Below, piece by piece: positions 1 through 64,000 of a stretch of DNA of 64,000 nt. The stretch is from an uncultured archaeon (GTDB lineage: Archaea; Asgardarchaeota; Lokiarchaeia; Sigyniarchaeales; SOKP01). Below the pieces are notes generated by a model. It was not told the origin of the DNA. It worked only from the letters and a program-made list of their open reading frames with translations, and made no database searches. The stretch is taken from positions 584,242-648,241 of the forward strand of contig CAZALK010000001.1 of assembly GCA_964486045.1 (NCBI GenBank). Reading direction: 5' to 3'. Each line of letters starts with the position of its first letter. Positions within the stretch are counted from its first letter, which is position 1. A program made the translations under genes and the position numbers.

Positions 1-1
1 C

Positions 2-178
2 CTTTGGATAGAAATTATTAGAAAAGTGGAAGAACCTAACTTTATTTTATTGAGAGATGCAGAAATAATTAGGAGAATTAAATCAGGAGATAATCAAAAA
101 ATTCCGGTTATTTCTGATAGTAAAAGTGAAGATTTATCAAAAGAAATAGATATAAATAATTTATTCGAAGAGGATTGA
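2..178 (+). CDS. 3' end of a CDS entering the window; possibly OB-fold/RPA32-like protein
   Basis: Open frame LWIEIIRKVEEPNFYLLRDAEIIRRIK...LFEED* ends TGA 176-178; EIIRKV..PN..LLR resembles the end of archaeal RPA small-subunit OB folds (weak). Confidence 0.45.
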   Translation, partial: LWIEIIRKVEEPNFILLRDAEIIRRIKSGDNQKIPVISDSKSEDLSKEIDINNLFEED

Positions 179-370
179 TCCTATTAGAAACTTAAGAATT
201 AGGAGAAAATTATGAGGGGTTAGTTTAACTCTCTAAAGATCCTAAAAAACAACTGAGTCTCCCCGATGGAAGATTAATTATGTATTAAAATTTCTTACTT
301 TTATTTTGAATAAAGGTAAAATATTTTTCTTATGAAGAATTAATTAATTTTAAAAAAGAAAATAGATGAA

Positions 371-790
371 ATGATTATGGATTTAAATAGTTATGAGGAA
401 TTGCTAGATAAAGCATATGAAAAGGTTCCAGAAAATGTAAAGAAATCATCAAGGTTCGAAATTCCTAAAGTAAATCTAAGAATTGAAAGCCGAAATACAT
501 TCATCACGAATTTTAATAAAATAATTAACACTCTTAATAGGGATAGAAGACATTTTTTAGGTGTCTTTTTAAAAAAAGCGGGTACAATGGGGGAAATTAG
601 GGGCCAGCAGTTATTTTTGAAAGGTCAATATAAGGATCAAGTATTAAATCGATTAATTGAGAATTATACAAAAACTTACGTGCTCTGTAATATTTGCAAC
701 AAACCAGATACGCAAATTCAAAGAGAAGGAAAGCGCTATTATTTGAAATGCACCGCTTGTGGTGCTAGAGAAGAAATTAAAGAAAAATAA
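371..790 (+). CDS. eif2b: translation initiation factor aIF2 beta subunit
   Basis: YEELLDKAY, RFEIP, C-terminal CxxC...CxxC zinc ribbon (CNICNKPDT, CTACGA). Confidence 0.95.
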   Translation: MIMDLNSYEELLDKAYEKVPENVKKSSRFEIPKVNLRIESRNTFITNFNKIINTLNRDRRHFLGVFLKKAGTMGEIRGQQLFLKGQYKDQVLNRLIENYTKTYVLCNICNKPDTQIQREGKRYYLKCTACGAREEIKEK

Positions 791-794
791 AATA

Positions 795-1109
795 ATGGGA
801 ATAAAATATTCAATGAATGTATATCTCAAAATTCACTATAGGGATGACGATGAAACTATAGCTTGTTGTGATGAAGAACTCCTCAATCAAGTAGTAAGAG
901 AAGGTAATCTAAAAATTGAAATATCGAATCAGTTTTTTGGAGGAAAATTGTTAACTTTAGATGAAGCAATTGAGGTTTTAAAGAAGGCTTCTTTTTTCAA
1001 TATAGTGGGAGAAAATATAATTGAAAAAGCTATCGATTGCAATTTATTACTTAGAGATGGTATTAAGCTAATAAATGGAGTCCCAATGGCAATAAAGATG
1101 ATGATTTAA
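795..1109 (+). CDS. DUF424 family protein
   Basis: IACCDEELL, FFGG, NIVG motifs; conserved position between aIF2b and NMD3; ATG 795 preferred over the overlapping 759 start. Confidence 0.85.
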   Translation: MGIKYSMNVYLKIHYRDDDETIACCDEELLNQVVREGNLKIEISNQFFGGKLLTLDEAIEVLKKASFFNIVGENIIEKAIDCNLLLRDGIKLINGVPMAIKMMI

Positions 1110-2020
1110 TGCCTAATCGATTCTGTGCGATATGCGGAAAAAAATTAGATAAAGATTCTCCTCATATTGGGATGTGCATTAATTGTTATTCAGAGGAACA
1201 TCCTTTATTCGATTTACCTAAAAAATTCACAATAAATGTTTGTATGGATTGTGGAAATTATTCTAAAAAGGATGTTTGGTTTGAACCTTCTGAGGATGAC
1301 TTATTTTCGATTCTAAGTGAAACAGTCCAAAAATTCTTGTTAAAATCGCTCATAAAAAATAACCAAATTAATCTCTCATTATCAATTAATGAGAATTCTT
1401 TAGTGTATTCTTCAAAGGATTTATTGAAATCTGTAGAAGTACTTATTAGTGGGGCTTTGAAGGGAAATTCAAATGTAAAGCACCAAATGGTAGTTCAACT
1501 AATTTTGAATCATTCTCTATGTAGGAATTGCTCTAACATACGGGGAGGCACTTACTTTGTATCAATTCTACAATTACGATTAAAGGATGAGAATCAATAT
1601 GAATTCATCCAAAAAATCTTAGAGGAGATAAATAAGTTTACTGCAAATCTTTCTACTAAGGACCATCGGCAATACATTTCAATGGTAGAGGATCAGAAAC
1701 ACGGAGTAGATTTATATCTTAGTACAAATGAAATAATGAATCATATTATAAAATTTCTAAGATCCCGTTATAACTTTTTATTAAAAAGAACAAAGAAATT
1801 AGTAGGAAGGGATAATCAGAGAGGTAAAAATCTTTACAGGTTAAAAGCTTCAATAAAATTTTTACCAGTAGGCTTAAATGATAGGGTTTTGATAAACGAT
1901 GAAGATTATATTATAGAAAGTATTACAAGAAGCAAAATAATTCTAAGAAGTAAAACCAATTCTAAATTGATAAAAAATTATTCATATTTTTTTAATGATA
2001 ATTTATATCAGAAGAAATAG
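1109..2020 (+). CDS. nmd3: NMD3 family 60S ribosomal export/biogenesis protein
   Basis: Four CxxC pairs, ILQLR, GVDLY, KLVGRD..GK..YR motifs. Confidence 0.9.
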   Translation: MPNRFCAICGKKLDKDSPHIGMCINCYSEEHPLFDLPKKFTINVCMDCGNYSKKDVWFEPSEDDLFSILSETVQKFLLKSLIKNNQINLSLSINENSLVYSSKDLLKSVEVLISGALKGNSNVKHQMVVQLILNHSLCRNCSNIRGGTYFVSILQLRLKDENQYEFIQKILEEINKFTANLSTKDHRQYISMVEDQKHGVDLYLSTNEIMNHIIKFLRSRYNFLLKRTKKLVGRDNQRGKNLYRLKASIKFLPVGLNDRVLINDEDYIIESITRSKIILRSKTNSKLIKNYSYFFNDNLYQKK

Positions 2021-2033
2021 AGGAAAATATTAA

Positions 2034-2870
2034 ATGGGAGAATTTGATGAAGATTTTGATGATTTCAACGATGAAGAATCAGCAAAAAAGTTCAATTCTA
2101 GCATTGATCAATTAGAAAAAAAGGGAATTGATTTTAAAAGAATAAAAAAGATTGATCAATCAAAGAAAAGAGCTGTAATTGAGTCAGTATTTGATGAACG
2201 CACAATTTTTAGTCTAAATAAGTTACTAGTAAACGGTCCATTAGAACGCGTAGAAGGTGTAATTTCGGCAGGCAAAGAAGCTAATGTGTATTTAGGTTAC
2301 GATGGTAACGGGAAAGAGGTTGCAATTAAGATTTATAAAATTGATAGTAATACTTCCAGATGGATGAGAAACTATATTGTTGGGGATCCAAGATTTAAGA
2401 AACTTCCTCACAATATTTCAAAAATCATCTTCCTGTGGGCAGGCAAAGAATTTAAAAACTTGAAAAGAGCGTTTAAAGTTGGTTTGAGCGTTCCTAAGCC
2501 AATTTATATTAGAGATAATATTTTAATAATGGAATATATTGGTTTTGAATCGATTCCCGCCCCATTATTAAAAGATATTAGAAAACCCAAAGAACCTCTT
2601 AACTTGTTTTCTGAGATTTTAAATTTCATGAAGCAATTATATAACAAAGCAAAATTAGTCCATGGAGATCTTAGTGAGTTTAATATTTTATATCACAATC
2701 AAAAACCTGTTATTATTGACATATCTCAAGCAGTTTCTACTCAACACCCTAAAGCGGAGGTTTATTTAGCAAGAGACATCAAAAACATTTTTAATTTTTT
2801 TGCTAAGTTAGGAATAAAAACATCAAACCCAGAAGATTTCTATTATGATGTTATCAAAGTAGATATTTAA
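2034..2870 (+). CDS. rio1: RIO1 serine/threonine kinase
   Basis: SAGKEANVY, AIKIY, LVHGDLSEFNIL, IIDISQAV. Confidence 0.95.
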   Translation: MGEFDEDFDDFNDEESAKKFNSSIDQLEKKGIDFKRIKKIDQSKKRAVIESVFDERTIFSLNKLLVNGPLERVEGVISAGKEANVYLGYDGNGKEVAIKIYKIDSNTSRWMRNYIVGDPRFKKLPHNISKIIFLWAGKEFKNLKRAFKVGLSVPKPIYIRDNILIMEYIGFESIPAPLLKDIRKPKEPLNLFSEILNFMKQLYNKAKLVHGDLSEFNILYHNQKPVIIDISQAVSTQHPKAEVYLARDIKNIFNFFAKLGIKTSNPEDFYYDVIKVDI

Positions 2871-2915
2871 AAATCTTAAATCTTTCTATAAGATATTAAA
2901 ATTTAAAACCTAGGC

Positions 2916-3473
2916 ATGAAAATCGGTAAAAATAGGATAGCAGTTCTAATCGGAATAGATGGAAAAATAAAGAAAGAGATCGAAAAAGCCCTAGGTGTAA
3001 AACTTGATATAGATAGCAAGACCGGTGACTGCGAAGTTTTCCCTATAATAGATGATCCGAATTATGTTCCACTTAATGTTTACACAGCTCAAAAAGTCGT
3101 CAACGCGATTAATAGGGGTTTTAACCCTTCTAAAGCTATGAAATTAATGAAAGAAAATTATGATCTTGAAGTTTTTAACCTACTTTCAATATTGGGAAAA
3201 TCAGAAAAACACGTGAAACGAGTAAAAGGACGAATCATTGGAAGGAACGGAGAAATGAGAAGAGCTATTGAAAGGTTTGGCGAGAGTTTTGTATCTGTTT
3301 ACGGTAAAACTGTTTCTATAATTGCGCTATATGAAGATTTGCAAATTGCACGGAAGGCAATTAATATGTTAATAAAAGGATTACCCCATAATATGGTTAT
3401 AAAATATTTAGAAAGAAAATATAATGATAAAAAGAAAGAACAATTCAAACAAATGTACAAACCAGAATTCTAA
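2916..3473 (+). CDS. KH-domain pre-rRNA processing protein (Dim2/PNO1 family)
   Basis: RIAVLIG, AINRGF, GRIIGRNG KH motifs; follows rio1 as in other archaea. Confidence 0.9.
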   Translation: MKIGKNRIAVLIGIDGKIKKEIEKALGVKLDIDSKTGDCEVFPIIDDPNYVPLNVYTAQKVVNAINRGFNPSKAMKLMKENYDLEVFNLLSILGKSEKHVKRVKGRIIGRNGEMRRAIERFGESFVSVYGKTVSIIALYEDLQIARKAINMLIKGLPHNMVIKYLERKYNDKKKEQFKQMYKPEF

Positions 3474-3478
3474 AATTA

Positions 3479-3844
3479 TTATGGAAATGTATCATTATAC
3501 ATTTTCAAAACTTGATTTCCTAAATCCTTACCATTTATAATTTCTCTCAATTCGATTAAAAGAGCTTTTTGACTTTCAATTTTCTCTACGGAATATAGCT
3601 CCTTAAATTTCTCCGTTTTGAAATTTTGAAGGTGCACTTCGAAGCTTTTGATTGAATATAAATTATCTTCATAAGATTTAAAAATAACAATACAACGCGG
3701 ATAAAGGTTCTTCTCTCGGAGGAAAATAGCCCATCCATCATAATAAAATTCAGAGTTAAAATAAAAAATATCTTTCCAAAACTGTAATTGTGTTAAAATT
3801 TCTTCGAACTCACTTTGTATTTCTTGAGAGAATTTGTTATTCAT
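3479..3844 (-). CDS. hypothetical protein
   Basis: 121-aa ORF downstream of ftsZ, no recognised motif. Confidence 0.6.
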   Translation of the reverse strand: MNNKFSQEIQSEFEEILTQLQFWKDIFYFNSEFYYDGWAIFLREKNLYPRCIVIFKSYEDNLYSIKSFEVHLQNFKTEKFKELYSVEKIESQKALLIELREIINGKDLGNQVLKMYNDTFP

Positions 3845-3885
3845 ACCATTAATTTAAATAGAGGTATAAAAAGAGATATTAAAAA

Positions 3886-4992
3886 TTAATCGAACGAAAT
3901 TTCGCTAATGTTAAAAATTTCATCTGATAATCTTATTTTTGACGGTTTAATATTTGTTTGGTGAACTGATTTATCCATTGAATATCCACTACCAAAAATT
4001 TGAGGAGATTTAATCCCTGTTATCAAGAGCATAACTCTAATGAATCCATCAAATTCATCCGAAACTCTAGCTCCCCATATCACCATAGAATCATTCACAG
4101 CCATTTTTTCAGAGATTTTTTTAGCAACGGAATTTGCTTCTGCAAGTGTCATATCATTTCCTCCACAAATATGAATCAAAGCTCCTTTTGCTCCATCAAT
4201 ACTTACATCTAATAATGGAGTATTCAATGCGTCATTAATTGCATCATCAACTCTATTTTCTTTTTGGTTGGATTCCCCAACACCTACAATCGCAACCCCA
4301 CCTGTGCTTAATATAGTTCTGACATCTGCGAAATCTAAATTGATCAAAGAAGGTAGTGAGATTGTTTCTGTTATACCTTTAACCATTGTCGCTAATACTT
4401 CATCAGCAACGCTAAATGCTTCAATTATTGGTAAATTGGGGGCAATTTCTAATAATCTATTATTATCAATTACCACTAATGTATCAACATATCGTTTTAA
4501 TAGATTTAAACCTGCTTTTGCTTTATCAATACGACCTATTTCTGTATCAAATGGTAATGTAACTACGCCTACGACTATTGCTCCTTCTAGTTTTGCTATT
4601 TCTGCCACAATTGGGGCGCTTCCCGTACCCGTGCCCCCCCCTTCACCACAAGTTATGAAAACTAAATTAGATTCCCTTAAAACTTTGGTTAAATCTTCTC
4701 GAGATTCTTCCGCTGCGGCTCTTCCAACTTCAGGATTTCCCCCAGCACCTAATCCTTTTGTGAGATTTTTACCAATTAAGATTTTAACATGTGATTCGAT
4801 ATTATCTAAATGTTGGCAATCAGTGTTAACACCCACGCATGTTGCACCTCTAATTCCTATTTTCATTAATCTATCAATTGTATTATTTCCAGCACCACCG
4901 CAGCCTATGATTTTTATATTAGCATAGCCAAAATTTGCTACCTCTGGTCTGATTACATCTCTTTTGCGTGCCTTTTTAATAAAAGTTTCCAT
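3886..4992 (-). CDS. ftsZ: cell division protein FtsZ
   Basis: IIGCGGAGNN, GLGAGGNPEVG, GGGTGTG tubulin signature, INLDFADVR. Confidence 0.97.
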   Translation of the reverse strand: METFIKKARKRDVIRPEVANFGYANIKIIGCGGAGNNTIDRLMKIGIRGATCVGVNTDCQHLDNIESHVKILIGKNLTKGLGAGGNPEVGRAAAEESREDLTKVLRESNLVFITCGEGGGTGTGSAPIVAEIAKLEGAIVVGVVTLPFDTEIGRIDKAKAGLNLLKRYVDTLVVIDNNRLLEIAPNLPIIEAFSVADEVLATMVKGITETISLPSLINLDFADVRTILSTGGVAIVGVGESNQKENRVDDAINDALNTPLLDVSIDGAKGALIHICGGNDMTLAEANSVAKKISEKMAVNDSMVIWGARVSDEFDGFIRVMLLITGIKSPQIFGSGYSMDKSVHQTNIKPSKIRLSDEIFNISEISFD

Positions 4993-5092
4993 AATTACTC
5001 CTTTCAGTCATTTTTACTACAAAAAAATATGAATAAAAAAATTAGAATTAATGTGTTATTGGGATAATACTTGTTTAAAATCTTGCTTCAAC

Positions 5093-6322
5093 TTATGTTA
5101 AGAAAAAATCCTTATCAATAATTGGATCAAAAATGGGTGTCCAGTTTTCATCCTTCACAAGAAATATTTTTGGTAAAGGATAAGGGAACCGATTTGAAAA
5201 AGTTAAACAATAAGCACCTGTGTTGGTTACGAGCACAATATCTTGTTCTTTTAAATTTTTTGTAAAAAAATAATTCTTTGATAATACATCTTGGTCTGTA
5301 GGAACAATCCCTGCAAAAGAAGTTTTATATTTATGAGGTTCATTAATCTGAGAAGCGTTATAAAAGCGTAAAGAGCATCTTGCAAATTTTGGACAGATAT
5401 GATTACCTATATTTAAAAATATCCACCGATCTTCATCTACTTTGATAATTTTAGTTATAAACATTCCAGAATCTCCTACGAAATATCTTCCAGGTTCAAA
5501 TGAGATACTGTCATGACTAATACCAGATTTATCTAAAATATCTTTCAAATTCTGAGCAATCTCCTTTAATTTTACACGGGGCATTACAGTAGCTTCTGGA
5601 AATCCTCCACCTAGATTTATATTCTTAATACTGATATCTTGCTTTAATAACAAATTCAGACTACTTACCAAAGATCTTATATTTTTTTCAAATTGATCAA
5701 TATTGTTCATTTGAGTCCCGAAATGAGATAAAACTGACGTTATTTTGATATTGTCATTGCTTTCTATTGATCTCTTGAGACGCTCAATATTATTGACACT
5801 TAATCTGATGCCTAAGTTACTATTATATTTTTGGGAATTAACTCTAATACATATGTTTTGAACCATATTACCTTCCTGAGCGATTGAATTTATTTTCTTT
5901 AAGTCATTTAGATTATATACTATAATCTCTTTAACATGATTTTTAATACTTTTTCTTATTAGCTCCCCTGGTAAATAAGGACCACCTACGATTATTTTTT
6001 CAGGTGAAAAACCAACATTTAATGCTAAATTAAGTTCGGGTAAACTTACGAGTGTAGCGCCAACACCTTCAGAATTTATAATTTTGCATATATCAAGAAG
6101 ATAATTAGCTTTTAATGAGTAATAACATTGGAAATTATCAAAAATATCGTTAAATATACCATTAAAAGATTTTATATTGTCCCGAATTCGATTTTCTAAG
6201 AAAATCATTAATGGAGTTTTGAATCTTTCTATTAAATCAGCCAAAGGTAGCGAATCTATAACAACTTTTCCATCTTTCCGATTGATATATGGATTTCCAG
6301 AGATTTTATTCATATATTTCAC
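5093..6322 (-). CDS. PLP-dependent fold-III decarboxylase (diaminopimelate/ornithine/arginine decarboxylase family), divergent
   Basis: YYSLKAN (PLP lysine), NLGGGF, FEPGRY, TGAY; several canonical residues altered. Confidence 0.8.
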   Translation of the reverse strand: MKYMNKISGNPYINRKDGKVVIDSLPLADLIERFKTPLMIFLENRIRDNIKSFNGIFNDIFDNFQCYYSLKANYLLDICKIINSEGVGATLVSLPELNLALNVGFSPEKIIVGGPYLPGELIRKSIKNHVKEIIVYNLNDLKKINSIAQEGNMVQNICIRVNSQKYNSNLGIRLSVNNIERLKRSIESNDNIKITSVLSHFGTQMNNIDQFEKNIRSLVSSLNLLLKQDISIKNINLGGGFPEATVMPRVKLKEIAQNLKDILDKSGISHDSISFEPGRYFVGDSGMFITKIIKVDEDRWIFLNIGNHICPKFARCSLRFYNASQINEPHKYKTSFAGIVPTDQDVLSKNYFFTKNLKEQDIVLVTNTGAYCLTFSNRFPYPLPKIFLVKDENWTPIFDPIIDKDFFLT

Positions 6323-7620
6323 TTTTCAGTTTTTATTAATTTTTGATACATTTGATGTGTGTGTCTTGCGACTATTTCCCAAGTGTAATTTTGAGATACC
6401 CTTAATTGACCAGCTAAACCAAGCTTTTTTCTTAATTTCTTGTTTTTTAGTAATTTTATAACTTTTTGAGCAGTATCCAGAGGATCATCAAACTCAACCA
6501 ATAGCCCATCAGTATTTTCCTTTATCACTTCGGGAGTAGCACCGATATTTGAGCCTACAACAGGTATTCCTGCAGCCCATGCTTCTAAAAACGCTATTCC
6601 AAAAGCATCACTCCTGCTGGGCATTAAAAATAAATCAGCTTCTTTGAAAGCTGTTAATTTTTTTTTATCATAATATCCAGTTAAATTATCAGGTGAAAAG
6701 TTAATAATTCTAGAATTTTTGAGCTTCTGTATTTTTGATAATTCTTGGTTGAAAGCTATCGTGGAAGGTCCGATAAAAACGAAATAGACTTTTTTAATTT
6801 TTTCAAGAATGAATGGAATTGACCTTAAAATAGTCAAAGCTCCTTTTTCAAAATTCTTACTTCCACAATATAATACTAATTTGTAATTTTTCTCTTTTTT
6901 TTTGAAAAATTTTTGTTTAAAGTAATAATTCATTAATTTAGTGTTATGTACATTTTCGAATATTTTATAATCTACTCCCATTGAAATAACTTTTATTTTT
7001 TCATCTCGGATCTTAAATTTTTTTACAAGAACATCTTTTTCAAGATTAGTACATGCGATTATCATATCGAACCTCTTTAAAATCTCAATTAGATCCGAGT
7101 TTAAATACCGGGGATTAGAAAAATGGAAAAACGGAGTACAGATAACAGGTATATTGATATATTTTCCAAGAATCAAACTTATAATCAGGTTAAAGTAAGG
7201 GAAAAACGTTGTATGGATTAAGTCGTAGTTTAATTTTTCTTGTTTTAAGAAATATTCTATTAAATCTCCCGTGAAGGGGCCGTTTTTAATGAAATTTTTT
7301 AATAAATTGTTGGAGAGATCGAGAGAATTAAATGATGAAATTCTTTTTAGCCTTTCAAGAATTTTTTCCTCGGTGATATTATATTCTATGGAAAATCTAT
7401 TTATTTTCAATGAATTTACTTCATTATAAAACTTATTATTCTCTCCTATTGTTTTTCCTTTGGGATCTCTTAAGGCTTTAAAATCAATAGCGTTAGATGT
7501 AAATATATCTATTTCATAGTTAAATTTATTAGTTAAGATCTCTGCCATTCTTTGAAAATAAAGTTCCGCGCCAGAAATGGAAGGAAAATATCGAGTTGGT
7601 AGATATAAGATATTATTCAA
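6319..7620 (-). CDS. glycosyltransferase family 4 (GT-B)
   Basis: YFPSISGAE, PSRSDAFGIAFLEAWAAGIPVV motif. Confidence 0.9.
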   Translation of the reverse strand: MNNILYLPTRYFPSISGAELYFQRMAEILTNKFNYEIDIFTSNAIDFKALRDPKGKTIGENNKFYNEVNSLKINRFSIEYNITEEKILERLKRISSFNSLDLSNNLLKNFIKNGPFTGDLIEYFLKQEKLNYDLIHTTFFPYFNLIISLILGKYINIPVICTPFFHFSNPRYLNSDLIEILKRFDMIIACTNLEKDVLVKKFKIRDEKIKVISMGVDYKIFENVHNTKLMNYYFKQKFFKKKEKNYKLVLYCGSKNFEKGALTILRSIPFILEKIKKVYFVFIGPSTIAFNQELSKIQKLKNSRIINFSPDNLTGYYDKKKLTAFKEADLFLMPSRSDAFGIAFLEAWAAGIPVVGSNIGATPEVIKENTDGLLVEFDDPLDTAQKVIKLLKNKKLRKKLGLAGQLRVSQNYTWEIVARHTHQMYQKLIKTEK

Positions 7621-7672
7621 TATTTTAAGGATCTTTTTTTATCTTTAAATAATAATAATATATTGGATACAG

Positions 7673-8065
7673 ATGTCAAAAGATTTATTGTTGAAAGTTT
7701 TTGAAAAAGTTAAGCAAAAACAGCTAATAGATGAAGAATTCATGTTATTCTTGGAACTTATATTCCCTGATAAATCTTCTGATGTAATGGATGTGTTGAA
7801 AAGAGGTATTACTAAACACATTTACAAACCTTCAAACAGGGTAGCTTGGACAGCTATGGGAAAAAATCAAGAACATTTAATATTTCCAAAACTATTTTGT
7901 TCTTGTCAAGATTTTTATAAAAATGTGGTAGTAAAAAGGAATAGAGAATTTTGTAAGCATATTTTGGCTCAGATAATCAGTGAAGCATTACAAGATTTTA
8001 AAGAAGCATCTTTAGATGATAACAAATTTAAAGATATTGTGACAGAATTAAAATTAAAAATTTAA
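7673..8065 (+). CDS. SWIM zinc-finger protein
   Basis: FCSCQDF...CKHILA (CxC...CxH). Confidence 0.85.
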   Translation: MSKDLLLKVFEKVKQKQLIDEEFMLFLELIFPDKSSDVMDVLKRGITKHIYKPSNRVAWTAMGKNQEHLIFPKLFCSCQDFYKNVVVKRNREFCKHILAQIISEALQDFKEASLDDNKFKDIVTELKLKI

Positions 8066-8196
8066 TTAAAGGTTTCTTTTTAAAATTTTATTTTGATTTC
8101 ATATGAGGTTTCTTATTTTACTCGAATCTCAATACTATCCCATTTCTTCTCTTCTCATTATTTATTTTAGATCTCTTTCTCCTATTCATCCTCGAT

Positions 8197-8520
8197 TTAC
8201 AAAGTGTAATCAAATTCCCCAGCAATTTCATTAAAATCATCCGTTGTCCCTGGCTTGAACGCACAAATAAAATGAAATGTTATAAATTGTTCACGATCTT
8301 CCGTATACAGATTAAAATAATTCATAAAGGTCAAATCTTGTATTTTTTGATTACATATTTGACATACCTGAGCTTTCTTGTAATTTTTTAAATCTGAAAG
8401 TAAACGCATTGTTTCTTGTTTGAGCAGTGATTTAAACCTTGCTCGAATACTTTCTTTAAATGACCTTTTTTCACTACTATTTGATATAATATCAATGCTT
8501 TTTTTTTCTCGAGTTGCCAT
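8197..8520 (-). CDS. hypothetical protein, possible zinc finger
   Basis: CQIC...HFIC; ATG 8520 preferred (ORF extends to 8571). Confidence 0.55.
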   Translation of the reverse strand: MATREKKSIDIISNSSEKRSFKESIRARFKSLLKQETMRLLSDLKNYKKAQVCQICNQKIQDLTFMNYFNLYTEDREQFITFHFICAFKPGTTDDFNEIAGEFDYTL

Positions 8521-8588
8521 CTTAAATTTTCTCTCTCCTTGTATAATTTGCTTATTTTTGATAATTTTCAATTTTAATTTTACCCTTT

Positions 8589-11500
8589 TTAATTATTAAA
8601 TGATTTCTCCTGAGATCTATCTTTAAACATTAAATCAGGGTAAATTTTTTCAAATTTTTCTGTAAATGATTTATGGTTCATCCAAATTTTATCTTTCCCA
8701 TTCCATTGTAAATTTTTTAAAGGGTTATATCTCTTCATAAAATCTAAATTACCGAATACGGATTTAATTAAATTTTTTCCATCATTTAAATCATTCAGAA
8801 TTAAATAATGTTTAATTTCTAAATATTGAAACAGTAAATTAAATACTGATATAAATTCACTAATCTCACATTTAGGAAAATATAACTTAATCATTAATCC
8901 TTCCTCAAATTTTATCTCTTGAGGAAATCCATAAATATAAAACTCTCCTTTAATTTCATGGATAAATCCAGCATTGAAGAAACTGAATATTTTAAAAAGA
9001 ATAGACTTTTTCCCTGCTTTTATATTTGGTAAAAAGATATAAACCTTTTTTTGGAATCCTAAATTCTTAAATCTAATATACGGAAATATTAGATTTTTTT
9101 TTAGCAGATTTAAAATCCGAGTTTTCATTGAATGTTTATTTGATCCAATAAATGATTTTAAGTCTACGGAACGCCAATTATATATGTGAACTAAGTCGTT
9201 AAATTCTGCCGAACTTGGTTCAAAGCGATTAGAATCTAGTATATCACTACTATTGAATGTCTTTATCCCTTGAATTGGAACGTCATAATCTGGATTAAGA
9301 AGAATATTTTGCATATAGATTTTGAATTTATCTGCATCATAATTCCAACCATCAAAACTTAAATTATAATTAATGTGGAAGATTTGATGAATTTTTTTAA
9401 CTGAAAAAGCCATATATTCTCGGATAATTTTCTTTGTTCTGACTAGCCAATTGAAATATTTCATATTTGGGTTTCTATGTGGCATTAAAAATTTGATAAG
9501 GAGAGAATTGGAATTATCGATGCATGTTGGATATTTAATTTTTTGAAAAGTATTCAGGAAAAGAAGCCTAAAATCTATCTCATCAATATCAGTCGGAAAA
9601 AAATATAGATAAAATTGTTCAAGCCCAAAATTTTGAAAAGCGGGAGTAATTCTGATAGATTTAATGAAATTTTTGAAGAAATATTCAGCTTTTAGTTTTT
9701 TTAACTTTTCTTCATTTAGTAGGTTATTTTTTAATGTTTTATTTAACTTTACTAGTTTATTTAGATTTTCCAATGAGATATCAGTATTTTCTAATGAATC
9801 GTGCATCTTTACAGCTGATATTAGATTTGTTAATGTTTTTTGTCGTGTCGACCACATTTTCTTAGGAGTATGACTCCTTTTCTCTAACTGTGTTCTGAAT
9901 GGTTTATCAAAAATTTTCTGTATAGATAGAAAGAGTTGCCCATAGAGAGCTTTAGTATAAAAAAATTGTTTCTTTTGAAAATCATAAAAGTGTTTCCTTG
10001 AAAGCACTGGAGAAAAGCCATTCCATAGATAGGATTCCCCATAAATAAGATCATCTTTAAAATTATTAATTAATATTGAAAATAATTGATCTTTTTCTTT
10101 TTTAGTTAAATAAGGACATGAGAATTCTATGTGAAGTAGAGATTCACTACTGACTAAATCTTTCGATATATTTATTATCGTTCTTGGGAAATATTTCTTT
10201 AGATCATCAATTTTAATTCTATTTTCTTGGCTATCTTTTATTAGTAATTGCAAAAAGTCGTTAACAAACATTTTAGTTACAACAGTATTCATTAAGTTTG
10301 GTTGAATGAGGGGAGGATTATTATTGAGAAATTTAGTCAATATCCCTTCAATTTCATTGTTAGTTATTTTGTATAGTTTAAATTTCTCATAAATCTCCTT
10401 TAACTTCGCTCGTTTAGTTTTGTAGAGTATTCCAACTAAATCCCTATTGCTTACAAGCTTTTTCACCCCATCTAAATCAAATAATTTCAATGAAAAGCAA
10501 GATTCGAATAGCTTATAAAAACTTCTATATTCCTCTAATTTTCTCTGGTAAAGTTTCCTCGATTCGAAATAAGCAGGGATTATCTCCTTATATATGATCT
10601 TTTTTATATAATGGTTTTTAAAAATTAGATTATCTTCAATAGATTGGGAAAAAATTTGAACTTCAATTAATTCTCGGAATTGAATTATATTTCTTATATC
10701 AGGATTACTCTCAAGGAGTTCCTTTACTGCACTTAAAATGACTAAACATTCTTTTAATAAAGAGTGAATAAAGAAAAACCCAAATTTCTTATTTCTTTCC
10801 AAAAAATATAGAAATTTTTTTTTCAAATCTTCAAAATTATGAAATTCTTCTAAAATAACTCTTAAATCTTTAACCTTTGTACGCTCATTTATGATAATAT
10901 TAAGTAAGTCAGACTTTATTATATTTAACGTGTCATTTCTTCGTTCAAATCCAAGCCCGCTTACAGAAAAGAACCTTATTCTATCAATAATTAAAAAATC
11001 GAGAAGTGAAAGTTCTGTTTTATAGTACTCTAACCCGTAATTTATTTTAAAGTCTATTTCATATTTTTCGCGATAATGACGGTGATTTGGATCTATCACT
11101 CGATGATTTTTTGAATACTCCCGAAAATAATTCAAATTAAGAAAATTTTCGCTTTTATTAAGTAATAAACAACGATGAGTTAGTACATAACCATAATCTT
11201 TTAATTTTTTAATAAATCTAAGAAAATCATTGAGATAAATTTTTGGGATTACGATATATCCTGAAAGATCTATCGCAAAACATTTATTTAAGATTTTAAG
11301 AGAGGCAAAAAACGGAAAAAGTTTTATTACTTTTAAGACTTTTCCTTTATCTAATATCGGATTAAATCTTAAAAATACACTGATCAAACAAACGTTTATC
11401 ACATTCCAATTCAACTGATAAGAAGGAGCAATATAACTATAACTGCTAATCCAATTCATGTTATTATTAAATTTATATAAACTCAATGGTGTATCTAACT

Positions 11501-20371: not shown

Positions 20372-20611
20372 CTAACCACCAAAGAGGCTTGGAAGAAATA
20401 AGATTAGTATCATTCCTACCATCATTACAATTAAGAATATACATTGGAACCTTCCTTTCTTTTTCTTCTTTCTTTCACTTTCTACTAAATTGTCTTTGCA
20501 GCTTTGACTACAAAATTTTTTGTCTGTTGGCATAGCTTTGCCACAAATAGGACAATGACTATGAGGTCCCCATTTTTTTTTAATTTGTTCTTTCCATGAA
20601 GATTGAGACAT
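20372..20611 (-). CDS. DUF2116 family Zn-ribbon membrane protein
   Basis: PHSHCPICGK...FCSQSC then basic stretch and TM helix. Confidence 0.85.
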   Translation of the reverse strand: MSQSSWKEQIKKKWGPHSHCPICGKAMPTDKKFCSQSCKDNLVESERKKKKKGRFQCIFLIVMMVGMILILFLPSLFGG

Positions 20612-20689
20612 TTTGTTTTCCTTTAAGTTTTTCTTAGCCTTGAAAGTTATCTTTGTAAAATAATATTATTTAAATAATTTTTGTATTAC

Positions 20690-21400
20690 TCACTCTTTCG
20701 AGATAATTGTACCATTTATTTCTTTTTCTCCACCCCAAAATTTTTTGAATTCGTTTAGGTCTTTACCTGATGTGACTATAACTCGAATATTACTACGTTT
20801 TAAAATTTGTAGCGAGACAAAATCGAAAATTCGATATTCACCTGCAGCAACCTGATCGTCACCTTGAAGATTTAAAAAGAGGTCCTCAAGTTGCTTATAT
20901 GTAAGATGTTTCATCAATTGAGCATTGTTAAACTTTTTAGGATCTTTATCAAATATCCCTTCAACATCTGTTAAGATCACTAACTCTTCTGCTCCACTAA
21001 ATTCTGCAACTTCTAAAGCTACGGAAGTAGTAGATTGACCAGGTTGTAATCCTCCCATAATGATAATCTTATTAAAAAGTAAAGCTAGTGAGAGTTCTTC
21101 CATGGATTTTGGGACTTGAGGATAAGCGAAATCTTGAAGAGAGGCTATTAATAATTTAGAATTAATTCGGGAAACTTCTATTCCAAAAATATCAGATAAT
21201 GCTTCAGATCCTTTCAGAGATCTTACAGTATTTATATATTCTCTTGCAATTGACCCCCCTCCGCAAATAATAATGAATGGTTCAGTGAATTTCCTACTTT
21301 TAAAGATATTACAGAATTCCGTAATTTTTTCAGAATTTATTTTATTATTTTCAGTGAATAATAAAGATCCACCAATTTTTATAACAGTATTTTCATTCAT
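20690..21400 (-). CDS. pyrH: UMP kinase
   Basis: VIKIGGS, GGGSIAREY, MGGLQPGQST, TDVEGIFDKDP. Confidence 0.93.
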   Translation of the reverse strand: MNENTVIKIGGSLLFTENNKINSEKITEFCNIFKSRKFTEPFIIICGGGSIAREYINTVRSLKGSEALSDIFGIEVSRINSKLLIASLQDFAYPQVPKSMEELSLALLFNKIIIMGGLQPGQSTTSVALEVAEFSGAEELVILTDVEGIFDKDPKKFNNAQLMKHLTYKQLEDLFLNLQGDDQVAAGEYRIFDFVSLQILKRSNIRVIVTSGKDLNEFKKFWGGEKEINGTIISKE

Positions 21401-21469
21401 AACATTTTCATTCTAATTTTTTATTTATTAATATATAGATGATTTAATAAATTAAGTTACTTACCTTCT

Positions 21470-22432
21470 ATGGCACCCTATAAAAGAGAAGTTATTGTTG
21501 AAGTACCTCATAGAATTTCTGGTTTTTTTGAAATAGTAGATGAAATTAATGGTACTAAAATAGATAATCCCGAAAGAATTGGATCAAGAGGTGCTGGTTT
21601 CAACTTAAGTGCTGTAGGAAGAACTAAGATTAAGGTTGAAAGGATTAGTAAGATTGACAGTCATGAAATAGGAATTTTTATCAATAATGTAAAGGTTGAT
21701 GAGAAAGCTGAGACGACCTATTACATTTATAATTACATTAAAAGATTTTTAGAAAATTCAGTAAAGATTACAATTTCTCATAACTTTGATTTACCTGTTG
21801 GATGTGGATATGGAGCTAGCGGATCGGGGGCTTTAGGTTCTATTTATGGGTTAAACAATGTTCTCAATTTAGGATTATCAAATATAGAAAAAGGCAAAAT
21901 AGCTCATATTGCAGAAGTTGTGAATCGTACAGGTTTGGGTACTGTTTGTGGACAATTACGCGGTGGGTTATGCATACTTAAAGAACCAGGTTACCCTTGT
22001 GTGACTGAAAGTATTAAGGTGCCTAGAGATTTAAAAATAATCTGTGGATCCTTTGGAATGATACATACGAAGTCCATATTGACAGATCCAGTGTTAAATA
22101 TGAAAATAAAAAGGGCAGGTAGAAAAGCACAAAAAAAGATATTACGAGAACAAAGTGTTGGATCTTTTATAAGAGCGTCAATAGACTTTGTGAAAGAGAC
22201 TGATATACTTGACATTCTTGGTTTATATGAGATAGAAGAGTTAGTTCGACATCTTAATAAATTGAGGATTTTAGGGGCAAGTATGAATCAATTAGGAAGA
22301 TCTGTTTTTGCAATCTGTAAAGAGGAAGATGAGAAACAAGTAAAAGAGATTTTTTATCCCTACGAACCAGAAATAAAAATTTTCAATTTATCTATTAGTA
22401 CGAAAGGGCTACATATTTTAAATACCAAATAA
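21470..22432 (+). CDS. pantoate kinase (GHMP family)
   Basis: PHRISGFF, GSRGAG, PVGCGYGASG, AHIAEV...TGLGTV. Confidence 0.88.
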   Translation: MAPYKREVIVEVPHRISGFFEIVDEINGTKIDNPERIGSRGAGFNLSAVGRTKIKVERISKIDSHEIGIFINNVKVDEKAETTYYIYNYIKRFLENSVKITISHNFDLPVGCGYGASGSGALGSIYGLNNVLNLGLSNIEKGKIAHIAEVVNRTGLGTVCGQLRGGLCILKEPGYPCVTESIKVPRDLKIICGSFGMIHTKSILTDPVLNMKIKRAGRKAQKKILREQSVGSFIRASIDFVKETDILDILGLYEIEELVRHLNKLRILGASMNQLGRSVFAICKEEDEKQVKEIFYPYEPEIKIFNLSISTKGLHILNTK

Positions 22433-22433
22433 A

Positions 22434-23249
22434 CTAAACATTTTCATTCATAGATTTAGATTTTAAGGTTGCAACTTCTACCGCCCTGATAAGTGTGGCC
22501 CTTAATTTTGCGGATTCAATTTCATGAATTGCGGTAATAGTTGTACCTCCCGGAGTTGCCACCATATCCTTTAATTCTCCAGGATGTTTTTTAGTTTCTA
22601 ATACTAATTTTGCAGCACCTAATACTGTTTGGGCTGCTAATTTTACAGCAATGTCTCTAGGAAGTCCCATTTTTACACCCCCATCAGCTAAAGATTCAAT
22701 TATAATAAATAAGTACGCGGGTCCACTTCCTGATAAACCTGTTACTGCATCAAGGTGTTTTTCTTCTAATTCTACCACGAGTCCAAGAGCATTAAATAAA
22801 TTTATAACATATTCCAACTCTGTTTGTTTTATAAACTTATTAGATGATACAACTGAGGCAGCTGCCCTTACTAATGCTGGAGTATTAGTCATAACCCTCA
22901 CAATGCTCACATTTTTATTAAAATATTTGTTAACATGATCTATTGAAATTCCCGCTGCAATTGTAATGATTATATGATCTTCTGTTATTAACGGACTAAT
23001 TTCTTCTAATACACTATCAATCACTTGGGGTAACACAGCCAATATTATGAATTTAGATTCTTGGACTACAAATTTATTACTATCAGCAAAATCCACCTTA
23101 TTTTCAGTGGCTATTTCTTGTAGGATATCTTTTCTTATATCATGAATTATTATTTTTTCACTTTGTATCGTTTTTGAATTAATTAACACTCTCAATATAG
23201 TAGATCCAATTTTCCCTACTCCAATGATGCCCAATTCTTTTTGAAACAT
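22434..23249 (-). CDS. proC: pyrroline-5-carboxylate reductase
   Basis: GVGKIG, RVMTNTP, LSGSGPAY, VATPGGTT. Confidence 0.95.
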   Translation of the reverse strand: MFQKELGIIGVGKIGSTILRVLINSKTIQSEKIIIHDIRKDILQEIATENKVDFADSNKFVVQESKFIILAVLPQVIDSVLEEISPLITEDHIIITIAAGISIDHVNKYFNKNVSIVRVMTNTPALVRAAASVVSSNKFIKQTELEYVINLFNALGLVVELEEKHLDAVTGLSGSGPAYLFIIIESLADGGVKMGLPRDIAVKLAAQTVLGAAKLVLETKKHPGELKDMVATPGGTTITAIHEIESAKLRATLIRAVEVATLKSKSMNENV

Positions 23250-23416
23250 ATATAATAAATTCCAGCAATACTTAAAAATTAAAGGATTTATTCTAAAAGT
23301 GATAAAACAATCTCAAGTAAATCTTAACAAGATAAGTTGTTAAAGGGGATCGTATAGGATAGATCATACCATGAGGAAAAACATTTAGAGAAAAGTGTTG
23401 AATATTGTTCTGTCTC

Positions 23417-24157
23417 TCAATTATATAAATAGGATTTTAAGTTTTCGATTAGATCAGATCTAATTCTTCCATGGTTTCTGTCATGTCCTTCACAAACCAT
23501 ACTTCTGACACCAATAATATCTGGCTTTATTTTTCTAATTTTTGATAAAACACTTTGCTTTAAATTACCAGCTAGAGCAACTTGTAAGTTTAAATTCCCC
23601 GCTTTTTCTTTAAATTCAATTAGTTGGCTAACATTTAAAAAATCAAATAATCCTTTTTTGTCTTTAATGTATGTATCAAGCATAGCAACGTCCGCACCAG
23701 ATTCAGCAGCTATTGTGGGAATTGTAAGGAAATCTAAGGAAGTGTTCATTCTTACATAATCCGCATATCCTGCGGTTACAACCTTAATATTATTATTGTA
23801 ATTTTTTACTGCTTTTACAACATTTTTCATCAACTTTATTCCTTCCTCAACATTTTTGGGACCTTTTAAACCCACTTTTACTATATCCGCACCGGAGACT
23901 GCAGCACCCAATGCCGCTAAAGAGGCAGATCCGGGTAAATTAGGAAAATCACCTATAGTAGCGCTTAACAATTGCGAACTGTTTTTAGGAAGCAGATCTT
24001 TCATTTCTTTTATAATCCAAGGAAAATTCGCTCCAAGTGAACCCTCATCTGGATTTTTACAATCAATAATACCTACTTGAGATGATATCACGATTTTAGC
24101 TTCTTCAATTGTTTTTGGGCTTATCAGAAGTTGAATTTTATGGCACATGACTGTCAT
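23417..24157 (-). CDS. mfnB: (5-formylfuran-3-yl)methyl phosphate synthase (methanofuran biosynthesis)
   Basis: LLISP, IIDCKNPDEGSLGANFPW, SATIGD, MLDT.IKD, ALAG, GVR; ATG 24157 preferred over 24280. Confidence 0.9.
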   Translation of the reverse strand: MTVMCHKIQLLISPKTIEEAKIVISSQVGIIDCKNPDEGSLGANFPWIIKEMKDLLPKNSSQLLSATIGDFPNLPGSASLAALGAAVSGADIVKVGLKGPKNVEEGIKLMKNVVKAVKNYNNNIKVVTAGYADYVRMNTSLDFLTIPTIAAESGADVAMLDTYIKDKKGLFDFLNVSQLIEFKEKAGNLNLQVALAGNLKQSVLSKIRKIKPDIIGVRSMVCEGHDRNHGRIRSDLIENLKSYLYN

Positions 24158-24342
24158 ATATAATTTAAAAATATTAAAAAATTTATTTAAGACGTTAATC
24201 AATTTTTTTTCAAATTTAAGAATAATTATATTAAGATTATCAATATTTAAAAATATCAGAGAGGTTGAAGAATAGAACAATTATATAAAAATTTAAATTA
24301 TATCATTTTTATTAAATATAAAAATATGAATATTAAGTTATT

Positions 24343-24870
24343 ATGTCTCCTAAAGAAATTACCAAATTAGATATAACGAACGAAGTATTTAAAGAACCAA
24401 AAGAGGTAATTGACCAGTTATCTTCGAAGATGGATCTAAAATATACTAAAGTAATACAAACTTATGTTATGGAAGATCGAAGATTGAATTTAACTTTAGA
24501 GAATGAAGGGTCTGGATATTTTAAGGGAAAAGTCGTTTGGATTGGCAATAAAAAGGACGACACAGAAGGATCGATTTTTTGCGTTGATACTAAAGATGAA
24601 ATAAAACAGATCAACCCCACTGCAGAAAATACTGAAAAAGTAATATTAGATGTAAAGAAGGACTTAATCAAAATATCTACTGCCTCGAAGACAAAGTGTT
24701 CTGTGTGTGGGAAAAATATAGAAATTTTTGATGAATTAAATGGTTGTCCTATATGTGAAGCAAAAGCACACAAAGATCATTTAACAGATTGGGTTAGAAT
24801 GAAGCATACATGTCCAGTTTGCAAAAAATCATTAAGTGTTTCCAGCACTGGCGTAATTTTTATAGAGTAA
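24343..24870 (+). CDS. protein with C-terminal RING-like zinc finger
   Basis: CSVC-x12-CPIC-x4-HKDH...W......CPVC. Confidence 0.75.
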   Translation: MSPKEITKLDITNEVFKEPKEVIDQLSSKMDLKYTKVIQTYVMEDRRLNLTLENEGSGYFKGKVVWIGNKKDDTEGSIFCVDTKDEIKQINPTAENTEKVILDVKKDLIKISTASKTKCSVCGKNIEIFDELNGCPICEAKAHKDHLTDWVRMKHTCPVCKKSLSVSSTGVIFIE

Positions 24871-24873
24871 AAT

Positions 24874-25617
24874 TTATACAATAGATAAATTTCTTACTTT
24901 TTCAATATTTATTGTGCCATCATATAAAGCAGTAGCAATTAGTACTCCTGCGAAGTTGAGATTTTTATATTTTAATATATCATCATAATCTTTAATTCCA
25001 CCACCCACAAGAATATTTCCTTGGAATGATTTTTGAATTTCTAGGTATTGTGGAGGAATTCCCCCAATTTTTTGGCCTACCCGGAACAAATCTAGAAGTA
25101 TTAATTCTTTTACGCCGATTTCTTCCATAATTTTAACAATTTCTATTGGGTTTTTATCTTTTACTTTCTCAGCATTTGATATTACTTTCTCTTTATACAT
25201 ATCGATACTAAGAACTAATTTATTCTTTCCTATTATTTTTAGAGCTTCTTTAATTACTTCTAAATTTTTTACCGTTTCTAACCCAATTATCAGTTTATTA
25301 AAATTAAATTTAGAAAAACGTAGAATATCATTAATATCAACTATTCCTAAATCGATCATTACATTAATATCTGATATCTTCAAAATTTTGTTCAAAATGG
25401 GAAAACTAGGTTTTCCTTTAATTATGGCATCTAAATCTGCGATGTAGAAATCCTTGAATTTATAATTAGATGCAAGGATTTTTAAAATTTCGAGTGGTTT
25501 AGATGTTTTAAATAATTTTGAAGTAAGGGGTTTATAGCTATTTCTTTCACCTCTTATTGCATGCACTGATTCTGAATTTAAAATATCTAAAACCGGAATT
25601 ACTTTAAACTCTTTCAT
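24874..25617 (-). CDS. HisA/HisF-related TIM-barrel protein (type found with C1-cofactor genes)
   Basis: VIPVLD...VHA.RG.R..Y.P, YIADLDAI, LLDL.RVG, VGGG; near mfnB. Confidence 0.8.
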   Translation of the reverse strand: MKEFKVIPVLDILNSESVHAIRGERNSYKPLTSKLFKTSKPLEILKILASNYKFKDFYIADLDAIIKGKPSFPILNKILKISDINVMIDLGIVDINDILRFSKFNFNKLIIGLETVKNLEVIKEALKIIGKNKLVLSIDMYKEKVISNAEKVKDKNPIEIVKIMEEIGVKELILLDLFRVGQKIGGIPPQYLEIQKSFQGNILVGGGIKDYDDILKYKNLNFAGVLIATALYDGTINIEKVRNLSIV

Positions 25618-25800
25618 AAATCTCTGAATTAGGACTTGAAAAAAGGTTTTTTGGTTTGAAATTTAATCATTTAATTCTTTATTACATAAATGAAAAATTA
25701 CCTTTATTTGATACTCTCTAATTTTAAAAGAATTATATTTTAATTAACAAATAATAATTTTTTTTTTATATAATAAATACTAAATAATTTTAATAATTAG

Positions 25801-27540
25801 GTGAATTTTAGCATTATGAGTGAAATGAAAACTGAAGTATATATAAACAAGATTATTGAAAATACTGGCTTAACAAGAAAAGAAATTCAAGATATGGTTG
25901 GAGATAAAAAGAATGAATTAAAAGGTTTAATATCTGAGGAGGGAGCATTATTTATTATTGCCAGAGAGTTGGGTGTTGATGTAAAGGAGGAGAATAAAGA
26001 GTTAATACAGGATATCGACATATTTATATCAGATATTTCTCCTAATATGAAAAATATCAATTTAGTTGGAAGAATTAATGAGATCCATCGCGTTAACAAA
26101 TTTAATAAGACCGATGGTGGAGTTGGTTATGTGGGTTCTTTCTTATTACACGATAAGACAGGAGATATTCGAATTGTATTATGGGATGACCAAGTAAATA
26201 TATTTAATGACAATAATTTTGAAATAAATGAATTAGTTAAAATTATAAATGGAACTGCGAGGAAAGGGAGATATGATGAGCTGGAAATACATATCGGAAG
26301 ATTTGGAAAAATAATATTATCTCCTGATGATATAGATTATAAAGATTATCCCAAAATAAAATTTAAATTATCGAACATAAATGAAATTAATTTGGGTCTA
26401 AAATCTATATCAATTGAGGGTAGAATAATTCAGATTTCACCAATAAAAGAGTTTACAAAAAAGGATGGCGAATTAGGGAGGGTAGGATCTCTAACACTTT
26501 TAGATTCTACAGGAGATACAAGATTAACATTTTGGAACGATGATATTGAAAAAATTGAAAAATTAGAAATTAATGATGTCATCACAATATCTAATCTTAC
26601 TCCAAGATTAAATACTTATGATTCTAAATCTATTGATCTGTATGCTAATAGAAGCTCGGTTGTTAAAAAGATATCAAAAGACATACAAATAAAGGGAGAG
26701 TTAGTACAAAATATTGGCATGCTGCAAAATCATAAAGGTATTGTATCATTTAAAGGGAAAATAATATCGATTGATAATTTAAAAACAATTGAATCAAAAT
26801 CTGGTGAAACATTTTCACTTTTAGGATTTGTAGTTAGTGATGATACTGACGGGATTAGAATTACAATATGGAGAGAAAAAGCGGAGGAATTCTCAAAGAA
26901 ATTGTCGATTGGTCAAGGATTATTACTAAAAAACGTTATGGTAAAGTACAGTAGCTTCTCACAAAGAAATGAAATTTCATTAATAAATGAATCAATTTTA
27001 GAATTAAAAGAATTTGAAATTGAGAACTTGAAGACAATAGATGTAACGAAACCTAACTCTCGGGCTAATTTTTCTGGTAATTACAAAAAAATCGACTCAA
27101 TTAATGTTCCGACTAATGTTGAATTAAAGGGTTATATTGCGAAAGATCTCAACAATATAAATATTTATGAAGCATGCATAAAATGCTTTAAAAAAGTGGA
27201 TAACTGTACGTGTAATGAGACAAACGAAACAGAATATCGAATGATTGTTAATCTTTTAATTGATGATGGAAGTGGTTCAATTAGAGTGACATTTATTGGT
27301 GATATAGCAGAAAAGTTTATGATGGTAAAGACAGAAAAACTCGTTCAAATTAAGGAAACTCCTGATTTTGATAAATTTATGGAGAAAAAATCTTCTGAAC
27401 TTTTGGGTAAAGACATAATAATTAAAGGTAAAGCAAAATTCAGCGACTATTCAAACTCTTATGAAATAATGGCTTATGATTTCAAATATTTAAATGTTGA
27501 TGAAGAATTAGAAAGGGAAATAAGAAAAATTGAAACCTAA
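25801..27540 (+). CDS. rpa: replication protein A large subunit
   Basis: LISEEGALFIIARELGV N-domain, repeated D.TG.IR..LW OB folds, CIKC zinc site, DDGSG. Confidence 0.9.
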   Translation: MNFSIMSEMKTEVYINKIIENTGLTRKEIQDMVGDKKNELKGLISEEGALFIIARELGVDVKEENKELIQDIDIFISDISPNMKNINLVGRINEIHRVNKFNKTDGGVGYVGSFLLHDKTGDIRIVLWDDQVNIFNDNNFEINELVKIINGTARKGRYDELEIHIGRFGKIILSPDDIDYKDYPKIKFKLSNINEINLGLKSISIEGRIIQISPIKEFTKKDGELGRVGSLTLLDSTGDTRLTFWNDDIEKIEKLEINDVITISNLTPRLNTYDSKSIDLYANRSSVVKKISKDIQIKGELVQNIGMLQNHKGIVSFKGKIISIDNLKTIESKSGETFSLLGFVVSDDTDGIRITIWREKAEEFSKKLSIGQGLLLKNVMVKYSSFSQRNEISLINESILELKEFEIENLKTIDVTKPNSRANFSGNYKKIDSINVPTNVELKGYIAKDLNNINIYEACIKCFKKVDNCTCNETNETEYRMIVNLLIDDGSGSIRVTFIGDIAEKFMMVKTEKLVQIKETPDFDKFMEKKSSELLGKDIIIKGKAKFSDYSNSYEIMAYDFKYLNVDEELEREIRKIET

Positions 27541-27676
27541 TTCTTTACTATCCTTTTCTATAATTCGTTAAACTCATAAACTAACTTGTATATAAAATTC
27601 AGGTGGAGCTACACACCTTTTGAAGGAAAATTAGTTTAAACTTTATTCTAATACCTAACAATAAAATTCAATACAC

Positions 27677-28111
27677 TTATTGAGAAATCAGACATATATC
27701 GCTAAATTCTTCAGGGTTCTTAATAAGATTATTATATAATTCATGGATCTTCTCAGTAGTTATGTTTAAAAGTTGATGATTGAATGGCCAAACACCAACT
27801 ATTATATCGCCTAATTTTTTAACGTTACCGATTAAATATCCTCTTTTTTCTCCATTTGATGTATAGAGGATTACTAAATAATAATTGAAGTTAAATTTTG
27901 TCTCAGCATTACCCACAACTATAACTTCTTCAATATTTTGAAAAAAAACTATCTTCTTATTTTTTGCACTTAAATTTTTTAATTCCAAAATCAAATTTGC
28001 AGGAATTGTTATGGGATTTTCTACGTTTAAATCTTTAAAACTTAAAGTGAGATTTCTATTCTCAAATTGCTCGATTGCTTTAAATATGACTTTATAAATT
28101 ATAGAATCCAT
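27677..28111 (-). CDS. hypothetical protein
   Basis: 144-aa ORF, no recognised motif. Confidence 0.6.
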   Translation of the reverse strand: MDSIIYKVIFKAIEQFENRNLTLSFKDLNVENPITIPANLILELKNLSAKNKKIVFFQNIEEVIVVGNAETKFNFNYYLVILYTSNGEKRGYLIGNVKKLGDIIVGVWPFNHQLLNITTEKIHELYNNLIKNPEEFSDICLISQ

Positions 28112-28206
28112 ACAAATTGTTAAAATAGATATTTTTTAAATTCTTAATAACTAATCGTTTAATACTTTTGCCAAAAATAAATGCTTGTAATAGTTTAAGA
28201 TAATAT

Positions 28207-28527
28207 TTACTTCTGCTGGATAAGTATATTTTCTTCAGGAAACCCTAAATCGATTAGCAGTTTTTTTATCTTAAATCGATGATCTCCTTGAAGCTCAACT
28301 TCATTATCTCTTACAGTTCCACCAGAGGCGCATTTCTTTTTTGCTTTTGTCAAAATGTTTTTCAAATTTACATCAAAGCTTCCGACAAAAGTAATTACTG
28401 TAACAACACGCCCCCATTTACGCCTATCGTTTGAGATTATTATTTGTTGTTCATCAGCGCTTAAACTATCACAAATACACAGCTCTTTTGGAAAACTACA
28501 TAACGGACATATGTCGTCGTCTTTAAT
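28207..28527 (-). CDS. sui1: translation initiation factor aIF1/SUI1, apparent AUU start
   Basis: CPLCSFPKELCIC, RRKWGRVVTVI, KKKCASGGTV, VELQGDHR, LGF; absent from the ORF track because no ATG/GTG/TTG precedes the zinc motif before in-frame TAA 28534-28536. Confidence 0.92.
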   Translation of the reverse strand: MKDDDICPLCSFPKELCICDSLSADEQQIIISNDRRKWGRVVTVITFVGSFDVNLKNILTKAKKKCASGGTVRDNEVELQGDHRFKIKKLLIDLGFPEENILIQQK

Positions 28528-28754
28528 ACTCTCTTATCACAACCTTCGTTATTCAAAATATATTTATTATTAATTAAAAGGTACTAAGCAATAATAGAAT
28601 AAAATCTTATAAAAATCTTTTTCATTTTAGAAAATAACTCTCTTCTTATTCACCCTATTTAAAAGAAAGCGTAATCAAAAAAGTATATAAAGTTAAATTT
28701 TTATTATTTATAAATAAGTGTGTTCTTTTTGTTTGGAAATTTAGGTGGTTTACG

Positions 28755-29291
28755 ATAGGACAGAGTTCATGGATATTTAAAGTTATAGTGGCTGGTGCGG
28801 GGGGAGTGGGAAAAACAGCAATGATAACACGTTACTGCTCCGGAAAATTCGAAGAAGGTTATAAAATGACAATTGGAGCGGGATTTCACACCAAATCTGA
28901 AGTTCTTGATACAGGAGAAGCCGTTAAAATGCAGTTATGGGATTTTGCTGGTGAAAAGCGGTTTCGTGAACTCTTACCGGATTATTGTAAGGGGGCGAGT
29001 GGTGCTTTTATCTGTTTTGATATTACTGATTATGATACTTTCAGAGAAATTCAGGGGTGGCTTAAAATCATCCGTCAAAAAGCTGGCTTCGTTCCTATAA
29101 TCCTAATGGGTATGAAATGGGACCTCCAAGATCATGAAGTAGATTTTGAAATTGCGAATAATTATGCTCTACAGGCAAAATGTAATCAGTGTGTATTCTG
29201 TTCTTCAAAAGGGGATATAAACATAAATGAATCATTTCAAGCTATGGGAAAATGGTTGATTTACTTCGCAACTCAAACCGATAATAAATAA
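28755..29291 (+). CDS. Rab/Ras-like small GTPase, apparent AUA start
   Basis: IFKVIVAGAGGVGKT, TIG, QLWDFAG, MKWD, CSSK; the beta-1 strand lies upstream of the GTG at 28788. Confidence 0.88.
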   Translation: MGQSSWIFKVIVAGAGGVGKTAMITRYCSGKFEEGYKMTIGAGFHTKSEVLDTGEAVKMQLWDFAGEKRFRELLPDYCKGASGAFICFDITDYDTFREIQGWLKIIRQKAGFVPIILMGMKWDLQDHEVDFEIANNYALQAKCNQCVFCSSKGDININESFQAMGKWLIYFATQTDNK

Positions 29292-29394
29292 AACGAAAAA
29301 TAGTCTAAATTCCTAATTTAAATTAACCTTAATAGAGAAAAAGCTAAATATTATATTAAATAACATAATATATTAAAAAAAAAATAGCAATAAA

Positions 29395-29499
29395 GCCTCC
29401 GTAGCTCAGCTAGGTAGAGCACTCGGCTGTTAACCGAGCGGTCGCATGTTCGATTTCATTGTTCAGTCTCTGGACAAGACGAGTTCCATGCCGGGGGCG
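29395..29499 (+). tRNA. tRNA-Asn(GTT) with T-loop intron (29455-29485, position 59/60)
   Basis: GCCTCCG/CGGGGGC acceptor, CTCGG-CTGTTAA-CCGAG anticodon arm, BHB TTCG/CGAG. Confidence 0.92.
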
Positions 29500-29576
29500 C
29501 AATTTTCTCACTTACTTTTTAGCTTTCTTACTCAAAATAATAGATACATATAATTTTTAAAGTTATAACCGATTCC

Positions 29577-32500
29577 TCATTGATTATCTTTAGGAACCAG
29601 ATCTGGGTAAATCGGTTCAAATTTTGAAGTAAATACCTTTGGATTTTCCCAACGCTTTTGTTTTTTATTCCACTCGAGATTTTTCAAGGGGTTGTAGGAC
29701 TTCAGAAAGTCTAGTCCTCCATAAATAGATTTAACCAAATTACTACCATCAACTAAGTCGTTTAGAATAATGTAATGTTCAACCTCTAAATACTCGAACA
29801 GCAAATCAAATAATCTTTCAAATTCACTAATTTCACATTTTGGAAACTTAATTTTAATCATAAGCCCCGTCGGGAATTGTATTTGTTGTTTAAACCCATA
29901 AATGAAATACTCTCCCTTGATTTCATAAATAGTTGCCACATTAAAAAAGCTGAAAACTTTTACGACAGTGTCGATTGATTCTTTTTTCATATTAGGCACA
30001 ATTATGTAAACGATGTTGTGAAGGTCTAAATTCTTTAGAGAGAGATAAGGGAATATTAAGTTCTTTTTAAGCAGGCTTGTGATATGATTTATAGTTTTCA
30101 CTTTTTTTGTAGCTAAAAATGACTTTATATCAATTGATTGGGTGTCATAAATTTGGGATAACGATTCAAATTCAGGAGATTCTGGATCTAAGTACGATGA
30201 TATTGATTTTTTTCCTATTTCAAACTCTCTTATCACTGAATTCTTTACAATATATTTTGAATTGAATAGTACATTTTGCATATGCATTTTAAATCTATCT
30301 TTATCATAAATCCAACCTTCTTGGCTAAGATTATTGTTAAAGTGAAGAATTTCATAAACTTTATTTATAAAAAAACCACAGTATTCTCGGATTATCTTTT
30401 TTGACCTTGCTAACCAGTGTAGATACTTCAGGTTAGGTGATCCATAAGGCATAATGTATTTTATGAAAAGTGAGTTTGATGTATCTATTGATACGGGATA
30501 TTTAATCTTTTGAAACGTATTTAAGAAAAGAAGCTTGAAATCAAGTTCATTCATATTTGTCGGGTAAAGATAAATGAAATATTGTTCTAGTCCAAAATTT
30601 TCAAAAGAAGGAATGAATTTTATAGAATTAATATAATTGTCGAAAAAATATTCTTCCTTGGCTTTTTTAAATTCAACATTATTTATCAGATATCCTTTGA
30701 GGTTTAAATGAAACCTTAATAACTTTTTTAAATGTATGTCGTTAAAATCGTTATTTTCTCTCATGACACGAGTGTTAACTCTGTTCACTAAAGTTAATAA
30801 ACTTTTTTCTTGTGACCAAAATTTTTCCTGATATTCATTCTTCTCTTCTCTCCGAGATTCTAATTCATTTCCAAATATACTTCTTACATATAGAAAATAT
30901 TGTCGGTAGAGATCTTTTGTATAAAAAAAAGTCTTGCTATCAAAATCATAAAAATTTTTGCTAGATAATGCTTTAATCGTACCACTCCATAAGAATGATT
31001 TCCCGTAAAGTAAATTTTCTTTAAATAAATTATGGAGAATTGAGAATAGGTGTCTTTTTTCTTTTTTGGTGAGATAAGGAGTTGAAATTTCTACATAGAT
31101 TAAGCTATTATTAGATATTAAATCTTTTGTATAATTCACGAGAATTCTAGGGAAAATTTTTTTGATTTGAGTTATATCTCTTTGAGTTTTTTGAGAATTA
31201 GCTAAAAATAGTTGAAGAAAATCATTTACATATTCTTTTACCATAACTGTATTAATTAATAGCGGTTTGATAACCGGCGGTTCATTATTCAATAATTTAT
31301 CCAATATATTATTGATTTCTTGACTAGTTATTTGATAAAGTTTGATTTTTTCATAGTATTTTTCTAATTTTTCTTCTTTTTTAGAATAAATTTTACCTAC
31401 TAAATTCTTATCTGTTATTATCTTTTTAATATCTTTTAGGTTAAATACTTTCAAATTATAGAAGACGTTCATTAAATCATAGAAATTCTTGAATTTCTCG
31501 ACTTCTTCTCTATATTTTTCTTTAGATTCAAAATAAATTGAAAAAATATCATTTAAAACAGTATCTATAAGATTTGTATTTTTTATTCTGATATTTTCTT
31601 CAACTAGATTCAACTGATTTAGTTTTTTGAAGGTTTTATGAAAATCAGTTAATGTTTTAATTTTTGGATTTTTTGCGAGTACCCTATCCATTAAATTCAA
31701 GATTGCTAAATACTCATCTAATATTTCTTTTATAGAGAAAAATCCAAAATCCACATTTTCTTTAAGAAATTGAAAAAATTGTAATTGTAGATTTTCTGAA
31801 ACATAGAATTTATTTAAAATTTTTTTTAGATTTGTTAAAAGTGTTTGTTGGGTAATAACTTCATCAACCAAATCTGATTTTATGGTAGCCAGAGTCTCAG
31901 TGTTTCTTTCAAATCCAAATCCTGTTACAGAAAACATTCTAATTCTATCAAGTATTAAAAAATCGAGAAGAGAAAGCTCAAAACTAGAAGTAATATTACC
32001 AAAATCCATTTGAAATTCTATTTCATATCTTTTATTGTAAGTTTTATGATTAGGATTTATTATTCGATATTTTTGCGCATATTCCCTAAAATAATTTAAA
32101 TTTAGTAAATGATTTTGAGATAAACGAAGTAAACAATAACTCTTAATTATAAAATTAGAACTTTTCATTTTTCTGATAAACTCAGTAAAATCTTCTAAAT
32201 AAGGTCTAGGGAGGATAACATAACCACTTAGTTCACAATTAAAACTATTATATGAAATTTTCGGAGAAATGAAGAAGGGAGACTCTTCAATTACCTTAAA
32301 TATATCAGTTCTTCTTAATTTAGGATTAAAACTTAAGAATATGGCAATAACACATACATCAAGCGTATTCCAATTTAATTGATAAGAAGGAGAAATATAA
32401 CTATATCTTCTTATCCAGTTAATATTGCTAAATAATTTTCTTAAACTTAATTTAGTATCCATCCCCCCAATTTCTTTAAGGTTTTGAAAAAATTTTCTAT

Positions 32501-33239
32501 AACTTAGGAAATCTTTATACTTCTTTACTTTATAGAAAATATATATTATACATCTAATTGATTCTACGATCTCATCTTTATTCATAGATCTAGATAAATA
32601 ATTAGTATACTCGTTGAAGAACACATCATGTATATCTTCCTCATTAAATGTTTTCATTCTATCACTAATTAAAGAAATGTTTCTTCTTAGATATTTAAAG
32701 AAAAATTGTGTAGGATTATTGGGTATTTGTTGATGATAGAGTTTGAAAAATCTTTCTAAACGGTCAAATGCAAATAGACGATTTACTCCTTTGGTTAAAA
32801 GGTCTGTCTGTTCAAGATTTTCTCTGATAATTGACTTCCATTCATTTAAATGTTTAGATTTATTGAGATCACTTAAAATTATTTGATTGATGATAATTTG
32901 TACAAATTCGTAGCTTTTTAATTCTTTTGGAAGAAATAAATTATAAATTTCTCTCAAAATAATAAACGGGAGAAATTTTATATAACTTTCAAAGAATTCT
33001 ATTACTACAACATTACTATCGATATATCGATTAACTCCAATACTAAAAATATCCTTACCCTTTAAGGAATTTGTATCAAGATTTTTATTAAGAATAAATT
33101 TGATTTTTTCATGAAATGGATTTATATCCAAAAATAATTGTATCTCTTTGAAAAAATCCTGAACAATCACTTCTAAATCTTTAATAAGTTCTTCTGCTGA
33201 TAGATTTTCTAAAAATTTTAAATCAGGAAGTTTTAACAT
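29577..33239 (-). CDS. large (1220 aa) soluble protein, putative peptide-responsive regulator; paralogue B
   Basis: Full-length paralogue of 8589-12248 (FIILREIYN, SPSYQLNW, LSLLDFLILDRIR, LLFLNTFQKIKYP, FPKCEISEF, YNPLKNLEW). Function inferred. Confidence 0.75.
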   Translation of the reverse strand: MLKLPDLKFLENLSAEELIKDLEVIVQDFFKEIQLFLDINPFHEKIKFILNKNLDTNSLKGKDIFSIGVNRYIDSNVVVIEFFESYIKFLPFIILREIYNLFLPKELKSYEFVQIIINQIILSDLNKSKHLNEWKSIIRENLEQTDLLTKGVNRLFAFDRLERFFKLYHQQIPNNPTQFFFKYLRRNISLISDRMKTFNEEDIHDVFFNEYTNYLSRSMNKDEIVESIRCIIYIFYKVKKYKDFLSYRKFFQNLKEIGGMDTKLSLRKLFSNINWIRRYSYISPSYQLNWNTLDVCVIAIFLSFNPKLRRTDIFKVIEESPFFISPKISYNSFNCELSGYVILPRPYLEDFTEFIRKMKSSNFIIKSYCLLRLSQNHLLNLNYFREYAQKYRIINPNHKTYNKRYEIEFQMDFGNITSSFELSLLDFLILDRIRMFSVTGFGFERNTETLATIKSDLVDEVITQQTLLTNLKKILNKFYVSENLQLQFFQFLKENVDFGFFSIKEILDEYLAILNLMDRVLAKNPKIKTLTDFHKTFKKLNQLNLVEENIRIKNTNLIDTVLNDIFSIYFESKEKYREEVEKFKNFYDLMNVFYNLKVFNLKDIKKIITDKNLVGKIYSKKEEKLEKYYEKIKLYQITSQEINNILDKLLNNEPPVIKPLLINTVMVKEYVNDFLQLFLANSQKTQRDITQIKKIFPRILVNYTKDLISNNSLIYVEISTPYLTKKEKRHLFSILHNLFKENLLYGKSFLWSGTIKALSSKNFYDFDSKTFFYTKDLYRQYFLYVRSIFGNELESRREEKNEYQEKFWSQEKSLLTLVNRVNTRVMRENNDFNDIHLKKLLRFHLNLKGYLINNVEFKKAKEEYFFDNYINSIKFIPSFENFGLEQYFIYLYPTNMNELDFKLLFLNTFQKIKYPVSIDTSNSLFIKYIMPYGSPNLKYLHWLARSKKIIREYCGFFINKVYEILHFNNNLSQEGWIYDKDRFKMHMQNVLFNSKYIVKNSVIREFEIGKKSISSYLDPESPEFESLSQIYDTQSIDIKSFLATKKVKTINHITSLLKKNLIFPYLSLKNLDLHNIVYIIVPNMKKESIDTVVKVFSFFNVATIYEIKGEYFIYGFKQQIQFPTGLMIKIKFPKCEISEFERLFDLLFEYLEVEHYIILNDLVDGSNLVKSIYGGLDFLKSYNPLKNLEWNKKQKRWENPKVFTSKFEPIYPDLVPKDNQ

Positions 33240-33391
33240 TTGTATTCTTTGTTACAAGTCGTTTTAATTAAAATTAAAGAATTACATATTTATTTTTTTA
33301 CAATTTAATAATTTTTCTTGCTTTTTATAGTGGTTTAAATAAATTCTCACTAAAAATATGTTGAAAATTTACCTATTTAATGTGTATTTAC

Positions 33392-33505
33392 ATGAAATTA
33401 CAAAATAAAATAAAAGTGTCACTAGCTTTCTTGACTGCGATTTCCATTGGCCTTAAAATGTTAGTTGCTGGCTTAGCTGTTAATGCTGGTGAGGGCGGGC
33501 CTTAA
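33392..33505 (+). CDS. 37-aa peptide, GxP-tail family, copy 1
   Basis: MKLQNKIKVSLAFLTAISIGLKMLVAGLAVNAGEGGP*. Confidence 0.85.
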   Translation: MKLQNKIKVSLAFLTAISIGLKMLVAGLAVNAGEGGP

Positions 33506-33675
33506 TTATTTCTAAAAATAATAAAGCTAGCGAATATTTTTCTCTTTTTTTCTCTAAATATACAAGACATTTTTTTAATATTAATAAAATCCTCATAGGA
33601 CTACCTTATTTTTAAATTTTTCGGAGTTTATATAGGTTTCTTGCAATACAATTACACCTAATCAAGGTGAATTTA

Positions 33676-33789
33676 TTGAAATTACGAACAAAACTAAGTT
33701 TAATGATGGCTTTTTTAACAGCAATTTCACTCTTTCTTAAAATGTCCATTTTTGGGTTAGCAGTTAATGGAAATGGTGGCGGACCCTAG
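33676..33789 (+). CDS. 37-aa peptide, GxP-tail family, copy 2
   Basis: TTG start after AGGTGA RBS; MKLRTKLSLMMAFLTAISLFLKMSIFGLAVNGNGGGP*; TTTATATA box ~50 nt upstream. Confidence 0.85.
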   Translation: MKLRTKLSLMMAFLTAISLFLKMSIFGLAVNGNGGGP

Positions 33790-33966
33790 ATTACTTTGAG
33801 ATTATTAATTTAAAAAAGCTACATTATATTTCTCTTTATTTTTATATCCTTTTCATTAATTTTCTTGGAATTTATATATTTAAGATTGGAAAAAATCTTA
33901 AGAAAATATAGTCTTCTTGTTGTATTTTCATGACAATTCGTAATAAACTTTTCTTGGTGTATTTAG

Positions 33967-34080
33967 ATGAAAATTCGTACCAAAATTTCAATATTATTAG
34001 CTTTATTAACTGCTATTTCAGCGTGGCTTCAAAAGTCAATCATCGGATTTGGATTCTCTGGTGGCGAAGGAACCCCATAA
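33967..34080 (+). CDS. 37-aa peptide, GxP-tail family, copy 3
   Basis: GGTG RBS; MKIRTKISILLALLTAISAWLQKSIIGFGFSGGEGTP*. Confidence 0.85.
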   Translation: MKIRTKISILLALLTAISAWLQKSIIGFGFSGGEGTP

Positions 34081-34409
34081 ATCAATTTTTTTCAAGATTC
34101 TCCTTTATTAAAAATCTATATATAGATAAATTCCTTAGATTTTTAATATTTTAGATTCTGTTAAATTGCTTCAGTAAATATTTTATTAGACATACCTCTG
34201 TTGAATCATATTCTCCACGAATTTAAAGTGGTCTAAGTTTCAATGGGTGGGAAGCGAAATGGAATTTCTGAAAATTCTTTAGACATTTGTGTCAAATCAC
34301 TCCCACGATTTACCTTTAGAACCCCTCTACTCCTATTATATTTTTTGAGGAAAACATTTATAAGGGAAACTCCCTCCTCTTTTTAATTATAAAAAAAAAG
34401 TGACATTAT

Positions 34410-34601
34410 ATGAAAAACAACTTGATCAAATATAAATGTCCAAGATGTAATGGAGAAAGCACTGTCGACTATGGTGAGACGTTTCAATGTGAAAAATGTC
34501 TATTAGAGTTTTACAAGGAAGATATGGAAACTTACGAAAAGAAAGATATACTAGCAATCTCAGAATTGAGTGCCATTATGAAAGTTTTTGCGAAAAACTA
34601 A
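34410..34601 (+). CDS. small zinc-ribbon protein
   Basis: CPRC...CEKC, 63 aa. Confidence 0.65.
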   Translation: MKNNLIKYKCPRCNGESTVDYGETFQCEKCLLEFYKEDMETYEKKDILAISELSAIMKVFAKN

Positions 34602-34709
34602 TTTTCCTAATTTTTTTTTTTTCATTTTATTTATTTAATTAAGGAATCAGTTAAGTTTTATTAAGATTTAAAAAAATAGGTTATTGGTTCTAAAACAGTT
34701 GATTTAATT

Positions 34710-34844
34710 TGCTCCTGCCGGGATTCGAACCCGGTTAATGATACAAAACGATAGGATCTGTATTGTCACCAGGGTGAAAGCCTAGCATGCCAAGCCCTTT
34801 CTTTTACATAGGGTGAAAGATTGGCCGGACTACACTACAGGAGC
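34710..34844 (-). tRNA. tRNA-Glu(TTC) with two non-canonical introns (34791-34820 in D arm ~21/22; 34735-34764 at 48/49)
   Basis: GCTCCTG/CAGGAGC acceptor, CTAGG-CTTTCAC-CCTGG anticodon arm; BHB-like helices GGCC/GGCT and GGTG/CATT. Confidence 0.9.
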
Positions 34845-34986
34845 ATGGTACTTTTATTTTATCAAGCTTTTTTTATAAATCGTTTTTAGAACTCTTAAAC
34901 TATTATTAATAGTAGAGTCTGCAATCATTAAAATTTTTCTTTTCTTTAGAAATAAAATGTTGGAAATGTATTAATAAAAGAAAATA

Positions 34987-35071
34987 TGCGGGAAGGGAGA
35001 TTTGAACTCCCGAACTCCTATGAGAATGGATTCTAAGTCCACCACCTTTGACCAGACTTGGCGATTCCCGC
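34987..35071 (-). tRNA. tRNA-Leu(TAG), intronless
   Basis: GCGGGAA/TTCCCGC acceptor, GTGGA-CTTAGAA-TCCAT, long variable arm. Confidence 0.95.
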
Positions 35072-35242
35072 GATTTAAGAACAAATTAAAAATCTATTAT
35101 TTAGATAAGAGGAAATAAAATTAAAAAATTTATGATGATGAAATTCAAATTATATGCGATTGAAATAAATGATAAAACTTTCTAATATTATATAAGAAAA
35201 GATAATTATTATAGCTTAAAGCAAAAAAAATAGGTTTTTTTA

Positions 35243-36241
35243 ATGAGTGTAAGAGATTCTTTAATAAAACATTTAACGTCTATATTACGTGCATCAGAAG
35301 GTACAGTTTTGGTGCTTTTATGTGATCAAAATGGTCTTTCTATCGCAAAGATTGGTAGAAAAAGCGAAATTGATTTAGATCCCAATCAAATTACAAGTCT
35401 CGCAGCAGCAGCTTTTACAGCGAGTGAAGAAAATTGGGAAGATCTGAATATTAAAGAGCAAGTTATTTCATTTTCATATTTTGAGAAGGTGTGTTTAATA
35501 ACAATTAGAATTAATGAAACACTCTTGACTATTGTTCATGATTACCATAAAGAATGGCCATTAGATGCGGATAATCTAGCATCATCAATGTACTATCTGA
35601 AACAAAAATTAGGAGAGTTTTTTGGAACTGGGGATGAAACTGAGGCAGAAATCGAGCAATTTTGTGATAAAGTTCGAAGTGCAATTTATCTTTTCGGAAT
35701 GGGTTCGGAAGTTCCCCTTATTTCTTATAGTCATGAAGATATTGAACTTACTAATTTACTACCGGCAATAAGCACTATTTTAGATTCTCTGCAAAACCCC
35801 ATTTTTATTAGATACGGGTTAGTAGGTGAATCAGGGCTAACATTGGATGCTAGGGAGATAAGTGGTCAAAATTTACCGATATCCATTGAGGCATTTTCTG
35901 CAAATGCGCATGTTGCTTTTCAAAAAATGAAAGAAGAATCTGAGGGGAGCTCAATAGGGAATTTATTATGTTATGTCGCTATTTCTGGAAGTGATGCCGA
36001 AAATTTTTATGGACTAATCTCATGCCCTTCTGGAAAATTAAAATACTCAAATATTGAAAACACATCAAATACTGAAGATATTTCTTTTATTGGATTATTT
36101 TCCCTTACATATGGAGGTATTCCTATTATCTGTGAATCAAGGAATATTATTTATTCAATTATGCAACTATTAGGTAGTGAACAGACTACTGAAAACTTTA
36201 TAAAATCTGTTAATGTTCTTACTAGTTTTAAATATGAGTGA
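35243..36241 (+). CDS. tandem Roadblock/LC7-like domain protein
   Basis: VLLCDQNGLSIA...ITSLAAAAF and YGLVGESGLTL...AFSANAHVAF repeats. Confidence 0.7.
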   Translation: MSVRDSLIKHLTSILRASEGTVLVLLCDQNGLSIAKIGRKSEIDLDPNQITSLAAAAFTASEENWEDLNIKEQVISFSYFEKVCLITIRINETLLTIVHDYHKEWPLDADNLASSMYYLKQKLGEFFGTGDETEAEIEQFCDKVRSAIYLFGMGSEVPLISYSHEDIELTNLLPAISTILDSLQNPIFIRYGLVGESGLTLDAREISGQNLPISIEAFSANAHVAFQKMKEESEGSSIGNLLCYVAISGSDAENFYGLISCPSGKLKYSNIENTSNTEDISFIGLFSLTYGGIPIICESRNIIYSIMQLLGSEQTTENFIKSVNVLTSFKYE

Positions 36242-36307
36242 TTAATTAAGAAAAAATTTATGCCTTGAAAATTAATATCGAGAAATTATGACTCCTAAAT
36301 CTTAATT

Positions 36308-36769
36308 ATGAATAGATCCTCTCCAAGCTTGTCGATACCGAAATTGTACTGTCTTCATTATAATGAGTGTGATCCAAAAAAATGTACTGCAACCAAATTA
36401 AGTAAGTTAAATCTTCTGAAAAAAATAAATAGAGTCAAGGGAAATTTAAGAAATGCTATTATTTTAAACCCTTTTGCGCGAAAGATTATCAGCATAAATG
36501 ACAGAGAATTTGTTTTAAAAGATGGTCTTATAGTTATTGATTGTTCTTGGAAAAAAATAATTAAATTGACAGACTTAGAATCAAGTAATGATCGTAAATT
36601 ACCCTCCTTAATAGCCGCAAACTCTACCAATTATGGAAAATGGGAAAAGTTAAGTTCTGCAGAGGCCTTAGCAGCAGCACTTTTTATCACAAATTTTATT
36701 GATTATGGGGATTTAATCCTTTCGAAATTCTCCTGGGGAACTCAATTCAGGGAGTTAAATAATATTTAA
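36308..36769 (+). CDS. tsr3: 16S rRNA aminocarboxypropyltransferase Tsr3 (DUF367)
   Basis: CDPKKCT, IDCSW, LIAAN.TNYG...LSSAEALAAAL, FSWG..F..LN. Confidence 0.93.
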   Translation: MNRSSPSLSIPKLYCLHYNECDPKKCTATKLSKLNLLKKINRVKGNLRNAIILNPFARKIISINDREFVLKDGLIVIDCSWKKIIKLTDLESSNDRKLPSLIAANSTNYGKWEKLSSAEALAAALFITNFIDYGDLILSKFSWGTQFRELNNI

Positions 36770-36801
36770 AAAAATTAGAAAAAATAAAAATAGAATATAG
36801 T

Positions 36802-38406
36802 TTAATCCATTCCGCCTTTAGACAATGTGGATGCTGCTATTACATCATCGATTTTAATAATCATAGAGGCAACTTCAGTAGCAGATTGAATAGCTTGGGT
36901 TAAAATTGATAATGGTTCAAGAACCCCGAGCTCAATCATGTTGTCGGGTTTTCCTGTATCAATATTTATTCCATTAGATTTCCCATCTTCAATTTCATGT
37001 TTTGATCTTAATTCAACTATTAAATCAATAGGATTATAACCAGCATTTTCAACCAGAGTTTTGGGAATTATTTCTAGAGCGTTAGCATAGATTTCAATTG
37101 CTAATTGTTCTCTACCTCCAATTGATCTGGCATAAGCTCTTAATCGTTTTGCTAATTCGATTTCGGACGCACCGCCACCAGGCAAGATATATGGAAGTTC
37201 TATTGCGGCTTTAACAACAGATAAAGCATCATGTAGCATTCTTTCCGCTTCATCTACCACGTGTTCAATACCGGCTCTAATTAATACGCTCACTGCTTTT
37301 GGATCTGCACATTCTGATACAAAAATCATATTGTCATCTCCTATCTTTTTTTCCTCGACTTTTCCCGCACTTCCTATATCATTTGGAGTTACTTCAAATA
37401 TGTTATTAATAATTTTAGCGTGAGTTGCTCTTGCTAACTTTTCCATATCAGATCTTTTTACTCTTCTAACAGTTATTATATTTTCCTTTGCAAGGAAGTT
37501 TTGTGCCTTATCATCAACACCTTTCTGGCAAAAAACTACATTAGCGCCAATTTCTTTGAGTTTTACTACCCGCTTTTTTAACATATTAGATTCTTCTTCA
37601 AGGAATTTACTGATTTGGTCAGGAGTTTGCACTCTTATTTCAGCATCAAACTCAGTTTTTTCTACCTCTAGAGAAGAATTAATTAAGGCTACTTTTGCGT
37701 CTTTTATCGATTTTGGCATCATAGGATGGACGATTTCCTTATCAACTATAATTCCATCAATAATACTGGTATCCAAAAGGCTTTTTCCTTCTTTTTTAAT
37801 AACTTGGATCTGATCAAGATCAATTATAATATTTTCTCCGCGTTTTTCTTTGATTTGGCTTACTGCTTTGACTGCGATATCTGCAATATGGCTTTTTACA
37901 CCGGATATTAATTTACTATTCATAGAAGTTTCTGCAACTTTCAATAATGTCTCTTTATCGTTAGAATCTATCTTTATTGCTAGATCTTTTAAAATTTCTT
38001 TACTTTTTAACAAGGCTTTTCTATACCCTCGAAAAATTATAGTTGGGTGCACCGATTGTTCCATTAACTCTTGCGCTAGATTCAATAATTCTCCCGAAAT
38101 AATAACGCTAGTTGTTGTCCCATCCCCAACTTTCTCATCTTGTGTTTTAGCAACTTCAACTATCATTTTAGCTGCGGGATGCTCAACATCAATGGTGTCT
38201 AATATTGTAGCTCCATCATTTGTAATTGTTACATCTCCTAATGAGTCGACTAACATTTTATCCATACCTTTTGGTCCAAGCGTGGTTCTAACAGATTCAG
38301 CAACTGCTTTTGCAGCAGCAATATTGTTTTTTTGAGCGTCTCTTCCTTGTTTTCTATCTGTCCCTTCTTTTAATATCAGAATTGGGACGCCAGATAATTG
38401 TGCCAT
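36802..38406 (-). CDS. ths: thermosome (group II chaperonin) subunit
   Basis: [34 protein letters not shown]. Confidence 0.97.
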
Positions 38407-38733
38407 TTCTTATTCACTTTTTTATGTTAAAGTTTATACTTTTATTTATATAGATCTCTAAGTCATAAAATTAAAAAAGTTTACGAAATATCTGTGGTTT
38501 TGATTTTCAATCTCTCCTTTAATAAATCTGAATTGGAATAAACATATAGGATGTTAAGTACTAAGACTAAATCATAAAAAAATTATTATCCTAACTATTT
38601 GGTTGGAATATTACCTCTATATCTAATTTTAATTTATTTCCTATAGTTAAGTCCTAAGCTATTATTGAAAAGTTAGGAAATTATTGAAGTTTTTAAAACT
38701 ACAAGATAATGAAAAGATAAACCTATTATTATT

Positions 38734-40500
38734 ATGCTCACATTCTTAATTTTTTTAAGCCTAAGCGTGCTAAGCCTATTAGTTAATATCATTTTTTATT
38801 TAAATCGAGAATCTAGTTATAGTAGCACTTTTAATAAGATATTGTTAACCATATTATTAATAACCTCAACTATATTTCTTATCCTTAATTTACCATTTTT
38901 TATCTTTAATGATTCAAAATCATTTTTGGAAGTTAGATATGAAATCTTTCTTCCCACAATCTTATTTAATTTATCAATTGCCCTATATTTCACATCTATT
39001 ATACTAAACTTGTTAGCACTATTCCAGGTTGATGAAAGTAGTATAATCTTAGAAAACCCTTCACGTTTAATTTCAAAAAGGGGTAAAATTCCTATAGGAA
39101 GAATTAAAAGGGGGAAAATTAGAAACAATAAGTTTCTCTTATCGAAAAAAGATCTCGAAAAGCATATATTCATATGTGGTGCAACAGGGACTGGTAAAAG
39201 TAACTTTCTTATGAATTTTTTAATTAACTTTTCAAAAATCTATGATATTCCCTTTTTTCTTGTAGAGTTTAAAGGGGAATATCATTTCTTACAAAAAAAA
39301 ATTGAAGACGTTCTTATTTTTTGGCCAGGAGAAAATTTTTCTATAAATATTTTTAAACCCGGTAAAGTAAATCCAATTATTCACGCAGAACGTATCTTTG
39401 ATATTTTAAAAAGTGGAAGGTTTTTGGATGAAAATGCTGAATTTTCTCCACAGATGGAGAAAGTATTGGTAGAGATATTAACAAAAGTTTGTCAAGATGA
39501 TCAATACCAGAATTGGGACGGTTTTGAGCAGGTATGCAGGCTATATCTGAAAAAAAACAAGAATAATATACCCATGCTAAATCAGACGCTTATTAGTATT
39601 AAAAACAGGATCAGAAGATTTTCAAGGGGACCGTTGAAAGCGTTATATGAAGAGAATAATAGCATAACCATAGATGAGTTATTCGAGAGAAATATTTTAC
39701 TTGATTTAAGCTCGATTATCCGTTTAGGAGGTGAAAAAGAAGATGCTCTCTTCTTCTTAAATATGGTACTTAAATATTTATGGGATAAAAATTTGATGAA
39801 AGGTGCCAAAAATTTTAAGGGAATTAAGCATCTTACAATAATTGAGGATGCTCAATATTTTGCCCCTCAAGATTTTGTAAAGAAAAGTAAAATAACTACC
39901 TATTTGGAGGATATTGCATTATTGCAAAGAGGGACAGGAGAATGCTTAATTACTTTAGCAACCCGTCCAGATATAAGCAAAGAAATTCTTGCCAATAATG
40001 GAATTGTATTAACTTTCAAAAACCATTTAGAAAAAGATATAATGTGCGAATTGTTGAATCTTGATAATGAAAATAGAAATTATTTGTCTATTTTAGATGA
40101 AGGTCAGTGCATCATAAGAGTGAATTCAGTTAAAGAGCCATTTTTGCTAAAGGTTCCTTATATCAAAAATGAATTATTATCCTTTAAAGAAATTTACAGA
40201 AATAACAGACATATCCTAGAGGATAAGAGTGGATACAACAATTTAAATTCAAAATTCAGACCCAAAAACCAATTTTCCCGATTTAAAATGATGATAAAAA
40301 AGGTTTTTCTTTTGAAATTGAAAAAAAATGAAACTAAAGAACCAATTATTATGACAAACGTCATGAGTGACTCAAAAAGCTTATGCCCACCCAATATTTC
40401 TGAGAAAAATTTCTGGGAACCTAATAGGGATGAAATATCTTATGAAAACTTAATAAAATATATTGCCAAGTTAGACGAGGAACAAAAGGAAAAGGAATAA
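38734..40500 (+). CDS. membrane-anchored HerA/VirB4-like ATPase (DUF87)
   Basis: Three N-terminal TM helices; HIFICGATGTGKS Walker A, IIEDAQ Walker B. Confidence 0.8.
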   Translation: MLTFLIFLSLSVLSLLVNIIFYLNRESSYSSTFNKILLTILLITSTIFLILNLPFFIFNDSKSFLEVRYEIFLPTILFNLSIALYFTSIILNLLALFQVDESSIILENPSRLISKRGKIPIGRIKRGKIRNNKFLLSKKDLEKHIFICGATGTGKSNFLMNFLINFSKIYDIPFFLVEFKGEYHFLQKKIEDVLIFWPGENFSINIFKPGKVNPIIHAERIFDILKSGRFLDENAEFSPQMEKVLVEILTKVCQDDQYQNWDGFEQVCRLYLKKNKNNIPMLNQTLISIKNRIRRFSRGPLKALYEENNSITIDELFERNILLDLSSIIRLGGEKEDALFFLNMVLKYLWDKNLMKGAKNFKGIKHLTIIEDAQYFAPQDFVKKSKITTYLEDIALLQRGTGECLITLATRPDISKEILANNGIVLTFKNHLEKDIMCELLNLDNENRNYLSILDEGQCIIRVNSVKEPFLLKVPYIKNELLSFKEIYRNNRHILEDKSGYNNLNSKFRPKNQFSRFKMMIKKVFLLKLKKNETKEPIIMTNVMSDSKSLCPPNISEKNFWEPNRDEISYENLIKYIAKLDEEQKEKE

Positions 40501-40529
40501 GTTATAATATATAGAAATTCAATATACAT

Positions 40530-41744
40530 ATGACATTCACTATAGGAATAATAGGAAAACCTAGTAGTGGAAAAACTACATTCTTAAATGCTTCCTGTTT
40601 GACAAATGCCAAAGTTAGTGAATTACCGTTTACCACAATTGATCCTAATCGAGGTGTTGCTTATGTCAAAACCAAATGTGTTTGCAATGAATTAAATGTA
40701 GAAGATAACCCTAAAAACTCCATTTGTATAGATGGGTTCCGTTTCGTTCCCATTAGCATGTTAGATGTTGCAGGACTAGTTCCTGATGCCCATAAAGGTA
40801 AGGGTTTAGGGAATAAGTTTTTAAATGACTTAATTAAAGCGGATGTGCTTCTACACATTGTAGATATTTCAGGATCTCTTGATAAATCGGGTAATATCGT
40901 TTCCATAGGTAAAACTGACCCTTTTGAGGATATTTTGTTCTTAGAGAATGAAATAAATTTTTGGTTTAAAAACATCATTGAGAGGGAAGATTGGAATAAA
41001 TTCACTAAGATTATGGTAACCGAAAAGCAAAAAATTGTAGAAAGTTTGTACGAAAGGCTCTCGGGAATGAAAATTAATAAAAATCAAATAATTCTATCAT
41101 TGAAAAATTCAAGACTTGATGATAAAATTCCGTCTTCTTGGACAGAGCTGGATTTACTCCTTTTTTCAGAAACGTTAAGAAAAATTTCCAAACCTACATT
41201 GATTGTGGCAAATAAAATTGATAAAAAAACTAGTTTAAAGAATTTAATAGATTTAAAAGAAAAATATAATGGACATGTTATCCCATGTAGTGCTTTAGCA
41301 GAATATTTTTTAAGAAAATATCATGAAAAAAGAATTATCAAATATACTCCTGGTTCTAAAGATTATATATTAATTGAGGAGTCGAGATTAACTGCAAATG
41401 AATTAGGAGCATTAAATAAAATAAAAAAGAAAATTTTAATACCATTTAATGGGACTGGTATTCAAAATATTTTAAATTTTGCTTCGAGTCAGTTGTTAAA
41501 TCAAATTTGTGTTTATCCCGTATCAGATATTAACACACTTTCAGACAATAAGGAAAATATTTTACCAGATGCATTTCTTGTTAAAAAAGGTACGCGTCTT
41601 AGAGACTTTGTTAAAGATAAAATCCATAGTGATTTAGCGGAAAACTTTATGTTTGGGATTGATGCAAAAACGAAAAAAAGGTTAGGAGAAAATTATGAAT
41701 TACAAGATCAAGATGTTATAAAGATTGTTACATCAAACAGATAA
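40530..41744 (+). CDS. ychF: YchF/Obg-family translation-associated GTPase
   Basis: GKPSSGKTT, PFTTIDPN, DVAGLV...GKGLGNKFL, NKID, C-terminal TGS. Confidence 0.92.
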   Translation: MTFTIGIIGKPSSGKTTFLNASCLTNAKVSELPFTTIDPNRGVAYVKTKCVCNELNVEDNPKNSICIDGFRFVPISMLDVAGLVPDAHKGKGLGNKFLNDLIKADVLLHIVDISGSLDKSGNIVSIGKTDPFEDILFLENEINFWFKNIIEREDWNKFTKIMVTEKQKIVESLYERLSGMKINKNQIILSLKNSRLDDKIPSSWTELDLLLFSETLRKISKPTLIVANKIDKKTSLKNLIDLKEKYNGHVIPCSALAEYFLRKYHEKRIIKYTPGSKDYILIEESRLTANELGALNKIKKKILIPFNGTGIQNILNFASSQLLNQICVYPVSDINTLSDNKENILPDAFLVKKGTRLRDFVKDKIHSDLAENFMFGIDAKTKKRLGENYELQDQDVIKIVTSNR

Positions 41745-41756
41745 TAATGCAAATTT

Positions 41757-41912
41757 TCACTTTTCTTGTTTTGAGGTTAGGAGAATGTAAACTAAAATTA
41801 TAATTAGTAATATAATCCCAAAGGTGACCAAGATAAAATTAAATACTTCCAGTGCATCTGTAGTTTGAAAGATAAATAAGACCATTATTAGAATTAAATT
41901 ATATAATCTCAT
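41757..41912 (-). CDS. small membrane protein (51 aa)
   Basis: MRLYNLILIMVLFIFQTTDALEVFNFILVTFGIILLIIILVYILLTSKQEK*; fills the gap between ychF and tRNA-Ala. Confidence 0.4.
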   Translation of the reverse strand: MRLYNLILIMVLFIFQTTDALEVFNFILVTFGIILLIIILVYILLTSKQEK

Positions 41913-41988
41913 CTTAATAATGGATATTTAATGCAAAATTATAAAATTTCTTATTTTCAAGGAAAACTAAATTTGTGATTTTTTTGAG

Positions 41989-42090
41989 TGGACCTGACGG
42001 GAATTGAACCCGTGACCTCTTGAGTGCAAGTCAAGCTTAAAATTAGCATGCTAAGTGCAGAGTAATGATCTTCCACTGATCTACAGGCCC
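41989..42090 (-). tRNA. tRNA-Ala(TGC) with non-canonical intron (42037-42066, position 25/26)
   Basis: GGGCCTG/CAGGTCC acceptor with G3:U70, CTTGA-CTTGCAC-TCAAG; BHB AAGA/TTTT. Confidence 0.92.
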
Positions 42091-42163
42091 CAATTTAAAA
42101 ATTAAGAGAAGAAAGTTTATTAAAAACCTTATTTTAAGTTAAGTCTTTTTTCAAATTAAAAAA

Positions 42164-43658
<1,495 letters not shown>

Positions 43659-43698
43659 AACAAACTGTGAAGTTCATCACAAAACTATTTTTGGAATT

Positions 43699-43733
43699 TT
43701 AACTTAATTGAGGATCTTAATAAAACTTTCTTC
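43699..43733 (-). other. 5' arm of 16S pre-rRNA processing stem (pairs with 42108-42142)
   Basis: ttaataaaactttcttc is the inverted complement of gaagaaagtttattaa; ttaacttaa of ttaagttaa. Confidence 0.75.
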
Positions 43734-43979
43734 AGTTATAATTACCTAATTATAACTACATTTTTTATACCGCATTTATGATAAAACTCTTCATTTAACG
43801 GATATTTACCGTAATCCAAGCTTACACCGGTAAAGATGCGATTTGTTCTATATAAAGAAGGAACAATATATTATAAATTTTTTTGTTTTTCTGCTGAAAG
43901 CTTAGTTTAGATTATTAAATTTTCGTAGTTTAAAAATATCTATTAAAATAAAATAGTGTCGTTTCAAAAATAGACCTTA

Positions 43980-44990
43980 GTGTTTAATATGCAGCTCAAT
44001 GAAAAAATAGGGATCCATTTAGACCAAATAAAGCAAATAAAAGGTGTCGAGAATGCTGTTTTAACTCAAAGGGATGGAAACCCAATTCAATCAACAGGAG
44101 TCTGGTTCTCTAAAGATGAAATATTTAACGTTAGCTCAGCTACAAGCGCGATTTTTAACGTTGGGATTCATTTACATCCGAAAGACTTAAAATATATTCT
44201 AATTGAAGGGAAGAAAGCAAAAATTTTGATCGCACCATTGAATAGTCCAATACATAATTCGTTGAATAGAATTTTAGAATCTCAAGGAGTTTTAGATGAT
44301 AAGCACGAATTTTTCATAGCTATTACTGCTCAACCAAATATAAACTTAGGCGGTGTTTTTCTTCAAACTAGTGAATGTTTAAGAAAGATTAAGACGAGTT
44401 TAATAACATCTGGGGAATCTTTTAAACCTCCATTAATTCAATTTAATAGTCAAAAAGTTCAAAATATTATAGAAGGATTTAATATTAAGGAAAATGAAGA
44501 GATGGATTTTAAATTATCTCCTTTCTCATTAAGTTTATCGAAGCCAACGTCAATGAAATTGAGAAAAGTATTGAATAACATCTCTCTCACTGTTCCTGAT
44601 TTGAAATATGCTTTTGTAACGATTGAGGGAGGATTTATTGCTTCCAAGTTTTTAAAAAACTTTGATTTGAGTACAGAAAATTTAGATAAGATTTCTGCGA
44701 TGAGTTATTCCCTCTTTCAAACTGCTAACAGATGCGCTTGGTTATTAAAAAAAATGCATGCTGAAAAAATTTTACTTGACTGTCAACATTCTTTCCAATT
44801 CATTGAAGGGTTGGGGAAATCGATCTTCAGTGCAGTTATTGGGAAAATGAGGCAAAAATTAGGCCTAATTAGATTAATTCTTCCACAGTTTACAAATAAA
44901 ATCAACATTCTTATTAAAGAAGCATCTGAAATTCAAGAATTCCGTACATTCGATATTAAGAGAATGTTGGGAGAATTAATAATAAAATAG
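43980..44990 (+). CDS. tandem Roadblock/LC7 (MglB-like) domain protein
   Basis: GVENAVLTQRDGNPIQS...SSATSAIF and PDLKYAFVTIEGGFIAS...ISAMSYSL...LGLIRL. Confidence 0.85.
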   Translation: MFNMQLNEKIGIHLDQIKQIKGVENAVLTQRDGNPIQSTGVWFSKDEIFNVSSATSAIFNVGIHLHPKDLKYILIEGKKAKILIAPLNSPIHNSLNRILESQGVLDDKHEFFIAITAQPNINLGGVFLQTSECLRKIKTSLITSGESFKPPLIQFNSQKVQNIIEGFNIKENEEMDFKLSPFSLSLSKPTSMKLRKVLNNISLTVPDLKYAFVTIEGGFIASKFLKNFDLSTENLDKISAMSYSLFQTANRCAWLLKKMHAEKILLDCQHSFQFIEGLGKSIFSAVIGKMRQKLGLIRLILPQFTNKINILIKEASEIQEFRTFDIKRMLGELIIK

Positions 44991-45002
44991 AAAGGTGAAA
45001 AG

Positions 45003-45899
45003 ATGAATTTTTTCAAGATCCTAGATAAATTCAAAAAGCATTACAGCTCATTAATTCTTTATTGCCTGTTAGATAGAATTCCTATAATAGTTTTAGGGGA
45101 TAATTCGGATAAAATAAATAATTTTTTGATGGAGTTATCTGAACTTGTACATTTTCGAAGGGAATATGTTTTCTATACAGATTTTATCTCCACGGATGAA
45201 TATGATGATTTAATTACAAATGAAAATTTAGATTATAATTATCAAAGAGCAAACATAAGATGTCCTTGTGGAGTTGCTACTAGAGCTTTAAATACATTTA
45301 AAAATATCGATTCATGGCTAATCGGAATCGTCATTCCGAGAGAAAATAAGGACTTGTTAAAACTAAAAGAATTAATTAATACTAAAACTAACACCATTTT
45401 ATATATTTCCTTCTCTTCGAACAATTTTTCAATGGGTATAGATCAAATAAATTTAAAATCGGTAAATTTGACCCTTGAAGAAAATATACTTAGAAAAATT
45501 TCCCTTGATACCGAAAAATCGTTAATAAAAATGAAAAGAGTACTAAATGACAAAATTACATCAAACCTACTTGACAAGGATTTAGTGGAGACATTATTAG
45601 ATTTCGAAGTGGAAAAAAATGAGTTGAAGAAAAACATATTTAGAAGGGAAATTCAAAATTTCTATTCTGGTTCAAAAAGAGCGTTTTTCATATTATCAAG
45701 ATTGAATTTACTAAATAATATTAAAATATACACAAAGATTAGTAGTAAAACTCTTTTGAAAACAATTGACTATGAAGATGCTCCAATAGAAAGGATGATA
45801 TCATTTATTGGAAAGGAATGGGGTGAAAATTTTTCTGATTTGATTGAAGATGGTAAAAAATCATTTATGGGTGATAAAATAGTATCACTTTGGGGTTAG
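45003..45899 (+). CDS. hypothetical protein, possibly DENN/folliculin-core-like
   Basis: LYCLLDRIPIIVLGD...FLMELSELVHFR resembles the DENN core start; lies between Roadblock and GTPase genes. Confidence 0.55.
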   Translation: MNFFKILDKFKKHYSSLILYCLLDRIPIIVLGDNSDKINNFLMELSELVHFRREYVFYTDFISTDEYDDLITNENLDYNYQRANIRCPCGVATRALNTFKNIDSWLIGIVIPRENKDLLKLKELINTKTNTILYISFSSNNFSMGIDQINLKSVNLTLEENILRKISLDTEKSLIKMKRVLNDKITSNLLDKDLVETLLDFEVEKNELKKNIFRREIQNFYSGSKRAFFILSRLNLLNNIKIYTKISSKTLLKTIDYEDAPIERMISFIGKEWGENFSDLIEDGKKSFMGDKIVSLWG

Positions 45900-45906
45900 G
45901 TTTAAC

Positions 45907-46500
45907 ATGATATTTGATTTTGAAAATGAAACTTTACAAGTAAAAATTGTTTACTACGGTCCTGGAATGTCAGGAAAAACAACTTCAGTGAAATTTTTAT
46001 TTTCTTGTTTTAACAAAGAAAATTCATTGAAATCTATTGACAGTACTGTAGGAAGGACACTTTTCTTTGATTTTGGAGTTCTTAAATTTAAAGGAGCTAG
46101 ATGGGATTTAAAGTTCTTAGTCTATTCTGCGACAGGTCAAGATTTTTATTCTAGTACTCGACCAGCAACATTGAATGGAGTAGACGGAATAATATTTGTT
46201 GTTGATTCTCAAAAAGAATGCTTGGAACATAATATTCGATCATGGATGGAGTTAAAAACATTATTCGGTAGGGAAATTTTTAACATTCCTATCGTAATTT
46301 CATTAAATAAATATGACTTACATGAAATTAAAAAGATACTTGAAACAGACTTCATGACACACATTAACTATTCAAAGTTTAAACATTTAGCACTAAAGAA
46401 AACGTCTGCTATAAATGGGGAAGGTGTTTTGGATTCATTCAGCCAACTAATTAAGTTTATATTCCCACAACTGAAAGTTAATTTAAAAATAAATAATTAA
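45907..46500 (+). CDS. MglA-like small GTPase
   Basis: VKIVYYGPGMSGKTT, RTLFFDF, SATGQ, GVDGIIFVVDSQ, NKYD, TSA. Confidence 0.88.
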   Translation: MIFDFENETLQVKIVYYGPGMSGKTTSVKFLFSCFNKENSLKSIDSTVGRTLFFDFGVLKFKGARWDLKFLVYSATGQDFYSSTRPATLNGVDGIIFVVDSQKECLEHNIRSWMELKTLFGREIFNIPIVISLNKYDLHEIKKILETDFMTHINYSKFKHLALKKTSAINGEGVLDSFSQLIKFIFPQLKVNLKINN

Positions 46501-46704
46501 TTAATCTTTTTTTTGGTATTCGTTTTCAATTTTTTGATACATGTTCTTTGACAATCTTTTAATATAACCCTGTAAAACAAATTGTTTCAATAAATTCCTT
46601 ACTTTCCTTTCTTCTGAAGCATCAATGCCCAACAAACTTATAATTTGAAAAATCGAAAATTGTTTAGGCAAACCACCCTTTATTCTATTATAAAGTCCCG
46701 TTAT
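46501..46704 (-). CDS. small winged-helix-like protein (67 aa), apparent AUA start
   Basis: (ATA)TGLYNRIKGGLPKQFSIFQIISLLGID...KVRNLLKQFVLQGYIKRLSKNMYQK; AGGTG RBS 7 nt upstream, in-frame TGA immediately before ATA. Confidence 0.7.
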   Translation of the reverse strand: MTGLYNRIKGGLPKQFSIFQIISLLGIDASEERKVRNLLKQFVLQGYIKRLSKNMYQKIENEYQKKD

Positions 46705-47004
46705 TCACTCACACCTATTTTTATTTAGTTAATCAAAAAAATGAAGAAACATTTTTATATTTTATTCAAACGATGCAAATTTTATTTATTGGAATATAGG
46801 TTTTTATAATCCTCAAGGTAACTATAAATTATCATTCCTACTTTACGTAGATCATCCTTGTCTAGTCATTTTCATTGAATATTTACAACCTATTTTACTC
46901 CATATTCTTTGAAATCAAACTTAATCCAAATTTATTATGGGATGAGAGAATCTTTTTATGATTTTAAATCAAATAAGGATAAAAAATTATAAAGTAATTC
47001 AAAA

Positions 47005-47685
47005 TTAACGAAAATCCTTGAAATTATCTCCAATTGGAGCATTACCATCTCCATATATCTGATAAAACCCGATTCTTCTAGCACATTCAGTAAAACTACG
47101 ATAAACATCTTTTCGTTTTTCGTATAAAGCACATGTATTATAGATTATCGGATTCCATCTATAAAGTTTGTCTTCAGGTTTATACCAAAGTTTTTCATCT
47201 TTTAAAACTTGTTTAAAGTCTTCTTCTCCGATTACCTCAGTGAGATCTTGTTTGTTTAGCATAACAATGAGTGGAATTTCAGTAATTAATTTCCCTCTTG
47301 TAATATTCTTCAATTCCTTTAGGGATTCGATATTATCCTCAAAAAAGTGAGTTTGTGAATCTACAGTGAAGATAACCCCGTCTGTTCCTTTAAATATTTT
47401 TTTTCTTAGGGGAGAAAACCTTCGTTGCCCCGCAACGGTATACACATGATAAAAAACTTTTCCTTGTCTTTTTTGTTTGGTCGATTGAAAAATACCCCTA
47501 TCAAAATAAAGAGTTGATCCACTTGCCATCGAAATTTTTGTTAAATTACCAGTTGGAGTAATATCTTTTTCATTTTCTTTCGACAATCTGTATAATGTGT
47601 CGACTGATGTTGTCTTTCCTGAATTCGCCATACCCCAATAGAGGATCTTTATATATACTTTATGGTCTGCTGTATATCGAACCAT
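47005..47685 (-). CDS. MglA-like small GTPase
   Basis: IKILYWGMANSGKTT, STLYFD, YTVAGQ, GTDGVIF.VDSQ, NKQD. Confidence 0.88.
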   Translation of the reverse strand: MVRYTADHKVYIKILYWGMANSGKTTSVDTLYRLSKENEKDITPTGNLTKISMASGSTLYFDRGIFQSTKQKRQGKVFYHVYTVAGQRRFSPLRKKIFKGTDGVIFTVDSQTHFFEDNIESLKELKNITRGKLITEIPLIVMLNKQDLTEVIGEEDFKQVLKDEKLWYKPEDKLYRWNPIIYNTCALYEKRKDVYRSFTECARRIGFYQIYGDGNAPIGDNFKDFR

Positions 47686-47891
47686 GCAAAATCTACCTTA
47701 TCGTATTAATTATAAAGTAAATAAATCGTTCTTTTGAATTAAAATTAGTGGAAATGAAAAATATTTCTAGTTTTTTAATAAAATAAATAATTTAATACTA
47801 TTATAATTAAGTATTTATAATTCCTTTTTGGTATTTTTACTTTTTTACAAAATAATAATTAAGTAAGAAGTATTCATTCCCTTCACAAAAC

Positions 47892-48125
47892 CTAAAATTC
47901 TACAAAAGTTTCTCCTAATCTAATCTTATAATTACACCATAAAATTAATTCATTGTATTTATCTCCAATTTTATCCTCTCTTATTATCAAATTAATTATA
48001 TCTGAATACATGATTTCTCTTCTACCTTGAAATATTGTGTCTAATTTTTTTTTAATTTCTTGTAGTAATTCAATGTTATTGATTGGGATGATCTTAATCT
48101 TCCTATAACTCTGATCTTTTTTCAT
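47892..48125 (-). CDS. hypothetical protein
   Basis: 77-aa ORF. Confidence 0.55.
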   Translation of the reverse strand: MKKDQSYRKIKIIPINNIELLQEIKKKLDTIFQGRREIMYSDIINLIIREDKIGDKYNELILWCNYKIRLGETFVEF

Positions 48126-48347
48126 TTAACACATCTTTAGACTAATAAGTATTCAAGATTTTACTTAATTCTCTTCTATATTTACCATTTTAAATCCCAT
48201 TTATTTTAGTTCTTATCATCCCCCCCTCTTACACTATTGTAAAAGAGTTCATTACTAAGTAAAACTATTACTTTTAACCTAATTAGAATTACATATAGCT
48301 AAAATAAAGCAGAAATGATATCATTAATTTAAATTTGAATTCTCTAA

Positions 48348-49373
48348 GTGATTGAAATTAGTGATAAAGAAAAATTAAGTGAAACTAGTGAAAAATGCCC
48401 TGAATGTAGAGGAAAAACTATTATTAATAGATTTGAAAAGGTTTGTAGTGCATGTGGATTAGTAATAAATGAGTTATTTAAAGCATCGTCATTTGTGGTT
48501 AATAATACAGACAAATCTGGAAATTCAAGTAAGCAGTATGTCGCATTGGGAGAAAGAACGGATTTTATAGGCGGTCTTGGTTCATTTATTGATTATGAAA
48601 ATTCTAGGTACTTAAAAGATAAAGCGGGAAGGTTGTTACCTCCCAATGAACAAAAATTATTTAGAAGGTTAAAAAAGAATTATGCGCAATTCTTAAGAAT
48701 TAAAAATCACGAGACTGAATATCGAATTTTCAACATTTTAAACAAGGTTTCGTTATATCTTAACCTAAATAAAAATATTCGCAATAATTCAGCATACTAT
48801 TATAAGAAAATACTTAAAAATGAACAAAAGGTTATTAACAATATATCATTAATCGCTTTTTGTGTATTTCTTGCTGTCAGGAAGGAATATCATAATGCAC
48901 CTATTACAATTAATGAAATAGCAAAAGCTTTTCAAAATTTTGGGCATCGCGTGAATCCCAGGTTGATCTTACGGGATGGGATAAGATACAAGCATCATCT
49001 AAATAATGAGTCAATTCCCCATAAAACCGAAGATTATCTTGTAAGGTTAACCAATCAAGTTATAAATCATAAGGATCTCTCAGAAAGATTAGAGAAAAAA
49101 GGATCTTTTTGGATGAAGTATGAATTCCAAAATAATTTGCTGAAAAAATGTAGGGAAATATTGATAGAATTACCATTATTGCATCGTGGTGGAAGAAATC
49201 CTTTTATTTTAACTGGGGCTATAATATATCTAGCAGATAAGGTATTAGCAAAGGAAAATAAGCTGAAAGCAGTTTTAACACAGAAAATTATATCTGAAGC
49301 TACAAATATTGCGGAATATTCCATAAGGGATCATTATGTAAATCTGTTAAAACCTCTTTTTCTCAAAAACTAA
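48348..49373 (+). CDS. divergent TFB/TFIIB family protein
   Basis: CPEC...VCSACGLV zinc ribbon, cyclin repeats, GRNP..LTGAIIY, TQ.IIS....IAEYSIR. Confidence 0.8.
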   Translation: MIEISDKEKLSETSEKCPECRGKTIINRFEKVCSACGLVINELFKASSFVVNNTDKSGNSSKQYVALGERTDFIGGLGSFIDYENSRYLKDKAGRLLPPNEQKLFRRLKKNYAQFLRIKNHETEYRIFNILNKVSLYLNLNKNIRNNSAYYYKKILKNEQKVINNISLIAFCVFLAVRKEYHNAPITINEIAKAFQNFGHRVNPRLILRDGIRYKHHLNNESIPHKTEDYLVRLTNQVINHKDLSERLEKKGSFWMKYEFQNNLLKKCREILIELPLLHRGGRNPFILTGAIIYLADKVLAKENKLKAVLTQKIISEATNIAEYSIRDHYVNLLKPLFLKN

Positions 49374-49537
49374 ATTTATTACTGTTTTTAAATAAGATTA
49401 GGATATATAGATATCTTGAGAGATTTTTCCCTTATAATTATTTTATATTCTATAATATTAAATTCTATTAAATATTTAAAATAATTTGAATTTATTAAAA
49501 AATAGACTGATATAGTGTTTTAAAGATAAAATATCAT

Positions 49538-49650
49538 GCTTCTGTAGTGTAGACCGGTCAATTTAAGTCGTAGTTATAGATTGATACGATTAAGATCAAG
49601 CATCTGAGGCTCTCACCTTCGGGACCCGGGTTCAAATCCCGGCAGAAGCA
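49538..49650 (+). tRNA. tRNA-Glu(CTC) with D-arm intron (49562-49599, ~21/22)
   Basis: GCTTCTG/CAGAAGC acceptor, TGAGG-CTCTCAC-CTTCG; BHB-like GGTC/GATC. Confidence 0.92.
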
Positions 49651-49742
49651 TTATTTCTAATCCCTATGTTAAAAGAATAACTTAAACCAAATATACAAAT
49701 TTTATACTGATAATTCTGTTTTGAGATCGAAGTTAATATAAT

Positions 49743-50123
49743 TCATTCATGTCCCTTTTTAAATGTAGGGGGGATACTATTTAATAAACTGAGGAAATTC
49801 GAGATAACATCAATATAACTCCTTATTAATTCGATATCAGTTTCTACTTGTAATTTTTCTATTATCCACTGAACCTTTTTAGATATAACATCCTCTAATG
49901 ATGTATAAATTGCTTCTCTAAAGTTTGGCTTTATATTGAGATTATTCTCGTAATTTAAATTATTCTTTTGATAATATTGAGCTGTTTTATCATTCGATAC
50001 AACAACTTTTCTATCACAACTGGGACAAAACTTATCCCCACTTTTATTTCTAAAAATGGGATTATTACAAACAGGACAAGCTAAGTTTAACATTGTATTA
50101 CCCATTCTAAGAAGATCGGCCAT
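49743..50123 (-). CDS. UPF0148 / Sjogren's syndrome-scleroderma autoantigen 1 family zinc-ribbon protein
   Basis: MADLLRMGNTML..ACPVC..PIF......FCPSC. Confidence 0.88.
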   Translation of the reverse strand: MADLLRMGNTMLNLACPVCNNPIFRNKSGDKFCPSCDRKVVVSNDKTAQYYQKNNLNYENNLNIKPNFREAIYTSLEDVISKKVQWIIEKLQVETDIELIRSYIDVISNFLSLLNSIPPTFKKGHE

Positions 50124-50210
50124 TTTTAAAATATTTTTATTAATTTTTATCCCTTCAAATAAGTTATTAAATTAATGTAATTTAAAATGTTTTTTATAAG
50201 CTAGAAGCTT

Positions 50211-50405
50211 TCATTCTCGATTTTTTATTTTTAATAAATTCACAATATACCCAGAAATCCGGTTTCTTAGGTGTTTTGAATCAACTTCAAGATATTTGTC
50301 TAAAAGCTTCTTATTTATTTCAAAATCGGTAGTAAAGACATCAGGATATTTATTTATTAATTCTTTTGATACATTTTTAATTAATAACGTTCTTACTTTT
50401 CCCAT
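50211..50405 (-). CDS. rps17e: 30S ribosomal protein S17e
   Basis: MGKVRT..IK, FTTDFE.NK, SKHLRNRISGY. Confidence 0.97.
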   Translation of the reverse strand: MGKVRTLLIKNVSKELINKYPDVFTTDFEINKKLLDKYLEVDSKHLRNRISGYIVNLLKIKNRE

Positions 50406-50512
50406 GGTAATAATTTAATGTTTGCTTTATTATTTCATAATTAAAATATTTGTTAAGATAAATTTTTTTCGTAATTATTTTAGTTTTTATAGTTTTAAGT
50501 AAAAATGTTTAT

Positions 50513-51727
50513 GTGAAAAAAAAACTAATTTTTTTAATTCTAATTGTTTCACTTATCGAAATCCTTAGTATTTCAAATTTTGGTATTAGTTTTGAGTGTA
50601 ATTTAAGCTATATAGAAGTTGATAGAAATAATTATTACCCTGACGAAACAATCAAAATAAACGCCTCTTGGACATTAGATTATAATCCTATCAACGAGGA
50701 AGCTTATATTCAAGTCAGGATCTCAGATGACTTTGATACAGTTGTTTGGAATTCATCAAAATATGATGAAATTGGAAATTTTTCAAAAAATTGGAGTGTA
50801 AATATTAATTTCCTAAATTTAACTCTTAAAAATTATACCAATTATTTATACATAAAATTTGTAAGTGGTTACCACCAAATTGGTACAATGGATATAATAT
50901 CTAATCTTTTAGAAACAATTCAAGTTAAAATACGCAAACGTATCCCATTTTGTCAACTAATTGGATTTAAAGATCAAATAAACTACGGAGACAGTTTAAT
51001 TTTTCAAGCAAGATTTTTTGATGATTTAGTTGAAAATAATACATTCTTGAATAATCAATTAATAAGTTTTCTGATAGAGTCAAATAACTCTACAATTTTC
51101 CAGTCCAATTTCACTACTAATTATTTAGGGAGAATAGATATTTTTATATCTTCAATTGATCATTTAAATTTAGGTGTAAATAATTTGATATTTGAACTAG
51201 AAAAGAATATTGTTTATAATGATTCAAAATTTCAATATGAAGTTTTACTTGAAAAGAATCCTATACTTATTGATGTGATTAGCTTTAAAGAAGATTTGGG
51301 TAATGAAGAAGACTTGATAATGGAGTTATTCTATTACTCTTTTTTCAATAATACGGTAACCCCACTTAAAAATCAAGAAATTGAATTAGTAATTTTAGAT
51401 AACAAAAACATTGTGTACTCACAAGTTTATACTACCGATCTCTTAGGAATATTATCGGTAGCAGTCCCTTATGAATTCATACATTCTAATAAAAATATTA
51501 AGACATTAAAGTTGAATTTAATATTTAATGGTTCCCTTTATTTAGAAAATAGAACACTTTCCCTAAATCTAAACATAAATATCCAGGAAGTAGAGAATGT
51601 AATTCAATTAAATTTTGTATTATTTATCTCTATATTAGTAATAATTTCATTAATTTCATTAACGACATTATTTAAATTTAAAAACGGAGAGAAAAAATTA
51701 TTACCCGATATTACAATTAGATATTGA
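50513..51727 (+). CDS. cell-surface protein with signal peptide, beta-rich (Ig-like) repeats and C-terminal TM anchor
   Basis: MKKK+hydrophobic N-terminus, two T(N/D)..G repeats, many NxS/T sequons, C-terminal TM. Confidence 0.7.
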   Translation: MKKKLIFLILIVSLIEILSISNFGISFECNLSYIEVDRNNYYPDETIKINASWTLDYNPINEEAYIQVRISDDFDTVVWNSSKYDEIGNFSKNWSVNINFLNLTLKNYTNYLYIKFVSGYHQIGTMDIISNLLETIQVKIRKRIPFCQLIGFKDQINYGDSLIFQARFFDDLVENNTFLNNQLISFLIESNNSTIFQSNFTTNYLGRIDIFISSIDHLNLGVNNLIFELEKNIVYNDSKFQYEVLLEKNPILIDVISFKEDLGNEEDLIMELFYYSFFNNTVTPLKNQEIELVILDNKNIVYSQVYTTDLLGILSVAVPYEFIHSNKNIKTLKLNLIFNGSLYLENRTLSLNLNINIQEVENVIQLNFVLFISILVIISLISLTTLFKFKNGEKKLLPDITIRY

Positions 51728-51982
51728 ATGCTGTAACGCTAATCCTTGAATAAATTAATAAAATTTCTTAGGTAATAACCATATAATTGATTAAATTCAA
51801 ATGTATTTCATCCATTTCCTTATAGAAAATCTACAGATCTTTTAAACGACAAAAATTTAAACGGTTTGATTATAATACATTCCATCCGGTTTTTCTAATA
51901 AAAAAACTAATACTCTGTATTTTATTATATACGATCCTCTTTTAAATTTATAATAAACTTCTATTGTGAAATCGGTGTTATT

Positions 51983-53182
51983 ATGGAGTATTTTGAAGAA
52001 CTTTTAAGAAAACCCTCATTATTTCTCGATGAAAGTAAACTCGATATGAATTATGTTCCAGATGAACTACTACACCGAGATAAGGAATTATCCCTTTTAT
52101 CACAGCTATTCCTGACGCTTATTACAAATCCAAATTCAACTTCTAGAAAAATTTTAATAACTGGAAGAACTGGGATTGGAAAAACCGTTACTGTAAAAGT
52201 CTTTGGTGAAATGCTTAGGGAGGCATCAACTAAGAGAAATATATGTATCAAATATGTTCATGTTAATTGTCGGAAGGAAAGAACTAGTTATAAAGTCTTA
52301 ATCAAAATTATTCGATTAATGAATAAGAATTTTCCTAAAAGAGGATATTCCCCTCAGGATTTATTAGAGATTCTAATCGATTTTCTAAATCAGCAAAATA
52401 TACACATCCTAATTGTGCTAGATGAGTTAAGTTATCTAATTAACAAAGGAGAGGATTTGATTTATTTACTAACTCGAATTAATGATGATTCGACAAATGT
52501 TCAACAAAGAGTTTCAATTATTGGAATTGTAAGGGATCTTTCTTGTTTAAATAACTTAGATTATAGCACTATAAGTACGATGCAAAGAAATATAATTAAG
52601 TTCAGTAATTATTCTAAAAAACAGATTTTTGATATTCTAATGTATAGGGCTTATTTAAGTTTAAAAGAAAATGTTTTATCCAAAGACCTGATAAAAATGG
52701 TTGTAGAGTCAACTTATAGGAATGGGGATATCAGGTATGGATTAAACATCTTATGGAAAGCGACAAAAATTGCTGAAAGTAGAGATTTAAAATTTATAGA
52801 TAATGAATGTATCAGACTTGGAAGCCAAGAATTGATCCCATTTTCAACTTTAGATATTTTAAAATATATGTCTCCTCAGAAATTATTTTTTTTGCTTGCA
52901 ATTGTTAAGGGATTAAAAATCTCTAAAAAAACAGAAATTTCCTTTCTAGAAATATCAAAAAGATATCATATCATATGCGAAAATTTAGGTTTAAATCCCA
53001 GATCGAACTCGCAATTATGGAACTATCTTCAAGAATTTAAGCGTGAGAGTATAGTTCTTATTAATATTCTAAGCGAGAAAATAAAAGGAAGAAGAGCCCT
53101 AATTCAAATACCCGAAATAAATTTAGCAAAATTAGAAAAAATTATTATAAATATACTGAAATTAAAAGAAATAAATATCTAA
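51983..53182 (+). CDS. cdc6: Orc1/Cdc6 replication initiator
   Basis: YVPDELLHRD, GRTGIGKT, VHVNC, IVLDE, GDIR, C-terminal wHTH. Confidence 0.93.
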   Translation: MEYFEELLRKPSLFLDESKLDMNYVPDELLHRDKELSLLSQLFLTLITNPNSTSRKILITGRTGIGKTVTVKVFGEMLREASTKRNICIKYVHVNCRKERTSYKVLIKIIRLMNKNFPKRGYSPQDLLEILIDFLNQQNIHILIVLDELSYLINKGEDLIYLLTRINDDSTNVQQRVSIIGIVRDLSCLNNLDYSTISTMQRNIIKFSNYSKKQIFDILMYRAYLSLKENVLSKDLIKMVVESTYRNGDIRYGLNILWKATKIAESRDLKFIDNECIRLGSQELIPFSTLDILKYMSPQKLFFLLAIVKGLKISKKTEISFLEISKRYHIICENLGLNPRSNSQLWNYLQEFKRESIVLINILSEKIKGRRALIQIPEINLAKLEKIIINILKLKEINI

Positions 53183-53184
53183 AC

Positions 53185-53475
53185 ATGATAAATCCGGAAA
53201 ATAAGCCATTAATCGAAGATCTATTAGGATCAAGAGGGAAAATCAAAATTTTAAAAGTTCTTGCTCGGAATGAAGAATTATCTATTTCGCAGATAATTAA
53301 TAAAACTAAACTAAATCATTCAAATGTTAATAAACATCTAAATCACCTTGAAAGTCATGGTTTAATCCAAGAAAAAAAGTTTGGAAGGATTAAAATATTT
53401 AGATATAGAATAGAAAATATAAAAGCAAGGAGTTTAAAAAAGTTTATTGATATTTGGGAAGGAGATTCCTATTGA
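53185..53475 (+). CDS. ArsR-like winged HTH protein
   Basis: LLGSRGKIKILKVL...SISQI......NHS.V.KHL..L...GLI.EK.FGRI; commonly follows cdc6. Confidence 0.85.
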   Translation: MINPENKPLIEDLLGSRGKIKILKVLARNEELSISQIINKTKLNHSNVNKHLNHLESHGLIQEKKFGRIKIFRYRIENIKARSLKKFIDIWEGDSY

Positions 53476-53476
53476 T

Positions 53477-54136
53477 ATGATAAAATTGTTTTTAATAATT
53501 TATTATACTTTGACAAGTATATTATTCCTTTCTTTTCTCTATTTAGATTTAAAATTTAGAGTAGTACCAATAAGTTTTTTTAAATTTAGTTATATTATAG
53601 GGTTTGTTTTAAATTTTTTTGAATTCTTAAACTATATCGAAAAGTTTCCAATTATTGTTTATTTAAGAGTTTTTGTGGTATTCTTAGCATTTTCGTTGTC
53701 TTTTATGCTTTATAATTTGAAAATAATTGGTGGTAGCGATGGTAAACTCATGATTTTTATTTTTTTTGTGTATCCTATTATCCTTTTAAACGTAACCGTT
53801 ATTTTTTCTTTTTTCCTAATCTTTTCCCTGTTTTTTGTCATTTTTTTTATAGTAAACCTTATTATCAATAATATTTTTGGAGATAATCTTTCATTCATAG
53901 TCTTCTTCAATTCAAATTTTAAGCTCTCAATTTTTAAAAAAATTTACTTTAGATCGTTTTATAGCTTCTTTGATTATTCAGATCTAAGTCATCATATTGA
54001 TAGTAGATACCCTATAAAATCGTTAAATATAATATATAATTTAAAGAAAAATAAATTTCAGATACTATGCCAAATCCGTCCTCCTCTAATAGTATTTATA
54101 ATTCTCTCTTATTATACAATTTTCTTTTTAAACTAA
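53477..54136 (+). CDS. prepilin/preflagellin peptidase (A24 family)
   Basis: YLDLKFRVV and IIGGSDGK catalytic aspartate motifs, multiple TM helices. Confidence 0.85.
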   Translation: MIKLFLIIYYTLTSILFLSFLYLDLKFRVVPISFFKFSYIIGFVLNFFEFLNYIEKFPIIVYLRVFVVFLAFSLSFMLYNLKIIGGSDGKLMIFIFFVYPIILLNVTVIFSFFLIFSLFFVIFFIVNLIINNIFGDNLSFIVFFNSNFKLSIFKKIYFRSFYSFFDYSDLSHHIDSRYPIKSLNIIYNLKKNKFQILCQIRPPLIVFIILSYYTIFFLN

Positions 54137-54222
54137 ATCCTTTGCAATTTACTTCGAAGTAATTTTAAATTTAATGATTTTTACTAGAATAATGAATTTA
54201 ATTATTATGTGAAAATATAATT

Positions 54223-54615
54223 ATGGAAATTGAAAAAACAAGAGAAACTTCGTGGAGAATTCAGTTAAAAAATAGGAATGAAAATATTGAAATCACATCT
54301 GTTGAGATAAGTGGTGAAGTTCGGATTATCAAACTAGCAATTCTGAAAAATGAAAAAACATTAAAAGTTGAAATGAATAAGGAAGAATTTTTTAATTTTC
54401 TGTCTCTAATATCTGCCTTCAAAGATGTTGTGATAGGAGATGACTCAGGAACCATTGATGAGGATCCGTCTATAATGGAAATTGAACCTCAAAAGGTAAA
54501 GGATATTTCTGATATAAACAACACGATGTATCCTATTAATTCAGAACCATTAGAAAATAATTTTAAAGAGTCTGAGAAAGATGAATTAAATCCCGAAGAA
54601 TGGGATCCTTGGTAA
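54223..54615 (+). CDS. hypothetical protein with acidic C-terminal tail
   Basis: beta-beta-alpha N-domain, tail ending ELNPEEWDPW. Confidence 0.65.
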   Translation: MEIEKTRETSWRIQLKNRNENIEITSVEISGEVRIIKLAILKNEKTLKVEMNKEEFFNFLSLISAFKDVVIGDDSGTIDEDPSIMEIEPQKVKDISDINNTMYPINSEPLENNFKESEKDELNPEEWDPW

Positions 54616-54621
54616 TATACC

Positions 54622-55113
54622 TTAATTGCTTTTTATTTCAATTTTAAATTCGCAGTTCTCTAGACTTAAATCTTCAAGGGAACATTGAGTTTCAATAACA
54701 TTAACTCGGTATAATGCGAATTCCCCAAATCCAGCTAATAATCCAGTAATGAAAAAACAAAAATATTTTGATTTATTTTCTAATTCTGAAGAAATATTAT
54801 GATGAAGATCGATAACTATTGAATCCTCGGAAACAATTTTAGGATTAAACCGTCCCCATCCGTGGTTACCTAAGATATTTGTGAATTGATTTACTAAATC
54901 ATCCAAAGATTTTGGTTTTAAATTCTCTTCCCATGTCTGTATCAACTTCCAACCTGCTTTTTTACCTAACCATACCAATAATGATTTTACACCTTCTCCG
55001 TAAATAGAAGCTAAAATATCTATTACATGAGGTGGGAAAAAAGCAAAACGATCATTAAATAGCCGATATTTGCCTTTACTAAATTTTAATCCCTTTAATT
55101 TTAAATTTTTCAT
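54622..55113 (-). CDS. V4R domain protein
   Basis: LGKKAG, HGWGRF, CFFITGLLAG, ETQC......CEF. Confidence 0.85.
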   Translation of the reverse strand: MKNLKLKGLKFSKGKYRLFNDRFAFFPPHVIDILASIYGEGVKSLLVWLGKKAGWKLIQTWEENLKPKSLDDLVNQFTNILGNHGWGRFNPKIVSEDSIVIDLHHNISSELENKSKYFCFFITGLLAGFGEFALYRVNVIETQCSLEDLSLENCEFKIEIKSN

Positions 55114-55296
55114 AATTATTATCAGCTTTTTTTCTTATATAATATTTTCTAACACAATTTAGTTCTAAGAATCTAATTGATTAAAAAATGTAATATTTTC
55201 TAAATTCAAACTTCATTACGAAGAAAGATAAAAGTTCTTTCTCTCAATCAAACAAGATGTTGACTTTAAATAATTTCGTACGAATTTTTTTAGTGA

Positions 55297-55596
55297 ATGT
55301 TAGAGTTAAATATCCTATTATTAGAAATTTCCATAATTTTAGGTATTATTATTTTAATTTTCATCTTCTCCCTTGTTTCAACTGATCTCCTCATAACGTC
55401 ATTGTCATTTCTAATATTCTTAATTTTATTAATTCCTTTTCATATATTAATAAAGAAATTTGAATTAACTGTATTCGTAAATAATTTAGAAGGTTCTCCA
55501 CTTTACCAATTAATTTTATTTTATTCCTGGCTACTAAATATTTTTATTGGGGGATGTTTATTTATTGAATTGATTTATCTTTTTATTTATTGCTAG
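55297..55596 (+). CDS. membrane protein (3 TM)
   Basis: Highly hydrophobic 99-aa ORF. Confidence 0.55.
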   Translation: MLELNILLLEISIILGIIILIFIFSLVSTDLLITSLSFLIFLILLIPFHILIKKFELTVFVNNLEGSPLYQLILFYSWLLNIFIGGCLFIELIYLFIYC

Positions 55597-55623
55597 AAGA
55601 TGAAATATTCCCAGTTTTCGTTT

Positions 55624-57147
55624 TCATACGAAATTCGAGATATTTATGAATGTAATTAAAAATGTTAGGATGAATATTATATTTGATGCTAAAATTATTG
55701 GTAATCTTCTTACATGGTATATTATTTTTAAGAAATAATTTGAAGTTATTGAGATACTTGATATCAATACGATTACTATGATGACTATACTGAAAATGTT
55801 AAATGGATTTTCAAAAACCAGCAGAAATTCATTTCCAACTAAATCAATACTTCTAATTATAATGTTAAAAAAAGGTAGTAATCCAGAAATACTTCCTGTA
55901 ATGATTGGGAGAAGAAAAATAAAAAAAAGAATTTTAAACTTCTCACCTTTCATAATAACTTCTAATTTTCTTTCAAGCTTTTGGTGTTTACGTATTATTT
56001 TTAAGAGTTCAAAAATTTTATCAGATGTATAATAAGCGCTTCTTTCAGTAAATTTTTTTATTGCATCTAAAATGATTACATAACGTAAAGATTTCAATTC
56101 TGATTTTAAAAGTTCTAGTATTTCACTAAATGAATATGTAAAATTAAGAAGATAAGAAATTTGATTCTTTAAAGGTTTATTTAAAATTGTAATTACCTTT
56201 TTATTTTGGTTATAAGATTTAAGAAACGCTTTTTCAGGAGAGAAGTTAGTTTTTAAATGGCTAGCAAATCCCCTTAAAAATAAGAGGAATTCTTCATATT
56301 TTTTTCTTTCATGTCTCGAAAAGTCATTTATTAATCCAATCAAATAACCTTGGTTTCTTATAAATTTCCTAAACAATAGATTCATAAATATAGTAAAAAA
56401 TGGAATGAAAAAGATCAAGAATATAATATTTATTAGTTGAAATAAAATAAGAAAACATATACCGATTGGAAAGAATAATCCAATAAAAAATAAGACACTG
56501 ATTTTTGACTGTATTTGCCTGAGATAAATATTAAATTGCTTTTCTAAAGTGTTCTCATTAGCATCTCCATAATCATTATAATTAAAGTTATTGATCAATA
56601 AACTTTTAATAAAATTATCAAAATCATTTGACGGTGTTTTTAATTCAGTTAATTCTTTTTCTGGATTTTTTCCTTCTTGAACTCTTTTAAAAATTGATTT
56701 AAAATAATTTGAAATTGGAATTTTGTATGATTTGACTAATTCAATGAAGCGAAGACAATTATCAGAATTTTCTTTGCTAGTCTTTTGAATTAATGAAAAA
56801 TCGATTTTGATAATGTATAAAACTGAATTTAATAATGATTCTTTTTTCGTAATATCATTAAAAAGAATTGAATTAAACTTGTATGATGAAATCATTGAAA
56901 TTGTTATTGAATAAAGTATAATAATTAAGAAATTAAGAGAAGAAAGGAGTAATGAAATTGTTATTGTAATAAAAAAAGATATTAAAAAAATTATAAAACT
57001 TGCTTTATTGACATCGGCTTCATTAGTATTATATAATGTTCGATATAAATCACAATATCTTTCATCTAATTCCTTATATCTAAGTTTTGGAATTTTATAC
57101 TTATGAAATTTTGAACAAAAATTAGCATACTTTTCAATATTTTTCAT
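55624..57147 (-). CDS. type II/IV secretion membrane platform protein (TadC/FlaJ/GspF-like)
   Basis: Two repeats of TM + cytoplasmic domain (EGKNPEKEL; NFSPEKAF); downstream of a secretion ATPase. Confidence 0.7.
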   Translation of the reverse strand: MKNIEKYANFCSKFHKYKIPKLRYKELDERYCDLYRTLYNTNEADVNKASFIIFLISFFITITISLLLSSLNFLIIILYSITISMISSYKFNSILFNDITKKESLLNSVLYIIKIDFSLIQKTSKENSDNCLRFIELVKSYKIPISNYFKSIFKRVQEGKNPEKELTELKTPSNDFDNFIKSLLINNFNYNDYGDANENTLEKQFNIYLRQIQSKISVLFFIGLFFPIGICFLILFQLINIIFLIFFIPFFTIFMNLLFRKFIRNQGYLIGLINDFSRHERKKYEEFLLFLRGFASHLKTNFSPEKAFLKSYNQNKKVITILNKPLKNQISYLLNFTYSFSEILELLKSELKSLRYVIILDAIKKFTERSAYYTSDKIFELLKIIRKHQKLERKLEVIMKGEKFKILFFIFLLPIITGSISGLLPFFNIIIRSIDLVGNEFLLVFENPFNIFSIVIIVIVLISSISITSNYFLKIIYHVRRLPIILASNIIFILTFLITFINISNFV

Positions 57148-57160
57148 AGAATCTACAGTT

Positions 57161-57583
57161 TTAATATAAATTTAAAAAATTAACGATAATATATGATGAT
57201 GGATAAGAAACATTTAAAACATATGTCAGTGAGGGAAGACTACGATAGAAACAATTATGAAAACTTGCGTTATAGGATAAAACTTTATTATATATTTTAC
57301 CTCCAATGAGAAACTCGCTAAGAATATATGCATCAAAAAATGTTAAGTTAATATTACTAGGATATAATATATCTTGTAGATAAGATTTTTCTGGATTTTG
57401 AATAACTAAAAGAACTGCTTCGTTTATTTCATCAAGAAATTCCATATAAATCTCTAATTCACCCTTTTCATTCTCACTATATTTTGTTAATTCGTCAAGA
57501 AATGGAATCAAGATCACAGAGAAAACCGTGAGTAAAAAAATGCTAAAGCCTAGAAGTAATGACTTTTCTAAAAGATTTGTCAT
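57161..57583 (-). CDS. pilin-like protein
   Basis: N-terminal TNLLE + hydrophobic helix, between ATPase and platform genes. Confidence 0.5.
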   Translation of the reverse strand: MTNLLEKSLLLGFSIFLLTVFSVILIPFLDELTKYSENEKGELEIYMEFLDEINEAVLLVIQNPEKSYLQDILYPSNINLTFFDAYILSEFLIGGKIYNKVLSYNASFHNCFYRSLPSLTYVLNVSYPSSYIIVNFLNLY

Positions 57584-57599
57584 GAAAAGGAGTTAATAT

Positions 57600-59759
57600 T
57601 TAAGGATTTAAATCCCCCTTTTTTTTTTTCCAGTCACCCCAGAATTGATGTATAGCATCAACAGAGATGAAAGAAAGATAGGAGATTTTATGAAACAGAT
57701 CTATTAATTCATACTTGTCTATTGAATTTATTTCTGTTAGAAATTCGAAAATTTCTCTGTAAATATTTATAATGGAAGTAAACTTTTCCTTCGATAAATT
57801 TTCACTTTTTTTAAATTCAGTTATAACTTTTGTCTCATAAAGGGATTTTGATAATTTCCAGGTCTCTGAAAGAGGGATATAGTTAAAGATTGAATCATAA
57901 TATTTATCAACCTCATTATTTTCCTTATTTACTTCAGAAATTGAAAGAACACGCCTTAAATTTTGTTCCTTTTTCATCAAAACTAAAAGGTCAAGATCAT
58001 ATAAACATGATTTATTTATATCAAAGTGGTAAAGAAAGCGATTTATTAAAGAGTCTATACTACTTGCATGAATTGTTTGAAAACCCTTTAATCCTGCTGC
58101 TAAACAATGAAACATAGCTTCGGATTCTTCTTTAGTTAAAATCTCTCCTAAATAAATAATATCAGGTGTTCTATGTAATAGCGTTTTAATTATATTACTC
58201 TTTGAATATTTTTGGGAAAATTGATTTTCTAATGAATCTACTTGATATTTTAATTGATGTTTTCCCATATCAAACTGTTTTAATGATTCCGTTACATTTT
58301 CAACATAAATTTTCCTAAATTCTTTTGGGGTCAGTAAATCTAAAGCATTAATTAAAGTTGTTTTACCTGAATCTGTTTCACCAGTAATCGTTATATTTGA
58401 TTTTCTTAAAACATTAAAGTATAGAAATGCTGCCATTAAGGAATCTAAAGTTCCGTTTTTCAAAAGATCTTGAATCGTGAAAATATTTCTATTTAATTTC
58501 CGAATATCTAAAGCAAAATTATGTAGCTGGATAGGATCAATATCAATTGCAAGTCTACAGTAGAAATAATTGTTCTTTATCACCAATTTTATACTCGGAT
58601 TTGTGTAATCAAGTCCTTTACCGCTATATAGTCTAGCCATTGTTTTCAGGCGATCCATTTCTGTCGATGTTAATTTTATCATGGTCCGACATCGACCATA
58701 TTTTTGATGATTTACATAAATATTATCATAGGGTGAGTCCAAGAATATTTCTTCTACTAGATCATCAATTAATAGTGGGAATAATTTTTCGAGTCCTAAT
58801 TTCCTTATAGCTACTAATAGTCCAATCCTTTTTATTTCCAGCTCTGGGAGATTGTATTTTGAATTCAATAATTCAATAGATTCGTTTTTATAGACATTTA
58901 TTAGCGTTTCTAAAGGAATAATATTGTCAAATTCACCAACGTCTATATTTGATAGAATATTTTTTATAATTTTCTCGGTATAATCTTTTTCTTTATCTTT
59001 CTCAAGGAATAATTTTATTCTATAAAATTTCTCACTTTCAAATGATCGCTTATAAATACTAACCTGAAAACTGTGATACTGACCAATATTGTAAGTCTTT
59101 AATAACATTTCACTTTTCTTTAACTTAAATTCTAGAATTTCAGGATTTGCATGATCAGCATAAATGGTTTTAGAAAATAAATATTCATAAAAACTGACAT
59201 TTTTATTATGAAATTTTTTAAAATATTGAATTCCCTTTAGGTTATTAAAAATCGCTAAAATTGATTTTGATAGCTTTTCAATGTAATCCAAGCATTTTTT
59301 ACAAGCTAAATTATTTAATTGTACCTTATTAGGATTTGGATCCACGTTAGAGATAACCTGGTATACATAGAGAAGATCATAAAATTCAGATTCTTTTATT
59401 CTTTGTAATTTGGTAAAATTGGGAGAGAATCCACACTTAAATTCATCGAAACGACATTTAATCGTTCTCACATTTACTAACTTTTGTATGATTTTTCTGA
59501 TTTTTTTGATTTTTTTAAAGTATTCCAAAAATAATTCAATTTTATGAGATTCAATTAGAAATCCATTCCATGAAATTGAACTAATATTAGCGCTTTTGTG
59601 AAGAAATAAATTATAAAATAAACAGTGTAAACATCTGCTATTTACGTTAAAAGTTTCTTTTCTTGAAACACATTTATTACAATCAATAAACAGTACTAAA
59701 TCTCTTTTTCCGAATAAATTTTCTTTTTCTTGAAGGTAACTAACATTTTTTAAAATCAT
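57600..59759 (-). CDS. type II/IV secretion ATPase (VirB11/TadA/FlaI family)
   Basis: LLIDDLVEEIF, DIRK, GETDSGKTT, LHRTPDIIYLGEI, QTIHA; Cys-rich N-terminus. Confidence 0.9.
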   Translation of the reverse strand: MILKNVSYLQEKENLFGKRDLVLFIDCNKCVSRKETFNVNSRCLHCLFYNLFLHKSANISSISWNGFLIESHKIELFLEYFKKIKKIRKIIQKLVNVRTIKCRFDEFKCGFSPNFTKLQRIKESEFYDLLYVYQVISNVDPNPNKVQLNNLACKKCLDYIEKLSKSILAIFNNLKGIQYFKKFHNKNVSFYEYLFSKTIYADHANPEILEFKLKKSEMLLKTYNIGQYHSFQVSIYKRSFESEKFYRIKLFLEKDKEKDYTEKIIKNILSNIDVGEFDNIIPLETLINVYKNESIELLNSKYNLPELEIKRIGLLVAIRKLGLEKLFPLLIDDLVEEIFLDSPYDNIYVNHQKYGRCRTMIKLTSTEMDRLKTMARLYSGKGLDYTNPSIKLVIKNNYFYCRLAIDIDPIQLHNFALDIRKLNRNIFTIQDLLKNGTLDSLMAAFLYFNVLRKSNITITGETDSGKTTLINALDLLTPKEFRKIYVENVTESLKQFDMGKHQLKYQVDSLENQFSQKYSKSNIIKTLLHRTPDIIYLGEILTKEESEAMFHCLAAGLKGFQTIHASSIDSLINRFLYHFDINKSCLYDLDLLVLMKKEQNLRRVLSISEVNKENNEVDKYYDSIFNYIPLSETWKLSKSLYETKVITEFKKSENLSKEKFTSIINIYREIFEFLTEINSIDKYELIDLFHKISYLSFISVDAIHQFWGDWKKKKGDLNP

Positions 59760-59889
59760 TTAAACTTTTTTTTAAAAAGAAAAATATAAATCACCCCATT
59801 TTATTCATAAGAGAATTTCAGTATATTTAAAAAAGAATGAAAAAATTTATTTATTTTGTAAAATTAAATTCCAAAAGTTAGTGATTGTT

Positions 59890-60909
59890 ATGGGTCATCG
59901 AAAAAAACACGCACCAAGGCATGGATCATTAGCATTCCTCCCAAGAAAAAGAGCCGCTTCTATAAAAGCTCGAGTAAGGCACTGGGAAGATAACTCAGAA
60001 CAGATAAATTTTCTTGGGTTTGCTGGTTTTAAAGCAGGAATGTCTCATGTACTTTATATTGAAGACCAACCAAACAGTCCATATTACGGAAAAGAATTAA
60101 TGAAACCTATTACCGTAGTTGAGGTTCCCCCATTAGTGCTTATTGGGGTTAGAGTATATGGTAAAGATGATTATGGTAAGTACATTGTAGGAGAAATATT
60201 TACAAATGAGTTTAATAATTTTATAGTTCGAAAAGTGAGTCTTCCAAATATCGAAAACTATGATATTGCAAAAATTAAAAACAAAATTCTAAAAGAAATA
60301 GATGAGACATGTGAAATTAGAGGAATATTTCAGACTCAGCCATATAAAACTTCACTACCTAGAAAAAAGCCAGATATTATCGAAATTAAAGTTAATTCTT
60401 CGAATAAGCCAAACGATGAATTTAACTTTGCGCTAAAAAATTTGGGAAAAGAATTTAGAGCTAGAGACATATTAAATGAGGGTGAACTGATAGATACCAT
60501 AGCGGTAACCAAAGGGAAGGGTTTTCAAGGTCCGGTTAAAAGATTTGGGATTAAAATCTTAACTAGAAAAAATAGTAAAATAAAGAGAACAGTTGCTTGT
60601 ATTGGCCCTTGGCACCCCGCGAGAGTTCTTTATACTGTCCCGCGAGCGGGTCAAATGGGATTTCATCAAAGAACGGAATACCATAAAAGAATTATGTTAA
60701 TCGGAGAGAATGAGGAGGAAATCAACCCAAAGGGTGGATATATTAGATACGGAAAGATCCAAGGGGATTATTTATTAATACTTGGTTCTATCCCCGGACC
60801 AAAAAAAAGATTAATTCGAATAAGGAAAACAATAAGACCACTAAAATCATTTGTAGTCAAAGCTCCAGAAATTACCTTTATTAGCCGAGAAAGTCACCAA
60901 CGAAAATAA
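59890..60909 (+). CDS. rpl3: 50S ribosomal protein L3
   Basis: APRHGSLAFLPRKRA, GFKAGMSH, TKGKGFQGPVKR, GPWHP. Confidence 0.98.
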   Translation: MGHRKKHAPRHGSLAFLPRKRAASIKARVRHWEDNSEQINFLGFAGFKAGMSHVLYIEDQPNSPYYGKELMKPITVVEVPPLVLIGVRVYGKDDYGKYIVGEIFTNEFNNFIVRKVSLPNIENYDIAKIKNKILKEIDETCEIRGIFQTQPYKTSLPRKKPDIIEIKVNSSNKPNDEFNFALKNLGKEFRARDILNEGELIDTIAVTKGKGFQGPVKRFGIKILTRKNSKIKRTVACIGPWHPARVLYTVPRAGQMGFHQRTEYHKRIMLIGENEEEINPKGGYIRYGKIQGDYLLILGSIPGPKKRLIRIRKTIRPLKSFVVKAPEITFISRESHQRK

Positions 60910-60928
60910 ATAAATTTAAAGCGTTATT

Positions 60929-61717
60929 ATGGAAAAAATTAATGTTTATGATTTAGATGGGAAGAAAAAAGGATTAATTGATAAACCTGAGGTATTTAGC
61001 GTAAAACCTAGAATGGATCTTATTCAAATGGCTCATAATGTAACTATTAGTAAAAACAAGCAAGCTCAGGGAAGGGATCGAGGAGCAGGATTAAAAAATA
61101 TTTCAGAAGGGTGGGGTACGGGTTATGGTATGTCTCGAGCACCTAGAAGGAAGGGATCTGGTTTCCCTACTTCAAGACATGTAGGAAGGGTTCCTTTCGC
61201 TAAGGGTGGCCGCCGTACTCATCCGATTAAATCCGAGAAAATAGGTAAAAAAAAAATTAATAAAAAAACAAATAAAGCCTCAATTATTTCAGCCATTTCT
61301 GCTTCTGGGGATAGGATGTGGGTAAAAAAACGAGGGTATGATATCGATAATATTTCTGAATTACCATTAGTCGTTGATGACAAAATTCAGACAATCAAAA
61401 AAACAGAAACAATTTATTCCGCTTTATGTAACTTAGGACTGAAAGAGGAATTACTTAAAACAAAAAAGAAAAGAAAAATAAGAAGCGGAAAGGGTAAAGC
61501 TAGGGGTCGTAAATACAAATTTAAAAAAGGAGTATTAATCATCATAAAAGAGGATTTTGGGATTGTTAAAGCCTCAAGAAACATTTCTGGAACAGATATC
61601 ATTAAGCTAGATAATATCTCCATTAAAAAATTAGCACCAGGCGGCGTTTCAGGAAGATTAATTCTATGGTCACAATCAGCTTTTAGTGATTTAAAAAACT
61701 ACGAGGAGTCAATTTAA
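60929..61717 (+). CDS. rpl4: 50S ribosomal protein L4
   Basis: [34 protein letters not shown]. Confidence 0.97.
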
Positions 61718-61718
61718 T

Positions 61719-61982
61719 TTGGAGAGATTTTATTCATTAATTAAAAGGCCTATGATTACTGAAAAAACATTTGACCTAATTGAAAAGGAAAATAAACTTG
61801 TGTTTATCGTCAGTAGATTTGCAAATAAAGGCCAAATTAAAAGAGCAATAGAAAAAATACACAATGTGAAGGTGATTAAAGTAAACACAATGATAACAGT
61901 AAAAGGAGAGAAAAAAGCTTTTGTTAAACTTCACTCAGATAATTCCGCACAAGATATTGCAATCGATTTAGGAATTTTTTAA
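61719..61982 (+). CDS. rpl23: 50S ribosomal protein L23
   Basis: PMITEK...ENKLVFIV...ANK.QIK, KVNT, KKAFVKL. Confidence 0.97.
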
Positions 61983-63095
61983 TTGTCGCTTGAAGATATT
62001 GAAATCAAATTTTGATATTTCTTCTAAATTTAATATCTGGACATTCTTTATATTTGTAAAATTTTTAATTTCAATTAACTTTTTTGAGTCCTCTTCATTA
62101 AGAATTAAAATATAGATAAAATACTCAGATAGATATTTTTTAATTATTCGTTGGATAAATTTGGATCTTAATTTTGGCAAAGTTAAGAATAAATAGGCTC
62201 GCTCAATAAACAGTAAGTAGTCACTAAACCTAATGAACTTTACGTTATTTTTTATCAAACATTGTTCAAACTCTACATTAAATGTTAATATATCATAAGA
62301 ATCATTTAGATTGTTCGCTGGAAATAGTTGTGAGTAGTCTTTTAGTAAAAAATAATTATCGGAGATTCCTATTCTCCATAAATAATTATGGAACTCTTTA
62401 AGCTTCAAGTTTTGCTTTTTCATAATATTACAATTAAAGAAATTATTAATATTGTTCTCTGTAATAAAAGATTCATCTTTTTCAATAATTAATTCACTGA
62501 AAAAAAGAGAAAATTTAATTTCTTCATCATTGTTGCATAAAAATGTTATAATTAAAAAACCCCTCCTATTAAAATTGTTGATAATGCTAATGAAATTATG
62601 TAAAAAGGAGTTTTTTCTGTCTAATCTGTCTATATTAATTGAAAAAAAATCCAATTGAAATTGAGTTTCATTATTTGTCACCAATATCGATTCAGCAAGT
62701 TTCCTTAAGCTTGTACTTGAATCAGCTTTTGTCAGAATTAAATCTAAGAATTTTTGCTCTAAAGTGGAGTCTATGTGAAATTTGCATGGTAGATTCTCTT
62801 CAGCAAAATTTTGGCGTATTATATTAAATAACTGTACAATATTTTCTTTTCTGATCTCCTCAAAATTTAATAAAAAAAGTATTGTTTTCTCTTGTAATGT
62901 ATTTAATTGAATTGAGTAATATTGAATAAATCGTTTCTTTAAAAATCCATTCAAAATCGGAATAATCCGATTGAACGTGCTAGCTTCAAAAATCGCAAAA
63001 GCGATGATTTTCCTATTCCTATTCAAACTTTTATAAAAAATTAAGTGCTGATCAACTAAATATGATAATAATTGATACTTACCTTTTTTGACCAT
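61968..63095 (-). CDS. hypothetical protein
   Basis: 375-aa ORF convergent with and overlapping rpl23 by 15 nt. Confidence 0.6.
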
Positions 63096-63240
63096 ACATT
63101 AAATATGTTGTAATTAAATTATAAAAACATAAATTTTTTGTTATCCAGATATAATTTTCATGTAGTGGAAATGAGATGCAAAATGAAAAAATTATAATTT
63201 ATTAGATATTTTATATTTTAAACAAGGCGGGAAAATTAAA

Positions 63241-63411
63241 TTGAGCAAATTTGAAAGATATAAAAAAAAAGCAGAACCATATATTTATCCTCATAAACAT
63301 TGTAAGAAATGTAACGAAATGATTACAGAAGCTTTCACTTATTGCCCTGAATGCTACAATAACTTAAAAGTGAAAAAAAAAAGAAAATTTTTCAGGAGGA
63401 AAAAAAAATAG
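63241..63411 (+). CDS. small DUF2116-like zinc-ribbon protein
   Basis: MSKFERYKKKAEPYIYPHKHCKKC...YCPEC...KKKRKFFRRKKK*; 56 aa, TTG start. Confidence 0.7.
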   Translation: MSKFERYKKKAEPYIYPHKHCKKCNEMITEAFTYCPECYNNLKVKKKRKFFRRKKK

Positions 63412-63566
63412 ATTCATTTCTCTCTATAGTTTTTTTAATAGTTTCATCTAAACAGTGAATTGGAAAATTTTAATTCAAATATTCATTAATATTCAACCTA
63501 TTCTTTATTGATTCAATGAATAGATTTATTTAACATTTTTAATTTAGGATAATAGTGATTTAAATA

Positions 63567-64000
63567 ATGAGAATTGCAGTTTTAAATAAGGATTTTTGTA
63601 AACCAAACAAATGTAGTCCTTATGGAGAAAAACCATGCATAAAATACTGTCCTAGAGTGAGAACAGGAGATAAAACTATTGTTCTAAATCCAGATGAAAA
63701 ATATGTTACAATTACTGAAAATCTCTGTTCAGGTGAAGGTATTTGTATTAAAAAATGTCCTTTTAAGGCAATTAGCATTGTAAATTTGCCGGATCCTTTA
63801 AAAAATCAGATTACATATCGATATGGCCCAGATCAGTTTTCTTTATTTCGAATGGCAATACCAAAAAAAGGAAAAGTTCTTGGATTAATCGGTCAGAACG
63901 GTATTGGGAAAAGCACAATGCTAAAAATTTTATCTAATGAATTGAAATTAAACCTCGGTAAGTTTGGGGATGGTGCTCCTGATTGGAAGGAGATTATTGA
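63567..64000 (+). CDS. rli: ribosome recycling factor ABCE1/RLI (5' part, runs off window)
   Basis: MRIAVL..D.CKP.KC, GICIKKCPFKAISIVNLP, YRYGP..FSL, GLIGQNGIGKST. Confidence 0.95.
   Translation, partial: MRIAVLNKDFCKPNKCSPYGEKPCIKYCPRVRTGDKTIVLNPDEKYVTITENLCSGEGICIKKCPFKAISIVNLPDPLKNQITYRYGPDQFSLFRMAIPKKGKVLGLIGQNGIGKSTMLKILSNELKLNLGKFGDGAPDWKEII

Follow-up and report, generated by a model that had tools for sequence, protein, structure and literature searches.

The stretch of DNA analysed here (64,000 nucleotides, in the following called the window) raises the question of whether three very short open reading frames (ORFs) beside the gene of a giant protein are genes and, if so, what connects them with their large neighbour. 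The initial annotation had described three tandem ORFs of 37 amino acids on the plus strand, divergent from a 1220-aa gene, and this arrangement is present as described. Each ORF has 37 codons plus a stop codon, and the start-to-start spacing is 287 and 288 bp. The components of the locus are:

29577..33239, minus strand: gene of the 1220-aa large protein, by fold composed of fused Lrp/AsnC-ACT/RAM units; divergent from the array and 153 bp from gene 1, genes 2 and 3 being farther away
33334..33341, plus strand: TATA-like box TTTAAATA (GTTTAAATA) of gene 1, ~57 nt before the ATG, a position common to all subfamilies in unit alignments
33392..33505, plus strand: micro-peptide gene 1, ATG start, 37 aa, subfamily A, tail LAVNAGEGGP
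33523..33530, plus strand: 3'-UTR box AAAGCTAG of gene 1, complementary to codons 11-13 (CTAGCTTT)
33535..33556, plus strand: oligo-T, terminator-like run 3' of gene 1
33627-33634, plus strand: box TTTATATA of gene 2, upstream of the TTG start
33679..33789, plus strand: micro-peptide gene 2, TTG start, 37 aa, subfamily A
33814-33821, plus strand: 3'-UTR box of gene 2, the counterpart of the gene 1 box
33825-33846, plus strand: oligo-T run of gene 2, equivalent to that of gene 1
33871-33878 and 33903-33910, plus strand: TATA-like boxes of gene 3, TTTATATA ~90 nt before the ATG and a weaker AAAATATA at the usual ~-57
33967..34080, plus strand: micro-peptide gene 3, ATG start, 37 aa, subfamily A

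Copies 2 and 3 had been credited with a ribosome-binding site and an upstream box. This holds for copy 2, which has AGGTG ~11 nt ahead of its TTG; copy 3 has GGTG ~10 nt ahead of its ATG, but its TTTATATA box is displaced and only the weaker box stands at the usual distance, and copy 1 turned out to be boxed too. An alternative start of gene 2 is a GTG four codons upstream of the TTG at 33679; no ATG is present. When ~290-bp units from several genomes were aligned, a BRE/TATA-like box (GGAGTTTAAATA or TTTATATA) was seen ~55 nt before the start, and units of all subfamilies had a Shine-Dalgarno-like GGTG or GATG ~10 nt ahead of the start codon and, 40-60 nt past the stop, an oligo-T run. Since each unit has its own promoter box, Shine-Dalgarno-like element and oligo-T run, the peptide genes are read as separate monocistronic transcription units of ~200 nt. 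Rfam families were not found in the array region besides a tRNA-Leu (34987-35071).

An HMM of the three sequences was run against the six-frame translation of the whole genome (5.18 Mb, 31% G+C) and retrieved its own copies with E-values of 4e-23 to 6e-24 as well as further copies elsewhere in the genome. Therefore, the similarity among the three ORFs is far beyond chance. A profile of eight members was searched against six-frame translations of 161 genomes of the class and 239 genomes of other Asgard families. Some 80 matches were found in 43 of the 161 class genomes, nearly all of them in the family f1 (41 of 134 genomes; 1 of 14 in f2), and none in the 239 others. The frame ends directly behind an invariant Pro in every intact copy read (36/38). 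TTG is the commonest start codon among 38 copies (15 TTG versus 13 ATG) and predominates in two of the three subfamilies described below, A and B. The view of the initial annotation that these genes are under selection is borne out by purifying selection: dN/dS ranged from 0.02 to 0.3 for pairs of subfamily C and from 0.2 to 0.6 for pairs of subfamily A, with dS saturated, and three copies in genome G037 (family f2) encode an identical 40-mer despite 16-20 synonymous differences. Furthermore, the three genes have orthologues in genome G109, arrayed in the same order and adjoining a large gene with 70% identity; thus, the triplication is older than the split from that species and each copy was retained. 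The position-1 orthologues of G000 and G109 share an identical 10-residue tail, while 7 of the 26 residues upstream differ. The three ORFs are real genes and members of a lineage-specific Lokiarchaeial family. Only 12 called proteins of this family exist among 5.8 billion database entries, all labelled hypothetical, and the sequence of gene 1 is among the few copies already called (P0116). Neither Pfam nor NCBIfam gave a match, the ESM-Atlas features of one peptide pointed only to unnamed clusters (≤0.79), and a literature search found no description of the peptide family or of its pairing with the large protein. By sequence, the peptides thus appear to be without known relatives.

The peptides fall into three subfamilies, all ending in Pro:

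Subfamily A, the type found in the window: MK[LI]R.K.S..LALLTAIS.. onward, with the end G[EG]G.P
Subfamily B: ..LFKVYRVLLFVLIGIASFLPM.SIVLG..G.GGGP, with two intact copies elsewhere in this genome (C15:30370 and C5:194071)
Subfamily C: ..KKV.VALAILLT.SYGLSMAAAGVS[IV]PGC....P

Their common layout is a basic, Lys-rich N-terminus of 5-7 residues, followed by a mostly hydrophobic run of 21-24 residues in which small and polar positions are conserved (Thr and Ser within the hydrophobic helix), a conserved Gly ~10 residues from the end, a Gly-rich tail of 8-11 residues and the terminal Pro. Position-wise entropy is low across the hydrophobic segment, above all in B and C. A residue that is polar or breaks helices (K, P or G) follows the first 13-15 hydrophobic residues, then comes the conserved Gly; with this Gly taken as candidate position -1, position -3 is I, V or A in all subfamilies. 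Two architectural features given in the initial annotation did not survive the comparison: the Lys at 22/23 is not kept across the family, where Q, Y, N, G, L, H or P stands instead, and the tail, said to be variable, is not hypervariable, since by position-wise entropy, conservation in subfamilies A and B is highest over the last five residues. Variation in subfamily B is concentrated in the two residues right after the conserved Gly. The uninterrupted stretch of 21-24 residues would suit a helix that stays in the membrane no less than a signal peptide that is cleaved off. Three other classes were rejected by inspection and from background knowledge: a class III (pilin-type) signal peptide, for which the G/A cleavage motif behind the basic N-terminus is missing; a lipoprotein, with Cys confined to subfamily C in the context I/V-P-G-C, a poor lipobox; and a eukaryote-like OST4-type subunit, to which the pattern has no similarity.

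How are these genes connected with the large gene? The large protein, which Promethearchaeota MAGs list simply as hypothetical, was found in 117 of the 134 f1 genomes, usually in a single copy, and in none of the 26 genomes of the class outside f1. Co-location of the peptide genes with homologues of the 1220-aa protein, proposed earlier as a check, proved to be strongly enriched: at least 32 of the 80 peptide matches lie 126-801 bp from the 5' end of a large gene (22 loci in 17 genomes of five genera; 31 share a contig with a listed large gene, and one was found by direct reading of the locus), against a conservative chance expectation of ~0.2 matches (Poisson P ~2e-53, a figure inflated by genome relatedness). 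One more match lies 2.2 kb from the 5' end of a large gene, and two further ones 160 bp downstream of a large gene in a sixth genus. The linked peptide genes are mostly divergent, some are upstream on the same strand, and the adjacency recurs across differing orientations and genomic sites, for example in G008 versus G000. Independent metagenome contigs carry a B-type gene and, 578 bp away and transcribed divergently, the gene of a 1218-aa homologue.

A tree calculated from 37 copies of the large protein over their N-terminal 330 residues showed that the peptide subfamily follows the large-protein clade. B-type peptides accompany all six members of one fully supported monophyletic clade, and a second clade holds every A-type-linked copy (10/17). 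In the core clades, none of 13 copies is peptide-linked; their flanks are an MFS-like transporter gene and a gene similar to ADP-forming acyl-CoA synthetases. Most large-protein genes sampled have no peptide gene nearby, and the 2.5 kb on either side of 20 unlinked large genes held no hidden peptide gene by a pattern filter followed by a relaxed HMM. In about 75 genomes the large gene is present and the peptide was undetected. The reverse is also found: G037 has four peptide genes and zero large genes, C-type genes mostly stand alone, without a universal neighbour beyond local synteny, and a tandem B-type pair is located between a glycosyltransferase gene and a decarboxylase/FtsZ cluster. The linkage is therefore ancient and clade-specific, and it is not obligatory. 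Of the peptide/receptor module put forward in the initial annotation, the genetic linkage and the match between peptide subfamily and large-protein clade remain, but pairing is facultative both ways, as the 13 unpaired core-clade genes and G037 show.

The large protein itself matched no family in Pfam or NCBIfam at E-values up to 0.1-1, HTH_AsnC-type and AsnC_trans_reg families included, and phmmer against PDB sequences gave nothing meaningful. An ESM-Atlas feature match to an archaeal HTH_AsnC cluster scored 0.81, which is below the trust level. Models were calculated with AlphaFold2 from 35-sequence alignments in two halves, with a pLDDT of 77.6 for residues 1-640 and a pLDDT of 83.6 and a pTM of 0.81 for residues 600-1220. 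Structural comparison of the models gave the following segments:

Residues 14-219: weak match to zincin domains of the M1/LTA4-hydrolase type (Z 7.1-7.7); a conserved His/Glu metal site (HExxH) is absent from the family alignment
Residues 219-385: match to whole Lrp/AsnC regulators (AsnC, LrpC, PF0864 and NMB0573) over 132-146 aligned residues (Z 7.1-7.7, middling; Foldseek probability 0.99, E 0.04)
Residues 294-373: ferredoxin fold of the ACT/RAM type (Z ~8)
Residues 424-640: long paired helices in the model
Residues 669-755: ACT-like (Z ~6)
Residues 834-1208: match to NirDL, a fused double Lrp/AsnC-like protein, over 266 aligned residues (Z 10.6; Foldseek E 9.5e-7)

By fold, a winged helix-turn-helix (HTH) followed by a RAM domain (beta-alpha-beta-beta-alpha-beta) is found in residues 219-385 and 834-1208. 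The earlier description of the large protein as regulator-like thus agrees with its fold, which is that of fused Lrp/AsnC and ACT/RAM units with a NirDL-like part. DNA binding is a step that we infer, since the HTH is recognised by fold and not by Pfam, and since the best match, NirDL, is an enzyme. The protein appears to represent a previously undescribed, very large fused multi-Lrp architecture. It shares with Lrp/AsnC regulators and the NirDL/AhbAB sirohaem decarboxylases three or more HTH and RAM-like units by fold, the superposition of its C-terminal 375 residues on the NirDL double unit and, with the former, divergent transcription from a neighbouring gene. Unlike a normal Lrp, it is ~8 times larger, adds the zincin-like N-domain, a coiled-coil region of 200 residues and an extra ACT-like domain, has no Pfam-level similarity and is restricted to one archaeal family.

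The window holds a second, partly decayed version of the locus as well as a further small gene downstream of the array:

8589..12248, minus strand: gene of a 1219-aa paralogue of the large protein, 49% identical
12674-12787, minus strand: A-type peptide copy, decayed (ACG in place of a start codon, two Pro within the hydrophobic core), 429 bp ahead of the paralogue gene and on its strand
13040..13275, minus strand: N-terminal remnant of a further large-protein copy (tblastn, 50% identity over 82 aa)
13689-13766, minus strand: peptide-gene remnant of 25 codons, preceding the large-protein remnant
34410..34601, plus strand: 63-aa CxxC...CxxC zinc-ribbon gene, downstream of the array

Of the five peptides counted in the window by the initial annotation, three are thus intact and the other two are decayed. 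Homologues of the zinc-ribbon gene are located 0.4-0.6 kb from A-type peptide genes in three other genomes (G109, G117 and G022) and, in this genome, ~2.5 kb upstream of a third large paralogue; the gene is a possible third component of the locus.

The reading that we consider best, tentatively and at somewhat less than even chances, is that the peptides are exported or membrane micro-proteins whose transcription is controlled by the adjacent Lrp-like protein. The positively charged N-terminus of the peptide would stay inside the cell, the hydrophobic segment would enter the membrane via Sec/YidC as a signal anchor or, less likely, be cut after the conserved Gly, and the Pro-capped tail would be displayed outside, so that the micro-protein could act on the membrane or on a membrane partner. 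The large protein would be a cytoplasmic, ligand-responsive DNA-binding regulator that controls the micro-genes and probably also its own gene, acting from the back-to-back promoter region of 130-600 bp that the genes share; feedback of the peptide on the regulator would not be needed. Lrp/AsnC regulators commonly control divergent neighbours. A resident N-in/C-out helix with a Pro-capped, Gly-rich tail is slightly favoured over cleavage after the conserved Gly, because the hydrophobic run extends over 21-24 residues and contains conserved small and polar residues. Against this reading, the break by K, P or G after 13-15 hydrophobic residues together with the conserved Gly also fits a cleaved signal peptide with n-, h- and c-regions. 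Furthermore, most of the large genes sampled, all 13 core-clade ones among them, have no peptide neighbour, and control by the large protein cannot be general, because many peptide genes stand alone. Membrane micro-proteins such as MgrB, AcrZ, KdpF and MgtS are of similar size, likewise have a single hydrophobic helix flanked by very short soluble parts, and annotation overlooked them as well; the peptides described here have no sequence relationship to them and are encoded in multi-copy arrays.

An unlikely alternative is that the 37-mers are exported through Sec as pre-peptides and cleaved behind the conserved Gly, and that the freed tails of 8-14 residues accumulate outside the cell, are re-imported and bind to the large protein. 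The RAM/ACT pockets or the degenerate zincin-like N-domain would bind the tail and switch the output, and paralogous pairs would form separate channels. The tight and ancient linkage, with subfamilies that track large-protein clades, speaks for such a pair. The same holds for the n-h-c-like layout with Gly at -1 and I, V or A at -3, for the position-1 tail that is identical in G000 and G109 while the residues upstream differ, for the variation of subfamily B in the two residues just past the conserved Gly, and for a partner that combines ligand-binding ACT/RAM folds with a weakly M1-peptidase-like N-domain (Z 7.1-7.7) lacking HExxH. However, pairing is facultative in both directions, down to a genome with four peptide genes and no large gene, the hydrophobic span exceeds typical h-regions of cleaved signal peptides, the last five residues are the most conserved and not the most variable part of A and B, and no importer is linked to the locus. 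The known ligands of RAM and ACT domains are amino acids and small metabolites, not peptides, which also counts against this alternative. Its full form, an Asgard cell-cell signalling system in which secreted, Pro-capped 8-14-mers are sensed in paralogous channels by a giant fused-Lrp receptor with a dead-peptidase domain, we regard as rather unlikely.

The locus can be compared with the RRNPP systems (Rap-Phr, PlcR-PapR, NprR-NprX, PrgX-PrgQ and phage AimR-AimP). As in these, a gene of ~40 codons for a basic-then-hydrophobic pre-peptide adjoins the gene of a large cytoplasmic regulator-like protein (22 loci, within ~800 bp of the 5' end, in some clades only), and there are paralogous pairs with diverged peptides. 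In contrast, the partner shows Lrp/AsnC-ACT/RAM folds where RRNPP receptors have TPR repeats with an N-terminal HTH or phosphatase domain; Pfam found no TPR in the large protein, whose residues 424-640 are modelled as long paired helices. The locus further differs by its facultative pairing, the transmembrane length of the hydrophobic segment and the conserved C-terminal residues. The locus resembles RRNPP systems in gene layout only and is probably not a member of this group.

Doubtful, too, is that the peptides are small membrane-active toxins, either similar to those of type I toxin-antitoxin systems or bacteriocin/holin-like, which oligomerise and permeabilise the membrane. Expression would be restrained by mRNA structure or antisense RNA, and the large protein would be an extra switch or a mere neighbour. 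An element of this kind may be present in the mRNA. The 3'-UTR box is conserved as AAGCUA(A/G), and its pairing with codons 11-13 is the sole stem that RNAalifold predicts as consensus for 14 A-type units; 93.8% of the stem cells are paired, with 5 double-change cells versus 1.0 in shuffles and three pairs with double changes. Perfect complements of 8-11 nt between box and coding region were found in 8 units. The stem is short and energetically weak, with only 7 bp over a loop of ~115 nt and a consensus energy of -2 kcal/mol, which speaks against the toxin reading; we regard it as a possible long-range mRNA pairing with modest covariation.

Tandem units of ~287 bp, each with a hydrophobic peptide of ~37 aa, the predominance of weak TTG starts in A and B, the conserved polar Thr and Ser within the helix, the variable copy number and the decayed copies would all suit toxins. 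In Escherichia coli, the long direct repeats Ldr/Rdl and the Ibs/Sib arrays are tandem units encoding hydrophobic peptides, and these, together with Hok/Sok, resemble the locus in their direct-repeat units, ~35-aa hydrophobic peptides, variable copy number and decayed copies. The units described here differ in that they are found in an archaeon, encode a conserved, Gly-rich, Pro-ended tail and are linked to the gene of a large protein and not to an RNA antitoxin; the only pairing found is in cis, between ORF and 3'-UTR. The strict conservation of the tail argues against a toxin, and we know of no counterpart to it among known type I toxins. Besides, selfish toxin loci are not usually under strong purifying selection, nor do they usually keep their synteny across genera, as is seen here.

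It is improbable that the linkage is incidental, that is, that independent small membrane-protein genes were merely duplicated and inherited together with the large gene. Stand-alone copies are indeed common, the related genomes are non-independent samples, and in G014 the syntenic Ras-GTPase/roadblock/thermosome locus has one peptide gene and no large gene. But the adjacency survives changes of orientation (divergent, same-strand upstream and downstream) and of site (G008 versus G000), and two deep clades of the large protein each have their own peptide subfamily, across six genera. Very improbable are precursors of ribosomally synthesised and post-translationally modified peptides (RiPPs), with the N-terminal part as leader, the Gly-rich tail as core and the large protein as modifying enzyme or scaffold: tandem precursor-like genes with partly variable C-termini do adjoin a large uncharacterised protein whose C-terminal half is structurally closest to an enzyme, NirDL, but no recognised RiPP enzyme, protease or transporter domain was found in the large protein or the scanned neighbours (across the large protein and five neighbours, Pfam matches were limited to Ras and, weak and below threshold, to the roadblock-like MAPKK1_Int and a zinc-ribbon), the supposed leader is a hydrophobic, membrane-type segment, and the A and B tails mostly do not have Cys, Ser or Thr arranged as in known RiPP classes.

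In sum, genes of small exported peptides that are coupled to a regulator-like neighbour would be of a known kind, whereas the peptide family and its giant fused-Lrp partner appear to be new. Micro-proteins are nearly invisible in archaeal annotation, and here a family of ~80 copies under selection, with clear promoters and terminators, has an ancient and specific partner. If the peptides signal back to the large protein, this would, to our knowledge, be the first ribosomal-peptide signalling system described in archaea. If the preferred reading of a regulator with an exported effector is true, the locus would offer a concrete way into the membrane or surface biology that is specific to this lineage, among the prokaryotes most closely related to eukaryotes.

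The window segment 27677-38406 was compared with loci L022, L023 and L058 of the Lokiarchaeial genomes G014, G008 and G093, respectively, which revealed a block that is syntenic across the genus and comprises a 144-aa gene, a SUI1-like gene, a Ras-type GTPase, a tRNA-Leu, a roadblock-like 332-aa gene, a 153-aa gene and the thermosome. In the window, the gene for the large Lrp/AsnC-type protein and the peptide genes are located between the GTPase and the tRNA, in G008 they were found beyond the thermosome and in G014 the block contains the peptide only. These differing positions indicate that the large gene and the peptide genes have been inserted, lost or relocated repeatedly.

The window region 12600-14200 (minus strand) is a tandem duplication of the module of peptide gene followed by large gene, which has since collapsed. 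Its parts are:

13689-13766, minus strand, remnant of a peptide gene
13275-13040, minus strand, N-terminal piece of a further copy of the large protein, containing an in-frame stop
12787-12674, minus strand, decayed peptide gene preceding the intact 1219-aa large gene

A short ORF tail (...KPFDIEKEL...) is present twice in the window, at 13968-14165 and ~13040-12980. Further decayed members of the peptide family were seen at L039/L086 (G092, contig C114) and L078 (G087, C35:140121-140228); in this set, the stop is missing from one A-type copy, whose frame continues to 79 aa, and another has no start and ends with ...EEGL. A third large-protein paralogue of the same genome as the window (G000, C1:661015-664652), located outside the window, appears broken: two tblastn segments meet at ~663366 with a one-base overlap, and the genome search reported an in-frame TAG. 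A zinc-ribbon homologue lies ~2.5 kb upstream of it. The gene of this type in the window is:

34410-34601, plus strand, 63-aa CxxC...CxxC zinc-ribbon gene

In G109, G117 and G022, homologues of it also adjoin peptide genes of the A type; the G022 homologue is a 154-aa form with hydrophobic segments at the N-terminus.

In the window and at loci L028-L048, a conserved AAGCUA(A/G) box was found 17-30 nt past the stop of A-type peptide genes. The window copies are:

33523-33530, box after an A-type peptide gene
33814-33821, box after an A-type peptide gene

The box is complementary to codons 11-13 (UUAGCUU) in the gene that it follows, with some compensatory changes (CUAGC/GCUAG and UCAUUUUAA/UUAAAAUGA). 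One possibility is that the box pairs into a stem spanning a long stretch of the mRNA; another is that it serves as an element of an antisense promoter.

The core single-copy orthologues of the large protein (loci L063-L076) are flanked upstream by an MFS-like transporter (412-465 aa) and downstream by an ADP-forming acyl-CoA-synthetase-like gene (475-506 aa). These flanks hint at an ancestral role of the large protein in metabolic or transport regulation.
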